In this document: positions 1 through 64,000 of the stretch, piece by piece | Layout of the letters: each line of letters starts with the position of its first letter | Numbering within the stretch: the first letter of the stretch is position 1 | Origin: Thermomicrobiales bacterium | GTDB lineage: Bacteria; Chloroflexota; Chloroflexia; Thermomicrobiales; UBA6265 | Assembly (NCBI GenBank): GCA_039809985.1 | Contig: JBDHWC010000001.1 | Location: 14,988-78,987, forward strand | Length of the DNA stretch: 64,000 nucleotides | Reading direction: 5' to 3' | The notes under the pieces: generated by a model | Databases searched by the model: none | Told to the model about the DNA's origin: nothing | Seen by the model: the letters and a program-made list of their open reading frames with translations, nothing else | Position numbers and translations under genes: made by a program

Positions 1-55
1 CGGCTGGTACCCTGACCCCCGACGCTCGCTAGCCTAGATCGGAACCTTCGTCGCA

Positions 56-2890
56 ATGTCCGAGGTCTTCGTTGCCGTCGATGTCGAGGCGACCGGCATG
101 GATCCGAGTCGCCACGAGATCATCGAGGTCGCGCTGGTCGCGTTCACCGCCGAGGCGGTCGTTGACGAGTTCCAGACACTGGTGCGGCCTCGCGGTCGCC
201 TCTCGCTCGACATCGCCACGCTGACCGGCATTGGTGCGGCGGAACTCGACGTCGCTCCGGAGTGGTCCGCTGTCGCGGGGCCCGTCAGGCGGTTCATCGC
301 AGGTCGACCCATCGTCGGCCAGTCACCGGACCTCGACTTGGCGATGCTGGCGGCGTCGGGGGTTGAGCACCGCGGGCTGGTCTACGACACGCACGAACTT
401 GCTGCCCTGCTCCTGCCCGACATTCCGGCGTACAACCTCGCATCCATCGCCGCCGCCCTCGGTGTCGAGGTGCCGGAGTCGCACCGCGCGCTGGCCGACG
501 CCGAGACCACGGCCGCGGTGTTCCGGGCATTGCTGGGACGGATCGCCGCCTACGACCGCGTGACCCGGGGCCAGATCGGCGCCTACGCGGCAATGGGCGG
601 CATGGGGGTGGCGAATCTCTTCTCGCGCGACGGTGCCGATCTCGCCGCGGCCGGGCCGCTCTTCGGATCAGGCGGCGGGGGGCAGCCGCTCGAAATGCGG
701 TTCCTGAGCCAGCGCGAACGGGTCGAACCCCTGCGACCGACCGGCGGCACCAGGGCGATCGCCGAATCCGATGTTCGCCAAGCGCTCGCCCCCAGCGGTC
801 CTTTGGCGACGGTGCTGCCGGGATACGAGGAGCGGGCTGAGCAGGCGCAGATGGCGGCGGCCGTGGCCCGCGCGTTCAATCGGGACCAGCACCTGGTCGT
901 CGAGGCGGGGACCGGGACGGGCAAGAGTCTGGCCTATTTGGTCCCGGCCGCGCTCCACGCGGTCGAGCGGGGCGAGCCGACGGTCATCTCGACCAACACG
1001 CTGGCGTTGCAAGAACAACTCATCCGCAAGGACGTGCCGGACCTCGTCGCCGCGCTGGGGGACGAGCTCGGGGACGACCTGCGGGTGAGCGTGCTGAAGG
1101 GGCGGTCGAACTACCTCTGTCTGCGGCGCTGGTTCTCGTGGGAACGGCAGCCGACGCTCGATCCGGCCGAGGCCCGCCTGAAGGCGAAGGTGCTGGCGTG
1201 GCTCGGCGGGACCGAGACTGGGGACCGCGCCGAGTTGCGGCTGGGGTCCGACGAGGAACTCGGCTGGCGACACGTCGGAGAGGACGAGGGCGCGTGCGTT
1301 CCGTCCCGCTGCGTCTTCCAGCAGCGGAACCAGTGCTTCCTCTACCGCGCCCGACGGCAGGCCGAGGCCTCCCACCTCGTGATCGTCAACCACGCGCTGC
1401 TGCTTTCGGACGTGATGGCCGGCAGCCGCGTCCTGCCGGACTACGACCGGCTGGTGATCGACGAGGCGCACCATCTGGAGGACCAGGCAACCACGCAGTT
1501 CGGGTTCGTGGTCGGGGAGCGCGACGTCGACGCCTACTTCGATGCGGTCGCGCGGCGAGACGGCCCGCTGGCCGGCGGCACGCTGGCGACGATGACCGCC
1601 TACCTCGATCGGCGGGCCACCAGCGCTGCGGCCAAGCGTCGGGCCGAGTCGGCGAAGGAACGACTGCGGGTTGCCACCGAGCAGGCGGAGTCCGGCCGAC
1701 TGGCGGCGAACCGCCTCTTCGCCCGGCTGCTGGCTCTGGCCGAGCGATCGACCACCGGCGGGTACGACCGGTCGGTGCGCCTGACCGACTCGGTGCGACG
1801 CGGGGACTGGTGGATCGACGTCGAACTGCTCTGGGAGCCGCTCAGGTCGCATCTGCACGAAACCGACGACCATGTGCGCTGGTTCCTGCAAGCCCTCGAA
1901 GCCCTCGAGCCGCCTGATGCCGTCGGCGACCCCGATCCGCAGTACGACGACCTCGCGGTCGAGCTCGGCATCGCGGCGCGGGCCGGGGCCGACTTGCAGA
2001 CGCGCCTGCGCGAAGTGATCGAAGCGCCGGAACCGGGGATGGTCTCGTGGGTCGAGCGATCGCCGCTCGGTGACCGGGCGACGCTCCACGCCGCGCCGCT
2101 GGATGTCGGCCCCGTTTTGCGGGACGACTTGTTCGGGCCGTTGCGAACGGCGGTGCTGACGTCGGCGACGATGACCACCGACGGCACCTTCGACTTCATC
2201 GAGGAGCGACTCGGGCTGGAACGGCCGGTCGAGCTGACCGTCCGTTCTCCATTCGACTACGCCGCTTCGACGTTGCTCTACCTCGCCGACGACATCGCGG
2301 AGCCGAGCGCCCCGGGGTACGCCCAGACCCTGCACGAAACCCTCATCGAGACGTGCGCCGCCTCCGGCGGCCGGGCTCTCGTCCTGTTCACGTCGCACTC
2401 CGCGTTGCAGTCGGCGGCGCGGGCGATTCGCGGCCCGCTGGAGGAGCGGGGCGTGGTCACCTTGGCGCAGCGGACCGACGGCAGCGCGCGCCAGCTGGTC
2501 GAGCGATTGCGACGGACGGACAACGTGGTGGTGCTGGGGACGGCGACGTTCTGGGAGGGCGTCGACATCGTGGGACCGGCCCTCAGCCTGCTGGTCATCA
2601 CCCGGCTGCCGTTCGCCGTGCCGAGCGACCCGGTCTTCGCGGCCCGCAGCGAGCTGTTCGACTCGCCCTTCGCGCAGTACGCCGTGCCGCAGGCGATCCT
2701 CAAGTTCAAGCAGGGCTTCGGGCGGCTGATCCGGAGTTCGCAGGACCGCGGAGTCTGCGCCGTGCTCGACCGACGGGTGCTCTCGAAGCGCTACGGCGCG
2801 TCGTTCGTGGAGTCGCTGCCCGACTGCACAGTCGAGGTCGGCAGCGTGCGCGACCTGCCGTGGGCGGCGGCGGGCTGGCTCGGTCAATAA
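56..2890 (+). CDS. dinG: DinG-family ATP-dependent DNA helicase with N-terminal DnaQ-like 3'-5' exonuclease domain
   Basis: 944-aa ORF. N-terminal DEDD exonuclease motifs (VAVDVEATG ... HRALADA). Helicase motif I AGTGTGKSLAYLVPA and DEAH box VIDEAHHLED. C-terminal helicase motifs TATFWEGVD and GFGRLIRS. Confidence 0.85.
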   Translation: MSEVFVAVDVEATGMDPSRHEIIEVALVAFTAEAVVDEFQTLVRPRGRLSLDIATLTGIGAAELDVAPEWSAVAGPVRRFIAGRPIVGQSPDLDLAMLAASGVEHRGLVYDTHELAALLLPDIPAYNLASIAAALGVEVPESHRALADAETTAAVFRALLGRIAAYDRVTRGQIGAYAAMGGMGVANLFSRDGADLAAAGPLFGSGGGGQPLEMRFLSQRERVEPLRPTGGTRAIAESDVRQALAPSGPLATVLPGYEERAEQAQMAAAVARAFNRDQHLVVEAGTGTGKSLAYLVPAALHAVERGEPTVISTNTLALQEQLIRKDVPDLVAALGDELGDDLRVSVLKGRSNYLCLRRWFSWERQPTLDPAEARLKAKVLAWLGGTETGDRAELRLGSDEELGWRHVGEDEGACVPSRCVFQQRNQCFLYRARRQAEASHLVIVNHALLLSDVMAGSRVLPDYDRLVIDEAHHLEDQATTQFGFVVGERDVDAYFDAVARRDGPLAGGTLATMTAYLDRRATSAAAKRRAESAKERLRVATEQAESGRLAANRLFARLLALAERSTTGGYDRSVRLTDSVRRGDWWIDVELLWEPLRSHLHETDDHVRWFLQALEALEPPDAVGDPDPQYDDLAVELGIAARAGADLQTRLREVIEAPEPGMVSWVERSPLGDRATLHAAPLDVGPVLRDDLFGPLRTAVLTSATMTTDGTFDFIEERLGLERPVELTVRSPFDYAASTLLYLADDIAEPSAPGYAQTLHETLIETCAASGGRALVLFTSHSALQSAARAIRGPLEERGVVTLAQRTDGSARQLVERLRRTDNVVVLGTATFWEGVDIVGPALSLLVITRLPFAVPSDPVFAARSELFDSPFAQYAVPQAILKFKQGFGRLIRSSQDRGVCAVLDRRVLSKRYGASFVESLPDCTVEVGSVRDLPWAAAGWLGQ

Positions 2891-2930
2891 TCCCGGAAGC
2901 ATCCGGGGTCGCGGTCGAGAGGAGGGCGAG

Positions 2931-3917
2931 ATGCACCAGGTGATGGGCCGGAACTTGGCGCTGGAGATCGTCCGGGTGACCGAGGCGGCGGCGTTGACCT
3001 CGGCCCGCTGGATGGGGCGCGGCGACAAGGAGGCCGCCGACCAGGCGGCGGTCGACGCGATGCGACTGGTGCTCGACACGATTGCGATGGACGGCGTGGT
3101 GGTGATCGGCGAAGGGGAGAAGGACGAAGCGCCGATGCTCTACGTCGGGGAGCGCGTGGGCTGCGCCGACGAGCCGAAGGTCGACATCGCGGTCGACCCG
3201 ATCGACGGCACCCGCCTCCTCTCGCAAGGTCAGCCGAACTCGATCTCGACGGTCGCGATCGCGGAGCGCGGGGCACTGTTCGAGTCCCCCTATGTGATGT
3301 ACATGGAGAAGATCGTCGTCGGCCAGGAGGCGGCCGGCGTGATCGACATCACCGCGCCGGTGGCCGACAACATCAAGGCGGTGGCGGCGGCGAAGAAGCG
3401 GAACGTGGACGACCTGAGCGTGGTGGTCCTCGACCGGCCCCGGCACGAGCGACTGATCCGCGAGATCCGCGAGGCGGGGGCGCGGATCAAGATGATCCCC
3501 GACGGGGACGTGGCCGGGGCCGTGATGGCCGCGACCCCCGGCACCGGCGTCGACATGCTCTTCGGCATCGGCGGCGCGCCGGAGGCGGTGGTGGCCGCCT
3601 GCGCGATCAAGAGCATCGGCGGCGACATGCAGTGCCGACTCTGGCCGCGGAACGACGACGAGCAAGCCCTCGTCCGGGAGCACGACATCGACATCAGTCG
3701 AGTTCTCAACTGCAACGACCTCGTGCGCAGCGACGACGTCTTCTTCGCGGCGACCGGGATCACCGACGGCGAACTGCTGCGGGGGGTGCATTACTTCGGC
3801 GACGGCGCGACGACGCAGTCGCTGGTGATGCGGTCGAAGAGCGGCACGGTGCGGAAGATCGACGCCGTGCACCGGCTCGACAAGCTGCGCCAGTACCATG
3901 CGGTGCCGTTCGACTGA
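2931..3917 (+). CDS. glpX: Class II fructose-1,6-bisphosphatase (GlpX)
   Basis: 328-aa ORF. GlpX-type N-terminus RNLALEIVRVTEAAAL and metal-site motif VDPIDGT. SD GAGGAGGG lies 5-13 nt upstream of the ATG. Confidence 0.9.
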   Translation: MHQVMGRNLALEIVRVTEAAALTSARWMGRGDKEAADQAAVDAMRLVLDTIAMDGVVVIGEGEKDEAPMLYVGERVGCADEPKVDIAVDPIDGTRLLSQGQPNSISTVAIAERGALFESPYVMYMEKIVVGQEAAGVIDITAPVADNIKAVAAAKKRNVDDLSVVVLDRPRHERLIREIREAGARIKMIPDGDVAGAVMAATPGTGVDMLFGIGGAPEAVVAACAIKSIGGDMQCRLWPRNDDEQALVREHDIDISRVLNCNDLVRSDDVFFAATGITDGELLRGVHYFGDGATTQSLVMRSKSGTVRKIDAVHRLDKLRQYHAVPFD

Positions 3918-3996
3918 GTGCGGCGCCGGCCGGCGATTCCCTGCGGGTGTCTTCCCAACTCGGTACGGTTGGCGTGCCGCCGAATGACGGTCGTGG

Positions 3997-4025
3997 TTGA
4001 CGGGAATTCAGGCCGGTGCTACGAT
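3997..4025 (+). promoter_or_regulatory. Sigma-70-type promoter candidate for rho (TTGACG-N17-TACGAT, TGc extended -10)
   Basis: TTGACG at 3997-4002, 17-nt spacer ending in TGC, TACGAT at 4020-4025. Sits ~275 nt upstream of the rho start. Confidence 0.5.
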
Positions 4026-4301
4026 GCCGGCACTTGAAGGGCATCCCAACCACTCCTCGCCCTTCTTTCCTTTGTCACTCTGCAGCGCGGCGAGGGTCTC
4101 GACGAGTCGTGCCCCATCACGGGTGTGAACGCTGGGCGACGACGTGCCCCGAGACCGAACCGGTCTGCCCGACGCTGCCAAGGTGGTTGATGTCCAGTCG
4201 GATCGCAGCTCCCCCCTGCCTCGCTCCACTCATGGCAACGAGCGACCGGTCGGCAGGGATGCGCCCACGCTCGCGCTCCGGTGACAGACGGAGGGACTCG
4301 G

Positions 4302-6203
4302 TTGTCCGTTGACGAAGCGGTGGAACAGCAAGCGCCCGAGACGCCAGTCGTGAAGCGGCCGGCAACGCGCCGGAGCCCGCGAGCCAAGAAAGCCGACGCG
4401 CCCACGGCCACCGCGGGCGATCCGGTCGCGTCGACCGGACCGGAGACGGCCGTGGCCGCGACGGCGCCGGCCGAGCCGGTCGTGGCCGAGGTTGCCACTG
4501 CGGAGCCGCCGGCCGCGCTTCCCGAGGTTCCGGAGTCGGTTCTGGCACTCGCGGAGCGAGTGACGGCACCGGCGAGCGCGGTTCCCTCCGCGCCGTCGGC
4601 TGAAGCGTCCGGGACGTCGGGCGCGCAGCCTGACCGTGCGGAGTCGGACGCCCGCACGAACGGGCACCCGGCGAACGGTGCGCGGACCGCTGAGGAACTG
4701 CGCGACGCCGAGGCGGTGATGGCCCAGCTGGAGAGGCCGGCGGAGTTCGGGCAGCGTTCCAGCCGCAACGACCGTCGGCATCGGCGCGACCGGAGCCGGA
4801 ACGACGGCGACCGGCCCGGGAACGGTCAGGAGCAGCGCTACGGGCCGCGTCCCGACGGGCGCGGCGGCCCACAGGGTCAGGATCGCCAACCGCGGCCTCA
4901 GCACCAGCAACCTTCACCGCGGGAGGTGCACCCGCAGAGGAGCGGGCCGCCGCACCTGACGATTACCGAGCTGCAGGCGAAGTCGCAGGAAGAGCTGTTC
5001 GAAATCGCGCGCGGGTTCGAGCTCACGGGCTACAGCCGCCTGCCGCGGCTCGAGCTCGAGATCAGGATCTTGCGGGCGCAGGTTGAGAAGGACGGCCAGC
5101 ACTTCGGCGACGGCGTCCTCGAGATCATCGAGGACGGGTTCGGCTTCCTGCGCGGACCACGATTCCTGCCGGGACCGGACGACATCTACGTCAGCCAGTC
5201 CCAGATTCGCCGGTTCGGGCTGCGGACGGGCGACCGGGTTTCGGGCCAAGTCCGGCCGCCGAAGGACAGCGAGAAGTTCTACAGCCTGATCCGGGTCGAG
5301 TGCGTTAACGGGATCGATCCCGAGACGGCTCGCCGCCGACCGTCGTTCGACACGCTGACCCCCATCTTCCCGCTGGAGCTGCTCGACCTCGAGACGCAGC
5401 CGAACATCCTCTCGACGCGCTTGCTGAACCTCGTCGCGCCGATCGGCAAGGGCCAGCGCGGACTGATCGTCTCGCCGCCGAAGGCGGGCAAGACGATGCT
5501 GCTGAAGTCGATCGCCAACGGCATCACGACGAACTGCCCGGACGTTCACCTGATGGTCTGCCTGATCGGCGAGCGGCCCGAGGAAGTGACCGACATGCGG
5601 CGGTCGATCGACGGGGAGGTGATCTCCTCCACGTTCGACGAGCCGGTCGAGGACCACACCAAGGTGGCCGAGATGGCGCTGGAGCGCGCCAAGCGGCTGG
5701 TCGAGGGCGGGCGCGACGTCGTGATCCTGCTCGACTCGATCACCCGGCTGGCGCGCGCCTACAACCTCGCGGTGCCGCCGAGCGGGCGGACGCTCTCCGG
5801 CGGCATCGACCCGGTCGCGCTGTACCCGCCGAAGCGGTTCTTCGGCGCGGCCCGGAACATCGAGGGGGGCGGCAGCCTGACGATCGTGTCGACCTGCCTG
5901 ATCGACACCGGCAGCCGAATGGACGACGTCATCTACGAGGAGTTCAAGGGCACCGGCAACATGGAGCTGCACCTCGACCGCAAGCTGGCCGAGCGTCGCA
6001 TCTACCCCTCGATCGACGTCCAGCGCTCCGGCACACGGCGCGAAGAACTGCTGCTCGACGAGTACTCCCTGAAACAGGTTTGGACGATGCGGAGGATGGT
6101 CTCGATGCTGGGTGGCAGCGAGGGCACCGAACTCCTCCTCAGCCGTCTCGCCAAGACGTCGACGAATGCCGAGTTCCTCGACACGTTGAACAAGGACGTC
6201 TGA
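4302..6203 (+). CDS. rho: Transcription termination factor Rho with ~217-aa low-complexity N-terminal extension
   Basis: Conserved core from [18 protein letters not shown], with [17 protein letters not shown] (RNA-binding domain) and Walker [12 protein letters not shown]. The in-frame ORF opens at GTG 4281. I prefer TTG 4302 because GGAGGG (4290-4295) lies 6 nt upstream. Confidence 0.9.
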
Positions 6204-6233
6204 TCGCGGAGACGGCCTGTTCGCAGTCCACGC

Positions 6234-6280
6234 AAGAAGCAAGCGCGGCGCGCCACATCGGCGTGCCGCGCTCGCTTCTT
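6234..6280. terminator. Long hairpin between convergent rho and the asparaginase-family gene (bidirectional terminator candidate)
   Basis: AAGAAGCAAGCGCGGC (6234-6249) pairs with GCCGCGCTCGCTTCTT (6265-6280) at 15/16 positions, and the loop can extend the stem. There is no clear U-tract on either strand. Confidence 0.5.
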
Positions 6281-6302
6281 GGTCCCACGGGGGGGTGCGC
6301 CG

Positions 6303-7244
6303 TCAGGAGGGTCGCGGCACGTAGCGACGCGGGGCCTCGGCGTAATCGGGCATCTCGTCGGTCTGAAACACGTAGGTCTTGCCGGCGACGATCGACGCGG
6401 CGGCGTGGCGGCCTTCGGCATCGACCGCGATCATGTTCACTTCGCTCCAGTAGCGGTCCTCGAGTCGGTGCAGGTCCTCGGCGGCGCTGGTCAGCGCCGC
6501 ATCGAGACTGGCACCGCAGCGCATCAGCGTGACGATGGTGTGCGCAGTGCAAAGCCGTTGCGCCATCTCGCCGCGACCCGTGCAGGCCGCCGCCCCGTAG
6601 CGGTTGTCGGCGTAGTTGCCCGCGCCGATGATCGGCGAGTCGCCCATCCGCCCGGGGTACTTCCAGGCCCAGCCGGAGGTGCTGACGCCGCAGGCGAGGT
6701 TGCCTCCGCCGTCCCGTGCGATGACGTTGACCGTGCCGTGAACATCCGCCTGCTGTTCGGCGAGTTGCGGGTCCTCCGTCATCGAGCGGACGAGGTCGCG
6801 GACGCGAACGTGGTAGGGGTCGGCGGTGGCGGTTCCGGCGTCGAAGCGCTCGCGCCAGATGCGCTCCGCCTCGGGCGTCAGCAGATCGGTCGCCGGCAGG
6901 CCGGACTCGTCGGCGAACCGGGCCGCGCCCGCCCCGGCGATCAGGACGTGCGGCAAGTCCTCCATCACCCGGCGGGCGAGGTCGATCGCATCCTGATGCC
7001 CTTGCAGCGCCCCGACGGAGCCGGCCGCCAAGGTGCGGCCGTCCATCAAGCTGGCGTCGAGTTCGACCTCTCCGAGCAGGTTCGGCAGGCCGCTGAAGCC
7101 GACCGAATGGTCGTCCGGGTTGGCTTCCACGTTCCGGATGGTGGCGACCACGGCATCGACCGCGCTGCCGCCGCCGCGCAAGACGCTCATGCCCGCGGCG
7201 AAGCCGACCGCGGCGTTCGCGCTGCCAACGAGGAGGAGTCCCAT
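6303..7244 (-). CDS. Ntn-hydrolase asparaginase family protein (isoaspartyl peptidase/L-asparaginase or glycosylasparaginase-like)
   Basis: 313-aa ORF. Autoprocessing-site region DVHGTVNVIARD and family motifs GRMGDSPIIGAGNYAD and CTGRGE. SD AGGAGA upstream. Confidence 0.8.
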   Translation of the reverse strand: MGLLLVGSANAAVGFAAGMSVLRGGGSAVDAVVATIRNVEANPDDHSVGFSGLPNLLGEVELDASLMDGRTLAAGSVGALQGHQDAIDLARRVMEDLPHVLIAGAGAARFADESGLPATDLLTPEAERIWRERFDAGTATADPYHVRVRDLVRSMTEDPQLAEQQADVHGTVNVIARDGGGNLACGVSTSGWAWKYPGRMGDSPIIGAGNYADNRYGAAACTGRGEMAQRLCTAHTIVTLMRCGASLDAALTSAAEDLHRLEDRYWSEVNMIAVDAEGRHAAASIVAGKTYVFQTDEMPDYAEAPRRYVPRPS

Positions 7245-7266
7245 CGAAGTCGTTCTCCTGTGCGAA

Positions 7267-8313
7267 CTAAGGGTGGCGGGCAGCCACGAGAGCGCGGCTC
7301 ACCTCGTCGGTTTGGAACGACGGCAGTTCGCGCTCACCGTCGTGGTCGACGAGGACGAACCCTTCCGGGATGACTTCGCCGATGCGAGCGACGGGGACGC
7401 CGATTTCGGCGCAGGCATCCATCACGCGCCGCTTGTCGGACGGCGCGCAGGCGATCAGCAGGCTGCCGGAGGCGAGCATCCCGAGGGGGTCAAGGCCGAG
7501 CGCTTCCGCGATGGCCCGCGTCTCCGGCAGGACCGGGACCGCGCCGCGGACGAGCCGCACGCCGTGACCCGACGCCGCGGCGATCTCGCGCACCGCCATC
7601 GCCAGCCCGCCCTCGGTCGGATCGTGCAGGGCATGCACGGCTCCGGTGGCGAGCACCGCCTGCGCCTCGGGCTGGATCGAGATGCCTGGGGAGGCGAGGA
7701 ACCCGGCCGCTCGGTCGACAACGTCGCTGCCGACCTCGGGGCGAAGTCGGTGGCCGAGCTCTCGGGCGAGGAGGGCCGACCCCTCGACCGAGATGCCCTT
7801 GGTCAGGAGCACGGCGTCGCCGAGACGGGCACCTCCGGGCGCAAGGAAGGTGGCGGGGTCGGCCTCGCCCAGGAGCATGCCGACGAGCACCGTGCGGTCG
7901 AGGCCGGCCATCACCTCGCTGTGGCCGCCGACGAGGGCGATGCCGCGTGCCCGGCAGGCTGCGGCGAGGTCCGCGAACTGCGCCTTGACCTCGGCCGCGC
8001 CGACGCCGTCGCGGAAGAGCGAAGTGGCGAGGAGCCAGCGCGGCGTCGCGCCGAGACAGGCGAGGTCGTTGGCGTTGACGTCGACCAAGTAGTCGGCTGC
8101 GCCGTGGCTGACGAAGGTGATCGGGTCGGACTTGGCGACGAGCAAGCGGTCGCCGAGTCGAATGACGGCGGCGTCCCGGCCGATGCCGGGCCCGACCACC
8201 ACCGAAGGGTCGCTCGGGACGAGCGCGCCGAGGAGACTTCCCAGCAGGTCGATCGGGAGCTTGCCGGTGGCGAGACGGTCGGCGGCAGGCTCGGCGGGGC
8301 TAGGCGAGGTCAA
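7267..8313 (-). CDS. AIR synthase-related (PurM/HypE-like) protein, function unknown
   Basis: PurM-superfamily N-terminal pattern GIGRDAAVIRL...VAKSDPITF...VNANDLACLGATP...GGHSEV. It lacks the HypE C-terminal PRIC. The ORF opens at GTG 8370. I prefer TTG 8313, preceded by GAGGAGA and overlapping the xseB stop by 14 nt. Confidence 0.65.
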   Translation of the reverse strand: MTSPSPAEPAADRLATGKLPIDLLGSLLGALVPSDPSVVVGPGIGRDAAVIRLGDRLLVAKSDPITFVSHGAADYLVDVNANDLACLGATPRWLLATSLFRDGVGAAEVKAQFADLAAACRARGIALVGGHSEVMAGLDRTVLVGMLLGEADPATFLAPGGARLGDAVLLTKGISVEGSALLARELGHRLRPEVGSDVVDRAAGFLASPGISIQPEAQAVLATGAVHALHDPTEGGLAMAVREIAAASGHGVRLVRGAVPVLPETRAIAEALGLDPLGMLASGSLLIACAPSDKRRVMDACAEIGVPVARIGEVIPEGFVLVDHDGERELPSFQTDEVSRALVAARHP

Positions 8314-8593
8314 GATCGTTCTCCTCGGTGACGCGGTACTCGGGGGTCGACTCCTCAATGCGGCGGACACGAAGCTCCGCCTCGGTCAGGAAGGTCTCGC
8401 AGCGCGCGGCGAGGCGCATGCCGGCCTCGTAGCAGGCGAGCGAGTCGGCGAGCGACAGGCGTCCGGCTTCCAGGCTGGCGACCGCGAGGTCGAGCGCGGC
8501 TAGGGTCTCCTCGAACGAGCCGTTGTCGGCGACGCGGTTCCAGTCTTCCAACGGCAGGGAGGCCCGGTCACGGGCGGCCTCGGCTCCGTTCAT
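8300..8593 (-). CDS. xseB: Exodeoxyribonuclease VII small subunit
   Basis: FEETLAALDLAVASLEAGRLSLADSLACYEAGMRLAARC is typical of XseB. The ATG at 8593 overlaps the xseA stop (ATGA). Confidence 0.85.
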   Translation of the reverse strand: MNGAEAARDRASLPLEDWNRVADNGSFEETLAALDLAVASLEAGRLSLADSLACYEAGMRLAARCETFLTEAELRVRRIEESTPEYRVTEENDLDLA

Positions 8594-9819
8594 GTCGCCA
8601 CGCTCACACGGGTGATCGACTCGACGCATCCGAAGATCGCCCCGTCGTGGAGGTCCGCGATGAACTCGCGACGAGGAGACGTGTCGTCGACGCCGGCAAT
8701 CGGCAGGCCTGATTCGGCGTCGGAGAGCACGGCGTAGCCGCGTCGCAGTACGCCCGCCGGCTCGAGGGCGGCGAGCAGGCTGATTCGGGCGGACAGCTGA
8801 TGCGCCGCAGTCATCACGACGGTGTCGGTCAGGCGGGAGGCGAGTTGGCGACGCGCCGCGACGTGGTCCGCGAGTCGTGTCAGCGATTGCTGCGGGCTCG
8901 ATCGTTCGAGTCGTCGCAGCACCACGCGGAACTCTGCGAGCTGGGCGCGGACGCCGGCGACCAAGAGGCGGTCAAGTTGGCGACGTTGCTCGGTGACCGC
9001 TGCCGCGAGTTCGATCCGGCTCGGCACCGCGAGTTCGGCGGCGGCCGACGGTGTCGGGGCGCGGAGATCGGCCGCGTGGTCGGCAAGGGTCAGGTCCGTC
9101 TCGTGGCCGATGCCCGTGACCACCGGGACGGAGGCGGCGAAGATGGCCCGGACGACACGCTCGTCGTTGAAGGCGGCGAGGTCCTCCGGCGCGCCGCCGC
9201 CCCGGGCGACGATGATCAGGTCGCAGCATCCCTCGTCGTCGAGGGCGTTGATGGCGGCGACGATCGAGGCCGGTGCGCGGTCGCCTTGCACGGTGCAAGG
9301 CGAGAGCACGAGCTCGGTCAGCGGAAACCGGCGGCCGACGACGTGCTGGATGTCGTGCCAGACCGCGCCGTCGGGAGAGGTGACGACGCCGATCACCTTC
9401 GGCATGGGTGGCAAAGGGCGCTTGCGGGAGACGTCGAACAACCCCTCGTTCTCGAGCTGCCGGGCGAGGCGGGCCAGCTCGAGCGCGGCGAGGCCGAGCC
9501 CGGCCGGCTGCACGAGGTCGACGATGATCTCGGTCGAGCCGCGCTGCGGGTAGAACGAGAGGCCGCCGTGGACGGCGACCTGCTGCCCGTTCTCCGGAAG
9601 GTGGACCTGGCGTGCGGCGTTGCCCCGGAAGAGGGCGCAGCGAAGCTGGCCGTCCCCGTCGCGCAGGGTGAAGTAGAGGTGGCCGCTCGCCGCGCGGCTG
9701 AGGCCGCTGACCTCGCCCTCGACCCACAGGTCGGACAGGAGCGGGTCGTTCTCGAGGATTTCGCGCAGGTAGGCGGCGAGGACGCCGACCGGCATGGCCG
9801 ACCCGACCGAGCTTGCCAC
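8590..9819 (-). CDS. xseA: Exodeoxyribonuclease VII large subunit
   Basis: 409-aa ORF. N-terminal OB-fold pattern DLWVEGEVSGLSRAASGHLYFTLRD and catalytic-region IIVARGGGAPEDL. Start is GTG 9819; the alternative is ATG 9795. Confidence 0.9.
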   Translation of the reverse strand: MASSVGSAMPVGVLAAYLREILENDPLLSDLWVEGEVSGLSRAASGHLYFTLRDGDGQLRCALFRGNAARQVHLPENGQQVAVHGGLSFYPQRGSTEIIVDLVQPAGLGLAALELARLARQLENEGLFDVSRKRPLPPMPKVIGVVTSPDGAVWHDIQHVVGRRFPLTELVLSPCTVQGDRAPASIVAAINALDDEGCCDLIIVARGGGAPEDLAAFNDERVVRAIFAASVPVVTGIGHETDLTLADHAADLRAPTPSAAAELAVPSRIELAAAVTEQRRQLDRLLVAGVRAQLAEFRVVLRRLERSSPQQSLTRLADHVAARRQLASRLTDTVVMTAAHQLSARISLLAALEPAGVLRRGYAVLSDAESGLPIAGVDDTSPRREFIADLHDGAIFGCVESITRVSVAT

Positions 9820-9824
9820 GGCGG

Positions 9825-10310
9825 TTAGCTGCCGGCCCGCAGCCGGATCAGCGGGAACCCGAACTCCACGGCTTGGGCGTTGACGGCCACGATCTCTTCC
9901 ACCACGCCGCCGCGGTCGGCGGTGATTTCGTTCATGATCTTCATCGCCTCGATGATGCCGATCACCGATCCCGCCGCGATCGAGTCACCGACCCGCACGA
10001 ACGGGGCTGCGCCGGGGTTCGGCGACGCGTAGAACGTGCCGACCATCGGCGCGGTGATGACGTGGCCGGCCGGAGTCGGCGCTGCGTCGTCGACCGGCGC
10101 GACCGCAGGGTCGCCGTGGGTGGCCATCGCCACACCGGTGCCGCGGAGTCGCACGGTGACGCCGGCGCACGCGACGTCCAGCTCGGTGACCCCGCCGCCG
10201 CGCATCATGCCGACCAGCGCCCGAACCAGGTGCTCAACCTGCTCGGTGCTTGGCGCTGTCGGGCCGAACTCGTCGCTCGGCGTGTCGGAATCGTTCGCGC
10301 TGCCGCCCAC
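9825..10310 (-). CDS. accB: Biotin carboxyl carrier protein (AccB-like)
   Basis: C-terminal biotinyl domain with EAMKIMNEI. GTG start directly abuts the efp stop. No accC is adjacent. Confidence 0.8.
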   Translation of the reverse strand: MGGSANDSDTPSDEFGPTAPSTEQVEHLVRALVGMMRGGGVTELDVACAGVTVRLRGTGVAMATHGDPAVAPVDDAAPTPAGHVITAPMVGTFYASPNPGAAPFVRVGDSIAAGSVIGIIEAMKIMNEITADRGGVVEEIVAVNAQAVEFGFPLIRLRAGS

Positions 10311-10871
10311 TCAGTTGACTCGCTCGACGTAGGCACCGGTGCGGGTGTCGACCTTCAGCACGTCCCCGATGTTGACGAAGAGCGGCACGCTGACGACGAG
10401 GCCGGTCTCGAGGGTGGCCGGCTTGGTCGCGCCGCTGGCGGTGTCGCCCTTGAGGCCGGGGTCGGTCTCGGCGACGGTGAGGTTGACCGCGGTCGGCAGT
10501 TCGATGTCGATCGGCTCGTCGTTCCAGACGAGGAGGTCGACGATGTCGTTCTCCTTGATGTACTTGCCCGCGTCGCCGATCGCGTCGTCGTTCAGGACGA
10601 GCTGGTCGAACGACTCGGTGTCCATGAAGTGGCGGTCGGCCCCGTCGGGGTAGAGGTACTGGACGTGTCGTCGCTCGAGCCGGACCGGGGTGAACCGCGC
10701 GCCCGCCTGAACGGAGGTCTGGGTGATCGACCCGGTGCGCAGATCGCGCAGGGTGAGGCGGACCTGGGCGGAGCCGCGACCCTGCTTGTTGTGGGCGAAG
10801 TCGACCACCTTGACCAGTCGACCGTCCCAGTCGAGGGTCAGACCCTTTCGCAGATCTCCCGTGTCGATCAT
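10311..10871 (-). CDS. efp: Elongation factor P
   Basis: 186 aa from MIDTGDLRKGL. Contains DPGLKGDTA and KVDTRTGAYVERV. The loop is HNKQGRGSA, with Arg at the position of E. coli K34. Confidence 0.95.
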   Translation of the reverse strand: MIDTGDLRKGLTLDWDGRLVKVVDFAHNKQGRGSAQVRLTLRDLRTGSITQTSVQAGARFTPVRLERRHVQYLYPDGADRHFMDTESFDQLVLNDDAIGDAGKYIKENDIVDLLVWNDEPIDIELPTAVNLTVAETDPGLKGDTASGATKPATLETGLVVSVPLFVNIGDVLKVDTRTGAYVERVN

Positions 10872-10888
10872 CGTTCGCTGTGCTCCTC

Positions 10889-11998
10889 TCAGCGGTGGGT
10901 CGGCACCACCATGTCGGCGAGCCGTTTCGGCGATCGCGTCAGGTTGCGGAAGCCGCCTTCCGTCACCACGCCGACATCCTCGATGCGCACGCCGCCCCAC
11001 CCGTCGACGTAGATGCCCGGTTCGACCGTGACCACCTGTCCGGGCCGCAGCGTGTCACCGGAAGTGCGGCCGAGGGACGGCGACTCGTGGACCTTCAGCC
11101 CCAGACCGTGCCCGAGACCGTGGACGAACTGGTCCCCGTAGCCGGCCCCGTCGATCACGTCGCGGGCGAGCTTGTCGCCGTCCGGCCCGGACATCCCGGC
11201 CTTCAACGAGCGCAGCGCCGCTTCCTGCGCGTCCAGCACGATAGTGTAAATGGTGCGGAACTGCTCGGTCGGCTCGCCGATGACGAAGGTCCGGGTCAGG
11301 TCGCCGCAGTAGCCGTCGACTTTCGCCCCGAGATCGACGATGACCGGCTCGCCCGCCGCCAGTCGGCGCTCGGTCGGGTCGTGGTGGGGCCGGGCGGCGT
11401 GGGGGCCGGACGCGACGATGGTGTCGAACGCAAGGCCATCGGAGCCGAGATCACGCATCAGGTCGGCGATCAGGTTCGCGAGCGCCACTTCCGTCATGCC
11501 GACCTCAACCTGGCTGAGGGCAGCGGCAAGGACTTGGTCGGTGATGTCCAGCGCGCGTTCAAGCGTCCGAAGCTCTTCGCGGTCCTTGACGGCCCGCAGA
11601 TCCTCCACGTGGTCGCCGACCGCAACCAGTTCAACGGCGTCGCCCGCTGCGGCGCGAATGTCGCCCCAGTCGCCGACGGTCAGGGCGCGCTCCTCGAACC
11701 CGACCCGGCGCAGTCCGGCGTCGCGCAGCCGCTCGCCGACGAACGCCGGCCACGGATGGCTCCACGCCTCCACGCGGACGTCGTCCCGGGTCGTCGCCTC
11801 GGCCAGCGGCAGGTTCGTGCGGCTGACGAGGAGCGTCGCCGCCTCCGGGCTGACCAGCAGGATGCCGGCGGACTCGTCCGGCCCGTGGTCGTCGTGCGGC
11901 AGCCCGCTGAGGTAGCGTCGGCTCGCCGGATGGCTGACCAGCAGGGCGTCGAGCTTCTGGTCGCCGAGCAGGGTGCGGGCGCGGTCGAGTTTGCTCAT
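10889..11998 (-). CDS. pepP: Xaa-Pro aminopeptidase (M24B family)
   Basis: 369-aa ORF with metal-ligand motifs [29 protein letters not shown] and VTVEPGIY. Confidence 0.85.
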
Positions 11999-12486
11999 GG
12001 GGTGGTGCTCCGGTTGCGCTGGGCCGCGATCCGGTCGATCGCGTAGCGGAGGGCCAGTCGATAGCTTTCCGCGCCGAACCCCGCGATCTGGCCGACGGCG
12101 ACCGGCGCGACGACGCTTCGGTGCCGAAACTCCTCACGGGCGTGGATGTTGGAGAGGTGCACCTCGACGGTCGGGCAGCCGACGCCGGAGATCGCGTCGC
12201 GCAGGGCGATGCTGTAGTGGGAGAGGCCGGCGGGGTTGATGATCAGCACGTCGGCGACCGCGCCTCGCTGCTGCACGAGATCGACCAACTCGCCCTCGTG
12301 GTTGCTCTGGTGGCATTCGACGGCGATCGGGAACGGGGCGTCGGCGGCGAGGTCGTGGAGGGCTTGGTTGATCTCGGCGAGCGTGACGTTGCCGTAGATG
12401 CCCGGCTCGCGTGTGCCGAGCAGATTCAGGTTTGGGCCGTGCAGCACGAGCACGAGCGGCATCGGCGGTTCGCGGTCGGCGGTCAT
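11995..12486 (-). CDS. aroQ: Type II 3-dehydroquinate dehydratase
   Basis: [31 protein letters not shown] and [11 protein letters not shown]. Its stop overlaps the pepP start (ATGA). Confidence 0.9.
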
Positions 12487-12512
12487 GCGGTTGGCGTCCC
12501 TCGTTTTCGGGC

Positions 12513-14525
<2,013 letters not shown>

Positions 14526-14617
14526 GGGTGGCTCCGAGCAACAAATCGCCCGCACGGGGGCGGGCTGCGGAGACCAAGTATACCGCGACCACTGGTTGGG
14601 GCGCGTGGATGCAGAGG

Positions 14618-15076
14618 CTACCGGATGCGGTAGAACTCGGCGTCGGCCCCGCCGAGGCCGATGATCTCGTCGATGTGGCGGACGGCCCAGCGCTGGCCCG
14701 CCCAGAGGAGGCGGGAGGTGGCCTCCTCCCGTTCGCACCACGCGTGGTCGACGAAGTCCGCGCCGAGATCGACGCGGCCGGGGGCGACCGCGAAGGCAAA
14801 GACCGGCGCCAGCACGATGGCGTCGCGGGTGTGGTCGAACACTTGGTTGATGAAGTCCGCGGAGTAGACCTCGGAGACGGACAGGCCGGTCGCAGCGACG
14901 ACGGCCCGCTCCGCGGCGTCGAGGGAAGTCTCGCCCGGCTCGATCTGCTCGTGGATCGCCTGCCAAGTGCCTCCGAGCGGCGCGTCCGGCCGTCGCAGCA
15001 GGAGCAGGAACTGGACCCGCGCGTGCAGGCGGCGGAAGACGTACGCGTCGACGAGGTCCGACACAACTTTCGGCAT
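14618..15076 (-). CDS. NUDIX hydrolase family protein
   Basis: Degenerate Nudix box [31 protein letters not shown]. Start chosen at MPKVVSDL (ATG 15076). Confidence 0.6.
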
Positions 15077-15228
15077 CCGGGCTGCCCTCACCACCAAGCG
15101 TGCCGGCACCGGCGCTGGCGTGTCGGGGCACACCGCCGGTTCGGCTCACGAGTCGGCGGACCTTACCACAGCACCAAGCCGAATCGGGGAGAGTCGAGGT
15201 CCTGTCGTGGCACCGAGGACACGATGCG

Positions 15229-15627
15229 CTACCGCAAGCGGTCTCCAGGCGGACCGTCCAAGTCGCGCCCGCGCCATTTCCGGAGGCCGTTGCTGCCTGA
15301 GGAGGTCGACGGTCGCCAGACCATGGCGAGGCAGACGAGACTGGCGATGCCGAGAACGAACCCGACGAGATGACTCGACGACGCGACCAGCGCCGCCGCC
15401 ACGGCAACGAGGAGCGACGCGACCAGCCAGAGGCCGGGGCCGAGCCGACGCGCCACCGAAGGCAGTTCCGGTGGTCTCGACACGGCGCGACGGCCTCGCC
15501 GGCCGGCGTCGCGAAGGCGCTCGGTCGGGGTCGGGTCGCGATCGACCTGGTTCAGGATCTGGAGCACCTCGTCCTCGAGACGGGTGCGCGGCGGCGGAGG
15601 ATCGGGGGACGAGGTTGGGGCAGGCAT
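15229..15627 (-). CDS. Hypothetical small membrane protein (two predicted TM helices)
   Basis: 132-aa ORF with high GC3. Charged N-terminal region, then the hydrophobic stretch [40 protein letters not shown] recognise no family. Confidence 0.45.
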
Positions 15628-15785
15628 TGGCGAACACCGTCACGGGCGTTGCGGCGCGGGCCGGGTCGCCCCGCGGTTGGATGGTACTGTAGCCTTCTCG
15701 GCACGCGCCAAAGATCGCGCAATGCCCGTCGGTGCGAGGCGGGCGGGGCCGTGCACGGTCACGGGGGGTGGCGGGCGTGGACGAG

Positions 15786-16214
15786 ATGCGGTTCACCATC
15801 ATCGACGACGCCGGCGCGGTGACGTTCACCGCGCCGCCGCACGTGCGGAAAATGCTGGCCGCGGCGGCGAGCCGCGGACCGGTCACCGCCGACGAACTGC
15901 TGCGTCTCGCAGAGGAGTACGACCCGCAGTTCTTTGGCCAGCTGCTGGCGTCGTCCTCGCGGTCCGAGAACGGCGCGGGTCCGGCCAAGTCCGGGCTGCT
16001 CGCGGTCGACGGCGACGAGAGTCGCCGGCAAAGCATGGCGCCAGCCCCGCTCGGGCTGTTGGTGTTCAACCTGCCGGCCCGCCGCATCGTGCAGGTGCAG
16101 AACAGCTACGGGGACTTGCAGCGCAAGGATCGTGGTCGGCTGCGACGCGACGGGCGGCCTGTGCGGGCCTACTACCGGTACGCCTTGCCCGACGACTGGT
16201 CGATCGTCCCGTAG
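15786..16214 (+). CDS. Hypothetical protein
   Basis: 142 aa from MRFTIIDDAGAVTF, with strongly G/C-biased third positions consistent with real coding. No recognisable motif. Confidence 0.5.
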   Translation: MRFTIIDDAGAVTFTAPPHVRKMLAAAASRGPVTADELLRLAEEYDPQFFGQLLASSSRSENGAGPAKSGLLAVDGDESRRQSMAPAPLGLLVFNLPARRIVQVQNSYGDLQRKDRGRLRRDGRPVRAYYRYALPDDWSIVP

Positions 16215-16221
16215 CCGAGGG

Positions 16222-17262
16222 TCAGCCGGCGGTCGGCGTGGTGTCGTCCGGGTTCTTGCCGTTGCCAGGGCGGCGCTTGCGGCCGAGGTTGCCGATGAAC
16301 ATCCGGGTGATGTGCTCGGAGAAGTTCTCGGGCCCGAGCTCGGCGGCCGTGTCCTGGAGCAACTCTCCGTCGCGCGTCGTCTGGGTCGACCACACGGCCC
16401 GGGCGTCGCGGGCGTTCTCGAAGTAGCGGCTGAGGGCAGGGCCCGCGGCTTCGTCGTCGCGCTGCAAGTCGGCCCGGAAGCGCTGGAGATCCGCCATGTA
16501 GGCATCGAGCCAGCGGGTGACGGCGTCGCGGTTCGTCAGCAGAATGTCGCGGTACATCGCGGGGCTGCCGGAGGCGAGGCGGCTGACGTCGCGGAAGCCG
16601 CCCGCGGTCAGCGTGCGCATGTCGCGCCACGAGGGGTCGCCGCTGACGGTGTTCATCAGGGCCGAGGAGACCACGAACGGCAGATGGCTGACGCCGGCGA
16701 CGTAGGCGTCGTGCTCGGTGGGGTCGACGAAATAGGGCTCGGCGCGGAGGGCGGCGATCATGCCGAGCACGTTGCGGATCGCTTCCTCCGAGGCGCGGAC
16801 CGACGGGCAGACGCACCACGTCGCCCCTTGGAAGAGGTCGGCGTCCGCGCCTTCGATGCTCTCGGTCTTGCCGGCCATCGGGTGCGAGCCGACGAACGAG
16901 ACGGTGCGCGGCAGGATGGCGTCGGCCCAGCGGAGCACTTGGGCCTTGGTCGAGCCGGTGTCGACGACGGTCGTGCCAGAGCGAAGTCGCGGGGCGATCG
17001 CCTCGAACGTCTCGCGCATCGCCAGCACGGGCGTGGTGACGATGACGAGGTCCGACTCGGGGATCACCTTCGCCAAGTCCCACGCGGTGCGGTCGACCGC
17101 GCCCAGTTTCTGGGCCTGGTTCTGGTGGTCGAGATCGGTGTCGAAGCCGGTGACCTCGAGGGCGGGCTTGCCGTCGACGCGGTTGGCGTCCGCCCACTTG
17201 CGGAGGCCGAGCCCGATGGAGCCGCCGATGAGGCCGAGCCCGATGATGGTGACGCGCTGCAT
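16222..17262 (-). CDS. tyrA: Prephenate (or arogenate) dehydrogenase
   Basis: N-terminal Rossmann motif VTIIGLGLIGGSIG, and SHPMAG and DP..HD elements typical of TyrA. Confidence 0.85.
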   Translation of the reverse strand: MQRVTIIGLGLIGGSIGLGLRKWADANRVDGKPALEVTGFDTDLDHQNQAQKLGAVDRTAWDLAKVIPESDLVIVTTPVLAMRETFEAIAPRLRSGTTVVDTGSTKAQVLRWADAILPRTVSFVGSHPMAGKTESIEGADADLFQGATWCVCPSVRASEEAIRNVLGMIAALRAEPYFVDPTEHDAYVAGVSHLPFVVSSALMNTVSGDPSWRDMRTLTAGGFRDVSRLASGSPAMYRDILLTNRDAVTRWLDAYMADLQRFRADLQRDDEAAGPALSRYFENARDARAVWSTQTTRDGELLQDTAAELGPENFSEHITRMFIGNLGRKRRPGNGKNPDDTTPTAG

Positions 17263-17296
17263 CCGAACTGCTCCCTGCGGCGCGGGCCGCTCGCCT

Positions 17297-17926
17297 CTAC
17301 GGTTGGTACGCCTCGGTGTCGATCTGGCGAACCCAGCCCTCGGTGCCGTCGGAGGACCGGAACTTCATCCAGCGCGGGGCGTCGCTGGGGTCGGTCGCCG
17401 GGGCGTCCTCGTTCAGGTACTGGAGGGGGGACGCCGGCGGCAGCGTGATCAGGATCGGGTCATTGCGCGAGGGCCCGGCCCGGAAGTTGACACTCTGGTC
17501 GGCGCTGATCTGGTAGTCGGGCGTGAACGGCGCGGGGGTTCCCTCGGTCGCCGCGATCGCCGGGGCCTCGGTCGGGGCGGTGTCGGCCGACGACACGGTC
17601 GGGGCGGGTGGCGCGGTCGGTGCCGGCGGCGGGTTGTCGGTTGTCTGGGCGGCGGCCTGGCCGCCGTCGGAGACTTGGCTCGTCTCAGTGGTCGGGGCCG
17701 AGATCGGGACGAAATCGGTCATCAGGGGGACAAGGCCGGCGTAGATCAACGTCGCCGCGCCGATGCAGATGGCGATGGTGAGGGCCATCGCCAAGGCGAT
17801 GGCCAAGCCGGAGCGGCGAGCGCGCTGGCGGAGACGATTGTCGAGACCCGGATCCACCATCAGTCGGCGCGGTCCACGTGCGTGCGCTCGCCCTCCCACC
17901 ACCGCGGTCGGACGAACCCGGCGCAT
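17297..17926 (-). CDS. Membrane-anchored protein with Pro/Thr/Ala-rich linker and C-terminal SH3b-like domain
   Basis: One TM segment (GLAIALAMALTIAICIGAATLIYAGL), a PAPT-rich linker, and a C-terminus VNFRAGPS...WMKFRSSDGTEGWV resembling bacterial SH3. The start is uncertain; the alternative is ATG 17860. Confidence 0.55.
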   Translation of the reverse strand: MRRVRPTAVVGGRAHARGPRRLMVDPGLDNRLRQRARRSGLAIALAMALTIAICIGAATLIYAGLVPLMTDFVPISAPTTETSQVSDGGQAAAQTTDNPPPAPTAPPAPTVSSADTAPTEAPAIAATEGTPAPFTPDYQISADQSVNFRAGPSRNDPILITLPPASPLQYLNEDAPATDPSDAPRWMKFRSSDGTEGWVRQIDTEAYQP

Positions 17927-18005
17927 CCCTCGGCTGCGGCTGCGAACTCCCCGGCGGGAAGTGTAGCGTCTGCGCTGGCTGGGGACGATGCGACGGCGGG
18001 ACGGT

Positions 18006-19481
18006 TCACCGCATGGTGGACGGCAGGATGCCCAGCTCGGCCCGGTACTTGGCGACCGTGCGGCGGGCGATGCGAATGCCCTGGTCGAGCAGCAGGTCGC
18101 AGATGCGGCGGTCGGTGAGGTGCTCGCCGTTGCGCGTCTCGCGTTCGATCAGTTCCTTGATCACGTCCTTCGTGCTGAGCGACGGGGTGAAGAAATCGCT
18201 GAACGGCACGACGCGTCGGGAGGGGAGCATGACGTACTTGTTCGCGGTCGCCCGGCTGACGGTCGACTCGTGGACGCCGACGTGCTGGGCGACGACGGCC
18301 CGGGTGAGCGGGCGAAGCTCGCGCACGCCGCCGCGCAGGAAACTCTCCTGCAGGTCGCAGACGCAGCGACTGATCTTCAACAGCGTCTCGCGGCGTTGCT
18401 GGATGTTGGCGATGAAGAGTCTGGCCCGGCTCGTCGACTGGCGGACATGGGCCCGGTCCTCGTCGGAGACGAGCGCGGGCGCGGGCGCGACGGCCGTGGA
18501 CGTGGCGACGTGGTGGCCGTTCGGCGAGGGTGGTTCGGCTCCCCTGCGCTTGCCTAGCTCGGAGGCGAGCGAGCCGTAGAGCCCGTTCAGCTTGAGGTGG
18601 AAGTCGCGACTGTCGACGACCTCGACGACGAGCTCGTCGTCACGGAGGGCGATGATGACGTCGGGGGCAACGTACGGGGATGCGGTCGGCGTGCGCCATG
18701 ACCGGTTGGAGGCCGACTGCAGCGGGTGGGGGCTGAGGTGCTCGCGGATGAAGTCGCGGGCGGCGTCGATCTCCTCCGGCTGCAGGCCGAGTTCCTTGCT
18801 GATCAGCCCGAACCGATGCGCCCCGAACTCCGCCAGGAAGCGCTCGACGATCTGCTCGACCTGCCACGGGACCTCGTGGCCGAGACGCTTGAGGTAGGCG
18901 ATCTGGAGCAGGAGGCACTCCTGCAACGTCCGCGCCCCGACGCCGACCGGGGCAACCTCCTGGATGGCAGTGACAACGCTGTCGATCTCGGTTCGGCTGC
19001 GGCGGGTGATGCGGGCGAGCTCGTCGAGGTCGCAGCCGATCAGACCGCGCTCGTCCAGCGAGTCGACGAGGTACTCGGCGATCGGGTGGTCGGCGGGGTC
19101 GAGCACCGAGCGGGCGTCGAGGAGGATCTGCTCGCGGACATCCTCGCCTTGGGCGACCAGCGTCAGCGGGTCGAAGTCATCGGAGTCTTCCGCGGTCGAG
19201 TGGGCCGTGACCATCACCTCGGGGAAGTCCTCGAAGTTCTCGGACGGCTGGTCGCGGCGGTGGCTGACCAGGCAGACCGGGCAGAACGCCCCGTCGAGCA
19301 TCGTGCCGCATTGCGGGCAGACGGGCCGGTCGTCGAGTTCGAGGGCGGGGTTGGCATCCATCTCGGCCGCGATCACGGCCTGCAGTTCGAGCCGGGACAG
19401 ACTCAGGATGTAGTTGGCTTCGATCAGGCTGGGCGAGACCCACGTCCGCATGTCCTGACTGAGTTCGAACCCCGATTCCAT
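18006..19481 (-). CDS. rpoN: RNA polymerase sigma-54 factor
   Basis: 491 aa from MESGFELSQDM. Region I-like L..S..ELQAVIAAEMDANPALE, core-binding region, and a C-terminal RpoN box ARRTVAKYR. SD AGAGGGGA upstream. Confidence 0.9.
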   Translation of the reverse strand: MESGFELSQDMRTWVSPSLIEANYILSLSRLELQAVIAAEMDANPALELDDRPVCPQCGTMLDGAFCPVCLVSHRRDQPSENFEDFPEVMVTAHSTAEDSDDFDPLTLVAQGEDVREQILLDARSVLDPADHPIAEYLVDSLDERGLIGCDLDELARITRRSRTEIDSVVTAIQEVAPVGVGARTLQECLLLQIAYLKRLGHEVPWQVEQIVERFLAEFGAHRFGLISKELGLQPEEIDAARDFIREHLSPHPLQSASNRSWRTPTASPYVAPDVIIALRDDELVVEVVDSRDFHLKLNGLYGSLASELGKRRGAEPPSPNGHHVATSTAVAPAPALVSDEDRAHVRQSTSRARLFIANIQQRRETLLKISRCVCDLQESFLRGGVRELRPLTRAVVAQHVGVHESTVSRATANKYVMLPSRRVVPFSDFFTPSLSTKDVIKELIERETRNGEHLTDRRICDLLLDQGIRIARRTVAKYRAELGILPSTMR

Positions 19482-19569
19482 GAACGGTTCCCCTCTGACC
19501 CACGAACTGGCGCGGCGGCCGTGGCGCGCGTGGTCGTGCCGCCGGCTCCCGGCGTTGCGGTGGCAACGC

Positions 19570-19584
19570 TGGCAAGATTCTTGC
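19570..19584 (+). promoter_or_regulatory. Sigma-54 -24/-12 promoter-like element (TGGCAagattcTTGC), pointing toward the M50/CBS protease gene
   Basis: Matches TGGCAC-N5-TTGCW with exact GG-N10-GC spacing. Confidence 0.45.
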
Positions 19585-19602
19585 GATACTCCGAGCTCAC
19601 CA

Positions 19603-19618
19603 TGCAAGAACCATGCCA
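19603..19618 (-). promoter_or_regulatory. Sigma-54 -24/-12 promoter-like element (TGGCAtggttcTTGCA on the - strand), pointing toward rpoN
   Basis: The reverse complement of 19603-19618 reads TGGCATGGTTCTTGCA with exact GG-N10-GC spacing. It lies ~120 nt upstream of the rpoN start codon. Confidence 0.45.
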
Positions 19619-19810
19619 CGTTCCACGTCCGCGCGCCTCCGGCGGCACGGTGGCCCGTTCGTCCTGCGTGTACATTCAAGACCGGGATTGCTATGCTGTT
19701 TCATGGAATCGGTCTCGTTTGCGACGGCGCAACGGTCGAACGGCGCACGTTCCGGGCGGACAGTTCGTCGAAGAGGCTCCGGTCGTGCGACGAGTCGGCG
19801 AAGGCGGACG

Positions 19811-20971
19811 ATGGGATCACTGACGATCGCCAACCTGCTCGGGGTCGACATCCGGCTGCACCCGTCGTTCGCGCTGGTGCTGGCGTGGGTGCTCGTCGAC
19901 TGGCGCGACTTCGGGTGGACCACCAGCCCGGCGCAGATGGCGGTCGCGGCGGCGACGATCGTGCTGGTGTACGGGTGCGTGCTGCTGCACGAGATGGGGC
20001 ACGCGCTGGTCGCCCGTGAGCACGGGATTCGGGTTCAGGACGTGACGCTGTCGGCCATCGGCGGCGTGGCAAGGATGGAGAGCCTGCCGCTGCGGCCCCG
20101 GATCGAGGTGGCGATCGCCCTTGCCGGGCCGGGGATGAACGTGGCGGTCGCGGCGGCGATGCTGCCGCTGGTTCTGATCGCGGGCGTTGCGCTGGGGTTC
20201 AACGGGCTGGACGACTATGTGCTGCGGGCGTTCGACCCGTCGCTCAGCGGGTTGCTCATCGGGCTCTTCTTCTCCAATCTCGTGCTGATGCTCTTCAACC
20301 TGCTGCCGGCGTTCCCGATGGACGGCGGCCACGTGCTTCGCGCCGGCCTCATCCCCGTCGTCGGGCGGGAGCGGGCAACGAAGGTCTCGGTCCGGGTGGC
20401 GCAAGTCTTGGCGGCGGCGATCGCGCTGGTGGCGATTGTTGAGTTCCGCAACCCGTGGCTAGTGTTGCTGGCGCTCCTGCTGGCCGGTCTGGCGCAGGCC
20501 GAGGGCCGGGCAGCACGGATCGAGTCGGCGATGCGCCGAATGCGGGTCGGCCAGTTCGCGCTCTGGGACATGGGCGGCGTCCCGCCCGACCAGCCGATCG
20601 CCTACGCCTTGCGGGACGGCCCACGGGACGTGGCGGTGACGCGCAACGGGGCGGTCGTCGGCATCCTCTGGCGCAACACCCTGCTGAACGAACTCTCAAG
20701 GAATGGCCACCACCGGACAGTGGGGGAGATCGCTTCCGAGCCTTCGGTGCTGGCCAACGTCGACGAGTCGGTCTTCGACGTCCACCAGCGGATGGTGGCC
20801 AACAAGGCGTGGGCGGTGCCGGTGGTTGAGGACGGGGTCTACCGCGGCATCTTCACGGCGGACCGGTTCTTGCATGTTTACCGGCAACTCGCGCCGAACC
20901 CGCTCGAGATCGCGTTGAGCAGCGGGCCGCTCGAGGCATTGCGGGGCGTGGTGCGGTCGCTGGCGAGCTGA
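19811..20971 (+). CDS. Site-2 (M50) family zinc metalloprotease with C-terminal CBS domain pair
   Basis: HEMGHALVA (HExxH), NLLPAFPMDGGHVL, multiple TM segments, and a C-terminal CBS-like region. Start chosen at MGSLTIANLLG. Confidence 0.85.
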   Translation: MGSLTIANLLGVDIRLHPSFALVLAWVLVDWRDFGWTTSPAQMAVAAATIVLVYGCVLLHEMGHALVAREHGIRVQDVTLSAIGGVARMESLPLRPRIEVAIALAGPGMNVAVAAAMLPLVLIAGVALGFNGLDDYVLRAFDPSLSGLLIGLFFSNLVLMLFNLLPAFPMDGGHVLRAGLIPVVGRERATKVSVRVAQVLAAAIALVAIVEFRNPWLVLLALLLAGLAQAEGRAARIESAMRRMRVGQFALWDMGGVPPDQPIAYALRDGPRDVAVTRNGAVVGILWRNTLLNELSRNGHHRTVGEIASEPSVLANVDESVFDVHQRMVANKAWAVPVVEDGVYRGIFTADRFLHVYRQLAPNPLEIALSSGPLEALRGVVRSLAS

Positions 20972-21003
20972 GACGTTGGACGTCTGCTGCAGCGGTGCCG
21001 CGG

Positions 21004-21032
21004 TTGACCCCGCCATCGGCAGGGACTAGGAT
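21004..21032 (+). promoter_or_regulatory. Sigma-70-type promoter candidate for the Rrf2/desulfurase operon (TTGACC-N17-TAGGAT)
   Basis: TTGACC at 21004-21009 and TAGGAT at 21027-21032, ~37 nt upstream of the ATG at 21069. Confidence 0.45.
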
Positions 21033-21068
21033 GACCACAAATCCGCCGACGCTCGCAGGCCGTGAGTC

Positions 21069-21530
21069 ATGAAGGTTTCCACTCGAGGCGAGTACGGCGT
21101 CCGCGCCATGGTTGCGCTGGCGAAGAACTACGGCAATGGCCCGATGTCGATTGCCGCGATCTCGCGTGCTTCCTCGATCCCGACCGCCTACCTTGAGCAA
21201 CTGATCGGCCCGTTGCGCCGCGCCGAGCTCGTGGAGAGCAAGCGCGGGGCACAGGGCGGGTACTTGCTCGCGCGCGCGCCGGAGCTGATCCGGGTCGGGG
21301 ATGTCTACCGGGTCATGGAAGGCCCGGTGGCGCCGATGGACTGCGTTTCCGAGGACGAATCCCAGCAGACCTGCCCGCTGATCGACGGGTGCGAGACGCG
21401 CCCGGTCTGGCTGCGCATGCGTGACGCGATCACCGACGCACTGGACTCCATCACGCTGCAGGACCTGATCGACGGCAGCCCTCGCCACGCGATGATGCTG
21501 GGCCACGTGCTGCCGGGGGCATCGGCCTAG
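21069..21530 (+). CDS. Rrf2-family transcriptional regulator (IscR/CymR-like)
   Basis: MKVSTRGEYGVRAMVALA...SIAAISRASSIPTAYLEQLIGPLRRAELVESKRGAQGGYLLA (wHTH). Three Cys occur in MDCVSEDESQQTCPLIDGCE, consistent with a cluster-ligating Rrf2 protein. Confidence 0.9.
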   Translation: MKVSTRGEYGVRAMVALAKNYGNGPMSIAAISRASSIPTAYLEQLIGPLRRAELVESKRGAQGGYLLARAPELIRVGDVYRVMEGPVAPMDCVSEDESQQTCPLIDGCETRPVWLRMRDAITDALDSITLQDLIDGSPRHAMMLGHVLPGASA

Positions 21531-21603
21531 GCGCGCGGCGTGAGGCGACGCGTTGGCGCTCGCCCCGCCGGGCCGCCCGGCGAATCTGATCGGAGACCTC
21601 CAA

Positions 21604-22803
21604 GTGAGCCCTCTCGCCTCGGGCGACGACACCATCTACCTCGACCACGCCGCGACCACCCCGGTTGACCCCGAGGTGCTGGCGGCGATGCTGCCGTACT
21701 TCAGCGTGCGGTTCGGCAATCCGTCGAGCATCTACCAGCTCGGACAGGAAGCGCACGCCGTGCTCGACGCGGCGCGGGCCTCCGTGGCGCGCGTGCTCGC
21801 CTGCCAGCCCGGAGAAGTGCTCTTCACCGGCGGCGCGACGGAGTCGAACAACCTGGCGCTGCGGGGAGTCGCCTGGCAGGCGCGGCTCTCCGCCGCACCG
21901 GGGTCTCGGCCGCCGCACCTCGTGACCACCCAAATCGAGCATCACGCCGTGCTGACCACGGCCGAGGCGCTTGCGCAACTCGGGTTCGACGTCACCTTCG
22001 TCCCCCCAGACGCCACCGGCATCGTCGATCCGGCGGCGATCGCGGCGGCGTTGCGCCCAGAGACGTGCCTGGTCTCCGTGATGTACGCGAACAACGAGAC
22101 CGGCGCAATTCAGCCGGTGGCCGAGATCGGGCGTATCGCCCGCGCCGCCGGCGTGCCGTTCCATGTCGATGCCGTGCAGGCCGCCGGGCTGCTGCCGCTG
22201 GCCGTGGACGAGGTCGGGGCCGACTTGTTGTCGCTCTCGGCCCACAAGTTCTACGGACCGAAGGGGGTTGGCATCCTCTACCTGCGGCGCGACACCCCGA
22301 TCTCGTGGCAGCAGACCGGCGGCGGGCAGGAGCAAGGCCGGCGCGGCGGCACGGAGAACGTGCCGGGGATCGTCGGTCTGGCGGCCTCGCTCGAGAAGTG
22401 CGAGCGGCTGCGGACCGAGTACGCCAGCCGCTGCGCAGAACTGCGCGACCGGTTGTGGGACGGTATCCGGTCGGCGGTGCCGGACGTGGCCCTGAACGGT
22501 CCGCCGTTCGGTTCGGGGCGGCTGCCAAACAACCTGAACCTCGAGATTCCGGGGGTTCAGGGCGAGACGCTGCTGCTTGGTCTCGACATGGAGGGCGTCG
22601 CCGCGTCGGCGGGCTCGGCCTGCACGACGGGCAACAGCGAGCCGAGTCACGTCCTGAAAAGCATGGGACTGAGCGACGCCCGGTGCCGCACCAGCCTCCG
22701 CCTGACGGTTGGTCGCAGCAACACCGCCGACGAGATGGACGAGGCGGCCGACATCCTGGGCGAGGCCGTGGCCCGGACGCGCGCGCTGGCCGGGGTGTCC
22801 TAG
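21604..22803 (+). CDS. Cysteine desulfurase (NifS/IscS family)
   Basis: YLDHAATTP, PLP-lysine motif SAHKFYGPKG, and active-site SAGSACTTG. The ORF opens at TTG 21553. I prefer GTG 21604, which has GGAG 8 nt upstream. Confidence 0.9.
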   Translation: MSPLASGDDTIYLDHAATTPVDPEVLAAMLPYFSVRFGNPSSIYQLGQEAHAVLDAARASVARVLACQPGEVLFTGGATESNNLALRGVAWQARLSAAPGSRPPHLVTTQIEHHAVLTTAEALAQLGFDVTFVPPDATGIVDPAAIAAALRPETCLVSVMYANNETGAIQPVAEIGRIARAAGVPFHVDAVQAAGLLPLAVDEVGADLLSLSAHKFYGPKGVGILYLRRDTPISWQQTGGGQEQGRRGGTENVPGIVGLAASLEKCERLRTEYASRCAELRDRLWDGIRSAVPDVALNGPPFGSGRLPNNLNLEIPGVQGETLLLGLDMEGVAASAGSACTTGNSEPSHVLKSMGLSDARCRTSLRLTVGRSNTADEMDEAADILGEAVARTRALAGVS

Positions 22804-23492
22804 GCGCTCGCGCTTGACGCGGCTTCCGTGGAGTCGTCTCGGGCAACCGGTGAGGTCTCTGCGCCGTTGGCCCCGGCGACCAACTGATCCAGCAAGGCCG
22901 CTGCGTCCTGGTCGCTCACTTGCCCGAGCGGTGGCAGGTCGTCCAGCGAGCCGAGCCCGAAATGCCGAAGGAACTCGGGGCTCGTGCCGTACTGGATCGG
23001 GTTGCCGAGCGCGGGAAGCCGTCCGACGACCTCGACCAACCCGCGACCGATCAGCGTGGTGATGACCCCGGAGCAGTCGACGCCGCGCACCGCTTCGATC
23101 TCGGCCCGGGTCACCGGCTGCCGGTAGGCGATGACCGAGAGCGTCTCCAGCGAAGCGCCGGTGAGTCGAGTTTCGCGCTCGAGGCCGAGGAACCGTCGCA
23201 CGTGGTCGGCGAAGCGGGGCGCGGTGGCCAGTTGCAGCCGCTCGCCGTGCCGCACGAGGCTCCAGCCTCGAGCGTCGGCCGCGGCGATCTCCGCCAGCGC
23301 GGCGTCGATCGATTCGGGTGACAGCCCGGTTGCCTCGGCAATCTCGCGGACCGACGTCGACCCGGGCGCGACGAGCAGCAAGGCTTCGACAAGGGCGCGG
23401 GTTTCGGCGGGGTCGTCGGGCGGGACGATGGCCGGCAGCGTCGCTTGGCGCGGCGCGTCGGCGTGATTGAGAACATCGGCGGGGTCGGTCAT
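22800..23492 (-). CDS. scpB: Segregation and condensation protein B
   Basis: LVEALLLVAPGSTSVREIAE, ETLSVIAYRQPVTRAEIEAVRGV and GNPIQYGTSPEFLRHFGL. Confidence 0.9.
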   Translation of the reverse strand: MTDPADVLNHADAPRQATLPAIVPPDDPAETRALVEALLLVAPGSTSVREIAEATGLSPESIDAALAEIAAADARGWSLVRHGERLQLATAPRFADHVRRFLGLERETRLTGASLETLSVIAYRQPVTRAEIEAVRGVDCSGVITTLIGRGLVEVVGRLPALGNPIQYGTSPEFLRHFGLGSLDDLPPLGQVSDQDAAALLDQLVAGANGAETSPVARDDSTEAASSASA

Positions 23493-24268
23493 TCCAATGT
23501 CGCCTGGTGGTCGGTTGCTAGCCTTCGAACCGCTTCGAGATCCACCTGATCGCCGAGCGCCACGTCGATAGCGCCGAACAGCTCAACCTGAGTGGCCTCG
23601 ACCGCGCGGACGCGAACGAGGATCAACAGGGCGAGGAAGGCGACGAGCACGTCCCGTCGATTGTCACCGTCGCCGACGAGGCGACCGAACGGCAGTCGAC
23701 GTGTCGGCCGCAACCGGTCGAGGAACCGAAGAATCATCTCCCCGATGGTGACGGTCCGGCTCGGGGTCGGGATCGGCGGCACGGGCACTGCGTGCGCGAG
23801 GCGTCGCAGCAAGGCCTTCCGCAGGGACGTCGGCGGATGGAAAGCGAGCCGAGTGGTGATGATCCCCGGTCGGACCACCGCGTCGCCGCTCGGAAAGGCG
23901 GCGAGCGCCAGACGATCGAGCTGGCCGAGGACCACCGCCGCGTCGCGAATGACGCGATGCTCCGCGAGCTGACGGGCGAGGTCACCGGCGAGCGGTTCCT
24001 CCTCCTCGTCGACCGGGCGAGGCAGGAGGGAGCGCGACTTCAGCACGAGGAGACGGCCGGCGACACTGGCGAACTCCGCCACCAGACTGGCCGGGGCGTC
24101 CCCGAGCTCGTCCAGATAGGCGAGGAAACTGTCGGTGACGGCAACCAGCGACAGGTCGGTGATGGTCAACTGGTCGCGCTCGATCAAGCGCAGCAGCACG
24201 TCGAGCGGCCCTTCGAAGACCGGGAGGCGCAACTGGTAATGATCGAGGGTGACGGGCGAAGAGGACAT
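23489..24268 (-). CDS. scpA: Segregation and condensation protein A
   Basis: 259 aa from MSSSPVTLDHYQLRLPVFEGPLDVLLRLIERDQLTITDLSLVAVTDSF. Its stop overlaps the scpB start. Confidence 0.85.
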   Translation of the reverse strand: MSSSPVTLDHYQLRLPVFEGPLDVLLRLIERDQLTITDLSLVAVTDSFLAYLDELGDAPASLVAEFASVAGRLLVLKSRSLLPRPVDEEEEPLAGDLARQLAEHRVIRDAAVVLGQLDRLALAAFPSGDAVVRPGIITTRLAFHPPTSLRKALLRRLAHAVPVPPIPTPSRTVTIGEMILRFLDRLRPTRRLPFGRLVGDGDNRRDVLVAFLALLILVRVRAVEATQVELFGAIDVALGDQVDLEAVRRLATDHQATLE

Positions 24269-24282
24269 CGTGGGGGCGTGGG

Positions 24283-24948
24283 TCAGGCGACGGGGAAGAA
24301 GAGCGACATCAGGAGCCGGAACACCGGGCTGGTGATGCCGCTGATGATCCCGTTCCCGACGCTGCCGACGAGGATCAGGGCGAAGAGGATGGCGATCCCG
24401 TACTGCTCGAGCTTGGCGAGGTACGGCCACCAGAAGCTCGGCAGCAGGGCCGCGAGGATGCGCGAGCCGTCAAGCGGCGGCAACGGGATCATGTTGAAGG
24501 CGGCGAGCCAGAAGTTGACCTGCATGAAGACGAACAGGCCTTGGCCGAGTACGCCGAGGTCGTTGCCGGTGGCCATCGCGAGCCGCAGCCACGACGCGGC
24601 CAACGCCCCGAGGACCACGTTCGACATCGGGCCGGCGAAGGCGACGACCGCCATCGACACGTGCCGCCCGAACCGTGCGGTCGAGCGCAGGCGCCCGGTG
24701 TTGACCGGCACCGGCTTGCCCCAGGCCAAGGCGGGGAAGCCGAGCGCGATCAGGAGGAACATCAGGGCGCCGATCGGGTCGAAGTGGTCGGCGGGGTTGA
24801 GCGAGACCCGGCCGAGGAGGCGGCCGGTGTCGTCCCCGAGCATCGAGGCGGTCCACGCGTGCATGCACTCGTGGACCGTGATCGCGACGACGAAGCTCAC
24901 GATCAGCGAGACGACGTAGGTCGGGTCGAGCTGCCCGAGCCTCAACAT
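24283..24948 (-). CDS. M50-related membrane metalloprotease family protein
   Basis: 221 aa, multi-TM. HExxH motif VHECMHAW and NPADHFDPIG, typical of the short site-2-protease-like family. Confidence 0.75.
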   Translation of the reverse strand: MLRLGQLDPTYVVSLIVSFVVAITVHECMHAWTASMLGDDTGRLLGRVSLNPADHFDPIGALMFLLIALGFPALAWGKPVPVNTGRLRSTARFGRHVSMAVVAFAGPMSNVVLGALAASWLRLAMATGNDLGVLGQGLFVFMQVNFWLAAFNMIPLPPLDGSRILAALLPSFWWPYLAKLEQYGIAILFALILVGSVGNGIISGITSPVFRLLMSLFFPVA

Positions 24949-24969
24949 CGGTCAACCTGCCGCCGCACG

Positions 24970-26046
<1,077 letters not shown>

Positions 26047-26070
26047 CAGGGGTGCCTCCAACCTGCGGGG

Positions 26071-27243
26071 CTAGCCGATCGAGTTGGTGTTGATGTTCGG
26101 CGGGGCCGAGGGCAGTTCCGGGTTGGTCGGGTCGAGGCCGCCGAGCAGCGGGGAGTCGGTGATGTCGGACGGCAGCGGGTGGCCGTACTTCGCGGCGACC
26201 TTGTTCTGGTCGTCGTCCTTGGAGACTTCCTCCCAGAACCAGCACGCCGCGAAGTGGCCGGGAGCGACCTCGAGCAGCGGCGGGTTCTTCTGCTCGCACT
26301 TCTCCTGCGCGTAGTTGCAGCGCGGGACGAACGGGCACATGTCGGGGAGGTCGATCAGGTCCGGCGGCAGGCCCCGGATCGGCTCGAGCTTCTCCTTGCG
26401 GGTGGCGTCCAGCCGCGGGATCGACTTGAGCAGGCCGACGGTGTAGGGGTGGCGCGGGTTGGCGAAGATCTCCTCGGTGGTGCTGGTCTCGACGATGTGC
26501 CCGGCGTACATGACCTGAATCCGGTCGGCCATGCCGGCCACCACGCCCATCGAGTGGGTGACGAGGATGACGCCGGTGTCGCGCTCGGTCTGGAGCGTGC
26601 GCATCAGGTCGAGGATCTGGGCCTGAATGGTGACGTCGAGAGCCGTGGTCGGCTCGTCGGCGATCAGCAGCTTCGGGTTGCAGGAGAGCGCCATCGCGAT
26701 CATCACGCGTTGGCGCATGCCGCCGGAGAACTGGTGCGGGTACTGGTCGACCCGCTCCTCGGCGTTCGGGATGCCGACCATCTTCAGCAGTTCGACCGTG
26801 CGGGCACGGGCCTGCTGCTTGTTCATCCCGAGGTGAAGCTGGAGCGCCTCGCTGATCTGGCGGTTGACCGTGAGGACCGGGTTCAGGGAGGTCATCGGGT
26901 CCTGGAAGATCATCGCGATGTCGTTGCCGCGGATCGACCGGACCTGCTCGTCGGACATCTTGAGGATGTCCTCGCCGTTGAAGACGATCTCGCCGCCGAC
27001 GATCTTGCCGGGCGGGTTCGGGATCAGGCGCATGATCGAGAGACCGGTCATGCTCTTGCCGCAGCCCGACTCGCCGACGACGCCGAGCGTCTCGCCCGGC
27101 ATCACGAAGAACGAGACGTCGTCCACCGCCCGGACAATGCCGTCCTGGGTGAAGAACTGGGTGCGGAGGTTCCGCACGTCCAGCAGCGGCTGACCGTTCC
27201 CGTTCCCGGCCGCATGTCGGGCTGCGCGGGGCTCAGCGACCAT
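26071..27243 (-). CDS. oppD: Oligopeptide/dipeptide ABC transporter ATP-binding protein (OppD/DppD-type)
   Basis: Walker [12 protein letters not shown], signature FSGGMRQR, Walker [23 protein letters not shown] upstream. Confidence 0.9.
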
Positions 27244-27406
27244 TCCTGCTCCTCTCCACGGCGGTGCCAGTGCGACGGAGTCGGCTGTCGATCACGTTCG
27301 GGTCGCCGTCGGGCGGGCCGCTTGTGACTGCCGCGTCACGTGGCGGCAAGCCACTGCGACGGCGTCCGACGGAAACGGATTGTCCTCGCGTTCGCGTTGG
27401 GCGCGG

Positions 27407-27435
27407 AGCATACCATAGGGATTCTCGCCCCTCAA
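27407..27435 (-). promoter_or_regulatory. Sigma-70-type promoter candidate for oppDF (TTGAGG-N17-TATGCT with TGg extended -10, read on the - strand)
   Basis: The reverse complement of 27430-27435 is TTGAGG and of 27407-27412 is TATGCT. This leaves a ~155-nt leader before oppD. Confidence 0.45.
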
Positions 27436-27623
27436 CAGCCTGCGGCCCCGAATGGCCGCCAACCTTTGGATCGAGCGCACGAATCCGCACCGCGCCCGGG
27501 ATCTCTCCGCGACGGACGCCGACTTGACGCATTGCCGGCGGGGCGACGAAGAGGCCCGCTTGACCGGCGTCGGCGGCGTGCCTGTGAGCGTGCGGCAGTG
27601 GTGGCAACAGGGTGGTCACGGGC

Positions 27624-28400
27624 TCAGGCGTTGCTGGGCGTGCGGATGCCGTCGAGCATCTGTCTACCGGCCCGCAGGATGAGGGCCGACGCGTTGGCGA
27701 GGATCATCTGGAACCCTTGGTCGATTCGCTTGTTGGCGAGGGCCGCGTCGCCGGCGACCGTTCCGAGGGCAACCCCCGCCGCCCGGGCCTTGGCGCACAC
27801 CTGCTCGGAGACTTTCTCGACCTCGGGGTGCAGGGGCTGGCCGGGATAGCCCATCGACTGCGCGAGGTCGGTCGGGCCGACGAACAGCATGTCGAGCCCC
27901 GGCACTTGCAGCAGCTCGTCGAGGTGCGGGAGCGCGTCGATGTGCTCAAACTGGACGATCGTCATCACGCGCTCGTTGATCGCGGGCACGAGTTCGGGCA
28001 TGGGGCGGCCGGTGCCGTAGTCGAAGGTGCGGCCGCCGGCGAGGCCGCGAACGCCGTCGGGCCAGTAGCGCATGCCGGAGACCGCCTGCGTGGCCAGCTG
28101 GGGGGTGTTGGTCTGCGGCACCATCACGCCCGACACGCCGAGGTCGAGGTACTTGAGGACCACCTGCCGGTCGTTCTGGCCGACGCGGGCCATGGCGTCG
28201 ATGTCGCGAGCCTCCGCCGCGAGCACCATCGCGTAGGCGTCGTCCGGCGAAACGCGGCCGTGCTCCCCGTCGAGCATGACGAAGTCGAAGCCGGCCAGGG
28301 CGCACAGTTCGACGATCTCGGGCGACGGCATGGTGACGAAGACGCCGAGCGCGACACCGCCGGAGCGGATGGTTTGCTTGATCCGATTGTCGATCCGCAT
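27624..28400 (-). CDS. HpcH/HpaI-family aldolase
   Basis: 258 aa from MRIDNRIKQTIRSGGVALGVFV. FDFVMLDGEHG, the VRV/QNDR region and LFVGPTDLAQSMG match the family pattern. The longer 389-aa ORF is an upstream extension. Confidence 0.8.
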   Translation of the reverse strand: MRIDNRIKQTIRSGGVALGVFVTMPSPEIVELCALAGFDFVMLDGEHGRVSPDDAYAMVLAAEARDIDAMARVGQNDRQVVLKYLDLGVSGVMVPQTNTPQLATQAVSGMRYWPDGVRGLAGGRTFDYGTGRPMPELVPAINERVMTIVQFEHIDALPHLDELLQVPGLDMLFVGPTDLAQSMGYPGQPLHPEVEKVSEQVCAKARAAGVALGTVAGDAALANKRIDQGFQMILANASALILRAGRQMLDGIRTPSNA

Positions 28401-28548
28401 GCCCTGTGGCCCCCGGTCCTGACTCGCTGCTGCCGGTCGGTGCGCCCGGCCGGCGCATTGTACCGACCGACCAGCACCCGCGGGACTGTGGCACGGCGGG
28501 CCGACGCGTACAATCCGGACCCGGGACGGATGGACAGGGCTTCCAGGG

Positions 28549-29643
28549 GTGGAGATGTCGGCAGGCGTCGCTGACGAGGCGAAGTACTGGGTCGCGTTCC
28601 ACCGGGTGCCGTACATCGGCCCGGTTCGGCTCGAGCGGCTGGAGCGCCACTTCGGCTCGCTCGGGGCGGCGTGGCGCGCGTCCGCGACGTCGTTGTCGGC
28701 GGTGCTCGACTCGCGGGCGGTCGAGAGCCTGCTGAGCCAGCGAGGCGGATTCGACCCGGACGACGAGCTCGCCCGCATCGAGCGGCTCGGCATTCGGCCG
28801 CTGACGCTGCGCGACCCCGGCTACCCGCGACTGCTGGCCCAGATTCCGGGCGCGCCGCCGGTGCTCTACGTGCGCGGCGCGTTGACCGAGGCGGACTCCG
28901 CGGCGGTGGCGATCGTCGGCACCCGCCGGTCGACTGCCTACGGGCGCGATGTGGCGGCCCGGATCGCCGAGGACTTGGCGGGCGCGGGCGTGACCGTGGT
29001 CTCGGGGCTGGCGCGCGGGATCGACGCGGTGGCGCACCAGGCCGCGCTCCGGTCCGGCGGACGCACCGTGGCCGTGCTCGGATCGGGCCCCGACATCATC
29101 TACCCGCCGGAGCACCGACTTCTGGCGGAGCGGATCGTCGAACAGGGCGCGGTCCTCTCCGACTACCCGCCGGGCCGGAAGCCGGACGCCCAGAACTTCC
29201 CGGCGCGGAACCGGATCATCTCCGGGTTGTCGCTCGGCGTCGTCTTGGTCGAGGCGCCGGAGCGGAGCGGGGCGTTGATCACAGCCGACTTCGCCGCCGA
29301 CCAAGGACGCGACGTGTTCGTGGTGCCGGGCAATGTGACCTCGGCGGCCAGCGCCGGCAGCAATCGCCTGCTGCGGGACGGCGCGCGGCCGGTGACATCC
29401 GCCGCGGACGTGCTCGAAGACCTTCGGCTTGGCAACGAGGCGGCACCGGTTCAGGTTGCCCTGCCGCTGGACGACGACGAGCGTCGCGTGGTGGCATTGC
29501 TCGGTTCGGAGCCGGTGCACATCGACGACGTCGCCGCCCAGGCCGGGATGGAGATCGCGCAGGCGGCGGTGGTGCTGATGACGCTCGAACTGGGCGGGGC
29601 GGTGCGGAACGTCGGGGCCCAACACTACACGCGAACTCGCTGA
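28549..29643 (+). CDS. dprA: DNA-processing protein DprA (Smf)
   Basis: YWVAFHRVPYIGPVRLERLERHFGSL, GTRRSTAYG, SGLARGIDAVAHQAAL and FPARNRIISGLS. Start is GTG 28549 or ATG 28555. Confidence 0.9.
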   Translation: MEMSAGVADEAKYWVAFHRVPYIGPVRLERLERHFGSLGAAWRASATSLSAVLDSRAVESLLSQRGGFDPDDELARIERLGIRPLTLRDPGYPRLLAQIPGAPPVLYVRGALTEADSAAVAIVGTRRSTAYGRDVAARIAEDLAGAGVTVVSGLARGIDAVAHQAALRSGGRTVAVLGSGPDIIYPPEHRLLAERIVEQGAVLSDYPPGRKPDAQNFPARNRIISGLSLGVVLVEAPERSGALITADFAADQGRDVFVVPGNVTSAASAGSNRLLRDGARPVTSAADVLEDLRLGNEAAPVQVALPLDDDERRVVALLGSEPVHIDDVAAQAGMEIAQAAVVLMTLELGGAVRNVGAQHYTRTR

Positions 29644-29659
29644 CCCGTCCGGATTCGCC

Positions 29660-29689
29660 TTGACATCGTGAGAACGGCGTGACTAAGGT
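29660..29689 (+). promoter_or_regulatory. Sigma-70-type promoter candidate for topA (TTGACA-N18-TAAGGT)
   Basis: Perfect -35 TTGACA at 29660-29665 and TAAGGT at 29684-29689, ~100 nt upstream of the topA ATG. Confidence 0.4.
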
Positions 29690-29788
29690 TGAGACCGCGA
29701 CGAACCCCACGATCCAAGCGGCACGACGAGGGCACGCCGAACCCGTCCGGGGTCGGACGCGACGACGTGACAACGACTCAGGGCGACC

Positions 29789-32152
29789 ATGACCGAGACC
29801 AGCGAGACCAGCGGCAGCGAGGGGCAGCAGACCCCGGCGAGACGGGCGACCACCGGTCGCACCCGGGCCGCTTCCAAGACAGCGCCGACGTCCAAGACGA
29901 CGAAGCGCGCCACCTCTGCCAAGAGCGGGACGACCGCCGCGAAGTCGAGGGCGACCACTCGAAGCCGGTCTGGCACGGGCACAACGCCCGGCGGCCGAAC
30001 CACGGGCCGCGGCAAGCTCGTGATCGTCGAGTCGCCGGCGAAGGCGAGGACGATCGGCAAGTACCTCGGCTCCGGCTACACCGTCAAGGCCTCGATGGGC
30101 CACATCCGCGACCTGCCGAAGAGCACGCTCGGTGTCAACGTCGAGGCGGACTTCACGCCGACCTATCTCGTGCCGCGGGACAAGCTGAAGCTCGTCAAGG
30201 AGCTGAAGGAGAGCGTGCAGTCGGCCCGGGAGATCTACCTGGCCACCGACCCCGACCGCGAGGGCGAGGCGATCGCCTGGCACATCGTGGCGGCGACCGA
30301 CGCGGTGACGAAGCCGGTGCACCGAGTGGTCTTCCACGAGATCACGCCGGAGGCGATCAGCGAGGCGATCTCCAATCCGCGCGACATTGACGCGAACTTG
30401 GTCGATGCCCAGCAGGCCCGCCGGGTGCTCGACCGGCTGGTCGGGTACGGCGTCAGCCCGCTTCTTTGGAAGAAGGTCAAGCGCGGCCTCTCGGCCGGGC
30501 GGGTGCAGACGGCGGCACTCCGGATCGTCAGCGAGCGCGAGCGTGAAATCCTTGCGTTCGTCACCACCGAGTACTGGTCGCTCGACGCCGACCTGGCGAA
30601 GCAGGTCGGGCGGGAGCCGAAGCCGAGCGAGCGCTTCCGGGCCGCGCTGCACCGCGTCGGCACCGAGAAGCCGACGCTGCGCACCGCCGACGAGACGGCC
30701 GAGATCCAGCGCCGACTCGACGGTGCCGTCTACCGGGTCGCCAGCGTGACGACCAAGGAGGCGCAGCGTCGACCGTCCGCGCCGTTCACCACCAGCACGT
30801 TGCAGCAGGAAGCCTCGCGCAAGCTCGGCTACCAAGTCCGCCGAACCATGCAGATCGCGCAGGAACTGTACGAAGGCGTCGATGCCGGGCCGGAAGGCAC
30901 GCAGGGCCTGATCACGTACATGCGCACCGACTCGACCAACGTCGCCGCCGTGGCCCAGCAGGCCGCGCGCGAGGTGATCGCCCAGCGTTTCGGGGCGGAG
31001 CACCTGCCGGAGCGGCCGCCGGTCTACGCCCGCAAGGCGAAAGGGGCGCAGGAAGCGCACGAGGCAATTCGGCCGACCTCACCGGCGCGAACACCGGAGA
31101 GCGTCAAGCCGTTTCTGACGAGCCAGCAGTTCCGGGTTTACCAGTTGGTCTGGCAGCGGTTCATCGCGTCGCAGATGCGCCCGGCCCTGCTCGACCAGAC
31201 CGGCGTCGACGTCGCGGCCGGCCAGCCGGGCGAGATCTCCGACCTCGAGCACCCGCCGTTCACCTTCCGGGCCACCGGCTCGGTCGTGCGGTTCCCCGGC
31301 TTCATGGCGGTCTACTCGGCTGGGCGCGACGACGGGGACGAAGCGGACGAACTGGAGAAGGGCGCGCTGCCGGCTCTCCAGCGGGGCGAGGACCTCGACC
31401 TGGTGCGGCTTGTGCCGGAGCAGCATTTCACCCAGCCGCCGCCACGGTACAGCGAGGCGGCCTTGGTGCGCGCACTGGAGGAGGCGGGGATCGGCCGCCC
31501 GAGCACCTACGCGCCGACGATCGCGACCCTGCTCGCCCGCAACTATGTCGCGGTCGAGGAGAAGCGGCTGGTCCCGACCGAGCTCGGCCTCGTCGTCAAC
31601 GACTTGTTGGTCGAGCACTTCCCGCAGATCTTCGACGTCGGGTTCACCTCGCAGATGGAGGAGGAGCTGGACGAGATCGCGTCCGGCGACCGAGCCTGGG
31701 TGCCGACGATGCGGGAGTTCTACGGCCCGTTCACCGAGACGCTGTCGCAGGCCGAGCGGACGATGGAGCGCGTAAGGCTGAAGGACGAGCCGTCGGGCGA
31801 GCTGTGCGAGAAGTGCGGTCGGCCGATGGTGATCAAGCTCGGGCGGTACGGCAAGTTCCTCGCCTGCAGTGGGTTCCCGGAGTGCCGCAACGCCCGGCCC
31901 CTGCTGACGCGGGTCGGCGTCACGTGCCCGACCTGCCGTGAGGGGGAGATCGTCGAGCGTCGCTCGAAGAAGGGGCGGGCGTTCTTCGGCTGCGACCGGT
32001 ACCCCGCGTGCGATTTCGTCTCCTGGAACCGGCCGGTGGCGACGGTCTGCCCGAAATGCGGGTCGCCGTACATGGTCGAGACGGGACGCAAGGGGCAGGT
32101 GCGGTGCCCCTCGTGCGGCCATCAGGAGTCGACGCTGGCGCGAGCCGGCTGA
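29789..32152 (+). CDS. topA: DNA topoisomerase I
   Basis: Toprim start [19 protein letters not shown], active-site region [11 protein letters not shown], and three C-terminal Cys4 zinc ribbons. It carries a 75-aa basic Ser/Thr-rich N-terminal tail. Confidence 0.95.
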
Positions 32153-32237
32153 GACCGTCTCGCGGACGCCGCTAGGGTACACTTGGGGTTTGGGGTTGGG
32201 ACGTGTTCCCGGCCACCAGTCGGCGCGCGTCCGGGCG

Positions 32238-32912
32238 ATGCGCCTCGTGAGCGGAACCCAGCCAGCCGTGCCATCCAGCAATCGGTTCGAAGACGGCCGC
32301 CGCCTGCGCGCGACCACGATTCTCGGCGTTCGCCGCAACGGCGAGGTGGCGATGGCCGGTGACGGCCAGGTGACGCTGGGCGACGTCGTGCTCAAGCACG
32401 GGGCGCGGAAGGTGCGGACCCTGAACGAGGGGCAGGTGCTGGCCGGGTTCGCCGGCGCGGTCGCCGACGCGCTGACGTTGTTCGAGAAGTTCAACATCCA
32501 GCTCAAGTCGTGGGACGGCAACCTGCGCCGGGCGTCGGTCGAGCTTGCCAAGGAGTGGCGGACCGACAAGTACCTGCGGCGGCTCGAGGCGCAGCTGATC
32601 GTGGGCGACCCGGACTCGCTGCTGGTGCTCTCCGGCGACGGGGACGTGATCGAGCCGGACGACGGGGTTGCCGCGATCGGCTCGGGCGCGCCCTACGCGA
32701 CAGCGGCGGCCAAGGCGCTGATCGCCAACACCGACCTCGGCGCGCGCGAGATCGTCACTGCGGCGATGGGCATCGCGGCCGAGCTCTGCATCTACACCAA
32801 CGACCATTTCATGATCGAGACGGTCACCACGCCAGAAGGTCGCACGGAGGAGTCGGAATCGGCGATCGCCGACGCCATCGAGCAGACGCCCATCGGCGAG
32901 GCGCAGGCGTAG
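32238..32912 (+). CDS. hslV: ATP-dependent protease subunit HslV
   Basis: [36 protein letters not shown] and AIGSGAPYA. The start is uncertain: the catalytic Thr is not directly preceded by a canonical start codon. Confidence 0.85.
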
Positions 32913-32964
32913 TTCACCGTTTTCGAGTTGCTCGCTCGGTCGTCAGGAGAACATCAGCCACCCC

Positions 32965-34446
32965 ATGGTCGAGACCGCTCGTCGCACCAATCCGACCGCC
33001 CCGACCCCGCGCGGATCCGGCGACGCCGAGGAGAGCCGGCTCGCGGTCGAGAACCTGACGCCGGCGGCGATCGTCGCCGAGCTGGACCGCTACATCGTCG
33101 GGCAGGCGGAGGCCAAGCGCGCCGTGGCGGTCGCCCTCCGCAACCGCTACCGTCGCCAACTGTTGCCTGAGGAGATGCGGCGGGAGGTGGTGCCGAAGAA
33201 CATCCTGATGATGGGGCCGACCGGTGTCGGCAAGACCGAGATCGCGCGGCGGGTGGCGAAGATCGTCGAGGCCCCGTTCATCAAGGTGGAGGCGACCAAG
33301 TTCACCGAGGTCGGCTACGTCGGCCGCGACGTGGAGTCGATCGTGCGCGACCTCGTCGAGGTGGCGATCGACATGCTGCACGGACAGCGGCTGGAGCAGG
33401 TCAAGGACGAGGCCACGGTCGCCGCCATCCAGCGGCTGGTCGACCTTCTGACCGAGCAACTGCACGAACGGAGCGCGGGCGAGCGGGGACGACGGAGGCC
33501 CGGCAACGGTCTCGGCGCAGAGTCCCCGCGGCAGGAGGCCTCGCGCCAGCGTCGGCTCGAGCGCGAGCGGGCCAAGGTCCTCGCGCTGCTGAACGAGCAG
33601 GTGCTCGAGGAAGAGACGATCGAGATCGAGGTCGACGGCGGGTACGACGACTACGGCCCCTACGACGAGTTCGGGTCGATGTCGCCGGAGGACCTGTACG
33701 AGACCTTCCACGACTTCCTCGACGGCTATTCGCCGCCACCGCGACGGTCGCGCCGACGGGTCTCGGTGCGCGAGGCGCGACGGATCCTGACCGAGCAGGA
33801 ATCGGACCGGCTGGTCGACTTCGACGCGGTGGTCGAGGCCGCGATCCGGCGGGTCGAGGAGGCCGCGGTCGTCTTCGTCGACGAGATCGACAAGACCGTG
33901 AGCAGGAACAGCGACTACGGGGCCGAGGTGTCGGGCGAGGGGGTCCAGCGCGACCTGCTGCCGATCGTCGAGGGATCGGTGGTGATGACGCGCTACGGGC
34001 CGGTCCGGACCGACCACGTCCTCTTCATCGCCGCCGGGTCGTTCCACGACACGCGCCCGTCGGACCTGATCCCGGAGTTGCAGGGCCGGTTCCCGATCCG
34101 GGTCGAACTGAGCAGCCTGAGCGAGGACGACCTCTACGCGATCCTGACCGAGCCGGAGAACGCGCTGACCAAGCAGTACGCGGCGCTGCTCAGCACCGAG
34201 GGGCTCGCCGTCGACTTCGAGGAGAGCGGCCTGCGCGAGATGGCCCGTCTGGCGACGGATGTCAACGCCAAAGCCGAGGACATCGGGGCACGGCGCCTGC
34301 ACACGATCATCGAGCGGGTGCTCGAGGAACTGTCGTTCACCGCGCCGGAGCGCTCCGGCGAACGGGTCGTGATCGACGGGCCGTTCGTGCTCGAGCGGGT
34401 CGGCGAGGTTGCCGCCGACGAGGACCTCAGCGCCTACATCCTGTGA
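32965..34446 (+). CDS. hslU: ATP-dependent protease ATPase subunit HslU
   Basis: LTPAAIVAELDRYIVGQAEAKRAVAVALRNR, Walker A GPTGVGKTEIARR, FVDEIDK, and the C-terminus SAYIL. Confidence 0.95.
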   Translation: MVETARRTNPTAPTPRGSGDAEESRLAVENLTPAAIVAELDRYIVGQAEAKRAVAVALRNRYRRQLLPEEMRREVVPKNILMMGPTGVGKTEIARRVAKIVEAPFIKVEATKFTEVGYVGRDVESIVRDLVEVAIDMLHGQRLEQVKDEATVAAIQRLVDLLTEQLHERSAGERGRRRPGNGLGAESPRQEASRQRRLERERAKVLALLNEQVLEEETIEIEVDGGYDDYGPYDEFGSMSPEDLYETFHDFLDGYSPPPRRSRRRVSVREARRILTEQESDRLVDFDAVVEAAIRRVEEAAVVFVDEIDKTVSRNSDYGAEVSGEGVQRDLLPIVEGSVVMTRYGPVRTDHVLFIAAGSFHDTRPSDLIPELQGRFPIRVELSSLSEDDLYAILTEPENALTKQYAALLSTEGLAVDFEESGLREMARLATDVNAKAEDIGARRLHTIIERVLEELSFTAPERSGERVVIDGPFVLERVGEVAADEDLSAYIL

Positions 34447-34470
34447 GTCGCGACACCGGTGGAGGGCGTC

Positions 34471-35424
34471 ATGCCGGGTGAGGTCATCGCGGTCGATCTC
34501 GGCGGCACCCACCTGCGCTGTGCGGCGGTCGGGCCAGACGGCAGCCTGAGCGGGCGGCGGGTGGTGCCGTCCCCGGCCGCCGCCGGGCCCAAGTCGGTGC
34601 TGGACACGATGGTCGCCCTGATCGAGGAGACGCGACGAGCGGCCGGGGTGATCGCCACCGCGCCGATCGGCGTCGCGATCCCCGGGCCGCTCGACCCGGC
34701 GACCGGGGTCGTCGGCTACACGCCGAACCTGGCAGGGTGGCAGGACGTGCCGTTCGGCCCGTGGCTGCACCGGGCGACCGGAGCGCCGGTGCGCCTCGGC
34801 AACGATGGCAACTGCGCTGCGGTCGGCGAGCACCGGCACGGGGTCGCCCGCGGCGTGCAGGACGTGGTCTACCTCGCTCTCGGCACGGGGGTCGGCGGCG
34901 GGATCATCAGCCGCGGCGTGCTGTTGGAGGGCGCGCACGGGCTCGGCGGCGAAGTCGGGCACGTGGTGGTGGCGCTCGACGGCCCCCGTTGCACGTGCGG
35001 CAGCATCGGTTGTCTCGAGACCTTCGCGAGCGGCTGGGCTCTTGCACGCGAAGGCGAGATGGTGGCGGCGACCGCGGACGGCATGGCGCTGAAAACGGCC
35101 GCGGCGGGGCAGCCGGTGACCCCGGGCGTGATCGCTCGCGCCGCGGAGGCGGGGGATCCGGCGGCATCGCGGATTCTGCAGCGGGCCGGGCACGCGCTGG
35201 GTGCTGCGATCGGGACCTTCGCCAATCTTTTCAACCCGGAGCTGGTGGTCATCGGCGGCGGGGTCGGCACGCTCGGGGAACTGCTCCTCGGACCGGCGCG
35301 GGAAGCGATCCCGTCTCACGCGTTCGCCGGCAATCGACGCGATCTGCGCTTGGCCCGCTCGGTGCTCGGGGACGACACGGCCCTGCTTGGCGCGGCGGCG
35401 CTCGCGCGGGAGGCGCCTCGCTAG
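34471..35424 (+). CDS. glk: ROK-family glucokinase
   Basis: VIAVDLGGTHLR, ROK zinc motif GHVVVALDGPRCTCGSIGCLE. ATG 34471 is preceded by GGAGGG; the ORF opens at GTG 34459. Confidence 0.85.
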   Translation: MPGEVIAVDLGGTHLRCAAVGPDGSLSGRRVVPSPAAAGPKSVLDTMVALIEETRRAAGVIATAPIGVAIPGPLDPATGVVGYTPNLAGWQDVPFGPWLHRATGAPVRLGNDGNCAAVGEHRHGVARGVQDVVYLALGTGVGGGIISRGVLLEGAHGLGGEVGHVVVALDGPRCTCGSIGCLETFASGWALAREGEMVAATADGMALKTAAAGQPVTPGVIARAAEAGDPAASRILQRAGHALGAAIGTFANLFNPELVVIGGGVGTLGELLLGPAREAIPSHAFAGNRRDLRLARSVLGDDTALLGAAALAREAPR

Positions 35425-35482
35425 AGACGCGGCCCTCGCCAGCGATCATGACTCATTCGGCACGATTGTCCGAATTCCCTGC

Positions 35483-35512
35483 TTGACACCCAATCCGGGC
35501 CGATGCTAGGTT
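35483..35512 (+). promoter_or_regulatory. Sigma-70-type promoter candidate for oppBC (TTGACA-N18-TAGGTT, TGc extended -10)
   Basis: TTGACA at 35483-35488 and TGCTAGGTT at 35504-35512. Leaves a ~180-nt leader. Confidence 0.45.
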
Positions 35513-35695
35513 GCAAATCTGTCGAGGCGACACCGATTCAGCGTTGGCAACGCCTGCCGGGCGAACCCGGGCTCACGGGCGTTTCCGACACCGGCAGCGA
35601 ACCAGCCCCCGGCCTTCGGCCTGGGCACGGCGTGACGGACCGACCGACCCGCAACGGTCTTCCGACCGGCCGCGGGCAGTGACCGAGGCGCACCG

Positions 35696-36628
35696 ATGCT
35701 TCGATTCGCCCTGAATCGCATCTTCTGGTTCATCCCGACGCTGCTGGCGATGGCGGCCGTCACCTTCGTCATCATGAAGGCGACGCCGGGCAGCCCGTTC
35801 GACGTCAGCGACAAGGTCAGCCCGGAGCAGATCGCGCAGCTTGAGCGCATCTACGGTCTGGACAAGCCGTTGCCGGAGCAGTTCAAGACGTACGTCTGGA
35901 ACGCCATGCACGGCGACTTCGGGGTGTCGTACTCGGCGCGGCCGCAGACGGTGAGCCAGATCATCGGGCGGACGTTCCCGATCTCGCTCCACCTCGGGCT
36001 GATGGCGACGCTCTTCGCGCTGATCGTCGGGCTGGTGCTCGGAGTGCTGGCCGCGGTGAACCAGAACGGCTGGCTCGACTACATCTCGGTCACGATCTCG
36101 ATCCTCTTCTTCAGCATGCCCAGCTTCGTGATGGGCTTCCTGCTGATCCTGCTCTTCGCCGTCTGGCTGCCGGACCGCGGCATCGACCTCGGCTTCCACA
36201 TCGGCGGCTGGGATTCCCCGATCGACTGGGTGCTGCCGACGATCGCGCTCGGTGCGGCCCCGTTGGCGACCATCTCGCGCTACACGCGCTCGTCGATGAT
36301 CGAGGTGATCCGGTCGGACTACGTGCGGACGGCGCGTGCCAAGGGGCTGACCGACTTCAAGGTGGTTCTCCGGCACGTGATGAAGAACGCGCTGATCCCG
36401 GTGATCACGCTGGTCGGCCCGATCTTCGCGGCGGTCGGCACCGGGTCGTTCTTCGTCGAGCAAGTCTTCAACATCCCGGGCATGGGCAAGTTCTTCGTCA
36501 CCAGCATGCAGGTCAAGGACCAGACGATGATTCTGGCCGTGACATTGCTGTACGGCGTGTTCCTCGCAGCCATGAACCTGCTGGTCGACCTCCTCTACGG
36601 CGTCTTCGACCCGAGAATTCGCTACTAA
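35696..36628 (+). CDS. oppB: Peptide ABC transporter permease (OppB/DppB-type)
   Basis: 310 aa. Family-typical N-terminus MLRFALNRIFWFIPTLL, six TM segments, and the EAA-loop region SDYVRTARAKGL. Confidence 0.9.
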   Translation: MLRFALNRIFWFIPTLLAMAAVTFVIMKATPGSPFDVSDKVSPEQIAQLERIYGLDKPLPEQFKTYVWNAMHGDFGVSYSARPQTVSQIIGRTFPISLHLGLMATLFALIVGLVLGVLAAVNQNGWLDYISVTISILFFSMPSFVMGFLLILLFAVWLPDRGIDLGFHIGGWDSPIDWVLPTIALGAAPLATISRYTRSSMIEVIRSDYVRTARAKGLTDFKVVLRHVMKNALIPVITLVGPIFAAVGTGSFFVEQVFNIPGMGKFFVTSMQVKDQTMILAVTLLYGVFLAAMNLLVDLLYGVFDPRIRY

Positions 36629-36682
36629 GCCGCGGACAACGGCCACACGGAGCCAGCACCGCCGCTGGTCGAGGAGCAAGCG

Positions 36683-37654
36683 ATGGCGCAGACCGTTTCC
36701 GAGGGAGCGTCCCTGAGCCCGGCAGAGACCGCCGCGCCGGCGGCCGGGGCGTCCACGCGCTCGACCGGGCTGGCGACGATCGGTGACCTCACCAACCGAC
36801 CGCAACGCAACCTGTGGGTCGACGCGTGGCGGCGGCTGCGCAAGAACAAGCTGGCGGTGATCGGGCTGACCATCGTCACCGTCTTCATCGTGGTGGCGGC
36901 GCTGGCCCCGATCATCGCCCCGTACGGCGAGGCGGAGGTGGTCGACCCGAGACTGGCGCGCGTCCACCCGAACTGGATCTTCCCGTTCGGCATCGACGCC
37001 AACGGACGCGACATGTTCAGCCGGGTCGTCTGGGGCGCGCGCGTGTCGCTCGTGGTCGGGGTCCTATCGCAGTTCATCATCCTGCTGATCGGGGTTCCGG
37101 TCGGGGCGATCGCCGGCTACTTCGGCGGCGCGACCGACAGTTTCCTGATGCGCTGCGTCGACGTGATCTACGCCATCCCGCAGCTTCTGCTGGTGATCCT
37201 GCTGGTCAACTGGCGGGGCCCGGGCCTGACGAACATCTTCCTGGCGATCGGCCTCGTCAGCTGGGTGACCGAGGCTCGGCTCGTCCGCGGCCAGTTCCTC
37301 GCCCTGCGCGAGCAGGAGTACGTGAACGCGGCGCGGGTGGCTGGCGCGGGCTCGGGGTCGGTGATCATGAGACACCTGCTGCCGAACAGCCTGACGCCGA
37401 TCATCGTTGCGGTCACCTTCGGGATCCCGACCGCGATCTTCACCGAGGCGGCGCTCAGCTTCATCGGCGTCGGCATCCGGCCGCCGCAGGCGAGCTGGGG
37501 CCAGTTGGTCGGGGAGGGGAGCAAGGCGGGCTACATCCAGACCGACCCGCACATGCTGCTCTTCCCGGTGCTGGCCATCGGGCTGACGATGCTGGGGTTC
37601 ACGTTCCTGGGCGACGGCCTGCGCGATGCGCTCGACCCGAAGGGGAACGACTAG
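36683..37654 (+). CDS. oppC: Peptide ABC transporter permease (OppC/DppC-type)
   Basis: 323 aa. RRLRKNKLAVIGL, EYVNAARVAGAG. SD GAGGAG lies 6 nt upstream. Confidence 0.9.
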   Translation: MAQTVSEGASLSPAETAAPAAGASTRSTGLATIGDLTNRPQRNLWVDAWRRLRKNKLAVIGLTIVTVFIVVAALAPIIAPYGEAEVVDPRLARVHPNWIFPFGIDANGRDMFSRVVWGARVSLVVGVLSQFIILLIGVPVGAIAGYFGGATDSFLMRCVDVIYAIPQLLLVILLVNWRGPGLTNIFLAIGLVSWVTEARLVRGQFLALREQEYVNAARVAGAGSGSVIMRHLLPNSLTPIIVAVTFGIPTAIFTEAALSFIGVGIRPPQASWGQLVGEGSKAGYIQTDPHMLLFPVLAIGLTMLGFTFLGDGLRDALDPKGND

Positions 37655-38034
37655 CGGCCATGCCGGCGTGCGTGCAACACGACATAACCAGGCAGGATTC
37701 CGGGCTGTTCAGGTCGCAGACGGATAGGAAATCTGGTACAACGTTGCGTCAGGAACGGCTGACGGTCCACCTACGGCGCGGAAACCAGCGCACGGGCATC
37801 AGCGCGCGTGGCGACGGTCGTGGCGTGGGCGGGACGCGGTTCGAGGCTGAGTCCACGGCAAGGCGGCGAGGCTGACCGCGCGGGCGGGCAGCCAGAGCGC
37901 CGGACTGGCACGCAGATCGAGAAGGAGGTTCGCTCACCCGGAAGGTTCGCGAATGTCCCGAAGCCTGCGCCCCGACTCGGTCGGGCAACGCGCCGAGACC
38001 TGTTGCTCCTCAACGACGGCGTAAGGAGGCACAG

Positions 38035-39828
38035 ATGACCCACGAGAAGAACGAGCAGATCGAGCTGCTGCAGAAGCGGTTCGCGACGGTCGGCGTCGAC
38101 CGGCGGACCGTGATGAAGATGGTCAGCGCGGCGGCGGGCGCCGCGGCGCTGGGTGGCTTCGTTGGCGAGCTGCCGGGCCGGCAGCCGCAAGCGGCGGCGG
38201 CCCCGGAAGTGACCCCGGACACCACCTTCTACAGCTACGAGCTGTTCGACGACCCGGTGTCGTTCGACTGGAACCAGAACCTGTACTGCAACGCGCAGAC
38301 GCAGGTCAACGCGAGCGTGCTGAAGTTCGACGAGAACCTCGTCGCGCAGCCGGACTGGGCCGAGACGTTCACGCCCAACGCGGACGGGTCGGTCTGGACC
38401 TTCAACATCCGGAAGGACAACAAGGGCTGGACGGACGGCAACCCGGTGACGGCCCACGACTTCGTCTGGTCGTGGCAGCGGCAGTTGCTGCCGGAGACGG
38501 CGGCGGCCTATTCCGGGTTCCTGTTCGACATCAAGAACGCCGAGAAGCTGAACACCAGCAAGGTCGAGGCGGACGGCACCCACACGGCGGAGGACGGCTC
38601 GAAGATCACCGCCGACGACATCGGGGCCAAGGCGCTCGACGACTGGACCCTCGAAGTCACGATGGAAGGGCCGCGGGCCTACTTCCCGCAGGTGGTCGCC
38701 TACCAGGCGTCGGTTCCTGCGCCGAAGTGGGCGGTCGAGAAGTACGGGGCCGACAAGTGGGCGAGCGGTGAGGTGCCGCTCATCTGCAACGGCCCGTTCA
38801 AGCTCGACAAGTGGGAGCACGACGTTCTCGTCGAGTGCTCGCCGAACGAGGGCTACTGGGACTACGAGAACATCAAGATCCAGCGCCTGGTGACGCCGAT
38901 CACGCCGAGCGGCACCGAAGTGCTCGCCTTCGAGAAGGGCGAGGGCGATGCCCGCCTCGACTGGGTGACGATCGGCGTCGACAACCTCAAGCGCTACACC
39001 GAGGACCCCGAGCTCTCGAAGCTGCTCAAGAAGTACGTCTACCCGGGCATCTGGATGCTCGTGCCGTCGAACGGCATCCCGCCGTTCGACAAGCTCGAGG
39101 TCCGGAAGGCGCTGACCCATGCGATCAACCGCGACCGGATCGTGACGCTCACCCAGAACACGACGTCGCCGGCGTACTGCATGGTGCCGCCGGGCGTGTA
39201 CGGGTTCCTGGACGACCCGAAGTACGCCGAGAACCTCAAGTTCGACCCGCAGGCGGCGATGGACGCCCTGAAGGGGACCGAGTTCGAGGGCGGCAAGAAC
39301 TGGCCGGAGATCACCCTGCACATGCGGGGCAGCGAGGACCAGTACAGCTCCTCGCTGATGGCGAACGACCTCGTCGCCCAGCTCAAGGAAACGCTGGGGA
39401 TGGACGCCAAGATCCAGGTCTGGACCGAGAGCTCGTGGCGGCCCGAGTTGTTCAAGAACCAGTTCCAGCTGGTCTGGATCCGCTGGTGGAGCGACTACCC
39501 GGACCCGAACAACAGCTACGGCGACATGTTCTACAGCCGGAAGTCGTCGGGCAGGCGGCAGGCGTGGTCGAACGAGAAGTTCGACGACCTCGTTGTCGAG
39601 GGCAAGGGCGTCACTGACCCGGTGGCGCGCCTGAAGGTCTACGCCGAGGCCGAGGACGTCATCCAGGAAGACGTCGGGTACATCCCGGTCGTCTACCGGC
39701 AGGACACCTATGCGATCAAGCCGTGGGTGAAGAACGTGCCGGTCAACAAGCAGGGCTACACGGTGATGGTCGGGAACATCTACACCCGCCTCACTGACCG
39801 CGTTGAGGTCGAGGGCCGGCCGACCTAG
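38035..39828 (+). CDS. oppA: Peptide ABC transporter substrate-binding protein (family 5), Tat-like signal
   Basis: 597 aa. The N-terminus DRRTVMKMVSAAAGAAALGG resembles a twin-arginine signal. Family-5 SBP pattern throughout. SD AAGGAGG upstream. Confidence 0.9.
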   Translation: MTHEKNEQIELLQKRFATVGVDRRTVMKMVSAAAGAAALGGFVGELPGRQPQAAAAPEVTPDTTFYSYELFDDPVSFDWNQNLYCNAQTQVNASVLKFDENLVAQPDWAETFTPNADGSVWTFNIRKDNKGWTDGNPVTAHDFVWSWQRQLLPETAAAYSGFLFDIKNAEKLNTSKVEADGTHTAEDGSKITADDIGAKALDDWTLEVTMEGPRAYFPQVVAYQASVPAPKWAVEKYGADKWASGEVPLICNGPFKLDKWEHDVLVECSPNEGYWDYENIKIQRLVTPITPSGTEVLAFEKGEGDARLDWVTIGVDNLKRYTEDPELSKLLKKYVYPGIWMLVPSNGIPPFDKLEVRKALTHAINRDRIVTLTQNTTSPAYCMVPPGVYGFLDDPKYAENLKFDPQAAMDALKGTEFEGGKNWPEITLHMRGSEDQYSSSLMANDLVAQLKETLGMDAKIQVWTESSWRPELFKNQFQLVWIRWWSDYPDPNNSYGDMFYSRKSSGRRQAWSNEKFDDLVVEGKGVTDPVARLKVYAEAEDVIQEDVGYIPVVYRQDTYAIKPWVKNVPVNKQGYTVMVGNIYTRLTDRVEVEGRPT

Positions 39829-39858
39829 GCGTCGCGTCGGAACCACGACCAACGAGAG

Positions 39859-39885
39859 CGGCCGGGGCCATCATGGCCCCGGCCG
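39859..39885 (+). terminator. Hairpin terminator candidate after oppA
   Basis: CGGCCGGGGCC-ATCAT-GGCCCCGGCCG, an 11-bp perfect stem, followed by TTCGCGTG (weak U-tract). Confidence 0.55.
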
Positions 39886-40010
39886 TTCGCGTGCCTTGGG
39901 GATGTGGTCGCTGGCTTGGACGTGAGATACTGTTTCGCACGAGCCCGGCTGTGCGCGGTGCCCGAGCGCGGGTGCCCGCCGGCGGGTGCGCCGCGTTCGA
40001 GGAGGCAATC

Positions 40011-40967
40011 GTGTCCGAGGAGCACCGTCATCCGGCCTACGTGTGGTGGAACGGGAAGCAGGTTCGCTGGGAAGACGCCACCATCCATGTCACCGAGCTT
40101 GGCTGGTCGACGGTCGGTGCCGTCTTCGAGGGGATTCGCGCCTACTGGAACGCCGAGACCGAGTCGCTCAACATCTTCCGGCTGCGCGAGCACCTCGAGC
40201 GACTCGAGGACTCGATGCGGCTGGTCCGGCTCCGACTCGACTACTCGGTCGAGGAACTGACCGAGATCATCGTCGCGCTGCTGCAGGCGAACGACGTGCG
40301 CGAGGACACCTACATCCGACCGCTCGGCTACACCCTCGAGACCTCGGGCAAGCGTTTCGCGCAGGTCGGCGGTGAGTCGGGCCTGCTGATCAACACGCAC
40401 GCGATGCCGACCCACCTGCAGACAGGGGTGCGCACGACGGCCAAGGTCAGTTCGTGGCGACGGATTTCCGAGGACGTGATGCCGCCCCGGATCAAGAACC
40501 TCTCAAACTACCGGAACGGGCAGCTGGCGGGGAACGAGGCAAAGGCCGACGGCTACGACACGGCGATCCTGCTGAACCACATGGGCACCGTGGCCGAGTG
40601 CCCCGGCTCCTGCGTCATGATGGTGCGGGACGGGAAGGTGATCACGCCGGACGTGACCAGCTCGATCTTGGAGAGCATCACCCGCGACGCGCTGATGCAA
40701 CTCGCCGCCGGCGAACTCGGGCTCGAGGTGGTCGAGCGGCAGATCGACCGGACCGAACTCTACCTTGCCGACGAACTCTTCAGCTGCGGCACGGCGGCGG
40801 AGATCACCCCAATCGTCGAGGTTGACCGCTACCGGATCGGCGACGGCGAGATCGGACCGGTCACCCACAAGCTGGAGGCGGCCCTCCGCGACACGATGCT
40901 GGGTCGCGAGACTCGCCGGAACGACTGGCGAACGCCGGTGCCGGTGCGAGTCACCGTCGGCGCGTAG
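40011..40967 (+). CDS. ilvE: Branched-chain amino acid aminotransferase (class IV)
   Basis: 318 aa from the GTG preceded by GGAGG. VFEGIRAY...FRLREHLERL and the PLP-lysine region RIKNLSNY; fold-type IV pattern. Confidence 0.85.
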   Translation: MSEEHRHPAYVWWNGKQVRWEDATIHVTELGWSTVGAVFEGIRAYWNAETESLNIFRLREHLERLEDSMRLVRLRLDYSVEELTEIIVALLQANDVREDTYIRPLGYTLETSGKRFAQVGGESGLLINTHAMPTHLQTGVRTTAKVSSWRRISEDVMPPRIKNLSNYRNGQLAGNEAKADGYDTAILLNHMGTVAECPGSCVMMVRDGKVITPDVTSSILESITRDALMQLAAGELGLEVVERQIDRTELYLADELFSCGTAAEITPIVEVDRYRIGDGEIGPVTHKLEAALRDTMLGRETRRNDWRTPVPVRVTVGA

Positions 40968-41000
40968 GCCCCCGCTCGGGCAATCGAGAAGCGCAACGAA

Positions 41001-41028
41001 CGACCCCGGGGCGCAAGCCCCGGGGTCG
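41001..41028. terminator. Bidirectional hairpin terminator candidate between convergent ilvE and accDA
   Basis: CGACCCCGGGGC-GCAA-GCCCCGGGGTCG, a 12-bp perfect stem with a GNRA-type loop. Confidence 0.6.
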
Positions 41029-41052
41029 CCGTCTGTGGTGCTTCCTCGGTCG

Positions 41053-42852
41053 TCAGGCGGGGATCGTCGCCGGACGATCTTGCGCAACCCGGCGGTGCGG
41101 GAGCCGCTCGACGATCGCCGACAACCGGATCGGGGAGCGTCGCTCGGTTGGGATGGTGGTCGGCACGACGTAGCGGCTGCCCACCGTCCGGTAGCGGCGC
41201 TCCCGCTGGCGCAATCGTGTCCGAGGCTTGGCGTGGCCCAGTTCGGCGAGCTGGCGTGACACAGCTGCGCCGGCCAGACGGGCCGCCTCGTCGGTGTCGC
41301 GGGCCGCGTCGTGCTCCGGCTCGGGGACGATCTCGTCGACGATGCCGAGGGTCAGGAGAGCGGGGGCGGTGATGGCGAGTGCCTCGGCGATGTCGGGGGC
41401 CCTGTCCACGTCGCGGAAGAGGATCGCCGCCGCGCCCTCGGGCGCGATCACGGAGAAGATCGCCCGTTCCTGCATCAGCACGCGGTCGCACGCGGCAAAC
41501 GCCAACGCGCCGCCGCTGCCGCCCTCGCCGACCACCAGCGCGACGGTCGGCACTCGCACCGCCGAGAGGGCGGCGAGCAGTTCGGCCAATGCGACGCCGA
41601 GGCCCCGTTCCTCGGCCTCGACGCCGGGCCACGCGCCGGGGGTGTCGACGAGCGTGACGATCGGCAGCCCGAGCCGATCAGCGAGCCGGACCAGCCGGGT
41701 TGCCTTTCGGAATCCCTCCGGCAGCGGCCGGCCAGCCGTCTCGGGCGGGGCGGCGAGCGGGAGTCGCTCGGTCGCGGCCACCGCCACCGGCTGGTCGCCG
41801 AGCAGCCCGAAGCCGACGATCACCGACGGGTCGTCGCCGTGCAGTCGGTCGCCGTGCAGTTCGACGAACGAGGTGAGCATGCGGTCCAGATACGCGCGCG
41901 CCGTCGGCCGTCGCGGGTCGCGCGCGGCGACGACGGCAGCCCACGTGTCGCTTGCCGTTGATTCGGGGACCGTCGCAGGTTCGGCGGACTCCGAGGTCGG
42001 GCGGGCGTCGGCGGGCGCGGTCGCGGCCAGCAACGCCCCGAGCCACCATCGCTGCTGGCGACGGTCGACGATGGCGTCGACCGTTCCGGCGCGCAGGTGG
42101 AACTCCGCCGAGTGCGTGTCCGAGGGAAGTTTGCGGCCCACCACCGCCTCGGCCACGCGCGGGCCGGCGAACCCGACGAGGGCATGCGGCTCGGCGACCA
42201 CGACGTCGGCCAGCGACGCGTAGGAGGCGAACACGCCGCCGGTCGTAGGGTTGGACATGATCGCGACGTGCAGCGCGCCGCGGTCTCGCAGCCGCTGGAC
42301 GGCGGCGGCGCACTTGGCCATTTGCAGCAGGGAAACCATGCCCTCCTGCATGCGCGCCCCGCCGCTGGCGGAGACGGTGATCAGCGGGACGCGGTGCTTG
42401 GCGGCGCGGTCGGCGGCGCGGGCGAACTTCTCGCCGACCACGGAGCCCATGCTGCCGCCGAGGAAGGCGAAGTCGAGGGCGGCGATCACCACCTCGCGAT
42501 CGTGCATCCGGCCCGTGCCGACGACGAGGGCGTCCGTCTCACCGGTGCGTTGTCGCGCATCCAGCAATTGCTCGAGATAGGGACGACCGGCGACGAACCG
42601 CAACGGGTCGGACGAGCCGAGCATTGCATCGGTCTCGCGGAACGAACCGGGATCCAGCAGGGCTTGGATGGCCTCGCGTGCCGAGCGTTGGTGATGATGG
42701 CCGCATGCCTCGCAGACGCGCAGCCGTTCGTAGACCGGGGACCCGACGACGGGCGCGCCGCAGTTGGCGCAGGCGATGCGCCGCACGGTCGCGGTGCGCC
42801 CCGGACGATGACGCCGGCGCAGCGTCGGCAACAACAGGGACGGTGGTCGCAT
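41053..42852 (-). CDS. Acetyl-CoA carboxylase carboxyltransferase, fused beta (AccD) and alpha (AccA) subunits
   Basis: 599 aa from MRPPSLLL. AccD Cys4 zinc finger CANCG...CEACGHH, the beta CT domain (GGSMG, GGARMQEG), then an alpha-like CT domain (VTLVDTPGAWPG, GEGGSGGALA). Confidence 0.85.
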   Translation of the reverse strand: MRPPSLLLPTLRRRHRPGRTATVRRIACANCGAPVVGSPVYERLRVCEACGHHHQRSAREAIQALLDPGSFRETDAMLGSSDPLRFVAGRPYLEQLLDARQRTGETDALVVGTGRMHDREVVIAALDFAFLGGSMGSVVGEKFARAADRAAKHRVPLITVSASGGARMQEGMVSLLQMAKCAAAVQRLRDRGALHVAIMSNPTTGGVFASYASLADVVVAEPHALVGFAGPRVAEAVVGRKLPSDTHSAEFHLRAGTVDAIVDRRQQRWWLGALLAATAPADARPTSESAEPATVPESTASDTWAAVVAARDPRRPTARAYLDRMLTSFVELHGDRLHGDDPSVIVGFGLLGDQPVAVAATERLPLAAPPETAGRPLPEGFRKATRLVRLADRLGLPIVTLVDTPGAWPGVEAEERGLGVALAELLAALSAVRVPTVALVVGEGGSGGALAFAACDRVLMQERAIFSVIAPEGAAAILFRDVDRAPDIAEALAITAPALLTLGIVDEIVPEPEHDAARDTDEAARLAGAAVSRQLAELGHAKPRTRLRQRERRYRTVGSRYVVPTTIPTERRSPIRLSAIVERLPHRRVAQDRPATIPA

Positions 42853-42988
42853 GTCGGACTCCCTTGTCCGAGCCTCCGGGGGCAACCCTGGGCTGCCACG
42901 AGGCAGACGTGTCGCACAGGGCGATTGTAGAATGCCGCCGACTCCTTGACGATTATTGTCCATTCGCGACGACCCAAGGTTGGCACTG

Positions 42989-43270
42989 ATGGGGCAAGCT
43001 GCGAGCGGTCGTGAACTCGTGCGCATCGACGTGTTGCGGCGCCTGGCCGAGCAGGCGATGGACGACGCCGACTTCCGCGCCGACGCCCGCGACGACCTTG
43101 CCGGGGCGCTGCGCCGTCACGGCTACGACCTGAACGACGCTGAACTGGCCCTCGTGCTCCGCTTTCGCGCGTCGCTGGCCCAGTCGGGACTCGATCTCGA
43201 CCTGGTCGAGGGGGTCGATCCGATGGTGGTCGAAGCCCTGCTCGGGTCGCTGGAGCGCCGCGAGGGCTGA
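42989..43270 (+). CDS. Hypothetical small acidic helical protein
   Basis: 93 aa from MGQAASGRELVRIDVLRRLAEQAMDDADFRADARDDLAGALRRHGYDLNDAELALV. High GC3, AAGGT 8 nt upstream. No enzyme motif. Confidence 0.5.
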   Translation: MGQAASGRELVRIDVLRRLAEQAMDDADFRADARDDLAGALRRHGYDLNDAELALVLRFRASLAQSGLDLDLVEGVDPMVVEALLGSLERREG

Positions 43271-43345
43271 GGCGCGGCCGAGCGCGATTCCAATTGGCAA
43301 TCCGGGCGGCCTGCCGTACCATCCTGCCGAGCCCACCGTCGGTCG

Positions 43346-44257
43346 ATGTCTCGACCGTTCGCGCGACGTCACGGAAGGATGTCCCTCGTGCCTCTCTGTC
43401 TGTACCGGGATCGGACTGCGGGCGAGCCGCGGCTCGGCATGATCGTGGACGAGCACGTCGTCGACGTTGCGGCCGCCGGCGGCCCGGTGTCGTTGGCCGA
43501 CGCCTTGCGCCTCAGCCGGGCTGAACTCGAGCGGGTGCTTGCGTCGGTGCGGGCAGGCGGGCAGCCATCGCACCGACTATCTGAGGTGGAGTTGGCGGCC
43601 CCGGTCGACCGTCAGGAAGTGTGGGCCGCCGGCGTCACCTACCTTCGATCGCGCGACGCGAGGATGGAAGAGTCGACCCAGAAGAGCGTCTACGACATCG
43701 TCTACGACGCGGACCGGCCGGAAATCTTCCTCAAGGCCACGCCGAACCGGGTGTCCGGTCCGGGGGCAGCCGTCGCGGTGCGCGGCGATTCCACGTGGGA
43801 CGTGCCGGAGCCGGAACTGGCGCTGGTGGTCAACGCGGCAGGGGAGGTGGTCGGCTACACGGTCGGCAACGACGTCTCGTCTCGTTCGATCGAGGGCGAG
43901 AACCCGCTCTACCTGCCGCAGGCGAAGGTGTACCGTCAGTCAGCCGGGCTCGGCCCAGTGGTGGCGCTCGCAAGCGAAGTGCGCGACGTGAACGCGCTGA
44001 CGATCACGCTGACGATTCGGCGGGAAGGGAAGGTTTTCTTCCGGGGCGAGACTTCAACGTCGCAGATTCACCGAACCTTCGACGACTTGGTGGGCTACCT
44101 CTTCCGCTGCAACGACTTTCCCGACGGCGCGGTGCTGATGACCGGCACCGGCATCATCCCGCCGAACGAGTTCACGCTCCGGGACGGCGACGTCGTGGAG
44201 ATCGCGATCAGCGAGATCGGCACCCTGAGCAACCCGGTCGTCAAGCTCGAGGTCTGA
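43346..44257 (+). CDS. Fumarylacetoacetate hydrolase (FAH) family protein
   Basis: 303-aa ORF (alternative ATG 43379). FAH-fold pattern EPELALVV...GYTVGNDVSSR...PLYLPQAKV, C-terminus GTGIIPP...GDVVEIAISEIGTL. Resembles keto-deoxy-sugar-acid dehydratase-type FAH proteins. Confidence 0.75.
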   Translation: MSRPFARRHGRMSLVPLCLYRDRTAGEPRLGMIVDEHVVDVAAAGGPVSLADALRLSRAELERVLASVRAGGQPSHRLSEVELAAPVDRQEVWAAGVTYLRSRDARMEESTQKSVYDIVYDADRPEIFLKATPNRVSGPGAAVAVRGDSTWDVPEPELALVVNAAGEVVGYTVGNDVSSRSIEGENPLYLPQAKVYRQSAGLGPVVALASEVRDVNALTITLTIRREGKVFFRGETSTSQIHRTFDDLVGYLFRCNDFPDGAVLMTGTGIIPPNEFTLRDGDVVEIAISEIGTLSNPVVKLEV

Positions 44258-44262
44258 GTTCG

Positions 44263-45090
44263 ATGACCGACAACCAATGCGACGCGCCGCCCGTGGTCGA
44301 ACTCGACCATGTCTCGGTTTGGACGCCGGAACGGCACCTGATTCTCGACGACGTGACATGGACCATTCGGCAGGGGGAGCAGTGGGCGTTGCTCGGGCCG
44401 AACGGCTCCGGCAAGACCACGCTGCTGGCGATCATCAGCGCGTGGCGCCACCCGAGCCGCGGATCGGTGCGCGTGCTGGGTCGCAAGTTCGGCGAGTCGG
44501 ACCTGATTTCCCTGCGCGAACGGGTCGGGCTGGTCGATCCCGCCCAGCGAACGCTTGACTGGCTGACCGCCGAGGAGATCGTGCTGACCGGGTCGACGGG
44601 CACGATCCGGCCGCTGTGGCACCGGTACGGCGATCTCGAGCGCGAGCGCGCCGTCGAGCTGCTCGACCTGGTTGGCTGCGCCGACCTTGCCGGCCGTGAA
44701 CTCAAGCTGCTGTCCCAAGGGGAGCGCCAGCGGGTTCGCATCGCCCGGGCGATGATGACCTCGCCCGAGCTCTTGATCTTGGACGAGCCGGGCGTCGGGC
44801 TCGACCTCCCGGCCCGGGAGGCGATGCTCGACGCGTTGCGGACGCTGTCGGAGGAACACCCGACCCTGACAACGATCCTGGTGACGCACCACCTGGAGGA
44901 GTTGCCCGACACGATCACCAATGCCCTGCTGCTCGGCCGAGGGCGTGTGGTTGCGTCGGGTGCGCCGGCGGAGACGCTGACGGACGAACTGGTTTCCGCC
45001 TGCTTCGGCCTGCCGGTCCGGGTCGGGCACGTGGATGGACGCTGGTCGGCGCGGGCGATGCCCGGATGGGCGAGGGGCATCCACGCCTGA
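44263..45090 (+). CDS. ABC transporter ATP-binding protein (no adjacent permease)
   Basis: 275 aa. Walker A GPNGSGKTT, signature LSQGERQRV, Walker B LILDEPGVGLD, H-loop VTHH. Confidence 0.85.
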   Translation: MTDNQCDAPPVVELDHVSVWTPERHLILDDVTWTIRQGEQWALLGPNGSGKTTLLAIISAWRHPSRGSVRVLGRKFGESDLISLRERVGLVDPAQRTLDWLTAEEIVLTGSTGTIRPLWHRYGDLERERAVELLDLVGCADLAGRELKLLSQGERQRVRIARAMMTSPELLILDEPGVGLDLPAREAMLDALRTLSEEHPTLTTILVTHHLEELPDTITNALLLGRGRVVASGAPAETLTDELVSACFGLPVRVGHVDGRWSARAMPGWARGIHA

Positions 45091-45096
45091 CCGGCG

Positions 45097-46416
45097 TCAG
45101 TCGGCGACGCCGCACCAGAGGATCGACGTCGCCGCGAACGCCTTCGTCCCGAGGATGATATCGGCGACCGGGATGAACTCGTTCGCGCCGTGGACGCCGT
45201 AGGTCACGTCGCCGATGCCCCAGATGACGCTCTGCTGGCCGAGCGGCGACCAGAAGTTGGCGTCGCAGACGAAGGGCGAGACTTCCCGCACGGGAGTCTC
45301 CCCGGTCAGGCGCTCCATGGCGTCGACGATCGCCAGCACGCCGGGGTGGTCGAACGGCGTGTTGACCGGCTCCTTCACCCAGGGGGCGTCCGAGGTGCTG
45401 TCGAGCGGCAGGTCCAGCACCGGCGGGTGCTCCCTCAACCACGCGTCGCCCGCCGTCACCCGGTCGACGGTGGCGCGGATGTCGGCCATCACCTCGTCGG
45501 CGGTGAGGTGCGGGTAGAAAAGGCACGACCCGGTCGCCTCCGCCGAGTCGGGGATCGACGTCAGCGAACTGCCGGCCTGCATGGTGTTGACGTTGATGTA
45601 CATGCCGCCGGGGGCGACGACCGGGCTCGACTGCCAGAGCAGCCACTGCCGCTCGAGCTCGAGGATCGCGAGCTGGTACTTGAGCATGTTGTCGATCGCG
45701 CTGACCCCCGGCCGCTCGACCCCGTACGGGAGTGCCTGGGCGACGAGGTTGCGGTTGCAGATGTGGGTCGACTTGCCGGGCACGGTGAGCTTGAAGTAGA
45801 GCTCGCCCTTCGCGACCGGGTGGACGCGGAAGTTCGACACTTCCGGGAAGATCGCCAAGTCGGCGCGGTAGCCGCGCTCGAGGATGGTGTTGCAGCCGAT
45901 GTCGCGGCGGCCGGATTCCTCGCCGGAGGCGAGGGCAATCGTCAGGTCGCCGTTGAGGTCGATGTCGCAGGCGCGCAGGTAGTGGGCGGCCAGAATCGAC
46001 GCGGCGGCGGCGGACTTCATGTCGGACGTGCCGCGCCCGTGCAGGTTGCCGTCCCTCACTTCGCCCGAGAAGGGGTCACCGTCCCATTGCTCGGCCTGCT
46101 CCGGCGTCACCGGCACCACGTCGACGTGGGAGGACCACGTCAGCGAGCGGCCGCCGCCGCGACCCGTGCGCTTGGCGACGACGTTCGGTCGGTTCTCGGC
46201 GACCTCCCACATGTCCAGCGCGTCGAACGTGCCGAGCATCCCCAACTGGCTGTGCAGCCATTCCTGGGCCGGGCGTTCGGCCAGCGGATTGGGGTCGAGG
46301 TCGGGGTTGACGGAAGGGCGACGGATCAGCTCGGCGGCGAACTCGACGATCTCGTCGGCGTGGTCGTCGATGTGGGCGACGACCCGCTCGATGGCAGCGG
46401 TTTCCGCAGCGGACAT
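45097..46416 (-). CDS. M20-family metallopeptidase (ArgE/DapE/ACY1-like)
   Basis: 439 aa from MSAAETAAIERV. SHVDVVPV, GRGTSDMKS, and the SGEESG metal-site pattern. Confidence 0.85.
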   Translation of the reverse strand: MSAAETAAIERVVAHIDDHADEIVEFAAELIRRPSVNPDLDPNPLAERPAQEWLHSQLGMLGTFDALDMWEVAENRPNVVAKRTGRGGGRSLTWSSHVDVVPVTPEQAEQWDGDPFSGEVRDGNLHGRGTSDMKSAAAASILAAHYLRACDIDLNGDLTIALASGEESGRRDIGCNTILERGYRADLAIFPEVSNFRVHPVAKGELYFKLTVPGKSTHICNRNLVAQALPYGVERPGVSAIDNMLKYQLAILELERQWLLWQSSPVVAPGGMYINVNTMQAGSSLTSIPDSAEATGSCLFYPHLTADEVMADIRATVDRVTAGDAWLREHPPVLDLPLDSTSDAPWVKEPVNTPFDHPGVLAIVDAMERLTGETPVREVSPFVCDANFWSPLGQQSVIWGIGDVTYGVHGANEFIPVADIILGTKAFAATSILWCGVAD

Positions 46417-46502
46417 GACCGGGCAACCCCTTTCGGCGACCAATGGCGACGCGTTGCGGCATCGTATCATCGCCGCGCTCACCGTTCGGAAAGGACTCTG
46501 TC

Positions 46503-47000
46503 GTGCCAGACCAAGCGGATTCGCTCGGGAGCGGACTGACCCACTTCGACGAGGACGGCAAAGCCCGAATGGTCGACGTCGGCGAGAAGCCGGCGACGCA
46601 CCGAGTCGCCGTCGCCGCCGCCAGACTTGCGGCGAGCCCGGCGACGATCGCCGTGATTCGCGACGGGTCGGCGACGAAGGGCGACGTGCTCGGGGTGGCG
46701 AGAGTCGCCGGCATCATGGGCGCGAAGCGGACCTCGGACCTGATCCCGCTCTGCCATCCGATCATGCTGACGAAGGTGGGGATCCGGTTCGACCTGACCG
46801 AGACGACGGTGGAGATCGAGGCGACGGCCGAGACGCGCGGTCCGACCGGGGTCGAGATGGAGGCGCTGACCGCGGCGTCAGTCGCCGCCCTGACCGTCTA
46901 CGACATGGTGAAGGCGATCGACCGCGGCATGACCATCGAGTCGGTGCGGCTGGTCAGGAAGTCGGGCGGGCGCTCGGGCGACTGGACGCGAGCCGACTGA
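46503..47000 (+). CDS. moaC: Cyclic pyranopterin monophosphate synthase accessory protein MoaC
   Basis: [65 protein letters not shown]. Start chosen at GTG 46503. Confidence 0.9.
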
Positions 47001-47127
47001 CCGCAACCGCGGGCGGCGAAGCGAGGCGGTTCCGGGTTGGCGGGGATCGCCGTACAATGCCGACCGGAACGGAGGGCCGCGCCGGGCAGGCTCGGCGAAC
47101 GGCGGCAGCGGGGAGGGGTTCCCGACG

Positions 47128-48018
47128 ATGTCGGTAGCGTCGAGCGGCCAGACGGCGGGCGGGCTCAATGTCACGATCCCCGGAGGCGAGCGGTTCGTCT
47201 GGTACTTCATCCGCATTTCGGGGCTCATGCTCGTGCTCTTCGCGGGCGGCCACCTGTTCATCACCCACTACCTGAACGTGCCGTCGGAGACGACGTTCGC
47301 GTTCGTGGCGGAGCGCTGGGCGAACCCGCTCTGGCGGACGTTCGACTGGATCCTGCTGATGACGGCGCTCTGGCACGGGGTGCTGGGGATCCGCTACTCC
47401 GTGCAGGACTACATCGGGAAGCCGGGGCCGCAGGTGGCCGCGCTGGCGCTCGTGATGGTGCTCGGCTTCGTCTTCATGGCGCTCGGGTCGGTCACGATCT
47501 TCACGTTCGACAAGGCGGCGGCGCTGAACAACACCGGGCCGCTGGCGGGCCAGCTCTGGATCGCCGAGGCGATCGGCTGGTCGCTCTACCTCTTCGCCTT
47601 CATCACCTACGTCGGCATCGTCCTGATCGCGCTCTGGGTGATCCGCCACCTCGCCGCGGGCCGGCTGCCGATCTACCAAGGGGACCCCGGCCAGTACGCG
47701 TTCCTGCTGCACCGCGCGACCGGGATCGGGGTGCTCTTCTTCCTGCTGGTGCACATCATCGACATCATGCTGATCGGGCTGGGCAGCGACGTCTACAACG
47801 AGTCGGTGTCGTTCTACGGTCGGCCCGAGTTGATCCCGATGGAGATTCTGCTGGTCGGCGCGGTGGTCTACCACCTGCTGAACGGACTGCGGATCATCTC
47901 GATCGACTTCTCGGCGACCGGCTACCGGCGGGAGCGGGTCCTGTTCTGGACGGTGCTGGCGCTGACCGTCCTGCTGGTGCTGCCGAGCGCGTTCGTCATC
48001 ATCCGGGCGCACCTGTAG
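47128..48018 (+). CDS. Fused succinate dehydrogenase membrane-anchor-like protein (SdhD-like N-half plus SdhC/cytochrome b-like C-half)
   Basis: 296 aa, about 6-7 TM. N-half: ERFVWYFIRISGLMLVLFAGGHL...LWHGVLGIRYSVQDY. C-half: FLLHRATGIGVLFFLLVHI...YHLLNGLRIISIDF. Both resemble the His-bearing helices of SDH anchor subunits. Confidence 0.6.
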   Translation: MSVASSGQTAGGLNVTIPGGERFVWYFIRISGLMLVLFAGGHLFITHYLNVPSETTFAFVAERWANPLWRTFDWILLMTALWHGVLGIRYSVQDYIGKPGPQVAALALVMVLGFVFMALGSVTIFTFDKAAALNNTGPLAGQLWIAEAIGWSLYLFAFITYVGIVLIALWVIRHLAAGRLPIYQGDPGQYAFLLHRATGIGVLFFLLVHIIDIMLIGLGSDVYNESVSFYGRPELIPMEILLVGAVVYHLLNGLRIISIDFSATGYRRERVLFWTVLALTVLLVLPSAFVIIRAHL

Positions 48019-48052
48019 GGTTCCCCGCTCGATCACGGTTCAGGTCGAGACG

Positions 48053-48086
48053 GGAACGGGGCGGCGCAAACACGCCGCCCCGTTCC
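48053..48086. terminator. Bidirectional hairpin terminator candidate between the convergent sdh-anchor-like gene and pepA
   Basis: GGAACGGGGCGGCG-CAAACA-CGCCGCCCCGTTCC, a 14-bp perfect stem. Confidence 0.6.
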
Positions 48087-48108
48087 GTGCCTGAGGGCGA
48101 GCTTTCGA

Positions 48109-49611
48109 CTATCCCCTCATGGTGTCGAGGTAGTCGAGCAGGGTGCGAACCCCGACCCCGCTGGCACCCTTTGGACCTTCGGGGCCCGCCTTCTCGAACC
48201 GAGACGGGCCGGCGATGTCGAGGTGCGCCCACGGCAGCCCCTCGGAGAAGTGCTGGAGGAAGAGGGCGGCGGTGATCGCTCCGCCGGCGCGGCCGCCGAC
48301 GTTCTTGAGGTCGCCGACGTCGCCCTTGATCTTCTCCTCGAGCGCCGGGGTCAGCGGCATCCGCCACATGTCCTCGCCCGCCTCCTTCGAGGCCGCGAGG
48401 AGGTTGTCGGCGAGTTCGTCATTGTTGCTGAAGAGGGCGGTGGTCACCTCGCCGAGCGCGACGACCGCGGCCCCGGTCAGTGTCGCCAAGTCGATCATCT
48501 CGGTCGCGCCGCGGCGGGCGGTGTCGACCAAGCCGTCGGCGAGCACGAGCCTGCCTTCGGCGTCGGTCGAGAGAATCTCGATGGTGACGCCGTTGGAGGC
48601 CTTCAGGATGTCGTCAGGACGGAACGCCTCGCCCGAGATCATGTTCTCGGCGGCGCAGATGGTCCCCTCGACCGCGACCGGGCAGTCGAGCGCCGTGAGG
48701 GCGGCGAAGACGCCAAGGACTGCCGCGCCGCCCGCCATGTCGCTCTTCATGTTCAGGATCGCGTCGTGGGGCTTCAGCGAGTAGCCACCGGTGTCGAAGG
48801 TGATGCACTTGCCGACCAAGCCGATCACCCGGTCGCTGGCAGCCTTGGCCGGTCGGTAGCGGAGCCGGATCAGGCGCGGCTTGGTGGCGCTCCCCTTGCC
48901 GACGCCCAGCATCGAGTGCGCCCCGAGCTGGTCGAGGGCGATCTCGTCGAGGACTTCGACCTCGATACCGGCTTGCTTCGCGACCTTGACCGAGATTTCG
49001 GCCATCGTCACCGGGTTGAGCACGTTGCCCGGCTCGTTGCCGAGGTCGCGCGCCAGGGCAACTGCGTCGGCGATCGCCGTGCCCTTCTTGATCGCCGCCT
49101 CAGCCGCCTTCGCGGGGAGGTCCGGGTTGACGACGGTGATCGACGCGACCTTGGGGTCGAGCGAGTCCTCCGGCGTTGCCGTGCCGCGATGCTTGGTGAA
49201 GGTGTAGAGCGCGAGACTGCTGCCGAGCACCGCGTTGGTGACATTTGCCGCCGTCGACGCGCCGGCCGGCAAGGCAACAGCGAACGAGGCCGCGCCTGCC
49301 CGGCGCGCGGCAAGGGCGGCCGCGCCGTAGGCTCGGGAGGTGCCGGCGTCGGACACCCCGTCGGCCGCGCCCAAGCCGACGAGGACCAGCTGGCTGGGCG
49401 ACAACTTGCCGAGCGTGGGGGCCACCAGCGTCGAAGCCGGTTTGCCGGAGAAGCGCGCGGCGGCCAGCAGCGGGAGCAAGTGTCCGTCCAGCGCACGGTC
49501 AATGGCCGCGATCGTCTTGCCCGTCGGCTCGGCATCTTCCACGGTGAGCGGGACGATCAGCGCGTCCGCCTTCGCGGCAAGCGGATTCCCCGACTCGAAT
49601 GACCAATCCAC
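48109..49611 (-). CDS. pepA: Leucyl aminopeptidase (M17)
   Basis: VGKCITFDTGGYSLK and STDAEGRLVLAD (NTDAEGRL-type). GTG start preceded by GGAGG. Confidence 0.9.
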   Translation of the reverse strand: MDWSFESGNPLAAKADALIVPLTVEDAEPTGKTIAAIDRALDGHLLPLLAAARFSGKPASTLVAPTLGKLSPSQLVLVGLGAADGVSDAGTSRAYGAAALAARRAGAASFAVALPAGASTAANVTNAVLGSSLALYTFTKHRGTATPEDSLDPKVASITVVNPDLPAKAAEAAIKKGTAIADAVALARDLGNEPGNVLNPVTMAEISVKVAKQAGIEVEVLDEIALDQLGAHSMLGVGKGSATKPRLIRLRYRPAKAASDRVIGLVGKCITFDTGGYSLKPHDAILNMKSDMAGGAAVLGVFAALTALDCPVAVEGTICAAENMISGEAFRPDDILKASNGVTIEILSTDAEGRLVLADGLVDTARRGATEMIDLATLTGAAVVALGEVTTALFSNNDELADNLLAASKEAGEDMWRMPLTPALEEKIKGDVGDLKNVGGRAGGAITAALFLQHFSEGLPWAHLDIAGPSRFEKAGPEGPKGASGVGVRTLLDYLDTMRG

Positions 49612-49692
49612 GGTTGCCTCCTGATGACGACCGACGCGCGACCTCTGTGCCAGACTGGAACTCTACGCCATTCCCGACGCGGGCATCGGCGA

Positions 49693-49721
49693 TTGCCCCG
49701 TGCCGGTGGCGATGCTAGCAT
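49693..49721 (+). promoter_or_regulatory. Sigma-70-type promoter candidate for dnaA (TTGCCC-N17-TAGCAT, TGc extended -10)
   Basis: TTGCCC at 49693-49698 and TGCTAGCAT at 49713-49721. The -10 lies inside a perfect 18-bp palindrome, GGCGATGCTAGCATCGCC (49708-49725). Confidence 0.45.
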
Positions 49722-49771
49722 CGCCGCAGTGGTGTCCGTACACACTCGGGAAAGGAAGGCGCGAAACACCG

Positions 49772-51253
49772 ATGACGGGTCCGAGCAGGGACCAATCCCC
49801 GGCCCAACTGGACGAGGCCCGGCTCTGGCAGGCGGTGCTCGAGGATGTCGAGCCGCGCCTGCGACGGGCCAACGTGGACACGTACCTGCGCCCGTGCAGC
49901 CTGCTGGGATTCGACGGAGACGTCGCCACCGTCGCCGCCCCGAACAACTTCACCGCGTCGACGCTCGAGACCCGGTTCGCAACCGACATCGAGCGGGCGC
50001 TGTCCGCAGTGGTCGGCCGGTCGGTGCGGGCGCGATTCGTCGTCCGCGCCGCGCCGGCACGGGCGGCAACGCGGGAGGAGACGGCAGAGTTGCTGCGGGG
50101 CGACGCGGTCGCTCCGGCCCGCCGCACGGTTCCGCCGCGGGCAGGACGCCGGGCAACGGACAGCTCCGGAGAGGGCGGCCGGGTTCCCGAGCCGCGCCAA
50201 ATCCCGCTGGCCCCGACGCCGGCGCACGGCCTGCTCTCGCGGTACACCTACGAGACGTACGTGGTCGGGTCCTCGAACCGATTCGCCCACGCGGCGTCGT
50301 TGGCGGTGGCCGAGCACCCCGGCGGCAAGTACAACCCCTTCTTCGTGCATGGGGGGGTGGGGCTCGGCAAGACGCACCTGATGCACGCCATCGGGCACGC
50401 GGCGCTGGCGTCAGTGCCGCGGCTCCGGGTGTCGTACGTCACGTCGGAGAAGTTCACCAACGACCTGATCAGCGCCATCCGGCAGCAGCGGACGGACGAG
50501 TTCCGCTCCCACTACCGCCAGATCGACATTCTGATGATTGACGACATCCAGTTCATCGCCGGCAAGGAGAGCACGCAGGAGGAGTTCTTCCACACCTTCA
50601 ACGCGCTCTACCAGAGCGGCAAGCAGGTGATCATCACCAGCGACAAGCCGCCGAAGGCGATCGCCTCGCTGGAGGAGCGCCTTCGCTCGCGATTCGAGGG
50701 TGGCCTGATCGCCGACGTGCAGCTGCCCGACTACGAGATGCGGACGGCGATCCTGCGGCAGAAGGGCGAAGAGCTCGGGGTGCTGCTGCCCGGGGACGTG
50801 GTCGAGTACATCGCCCAGAAGGACCAGAGCAACATCCGGGAGCTCGAGGGCGCGTTGAACAAGGTGATCGCCCGATCTCAGCTGACCCACGTGCCGATCA
50901 CGCTCCCGCTCGCGATGGAGGCCCTGACCGAAGCCTCGTTCGGGGCTCGCAGGCGGCCGGTGACGAGGTCCGGGGTCATCGACGCGGTCGTTCGGCACTA
51001 CGGGGTCGAGTTTCAAGCGCTTGCCGGGCGGTCGCGCACCAAGGAGATCGTGGTGCCGCGGCAAGTGGCGATGTACCTGCTGCGCGAGGAAACGGGGGCG
51101 TCGCTGCAGGAGATCGGCGTCGAGCTCGGCGGCCGCGACCACACGACGGTGCTGCACGGCATTCGGCAGGTCGAGCGGGCTCTCGGAACGGACGCCGGGT
51201 TCCGTTCACAGGTGCTGGCGATCCGGGAGGCGATCTTCGCCGCGCCGGGGTAG
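49772..51253 (+). CDS. dnaA: Chromosomal replication initiator protein DnaA
   Basis: 493 aa from MTGPSRDQ. Walker A GGVGLGKTHLMHAIG, MIDDIQF, sensor and box VII motifs, and the C-terminal DNA-binding RDHTTVLHG. Confidence 0.95.
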   Translation: MTGPSRDQSPAQLDEARLWQAVLEDVEPRLRRANVDTYLRPCSLLGFDGDVATVAAPNNFTASTLETRFATDIERALSAVVGRSVRARFVVRAAPARAATREETAELLRGDAVAPARRTVPPRAGRRATDSSGEGGRVPEPRQIPLAPTPAHGLLSRYTYETYVVGSSNRFAHAASLAVAEHPGGKYNPFFVHGGVGLGKTHLMHAIGHAALASVPRLRVSYVTSEKFTNDLISAIRQQRTDEFRSHYRQIDILMIDDIQFIAGKESTQEEFFHTFNALYQSGKQVIITSDKPPKAIASLEERLRSRFEGGLIADVQLPDYEMRTAILRQKGEELGVLLPGDVVEYIAQKDQSNIRELEGALNKVIARSQLTHVPITLPLAMEALTEASFGARRRPVTRSGVIDAVVRHYGVEFQALAGRSRTKEIVVPRQVAMYLLREETGASLQEIGVELGGRDHTTVLHGIRQVERALGTDAGFRSQVLAIREAIFAAPG

Positions 51254-51261
51254 TCCGCGCC

Positions 51262-51750
51262 CTACGAGCCGCCGCTGATCGAGCCGATGTAGGCACCGAC
51301 GTTGTTGATCTGCACGTCGCTGACTTCGGTGTCCTTGTACGCGCCGGGGGGCGTGTGGCCGTCGCCGGTGCGGATCATGGCGCGCAGCTTGTCAGGCGTT
51401 AGGTCCGCAGTGGATTCGGGCTTCGAAAGGTCCGGCCCCATGCCGCCGGCCGAGTGGCACCCGGCGCACTGGAACTCGAAGGTCTGCTTGCCGAGCGCGA
51501 CATCGCCCATGGCGAGCAGCGAGCTGCCGCCGCCGGCACTCTCGTCCTGCGCGGCCTCGGTCGCTCGCTTCACGGCCTCGGCGGTTTGGGCAGCGAGCTG
51601 TTCGGCGGAGGGTGTGGGGGTCGGCGTGATGCCGAGGACCTGGTTGATCTGCTCCTCGGTGGCGCGACCGCACGCCGCGAGGCCGAACGCGAGCGAGATG
51701 ACCGTGATCAGGATCGCGACCCGTCGACGCATCGCTGCCTGCACCTTCAT
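51262..51750 (-). CDS. Class I c-type cytochrome, probable lipoprotein
   Basis: Signal peptide with lipobox LAAC, heme motif CAGCHS, and downstream Met-containing segments. Confidence 0.8.
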
Positions 51751-51836
51751 GTCGTGCGCGCGCCGCCGGGCGTCGTGCGCAGGCGTACACCGGAGAGCGA
51801 CTGTGGCATCACCCGAACATCAAGACAGGATGGCCG

Positions 51837-51865
51837 ACGATACCAACCGGACCGGGGCGTGTCAA
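51837..51865 (-). promoter_or_regulatory. Sigma-70-type promoter candidate for the cytochrome c gene (TTGACA-N17-TATCGT with TGg, read on the - strand)
   Basis: The reverse complement of 51860-51865 is TTGACA (overlapping the lgt stop) and of 51837-51842 is TATCGT. Confidence 0.45.
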
Positions 51866-52686
51866 ACCTGTGGCGAGTCGCCGATGGTCCCGGTGGCCGG
51901 AGGAGAAGCATGCCAACGTGACCAAGTGAACCCGCCGATGCCAGCCATCACCAGCCCGGCGCTGACCCAGAGCGCCGCCGGGAACGGCCCGATGTAGAGG
52001 CTGTCGGTCCGCATCCGCTCGATCACGAAGCGGGCGACGCCGTAGGTGACGAGGTACAGCCAGAGACCGTCGCCTTCCCGCAGACGGCGCGAGCCGGGAA
52101 TGTTAAGGGCGACCCAGGTGAGGAGCGCGGCGTTGAGCAGGTCAAAGATCGACTCGTAGAGGAAGGTCGGGTGGAAGTGGGTCGCGGCGGCGAACTCCGC
52201 CGGCCGGTGCGCGGCGTCGATGGCAACACCCCACGGCAGGTTGGTGGGCCGGCCGAAGGCTTCCTGGTTCGCCCAGTTGCCCCACCGGCCGACGGCTTGC
52301 GCCAGCGCGACGCCGGGCATCACCACGTCGATCCAGGCGAGATAGCGCTCACCGTGGCGGCGGCAGAGCCAGATGGCGGCCAGGGTGCCGAAGAGCAACG
52401 CGCCGTGGACCGTCATGCCGCCGAGCCGGATGTTCCACGCTTCGCTGGGGTGGGCAACGAAATAGTCGGCCCGCAGCAACACGTAGTAGAGGCGGGCGCC
52501 GATCAGGGCGGCGAAGACGACCCACGGCGCGGCGTCGAGGACGAACCCGGCGTCCATGCCGCGACGGTTGGCGACCCAGCCGATCAGCCAGAGGCCGGCG
52601 ACGATGCCGGCGAGGATGAAGAGGGCGTACCACCGGATCGAGATGCTGCCAACGCTGAACGCGACGGGGTCGGCGGGCGACGGCAT
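51862..52686 (-). CDS. lgt: Prolipoprotein diacylglyceryl transferase
   Basis: [42 protein letters not shown]. Confidence 0.9.
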
Positions 52687-52729
52687 CGCGGTCAGGCCCT
52701 CGCGGCGCGACCGGGTGCGGGGAGGGCGT

Positions 52730-53728
52730 TCACCGGCCGGCCAGGAAGGCGTCGAGTTCGCGGCGTGTCGGAAGCCCCTCCCACGCGCCGCGCTTCGTGG
52801 TCGCCAGCGCGCCTGCCCCGGAGGCGAAGGCGATGTCGGCGCTTGTCGGATCGGCCCAGTTCCGTTCGTGCAGTCGGGTCAGGAGGGCGGCGGTGAAGGC
52901 GTCGCCCGCGCCCGTGGGCTCGACGGCGTCGACGACGAAGGCTGGCACGTGGCGGACTTGCGGATTGCCGCGGCTGGCGAACCACGCCCCGCGAGCGCCG
53001 TCGGTCAGCACGACGATCCTGACCGGGGTGGTGCCCAGCAGGTGGGACACGATCTGGTCGGGGTCGGTCAACCCGAGGATGCCAGAGGCGTCGTCGACAC
53101 TGAGCTTGACGACCGTGGTGTGCTCGAGCACTGCCGCGCAGGCTGCCTTCGCTTCGGCGAGGTCGGGCCAGAGTGTCGGTCGCAAATTGATGTCGAAGCA
53201 GACGACGACGCCCGAACCGGCCGCCCGACGGGCGGCCTCCTCGATGGCGCCGCGCGACGGCATGGCGGCGAGGGCAACCGAGCCGACGACGATCGCGTCG
53301 CGCGACGGGATGTCGGCATCCCCGACCTGCGCGCCCGAGAGCTGGATGTCCGCACCGCGCAGCAGCCAGAAGTGGCCGTCGCCCCGGTGATCCTTCCACG
53401 CGAACGCCATGGTGGTCGGCGCGACCGGTGTGGTGGCGAGGGTTGACGTGTCGACGCCTTGGTCCGTGAGGCCTTGTCGAAGCCGCCTGCCGAACGGGTC
53501 GTCGCCGACGACGCCGCAGAACGCGGCGTCCGCGCCGAGTCGCGCCGAGGCGACGGCGACGTTCGCGGGCGCGCCGCCCATCCGGGCAACGAGGTCGGAC
53601 GCCGTCTCGAGCGACGGGGAGCCGTCGGCGACGATCAGGTCGATCAGCGTCTCGCCGATGGACAGGAGCCGCGGTCGACGAGGTGCGCTGGCGGCCGGGC
53701 CGGCGGTCGATGGAGTCGGACGCGCCAT
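52730..53728 (-). CDS. PfkB-family carbohydrate kinase
   Basis: LSIGETLIDL, GGAPANVAV, and the C-terminal ATP/anion-hole motif PTGAGDAFTAALL. Confidence 0.85.
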   Translation of the reverse strand: MARPTPSTAGPAASAPRRPRLLSIGETLIDLIVADGSPSLETASDLVARMGGAPANVAVASARLGADAAFCGVVGDDPFGRRLRQGLTDQGVDTSTLATTPVAPTTMAFAWKDHRGDGHFWLLRGADIQLSGAQVGDADIPSRDAIVVGSVALAAMPSRGAIEEAARRAAGSGVVVCFDINLRPTLWPDLAEAKAACAAVLEHTTVVKLSVDDASGILGLTDPDQIVSHLLGTTPVRIVVLTDGARGAWFASRGNPQVRHVPAFVVDAVEPTGAGDAFTAALLTRLHERNWADPTSADIAFASGAGALATTKRGAWEGLPTRRELDAFLAGR

Positions 53729-53732
53729 CCGG

Positions 53733-56048
53733 TCAGTCCCCCGCCCGCGATTGCGACACGCTCGCGTCGCGGCGGACCTCGTAGACGTCGCGGACGCCTT
53801 CCAGCTTCTGGAGGATGCGGCTCAGCTTGCTGATCCCCTCGACCTCGACCGTGGCGAGCAGCGTGACCGTGCGGTCGTCGTGCGTGGTCGTCAGGACCGA
53901 GACGATGTTGACCTTGTCGTCGGCGAGGAGCGTGCTGACGTCCTTCAGCAGGCCGACCCGATCCCAGGCACGAACCCGGATGGTGACCGGGAAGGTTTCC
54001 TCGCCGCGGTCGCCCCACGTCACCGCGATCAGCCGTTCGGGGTCGTTGAGGCCGGTGACGTTCGGGCAGTCTTGCCGGTGGACGGTGATGCCGCGGCCGC
54101 GGGTGACATAGCCGATGATCTGGTCGCCGTTGACCGGCTTGCAGCAGGTGGCGAGATTGGTCAGCAGGTCGCCGACGCCGAGCACTTGGAGGCGAGCGGG
54201 CGTGCGCGGCACCTCGATGTTCGGGGCCGGGACGAGGACGTCCTTCTCGCGGTTGAGGTCGAGCCGGGTGGCGATTTGCTGCGGCGAGACCGCGCCGTAG
54301 CCGATCGCGGCTAGGAAGTCGTCGAGCTTGCCGTACTGCGGGAAGACCTTGAGGATCTCCTCCGGCCGGAGGTCGAGACTGAGCCGACGCAGCTCTCGCT
54401 CGAGGATTTCCTTGCCTTGGCTGATGTTCTCGTCGCGCTCCTGGCTGCGGAACCAGCGGCGAATCTTCTCCCGGGCGGAGGCGGTGGTGACGTACTCGGA
54501 GGAGGCGAGGAGCCAGTCGCGGCTGGGTCCGACCTTCGACTTGCTGGTCTGGACCTTGACGACCTGGCCGTTCTGCAGCTTGTAGTTGAGCGGCACCATC
54601 TGGTCGTTGACCCGGGCCCCGACGCAGCGGTGGCCGACCTCGGTGTGGATGCGGTAGGCAAAGTCGACCGGCGTCGCGCCCGAGGGCAACTCGATGATGT
54701 CGCCGTCGGGGGTGAAGACGTAGATCATCTCTTGGAAGACGTCGGACTTGAGCGACTCGACGAATTCCTCGGCGTCGGCGACCTGATCGCGCCAGTCCAT
54801 CAGTTGTCGCAGCCAGGCGACCTTGGCCTCGACGCGCGCGTCGACCTTGCCGCCTTCCTTGTAGCGCCAGTGGGCGGCGACGCCGTACTCGGCGATGCGG
54901 TGCATCTCGTAGGTGCGGATCTGGATCTCGATCGCACGCCCCTCCGGCCCGATCACCGCGGTGTGGAGCGACTGGTAGAGGCTTTCCTTCGGGGTGGCGA
55001 TGTAGTCGTCGAACTCGCCGGGGATCGGGTGCCACATGGCGTGGATGATGCCGAGCGCGCCGTAGCAGTCCTTCCGGTCCTCGACCAGCACCCGGAGGCC
55101 GATCACATCGTAGATCTCGTCGAGGCTGCGGTGCTTCTGGAGCATTTTGCGGTAGATCGAGTAGATGTGCTTCGTCCGGCCGGTGATCTCGGCGACGATG
55201 CCGGCGGATTCGAGCGCGCCCTTCAGCTCCGCCTGAACCGCGGCCATGTACGGCTCGCTGTCCTTCGCGCGCTTGGCGAACTCGGCGCTGAGCGTCGACC
55301 ACGCGTCAGGCGTGATGTAGCGAAAGGCGAGGTCCTCGAGCTCGGACTTGACCTGCCAGATGCCGAGACGGTTGGCGAGCGGCGCGTAGATCTCCGCGGT
55401 TTGCTGCGCGATGCGCAACTGCTTGTGCGGCGGCAACGCTTCGAGGGTGCGCATGTTGTGGAGGCGGTCGGCCAGCTTGATCAGTACCACGCCGATGTCG
55501 TCGACCATCGCCAGGAACATCTTGCGGAGGCTCTCGGCTTGGTTCGCCTTCTCGCGCGAGGCGGCGGTCGACCCGTCGTCGCTGGTCCAAGGCAGGCGAC
55601 CGAGCTTGGTGACGCCGTCGACGAGCTTGGCGATCCGTGGGCCGAACATCGCCTCGATCTGGGGAAGGGTCGCCGCGGTGTCCTCGACGGTGTCGTGCAG
55701 CACCCCGGCGGCGATCGTCTCCGGGTCCATCTGCATCTTGGCGAGGATCTTGCCGACCTCGATCGGGTGGACGACGTAGGGTTCGCCCGACTTCCGGAGG
55801 TCGCCGTCGTGGGCAGAGATGGCGAAGTCGACCGCTCGCCGCACGACGTCCGTCTGCTGGCCCGCAGGGAGGTCGTCACAGAGGGCGACCAGCTCGTCCG
55901 CCAGCAAGCGCACAGACAGCGGCACCACGGTTGCCGTCTCGTCGATCGGCACCGCGACCAACTGAGGTTCTGGAGGTGCGTCACGCTTTCGCTTGCGGGC
56001 CATGGATGGTGTGCTGCTCGGGGTTGCCATGCGCCCCCGGTCACTCAT
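53733..56048 (-). CDS. relA: Bifunctional (p)ppGpp synthetase/hydrolase (RelA/SpoT homologue)
   Basis: HD domain (SGEPYVVHPIEV, HDTVEDT), synthetase domain (YRSLH-type SLYQSLHTAV), TGS (VFTPDGDIIELP) and C-terminal ACT. The start is uncertain (ATG 56048, 56030 or 56003). The 960-aa ORF is an upstream extension. Confidence 0.9.
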   Translation of the reverse strand: MSDRGRMATPSSTPSMARKRKRDAPPEPQLVAVPIDETATVVPLSVRLLADELVALCDDLPAGQQTDVVRRAVDFAISAHDGDLRKSGEPYVVHPIEVGKILAKMQMDPETIAAGVLHDTVEDTAATLPQIEAMFGPRIAKLVDGVTKLGRLPWTSDDGSTAASREKANQAESLRKMFLAMVDDIGVVLIKLADRLHNMRTLEALPPHKQLRIAQQTAEIYAPLANRLGIWQVKSELEDLAFRYITPDAWSTLSAEFAKRAKDSEPYMAAVQAELKGALESAGIVAEITGRTKHIYSIYRKMLQKHRSLDEIYDVIGLRVLVEDRKDCYGALGIIHAMWHPIPGEFDDYIATPKESLYQSLHTAVIGPEGRAIEIQIRTYEMHRIAEYGVAAHWRYKEGGKVDARVEAKVAWLRQLMDWRDQVADAEEFVESLKSDVFQEMIYVFTPDGDIIELPSGATPVDFAYRIHTEVGHRCVGARVNDQMVPLNYKLQNGQVVKVQTSKSKVGPSRDWLLASSEYVTTASAREKIRRWFRSQERDENISQGKEILERELRRLSLDLRPEEILKVFPQYGKLDDFLAAIGYGAVSPQQIATRLDLNREKDVLVPAPNIEVPRTPARLQVLGVGDLLTNLATCCKPVNGDQIIGYVTRGRGITVHRQDCPNVTGLNDPERLIAVTWGDRGEETFPVTIRVRAWDRVGLLKDVSTLLADDKVNIVSVLTTTHDDRTVTLLATVEVEGISKLSRILQKLEGVRDVYEVRRDASVSQSRAGD

Positions 56049-56238
56049 GCAATCGTCACGATCATCAACGGTGGCGCGGGGAGTGTATGCGACCGTGAGA
56101 GGCCCGGTCAATCGGAACCGTGAGCGGAGGTCCCGGTCGTCGCGACGGCCGCGACGGGGATCGCCCTCGACCCAGCGTGCTAGCATCGACTGACGATGCG
56201 ACGGCCGTGTACCGATCCGGAGAAGGGTTGCGCCGGGG

Positions 56239-57483
56239 ATGCCTGACCAGAACCTGGACCGACTGTTCCAGCCCGACGAAGTGCGGACGATCATCGCGCG
56301 CCACGATCGGAGGCTGGGCACGGAAGAGGTGGCCTTGAGTGAGGCGTCCGGTCGCGTTCTGGCGGTCGACCTCGTCGCCGACGAGGACCATCCGCCGTTC
56401 CGGGCGGCGACGATGGACGGGTTCGCCGTGGTCGCGCACGACGGTTCGCCGTGGCGCGAGATCATCGGCGAGCAGACGGCCGGCTTCGTGCTGGACGTCG
56501 AGGTGACCCCCGGCACGGCTGTGCGGATCACCACCGGGGCGCCCGTGCCCGCCGGCGCGGACGCGGTTGTCAAGGTTGAGGCGACCGAGCCGGCCGAGCA
56601 GAACCACGTCGTCATCCTGCAGGAGGACGTCGAGGACGGCGAGAACGTCCGGCAGGTCGGGGCCGACCTGCGGCGCGGCGATGTCGTCGTGCCGGCCGGG
56701 GTCCGACTCGGCCCGGCGGAACTCGGCCTGGCCGCGGGGCTCGGCGCGAACCCGCTGCCGGTGAGTCAGCGGCCGCGCGTCAGCATCCTGTCGACCGGCG
56801 ACGAGCTGGTGGAGCCCGGATCACCGGTTGGGCCGGGCCAAATCTACGACGCGAACCGATTCAGTCTGATTGCCGCGGTTAAGCAGGCTGGAGCGGAGGT
56901 CATCTGGGCCGGCAAGGGGCCGGACGAATTGGCAGCCCTGCGGGACGTGCTCCGGGAGCGGATCGCCGCCAGCGACGTGGTGCTGACCAGCGGCGGCGTG
57001 TCGATGGGCGAACTCGACCTGATCAAGCCGTTGCTCGGCGAACTGGCGACGGTGCACTTGCGCCGCGTGTTCATGAAACCGGGCAAGCCGCTGAACTTCG
57101 CGACGGCGGGCGAGACGCGCATTTTCGGCCTGCCCGGCAACCCGGTTTCGGCGCTGGTGGCGTTCGAGGTGTTCATTCGGCCGATGTTGTTGCGAATGAC
57201 GGGCGCGACCGAGACGGAACGCCCGGTCGTGCCCGTCCGTCTCGCCCAGCCTGCCGATCCGGCAGACCGGATCGAGTACCAGCGGGCCGTGGTCGAGGTC
57301 GGCGCTGACGGCATGCTGACGGCCCGGACCAACGGGCTGCAGGCGTCGTCGCGGCTGGCGTCCTTCCTCGGGGCGAACGCGCTCCTCATCGTGCCGCCGC
57401 GCGAGCGCGTGTACGAGCGAGGGGAGAACCTCCACGCCATGCTGCTCAGCACGCCACGGCAGGCGGACGCCCGCTCGAACTGA
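56239..57483 (+). CDS. moeA: Molybdopterin molybdenumtransferase MoeA
   Basis: EDHPPFRAATMDGFAV, ILSTGDEL, SGGVSMGELD, FGLPGNPVSA. Confidence 0.9.
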   Translation: MPDQNLDRLFQPDEVRTIIARHDRRLGTEEVALSEASGRVLAVDLVADEDHPPFRAATMDGFAVVAHDGSPWREIIGEQTAGFVLDVEVTPGTAVRITTGAPVPAGADAVVKVEATEPAEQNHVVILQEDVEDGENVRQVGADLRRGDVVVPAGVRLGPAELGLAAGLGANPLPVSQRPRVSILSTGDELVEPGSPVGPGQIYDANRFSLIAAVKQAGAEVIWAGKGPDELAALRDVLRERIAASDVVLTSGGVSMGELDLIKPLLGELATVHLRRVFMKPGKPLNFATAGETRIFGLPGNPVSALVAFEVFIRPMLLRMTGATETERPVVPVRLAQPADPADRIEYQRAVVEVGADGMLTARTNGLQASSRLASFLGANALLIVPPRERVYERGENLHAMLLSTPRQADARSN

Positions 57484-57491
57484 CTTCGGCA

Positions 57492-58484
57492 TCAGTCGGT
57501 GTTGTCGGCTTCCTCGACGAGATAGGTGGCTGGGTCGAGTCCGTCGCGCAGCCGCTTGCGATGGACGATGTACGCATGCTTCGGCGTCATGCCGGCGCGC
57601 GTGTAGAGGCGGGGGGCACCGGTCTCGTTCTCGGAGTCGACGCTCAAGCTCGCCAGTCCGAGGCCGAGGTCGCTGCCGACGCCGAACAACTTGGTGATCA
57701 GGGCGAGCGCGACCCCGCGCTGGCGCCATGGTGCACGGACTCCGACCGTGTCGACCCAGAGTTCGCCGGGGAGTGCCCGACCGAGTGCCGCGCCGATCAC
57801 CTCGTCGCCTTCGGTGGCGATCAGCCAGAGTCGGGGGTCCCAGCCGGGTGCCTCGACGAACCCCTTGAACCGCTCCAGCGTGCCCGGCGGGCGGCCCCAG
57901 CTGTCGCGGAACGCCTCCTCGACGGCCTCGAAGGTGGGAACGAGGTCCCGTTCGGGGTCGAACTGGCGGACCACCACGCCGTCAGCGACCGGTGCGGCAT
58001 CTGGGCGCACGACAAGCGACCGGTGCATGGTGTTGATCTGGCGTTCGGGGACGTAGCCGAGCGATCCCAGCAGCCGGAGAGCCGACGGGTTCGTCGTGGG
58101 GATGTATTGCTGGACGATCACGGCGTAGCCGGCCGGGGCGACTGGCAGCCTGGCACGGGCCATCGCCTCGCCCCACTCGACGATGGCGGTGCCGAGGCCG
58201 CGGCCGCGGTGCGCCGGGGCGACGTCCGCGTAGACGGAGTGGACGAGATTGCGGCGTGCCATCGTGTCGGCGAACGCGGCCGGCTCGCCGTCGACGGTGC
58301 GAATCAGGAGGACGTCGTTGGCGAGGTCGACGCCATGCCAGTCGGAGAGGAGTTCCTCTATCGTCATCTCGGCCGCGCCGAGGTCGACCGTCTGGGCAGC
58401 GGTGGCGATGGCGACGATGTCGGCGGCGTCGGCCTCGGTGACGGGTGCGCGCACGTAGCCGTCCGGAAGTCGCGGGTACTGCAT
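57492..58484 (-). CDS. Tandem GNAT-domain N-acetyltransferase
   Basis: 330 aa from MQYPRLPDGY. Two acetyl-CoA-binding motifs (APAHRGRGLGTAIV and RAPWRQRGVALALI), an MshD-like two-domain layout. The 501-aa ORF is an upstream extension. Confidence 0.75.
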   Translation of the reverse strand: MQYPRLPDGYVRAPVTEADAADIVAIATAAQTVDLGAAEMTIEELLSDWHGVDLANDVLLIRTVDGEPAAFADTMARRNLVHSVYADVAPAHRGRGLGTAIVEWGEAMARARLPVAPAGYAVIVQQYIPTTNPSALRLLGSLGYVPERQINTMHRSLVVRPDAAPVADGVVVRQFDPERDLVPTFEAVEEAFRDSWGRPPGTLERFKGFVEAPGWDPRLWLIATEGDEVIGAALGRALPGELWVDTVGVRAPWRQRGVALALITKLFGVGSDLGLGLASLSVDSENETGAPRLYTRAGMTPKHAYIVHRKRLRDGLDPATYLVEEADNTD

Positions 58485-58556
58485 GCTCGACGTCTCCCAG
58501 CCGATACACTCCGCGTTGGTGCGCGACCAGTCACGCGCGCACGGGAGGATACCGTG

Positions 58557-58787
58557 ATGGCCAGAGGCGAGCCGACGTTCGGCGTCAGTGACGTCGAGTA
58601 CAACCTGATCACCACCCTGAGCAACCTGCTGCAAGGCGAGTTGGTGATGGCGAACTACGAGGAGGACGCGCGCGACGCCGGCGACGATGAAACGGCGCGT
58701 CTGTTTCGTGAGATGCGGGAGCAGAACCGGCGGTTCGCGGTGCGGTGCCGCAAGGAACTGCTGCGCCTGATCTCCGCGGGTCAGTAG
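58557..58787 (+). CDS. Hypothetical small helical protein (76 aa)
   Basis: The ATG is preceded by GGGAGG at 8 nt. MARGEPTFGVSDVEYNLITTLSNLLQGELVMANYEEDARDAGDDETARLFREMREQNRRFAVRCRKELLRLISAGQ. High GC3. It forms the C-terminal part of a longer spurious ORF in the track. Confidence 0.55.
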   Translation: MARGEPTFGVSDVEYNLITTLSNLLQGELVMANYEEDARDAGDDETARLFREMREQNRRFAVRCRKELLRLISAGQ

Positions 58788-58809
58788 CGGGTTCCGGGGG
58801 CAGGCCAGC

Positions 58810-59526
58810 ATGGGGCAACCGCCGATCGAGGTCCGGGTGCGGTACTTCGCGATGGTCCGCGAACTGCTCGGGACGAGCGAGGAGACCCGAACGGTCGAAG
58901 CCGGCACTTCGGTCGGTGCGTTGCTCGACGCGATCGTCGCCGAGCATCCTCGGTTGGCCGGGGCCAAGCGGACGACGATGCTGATGGTGAACCGCAAGTA
59001 CGCCGAGGTCGACCATGTGCTGGCGAACGGTGACGAAGTGGCGTTGATTCCGCCGGTGAGCGGCGGCGAGCCGTGTCGCTACCGGGTGCAGTCGGAACCG
59101 ATCGACCGGGAAGCGGTCGAGGCGCTGGTGGCCCATCCCGCGGCCGGGGCGGTGGTCACCTTCGTCGGTGTCGTTCGCGACCATGCGCGCGGACGCATGG
59201 TGCTCTGGCTTGACTACGAAGCGTACCCGGAGGCGGCGGAAGCGATGCTCGCCCGGATCGGGGCGGAGATCTCCGAGCGCTGGGGCATCGAAAACGTCGC
59301 GATCACCCATCGGACAGGAGCGCTGCAAGTCGGGGAGCCAAGCATCGTCATCGCGGTGGCAAGTGCCCACCGGCAGGTGGCGTTCGCGGCGTGTCAGTAC
59401 GCCATTGAGCGGGTCAAGGAGATCGTCCCGATCTGGAAGAAGGAGCACTACGCCGACGGGGCGGTCTGGATCGGCAGCGAGGCGGACTATCAGCGGGAAG
59501 CCCGAGCGGAATCGACCGCCGACTAG
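58810..59526 (+). CDS. Fused molybdopterin synthase small (MoaD) and large (MoaE) subunits
   Basis: Residues 1-86 are MoaD-like and end in LIPPVSGG. Residues 87-238 are MoaE-like (GAVVTFVGVVRD, ITHRTGALQVGEPSIVIAVASAHR, PIWKKE). Confidence 0.85.
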   Translation: MGQPPIEVRVRYFAMVRELLGTSEETRTVEAGTSVGALLDAIVAEHPRLAGAKRTTMLMVNRKYAEVDHVLANGDEVALIPPVSGGEPCRYRVQSEPIDREAVEALVAHPAAGAVVTFVGVVRDHARGRMVLWLDYEAYPEAAEAMLARIGAEISERWGIENVAITHRTGALQVGEPSIVIAVASAHRQVAFAACQYAIERVKEIVPIWKKEHYADGAVWIGSEADYQREARAESTAD

Positions 59527-59624
59527 AAGCCTGCCCTGAGTTCGGTCACGGGCAGGCGGAGACTGCCGCCTGCCGTTGCTGGTCGCCACCTCTTCTTCCC
59601 CGGTCCAGAATCTTGGCACATGAC

Positions 59625-59690
59625 GGCTCGGACCATGCTCAGGTGGTCCTTGATCCGCGCACCCGGTTTCTTCGCGCGGATGACCGAGCC
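59625..59690. other. Compact three-way-junction-like structured element (strand and function unknown)
   Basis: Outer stem GGCTCGG (59625-31) pairs with CCGAGCC (59684-90). It encloses hairpin ACCA-N8-TGGT (59632-47; alternatively the 6-bp GGACCA/TGGTCC) and hairpin ATCCGCGC-N13-GCGCGGAT (59653-81). Confidence 0.3.
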
Positions 59691-59696
59691 TTCGAG

Positions 59697-59725
59697 TTGA
59701 AATTCTTGATATACAAATATAGAAT
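59697..59725 (+). promoter_or_regulatory. Near-consensus sigma-70 promoter for cysK inside the most AT-rich stretch of the window (TTGAAA-N17-TAGAAT)
   Basis: TTGAAA at 59697-59702 and TAGAAT at 59720-59725. It overlaps the inverted repeat AATTCT-N14-AGAATT (59701-59726). Confidence 0.55.
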
Positions 59726-59770
59726 TATGGCGACCGTCTGGGCGTGACCCTAGCGAAGGACGTGTGGACC

Positions 59771-60799
59771 ATGGCAAGCAGTGCGAGCAAGATCGGCGAG
59801 CGGGCCGACGTGAGTCTGACTGAGCGGCGACGACGGCCGCGGATCGCGGAGGATGCCACCGAGCTGATCGGCAACACGCCGCTGGTGAAGTTCTCCCGAT
59901 TCGCCGGCGGGCTGCCGGGCACGGTGGTCGGCAAGCTGGAGTCGTTCAGCCCGGGCTATTCGGTGAAGGACCGGATCGGCGTCGCGATGATCGACGACGC
60001 CGAGCGCCGCGGGTTGATCACCCCCGGCAAGACGACGATCGTCGAGCCGACGAGCGGCAACACGGGCATTGCCCTCGCCTGGGTCGCTGCCGCTCGCGGC
60101 TACCGGCTGATCCTGACGATGCCGGAGAGCATGAGCCTCGAGCGCCGGGTCCTGCTGCTCGGCTTCGGCGTCGACCTGGTGCTGACGCCGGCCTCGGAAG
60201 GCATGGTCGGGGCCGTGCGGCGGGCGGAGGAGATCGCGGCCTCGACGCCGGACTCGTGGGTGCCGCAGCAGTTCGAGAACGAGGCCAACCCGGAGATCCA
60301 CCGGCGGACCACCGCGGTCGAGATCTGGGAGGACACGGCGGGAGAGGTCGACATCCTCGTCGCCGGCATCGGCACCGGCGGCACGATCACTGGGGCCGGG
60401 CAGGTGCTGAAGCACCTGAAGCCGAGCGTGCGGGTGGTGGCGGTCGAGCCGACGGAGTCGCCGATCTTGGCGGAAGGTCGGTTCGGTCCCCACAAGATCC
60501 AAGGGATCGGTGCCAACTTCGTGCCCAAGGTGCTCGATCGCGACGTCTACGACGAGATCGTGCTGATCGACTCGGCGACGGCGATCGCCGCCCAGCAGGA
60601 ACTGATGAGGAGCGAGGGCGTGCTGGCCGGTATCTCCGGCGGTGCGGCGGCGGCCGCAGCCCGGGAACTCGCCGCGCGCGAGGAGAACCGCGGCAAGCTG
60701 ATCGTGGCAGTGCTCCCCGACACCGGCGAGCGGTACCTGAGCACGGTCGCCTTCGACGAGCCGAGGCAGCGGGCGACCGGTCTGACGGTCGGCTCGTAG
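59771..60799 (+). CDS. cysK: Cysteine synthase A (O-acetylserine sulfhydrylase)
   Basis: [12 protein letters not shown]-lysine motif [30 protein letters not shown]. Start is ATG 59771; the alternative is GTG 59811. Confidence 0.9.
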
Positions 60800-60843
60800 C
60801 CGGAGGCATTGCGGCGCTGGCTCCGAGCCGATGGAGCTCGCAA

Positions 60844-60891
60844 ACACGAGAAGGGGGGGCGGGGCTGAAGCCCCGCCCCCCCTTCTCGTGT
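60844..60891. terminator. Bidirectional hairpin terminator candidate between convergent cysK and nrdJ
   Basis: ACACGAGAAGGGGGGGCGGGGC-TGAA-GCCCCGCCCCCCCTTCTCGTGT, a 22-bp perfect stem. Confidence 0.65.
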
Positions 60892-60911
60892 CGTCGGCTC
60901 GCGTTACGTCG

Positions 60912-64000
<3,089 letters not shown>

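What the first reader, a model, noticed from the sequence alone, without database searches (positions are those of the whole stretch)
19570..19618. Two face-to-face sigma-54 -24/-12 promoter-like elements directly upstream of rpoN
The + strand at 19570-19584 reads TGGCAagattcTTGC. The - strand (complement of 19603-19618) reads TGGCAtggttcTTGCA. Both fit TGGCAC-N5-TTGCW with the exact GG-N10-GC spacing. They lie in the 329-bp divergent region between rpoN (- strand, start 19481) and the M50/CBS protease gene (+ strand, start 19811).

The - strand element would start transcription near 19592, giving a ~110-nt leader to rpoN. That implies sigma-54-dependent, and so autoregulated, rpoN expression. 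The + strand element would start near 19596, ~215 nt before the protease gene.

The two elements point at each other 18 bp apart, so two holoenzymes could not occupy both at once. I checked by eye every other TGGCA/TGCCA I could find in the window. None had TTGC at the correct spacing.

There is an alternative reading. The two arms form a 13/15 inverted repeat. That could be an operator for a dimeric regulator, or an RNA hairpin with a 19-nt loop.
Basis: partly seen in the sequence, partly recalled or inferred. Interest (0 to 1): 0.6.

Follow-up and report, generated by a model that had tools for sequence, protein, structure and literature searches.

The report
Conserved sigma-54 sites controlling rpoN itself
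The two motifs are real and conserved sigma-54 polymerase sites in front of the sigma-54 gene of a Thermomicrobiales bacterium, and comparison with about 80 relatives suggests sigma-54 both switches on and limits its own gene, a known kind of feedback in a new layout and phylum.

Summary
TGGCAAGATTCTTGC (19570-19584, +; S1) and TGGCATGGTTCTTGC (19604-19618, -; S2) are the only exact TGGCA-N6-TTGC matches in 64 kb. They lie between rpoN and an M50/CBS protease gene.

In about 77 Thermomicrobiales rpoN loci, S1 is nearly universal. It follows rpoN, not the protease gene. In 60 of 77 loci its TGGCAA is the reverse complement of the -35 hexamer TTGCCA of a near-consensus housekeeping promoter for rpoN (TTGCCA-17/18 nt-TATACT). 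This points to sigma-54 holoenzyme occluding its own gene's promoter.

S2-type sites aimed at rpoN occur in about half the loci, 50-93 bp from S1. In the window's own clade the -10 box is gone. There S2 sits a fixed 16-18 bp from S1, so the two predicted start sites (19592 and 19596) cross and share one melting region.

The hairpin, dimeric-operator and chance readings are not supported. Activator proteins (bEBPs) are common in the order. Canonical sigma-54 promoters occur before another gene in close relatives.

No start site, binding or activator site has been shown. I judge it a new variant of known rpoN autoregulation, of moderate interest.

The parts
19570..19585 (+). S1: sigma-54 -24/-12 site TGGCAAGATTCTTGCG, pointing away from rpoN. 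GG is at 19571-19572 and GC at 19583-19584. The predicted start is ~19596 (+).
   Evidence: Exact consensus match. An orthologous site is found in nearly all of 77 loci, with T76 G77 G77 C75 A72 ... T76 T76 G77 C77 (GG and GC were required by the search). It is kept whether or not M50 is the neighbour.
19603..19618 (-). S2: sigma-54 -24/-12 site TGGCATGGTTCTTGCA, aimed at rpoN. GG is at 19617-19616 and GC at 19605-19604. The predicted start is ~19592 (-), giving a leader of ~111 nt.
   Evidence: It is conserved in all 7 species of the window's clade and in 2 further metagenome relatives, 16-18 bp from S1. Analogous rpoN-directed sites lie 50-93 bp from S1 in ~30 other loci.
19586..19602 (.). 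17-bp spacer holding both predicted start sites (19592 - and 19596 +). It is inferred to be the shared melting region of the two interlocked promoters.
   Evidence: Its length is fixed at 16-18 bp across the clade. Its sequence is not conserved, differing at about 7 of 17 positions (my count from the alignment) even from a relative whose rpoN is 92% identical.
19482..19591 (-). Predicted rpoN 5' leader from S2. It contains the complement of S1.
   Evidence: Inference from the -12 position. I found no TA dinucleotide between S1 and the ATG when reading the sequence, so no TAnnnT -10 box. The best sigma-70-type score in the last 330 nt is 7 of a maximum 14.
18006..19481 (-). rpoN (sigma-54), 491 aa, with the RpoN box ARRTVAKYR.
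   Evidence: Pfam AID, CBD and DBD domains. Translation. Homologues are Thermomicrobiales and Chloroflexota.
19689..19697 (+). Extended -10 promoter element TGCTATGCT for the M50/CBS gene (-10 TATGCT at 19692-19697). A -35-like TGTACA lies at 19669-19674.
   Evidence: Apart from S1 and S2, this is the only conserved block in the intergenic alignments. It reads TGnTATnnT in the window's clade (with one TGCAATGCT variant, L058) and TGATATCAT or TGATATGAT in most of a distant clade. It keeps this form in the 92% relative.
19811..20971 (+). M50 site-2-type metalloprotease with a CBS domain, the divergent neighbour of rpoN.
   Evidence: Pfam. It is the divergent neighbour in about 65 of the 80 related loci.

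Best explanation
Both motifs are binding sites for sigma-54 RNA polymerase, and together they form the control region of the sigma-54 gene itself.

**S1 (19570-19585, +)** is an ancient site found across the order Thermomicrobiales. In most relatives it lies antiparallel on the -35 hexamer of a near-consensus sigmaA promoter for rpoN: TTGCCA is the complement of TGGCAA, and it is followed by 17-18 nt and then TATACT. Sigma-54 holoenzyme sits on DNA as a silent closed complex until an activator acts. Bound at S1, it would therefore block the housekeeping polymerase and hold down its own synthesis. This is negative autoregulation by promoter occlusion.

**S2 (19603-19618, -)** is an activator-dependent sigma-54 promoter aimed at rpoN, which would form a positive loop.

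**In the window's clade** the sigmaA -10 box has been lost. S2 sits a fixed 16-18 bp from S1. The two -12 elements are then 20 bp apart. The predicted start sites (19592 and 19596) cross, and the two sites would melt the same DNA. Only one polymerase can use the region at a time. rpoN would be transcribed from S2, and a polymerase bound at S1 would compete with that.

S1 may also fire toward the M50/CBS, Rrf2 and cysteine desulfurase genes. Those genes have their own extended -10 promoter.

**Shown:** the motifs, their conservation, the overlap with the sigmaA promoter in relatives, the loss of the -10 box and the fixed spacing in this clade, and the presence of activators in the order.

**Inferred:** binding, start sites, occlusion, and which activator acts.
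For: - **Rarity.** These are the only two exact motif matches in 64 kb.
- **S1 is conserved.** It is found in nearly all of 77 loci, with the sigma-54 pattern: TGGCA and TTGC nearly fixed and the spacer variable.
- **Enrichment.** The motif is about 39-fold denser upstream of rpoN than in the rest of the fetched DNA.
- **Overlap with a sigmaA promoter.** 60 of 77 loci read AGCAAGAnnC[TTGCCA]-17/18 nt-TATACT (or TATAAT) on the rpoN strand. A simple sigma-70 scan recovers this as a top-scoring promoter (best or tied best) in all five relatives outside the window's clade that were scanned.
- **S1 does not depend on its -35 role.** It is kept in the window's clade, where no -10 box exists and the -35 box decays to CTGCCA in 4 of 7 species. 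It becomes the canonical TGGCAC or TGGCAT where the -10 box is displaced (L036, L039, L060).
- **S1 follows rpoN, not M50.** It is present when the upstream gene is a co-directional alpha/beta hydrolase (L053, L063, L074) or MoeA.
- **S2 is conserved.** It lies at 16-18 bp in 7 clade members and 2 extra relatives, with a diverged spacer, and at 50-93 bp in ~30 other loci.
- **The protein is canonical.** The window's sigma-54 has the RpoN box.
- **Activators exist.** NtrC-type bEBPs with GAFTGA are common in Thermomicrobiales, and one lies next to rpoN in L073.
- **The motif is used elsewhere.** A canonical sigma-54 promoter lies 55-83 nt before a small conserved gene in L005, L008, L011 and L013.
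- **Precedents.** Sigma-54 represses when its site overlaps another promoter (PMC4591121, citing Zafar 2014). Both negative autoregulation of rpoN and sigma-54-dependent rpoN2 are known in rhizobia (PMC3538637).
Against: - There are no transcription start, ChIP or footprint data for any of these organisms.
- No conserved activator binding site was found near either element.
- There is no bEBP gene in the 64-kb window, and the rest of this genome was not available.
- S1 usually has A rather than C after TGGCA and is partly palindromic (GCAAG-N3-CTTGC), so another protein could also bind it.
- Having only a sigma-54 promoter for rpoN raises a start-up problem. A weak sigmaA promoter that I could not recognise in 69% G+C DNA is not excluded.
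- In the window itself the occlusion target (the sigmaA promoter) is absent, so the negative arm rests on steric reasoning about two head-to-head sites.
Confidence: 0.6

Rival explanations
1. One reading: two independent sigma-54 promoters. S2 drives rpoN. S1 exists mainly to drive the divergent M50/CBS protease operon. Their closeness matters only because they cannot fire together.
For: S1 points at the M50 gene, which is the divergent neighbour in about 65 of the 80 related loci. The motif quality is as good as for S2.
Against: S1 is kept, with the rpoN sigmaA promoter, where the upstream gene is a co-directional hydrolase or MoeA. Its position is fixed relative to the rpoN -10 box (17-18 nt), not relative to M50. 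M50 has its own conserved extended -10 promoter about 100 nt before its ATG. S1 would leave a 215-nt leader. This reading is not exclusive of the best explanation, because S1 could do both.
Confidence: 0.2
2. S1 is the operator of an unknown dimeric regulator (palindrome GCAAG-N3-CTTGC) lying next to or over the -35 box of the rpoN promoter. Its likeness to a sigma-54 site is coincidental, and in the window's clade the two arms form a composite operator.
For: GCAAG and CTTGC are both well conserved in S1. S1 has A rather than the usual C at position 6. The site overlaps a sigmaA -35 box, a common place for repressors.
Against: Conservation is asymmetric. TGG is fixed on one side only, and T or G sits on the other. 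Where the site is free of the -35 role it moves toward TGGCAC or TGGCAT rather than toward symmetry. S2 sites in the other clade are not palindromic but keep TGGCAC-N5-TTGCG. Arm-to-arm distance varies from 16 to 93 bp, or the second arm is absent. The palindrome occurs nowhere else in ~470 kb of related DNA. The location, beside the sigma-54 gene, would be a remarkable coincidence.
Confidence: 0.1
3. The inverted repeat forms an RNA hairpin (15-bp stem, 19-nt loop) in the rpoN or M50 leader and acts after transcription.
For: The repeat folds better than shuffled sequence: -17.2 and -24.7 kcal/mol, with z = -2.9 and -3.9.
Against: There is no covariation. 7 of 15 pairs never vary and 6 depart only by mismatches, and the score is no better than for slid controls. 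There is no Rfam match even at E = 1. In other clades the arms are 50-93 nt apart or one is missing. If either site is a promoter, neither transcript contains both arms.
Confidence: 0.03

Closest known systems
Negative autoregulation of rpoN in Proteobacteria (Rhizobium leguminosarum rpoN as cited in PMC3538637; R. etli rpoN1 and Bradyrhizobium japonicum rpoN2 from my own recollection of Michiels 1998 and Kullik 1991, which were not held)
   Same: Sigma-54 lowers expression of its own gene. The gene otherwise has a non-sigma-54 promoter.
   Different: Those cases rest on genetic evidence in Proteobacteria. Here there is only sequence evidence, in Chloroflexota. The proposed operator is a full antiparallel -24/-12 site lying on the -35 hexamer, conserved across an order.
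Occlusion of a sigma-70 promoter by sigma-54 holoenzyme at overlapping promoters (E. coli crl; Zafar et al. 2014, as cited in PMC4591121)
   Same: A transcriptionally silent sigma-54 closed complex blocks an overlapping housekeeping promoter.
   Different: The target here is rpoN itself, which makes it a feedback loop. In the window's clade the blocked promoter is another sigma-54 promoter, not a sigma-70-type one.
Sigma-54-dependent rpoN genes (R. etli and Mesorhizobium loti prxS-rpoN2 activated by NifA, PMC3538637; Geobacter sulfurreducens and PSSM predictions in several classes, PMC12316311)
   Same: A -24/-12 promoter lies upstream of, and is aimed at, an rpoN gene, implying positive autoregulation.
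   Different: In the rhizobia the case is a second, specialised rpoN copy expressed with help from a first. Here only one rpoN was seen in the DNA examined, and the copy number in the whole genome is unknown. In this clade no other promoter is recognisable. It is paired with a second, opposed sigma-54 site. Chloroflexota were not in that survey.
Convergent or face-to-face promoter pairs causing transcriptional interference (PMC6593788 as a general reference)
   Same: Two opposed promoters are close enough to interfere with each other.
   Different: Here the predicted start sites have crossed by 4 bp. The RNAs would not overlap. Interference would come from competition for one melting region rather than from collision or antisense pairing.

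Membership tests
sigma-54 (-24/-12) promoter or binding site | GG and GC dinucleotides exactly 10 bp apart within TGGCAC-N5-TTGCW | tested here: met
   S1 is TGGCAAGATTCTTGCG and S2 is TGGCATGGTTCTTGCA.
sigma-54 (-24/-12) promoter or binding site | The consensus positions, and not the spacer, are conserved in orthologous regions | tested here: met
   S1 in nearly all of 77 loci. S2 in 37 loci at high score. Spacers are variable.
sigma-54 (-24/-12) promoter or binding site | The organism encodes sigma-54 with an RpoN box | tested here: met
   rpoN at 18006-19481 has Pfam AID, CBD and DBD domains and ARRTVAKYR.
sigma-54 (-24/-12) promoter or binding site | The genome encodes at least one bEBP (AAA+ with GAFTGA) | tested here: inconclusive
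   None in the 64-kb window, and the rest of the genome is unavailable. bEBPs are abundant in Thermomicrobiales, and one lies beside rpoN in L073.
sigma-54 (-24/-12) promoter or binding site | An activator binding site (UAS) roughly 80-150 bp upstream | tested here: inconclusive
   No conserved block or shared 7-mer besides S1, S2 and the M50 -10 element. Poorly alignable sites could be missed.
sigma-54 (-24/-12) promoter or binding site | Transcription starts about 12 nt downstream of GC and depends on sigma-54 | not testable with these tools
   No transcript data are available.
sigma-54 occlusion of an overlapping sigma-70-type promoter | The sigma-54 site overlaps core elements of a sigma-70-type promoter | tested here: not met
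   Not met in the window: there is no -10 box at the required spacing, and the best sigma-70-type score in the last 330 nt is 7 of a maximum 14. It is met in 60 of 77 relatives (TTGCCA-17/18-TATACT). The window is therefore a derived form, not a member in the strict sense.
sigma-54-dependent rpoN (positive autoregulation) | A -24/-12 promoter upstream of rpoN, oriented toward it, at a workable distance | tested here: met
   The predicted S2 start is 111 nt before the ATG, and the site is conserved in the clade.
structured RNA hairpin | Compensatory changes keep the stem paired | tested here: not met
   no covariation above controls; no Rfam match.
palindromic operator of a dimeric regulator | Symmetric conservation and fixed half-site geometry across relatives | tested here: not met
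   The flanks are asymmetric (TGG against T/G). The arm distance is 16-93 bp or the second arm is absent.

The most novel reading that the evidence does not exclude
In the window's clade the sigma-54 gene has given up its housekeeping promoter. It is transcribed only from a sigma-54 promoter that is interlocked, start site across start site, with a second, opposed sigma-54 site. Sigma-54 levels would then be set by a self-sustaining loop that must be inherited from the mother cell. The loop is switched on by an activator and capped by competition between two polymerases for one melting region. The same switch may choose between making sigma-54 and making the M50/CBS protease operon.
Probability: 0.25. 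Interest if true: 0.75.

Novelty: new variant of a known kind. Interest (0 to 1): 0.55.

Why it matters
Sigma-54 is the one bacterial sigma factor that binds promoters silently and needs an ATPase to fire. How cells set its own level is known only from a few Proteobacteria. This finding gives an order-wide comparative case in Chloroflexota, a phylum where sigma-54 biology is essentially unstudied.

It points to three things:
- Sigma-54 polymerase may be used as a repressor of its own gene, through a site laid antiparallel over the -35 box.
- There is an apparent evolutionary swap of a housekeeping promoter for a sigma-54 promoter.
- Two sigma-54 sites are interlocked at a fixed spacing and share a melting region, a geometry I have not seen described.

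It also yields testable predictions in at least one culturable relative, Nitrolancea hollandica, and gives a first view of the sigma-54 promoter consensus in this order.

Tried and rejected
- **Rfam.** Nothing was found in the whole window at gathering thresholds, or in the intergenic region at E up to 1.
- **tRNA scan.** Nothing found.
- **Sigma-70 and terminator scan of 19300-19950.** Nothing at the tool's thresholds. My own looser scan found no credible rpoN sigmaA promoter in the window's clade.
- **Hairpin.** It folds well but shows no covariation, so I rejected it.
- **Search for a conserved activator site.** Shared 7-mers in the clade gave only G+C-rich low-complexity words.
- **bEBP motif scan.** None in the window.
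- **Other 1-mismatch motif hits in the window.** Those at 55739 and 55920 lie under the long open reading frame 53733-56615 (-), not checked as a gene, so I dropped them. I did not examine 34806.
- **Longer M50 reading frame starting at 19613, which would cover S2.** Rejected, because homologues align from residues 1-11 of the 386-aa form.
- **Longer rpoN frame starting at 19679.** Rejected, because homologues start at MESG.
- **Papers on the mechanism of rhizobial rpoN autoregulation and on crl occlusion.** Michiels 1998, Dombrecht 2002 and Zafar 2014 are not held. They are cited only through papers that cite them.

Full report
**1. The observation**

19570-19585 (+) is TGGCAAGATTCTTGCG, which I call S1. 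The reverse complement of 19603-19618 is TGGCATGGTTCTTGCA, which I call S2.

The gene on the - strand, 18006-19481, is rpoN. It has the Pfam Sigma54 AID, CBD and DBD domains and the RpoN box ARRTVAKYR. The + strand gene, 19811-20971, is a Peptidase_M50 protein with a CBS domain.

TGGCA-N6-TTGC occurs only at these two places in the 64-kb window on either strand. Shuffles give 0.18 expected.

**2. Source and relatives**

The closest rpoN proteins all come from Thermomicrobiales and other Chloroflexota metagenome genomes. The window is 69% G+C.

I fetched 80 rpoN loci from species-representative genomes of this order and three closer metagenome contigs. The M50/CBS gene is the divergent neighbour of rpoN in about 65 of the 80 loci.

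**3. S1 is conserved across the order and belongs to rpoN**

An S1 orthologue, pointing away from rpoN, is present in nearly all of 77 usable loci, usually 90-250 nt before the ATG.

Base counts over the 77 sites, in S1 orientation:

| Position | Counts |
|---|---|
| TGGCA | T76 G77 G77 C75 A72 |
| next two bases | A65 G65 |
| spacer | three variable bases |
| CTTGC | C67 T76 T76 G77 C77 |
| last base | T58 / G16 |

(the search that picked these sites required GG and GC, so those four columns are fixed by construction)

Conservation is asymmetric. TGG is fixed on one side only. That fits a -24/-12 site and not a symmetric operator.

The relaxed motif TGGCA-N7-TGC occurs 109 times in the 53 kb upstream of rpoN. 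It occurs 22 times in the other ~415 kb of fetched DNA.

**4. The twist: S1 overlies a housekeeping promoter for rpoN**

Read on the rpoN strand, S1 is AGCAAGAnnC[TTGCCA], followed by 17 or 18 nt and then TATACT (or TATAAT, TATAGT, TACACT, TAGACT). This holds in 60 of 77 loci.

That is a near-consensus sigmaA (sigma-70-type) promoter for rpoN. Its -35 hexamer is the exact complement of the -24 element TGGCAA. A simple sigma-70 scan recovers it as a top-scoring promoter (best or tied best) in the five non-clade-C loci scanned.

S1 is not merely that -35 box, for four reasons:
- The 10 bases upstream of the -35 box, which form the -12 half of S1, are equally conserved.
- In L036, L039 and L060 the -10 box lies ~28 nt away. 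There the element reads TGGCAC or TGGCAT, the canonical sigma-54 form.
- In the window's clade there is no -10 box, and the -35 box decays to CTGCCA in four species. TGGCA...TTGC is still kept.
- S1 and the sigmaA promoter are kept where the upstream gene is a co-directional alpha/beta hydrolase (L053, L063, L074) or a divergent MoeA gene. S1 therefore follows rpoN, not M50.

**5. S2**

A high-scoring site aimed at rpoN lies on the far side of S1 in 37 loci. It reads TGGCA(C/T)-N5-(T/C)TGC(G).

On a neighbour-joining tree of the sigma-54 proteins the patterns sort into clades:

| Clade | Members | Architecture |
|---|---|---|
| A | Sphaerobacter-, Nitrolancea- and Thermomicrobiaceae-like; sigma-54 of ~470 aa | mostly S1, the sigmaA promoter, and S2 50-93 bp away |
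| B | many lineages | S1 and the sigmaA promoter; no S2, or only degenerate traces at 55-83 bp |
| C | window, L005, L008, L010, L013, L030, L058; monophyletic | S1, and S2 only 16-18 bp away; no -10 box |

Two further metagenome relatives show the clade C arrangement.

In the relative whose sigma-54 is 92% identical, S2 is identical and S1 differs at one spacer base. By my count from the alignment, the 17-bp gap differs at about 7 positions but keeps its length. Across the clade the gap sequence is unalignable while its length stays at 16-18 bp. The rest of the intergenic region is full of insertions and deletions.

Within clade C the S1 and S2 spacers resemble each other (G-G/A-T-T-C). S2 there may have arisen as an inverted copy of S1. 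This is an inference.

**6. Geometry in the window**

I take the C of GC as position -12.
- S1 would start transcription at ~19596 (+).
- S2 would start at ~19592 (-).

The start sites cross by 4 bp. The two -12 elements are 20 bp apart. Both complexes would melt the same ~10 bp. Each promoter lies at about +8 to +26 of the other's transcript, and the two RNAs would not overlap.

Simultaneous use is sterically implausible. This is an inference from what is known of polymerase footprints.

I found no TA dinucleotide between S1 and the rpoN ATG when reading the sequence. There is no credible sigma-70-type promoter within 330 nt. S2 is the only conserved candidate promoter for rpoN in this clade.

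**7. The protease gene has its own promoter**

The only other conserved block in the intergenic alignments is an extended -10 element on the M50 strand. In the window it is TGCTATGCT at 19689-19697. It has the form TGnTATnnT in six of the seven clade C sequences (L058 reads TGCAATGCT), and reads TGATATCAT or TGATATGAT in most of a distant clade.

S1 is therefore not needed to express M50, although it could add to its expression.

**8. Is the sigma-54 system complete?**

- There is no bEBP gene in the window.
- NtrC-type response regulators with PF00158 and GAFTGA are numerous in Thermomicrobiales.
- One lies next to rpoN in L073.
- In L005, L008, L011 and L013 (three of them in clade C), a canonical TGGCA(C/T)-N6-(C/G)TGC site lies 55-83 nt before a small conserved gene that starts MSYPYPEDRTREKR.

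The motif is therefore used in ordinary promoter geometry in close relatives.

**9. Rival readings**

*Hairpin.* The repeat folds well. However, 7 of 15 pairs never vary and 6 depart only by mismatches. Covariation is no better than for slid controls. Rfam finds nothing. In other clades the arms are far apart or one is absent.

*Dimeric operator.* Conservation is asymmetric, the distance between arms varies, and S2 sites in clade A are not palindromic. The palindrome occurs nowhere else in ~470 kb of related DNA.

*Chance.* Excluded by the conservation.

**10. Mechanism proposed**

The ancestral state is a sigmaA promoter for rpoN whose -35 box is covered by an antiparallel sigma-54 site. Holoenzyme binding in its silent closed form would occlude the promoter, giving negative feedback. 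An optional upstream sigma-54 promoter would give positive, activator-dependent input.

The window's clade has the sigmaA promoter replaced by S2, interlocked with S1.

Sigma-54 is reported to repress when its site overlaps another promoter (PMC4591121, which cites Zafar 2014). Negative autoregulation of rpoN and sigma-54-dependent rpoN2 are both known in rhizobia (PMC3538637). A 2025 PSSM survey predicts sigma-54 promoters at rpoN in several classes but contains no Chloroflexota (PMC12316311). Sigma-54 and its activators were noted in only some Chloroflexi in 2011 (PMC3162934).

Binding, start sites, the activator and any effect on expression are all untested.

**11. Verdict**

This is a real, conserved regulatory feature. 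The main corrections:
- S1 is an rpoN-linked autoregulatory site of ancient origin.
- The window shows a derived, interlocked two-site form.

I rate it a new variant of a known kind, with interest 0.55. My confidence in the overall explanation is 0.6. It is higher, about 0.8, for the narrower claim that both are genuine sigma-54 holoenzyme sites.

Noticed in passing
window 19272-19319 (-), sigma-54 residues 55-70: The sigma-54 protein carries a four-cysteine motif (CPQCGTMLDGAFCPVC) between the activator-interacting and core-binding regions. C55, C58, C67 and C70 are invariant in 16 Thermomicrobiales sigma-54 proteins. No Pfam domain covers it. It may be a zinc ribbon, which I have not seen described in sigma-54.
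   Followed up: no
L005:~4241-4296, L008:~5863-5928, L011:~5943-6026, L013:~5659-5724 (all - strand of the locus): A small conserved gene starting MSYPYPEDRTREKR... is preceded at 55-83 nt by a canonical sigma-54 motif in all four loci that carry it. It is a likely sigma-54 regulon member close to rpoN. It is not present in the window.
   Followed up: partly
window 19811-22803 (+): The M50/CBS gene is followed on the same strand by an Rrf2-family regulator gene (21069-21530) and a class V aminotransferase or cysteine desulfurase gene (~21604-22803) (mapped from L002). This is probably one operon. A CBS-bearing M50 protease kept beside a sigma factor gene recalls SpoIVFB and pro-sigmaK, but nothing here tests a link.
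   Followed up: no
L073:1-1138 (-) and L073:1471-1487: An NtrC-type bEBP (REC plus AAA+ with GAFTGA) lies upstream of rpoN. A perfect palindrome TGGCACGCCGTGTGCCA sits just before a 232-aa reading frame. It could be read as a sigma-54-like site on either strand, or as an activator site.
   Followed up: partly
window 19554-19567: An inverted repeat GTTGC-GGTG-GCAAC lies directly beside S1 in the predicted rpoN leader. It creates a second TGGCAA 9 bp upstream of S1. It lacks a GC at the sigma-54 spacing, and I did not check it in relatives beyond the 92% one, where it is partly kept.
   Followed up: no
L006, L075, L023, L028, L083, L025, L060, L081 (rpoN upstream regions): Degenerate S2-like sequences lie 55-83 bp from S1 in clade B loci. 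Examples are TGGCACAGAACGGGCT and TGGTACCAAGATTGCG. They may be decaying remnants of an ancestral rpoN-directed sigma-54 promoter.
   Followed up: partly
L017 and L041, 45 nt before the annotated rpoN start: S1 lies only 45 nt before the matched start, and there is no -10 box. The true start codon or promoter layout in these two genomes probably differs from the others.
   Followed up: no
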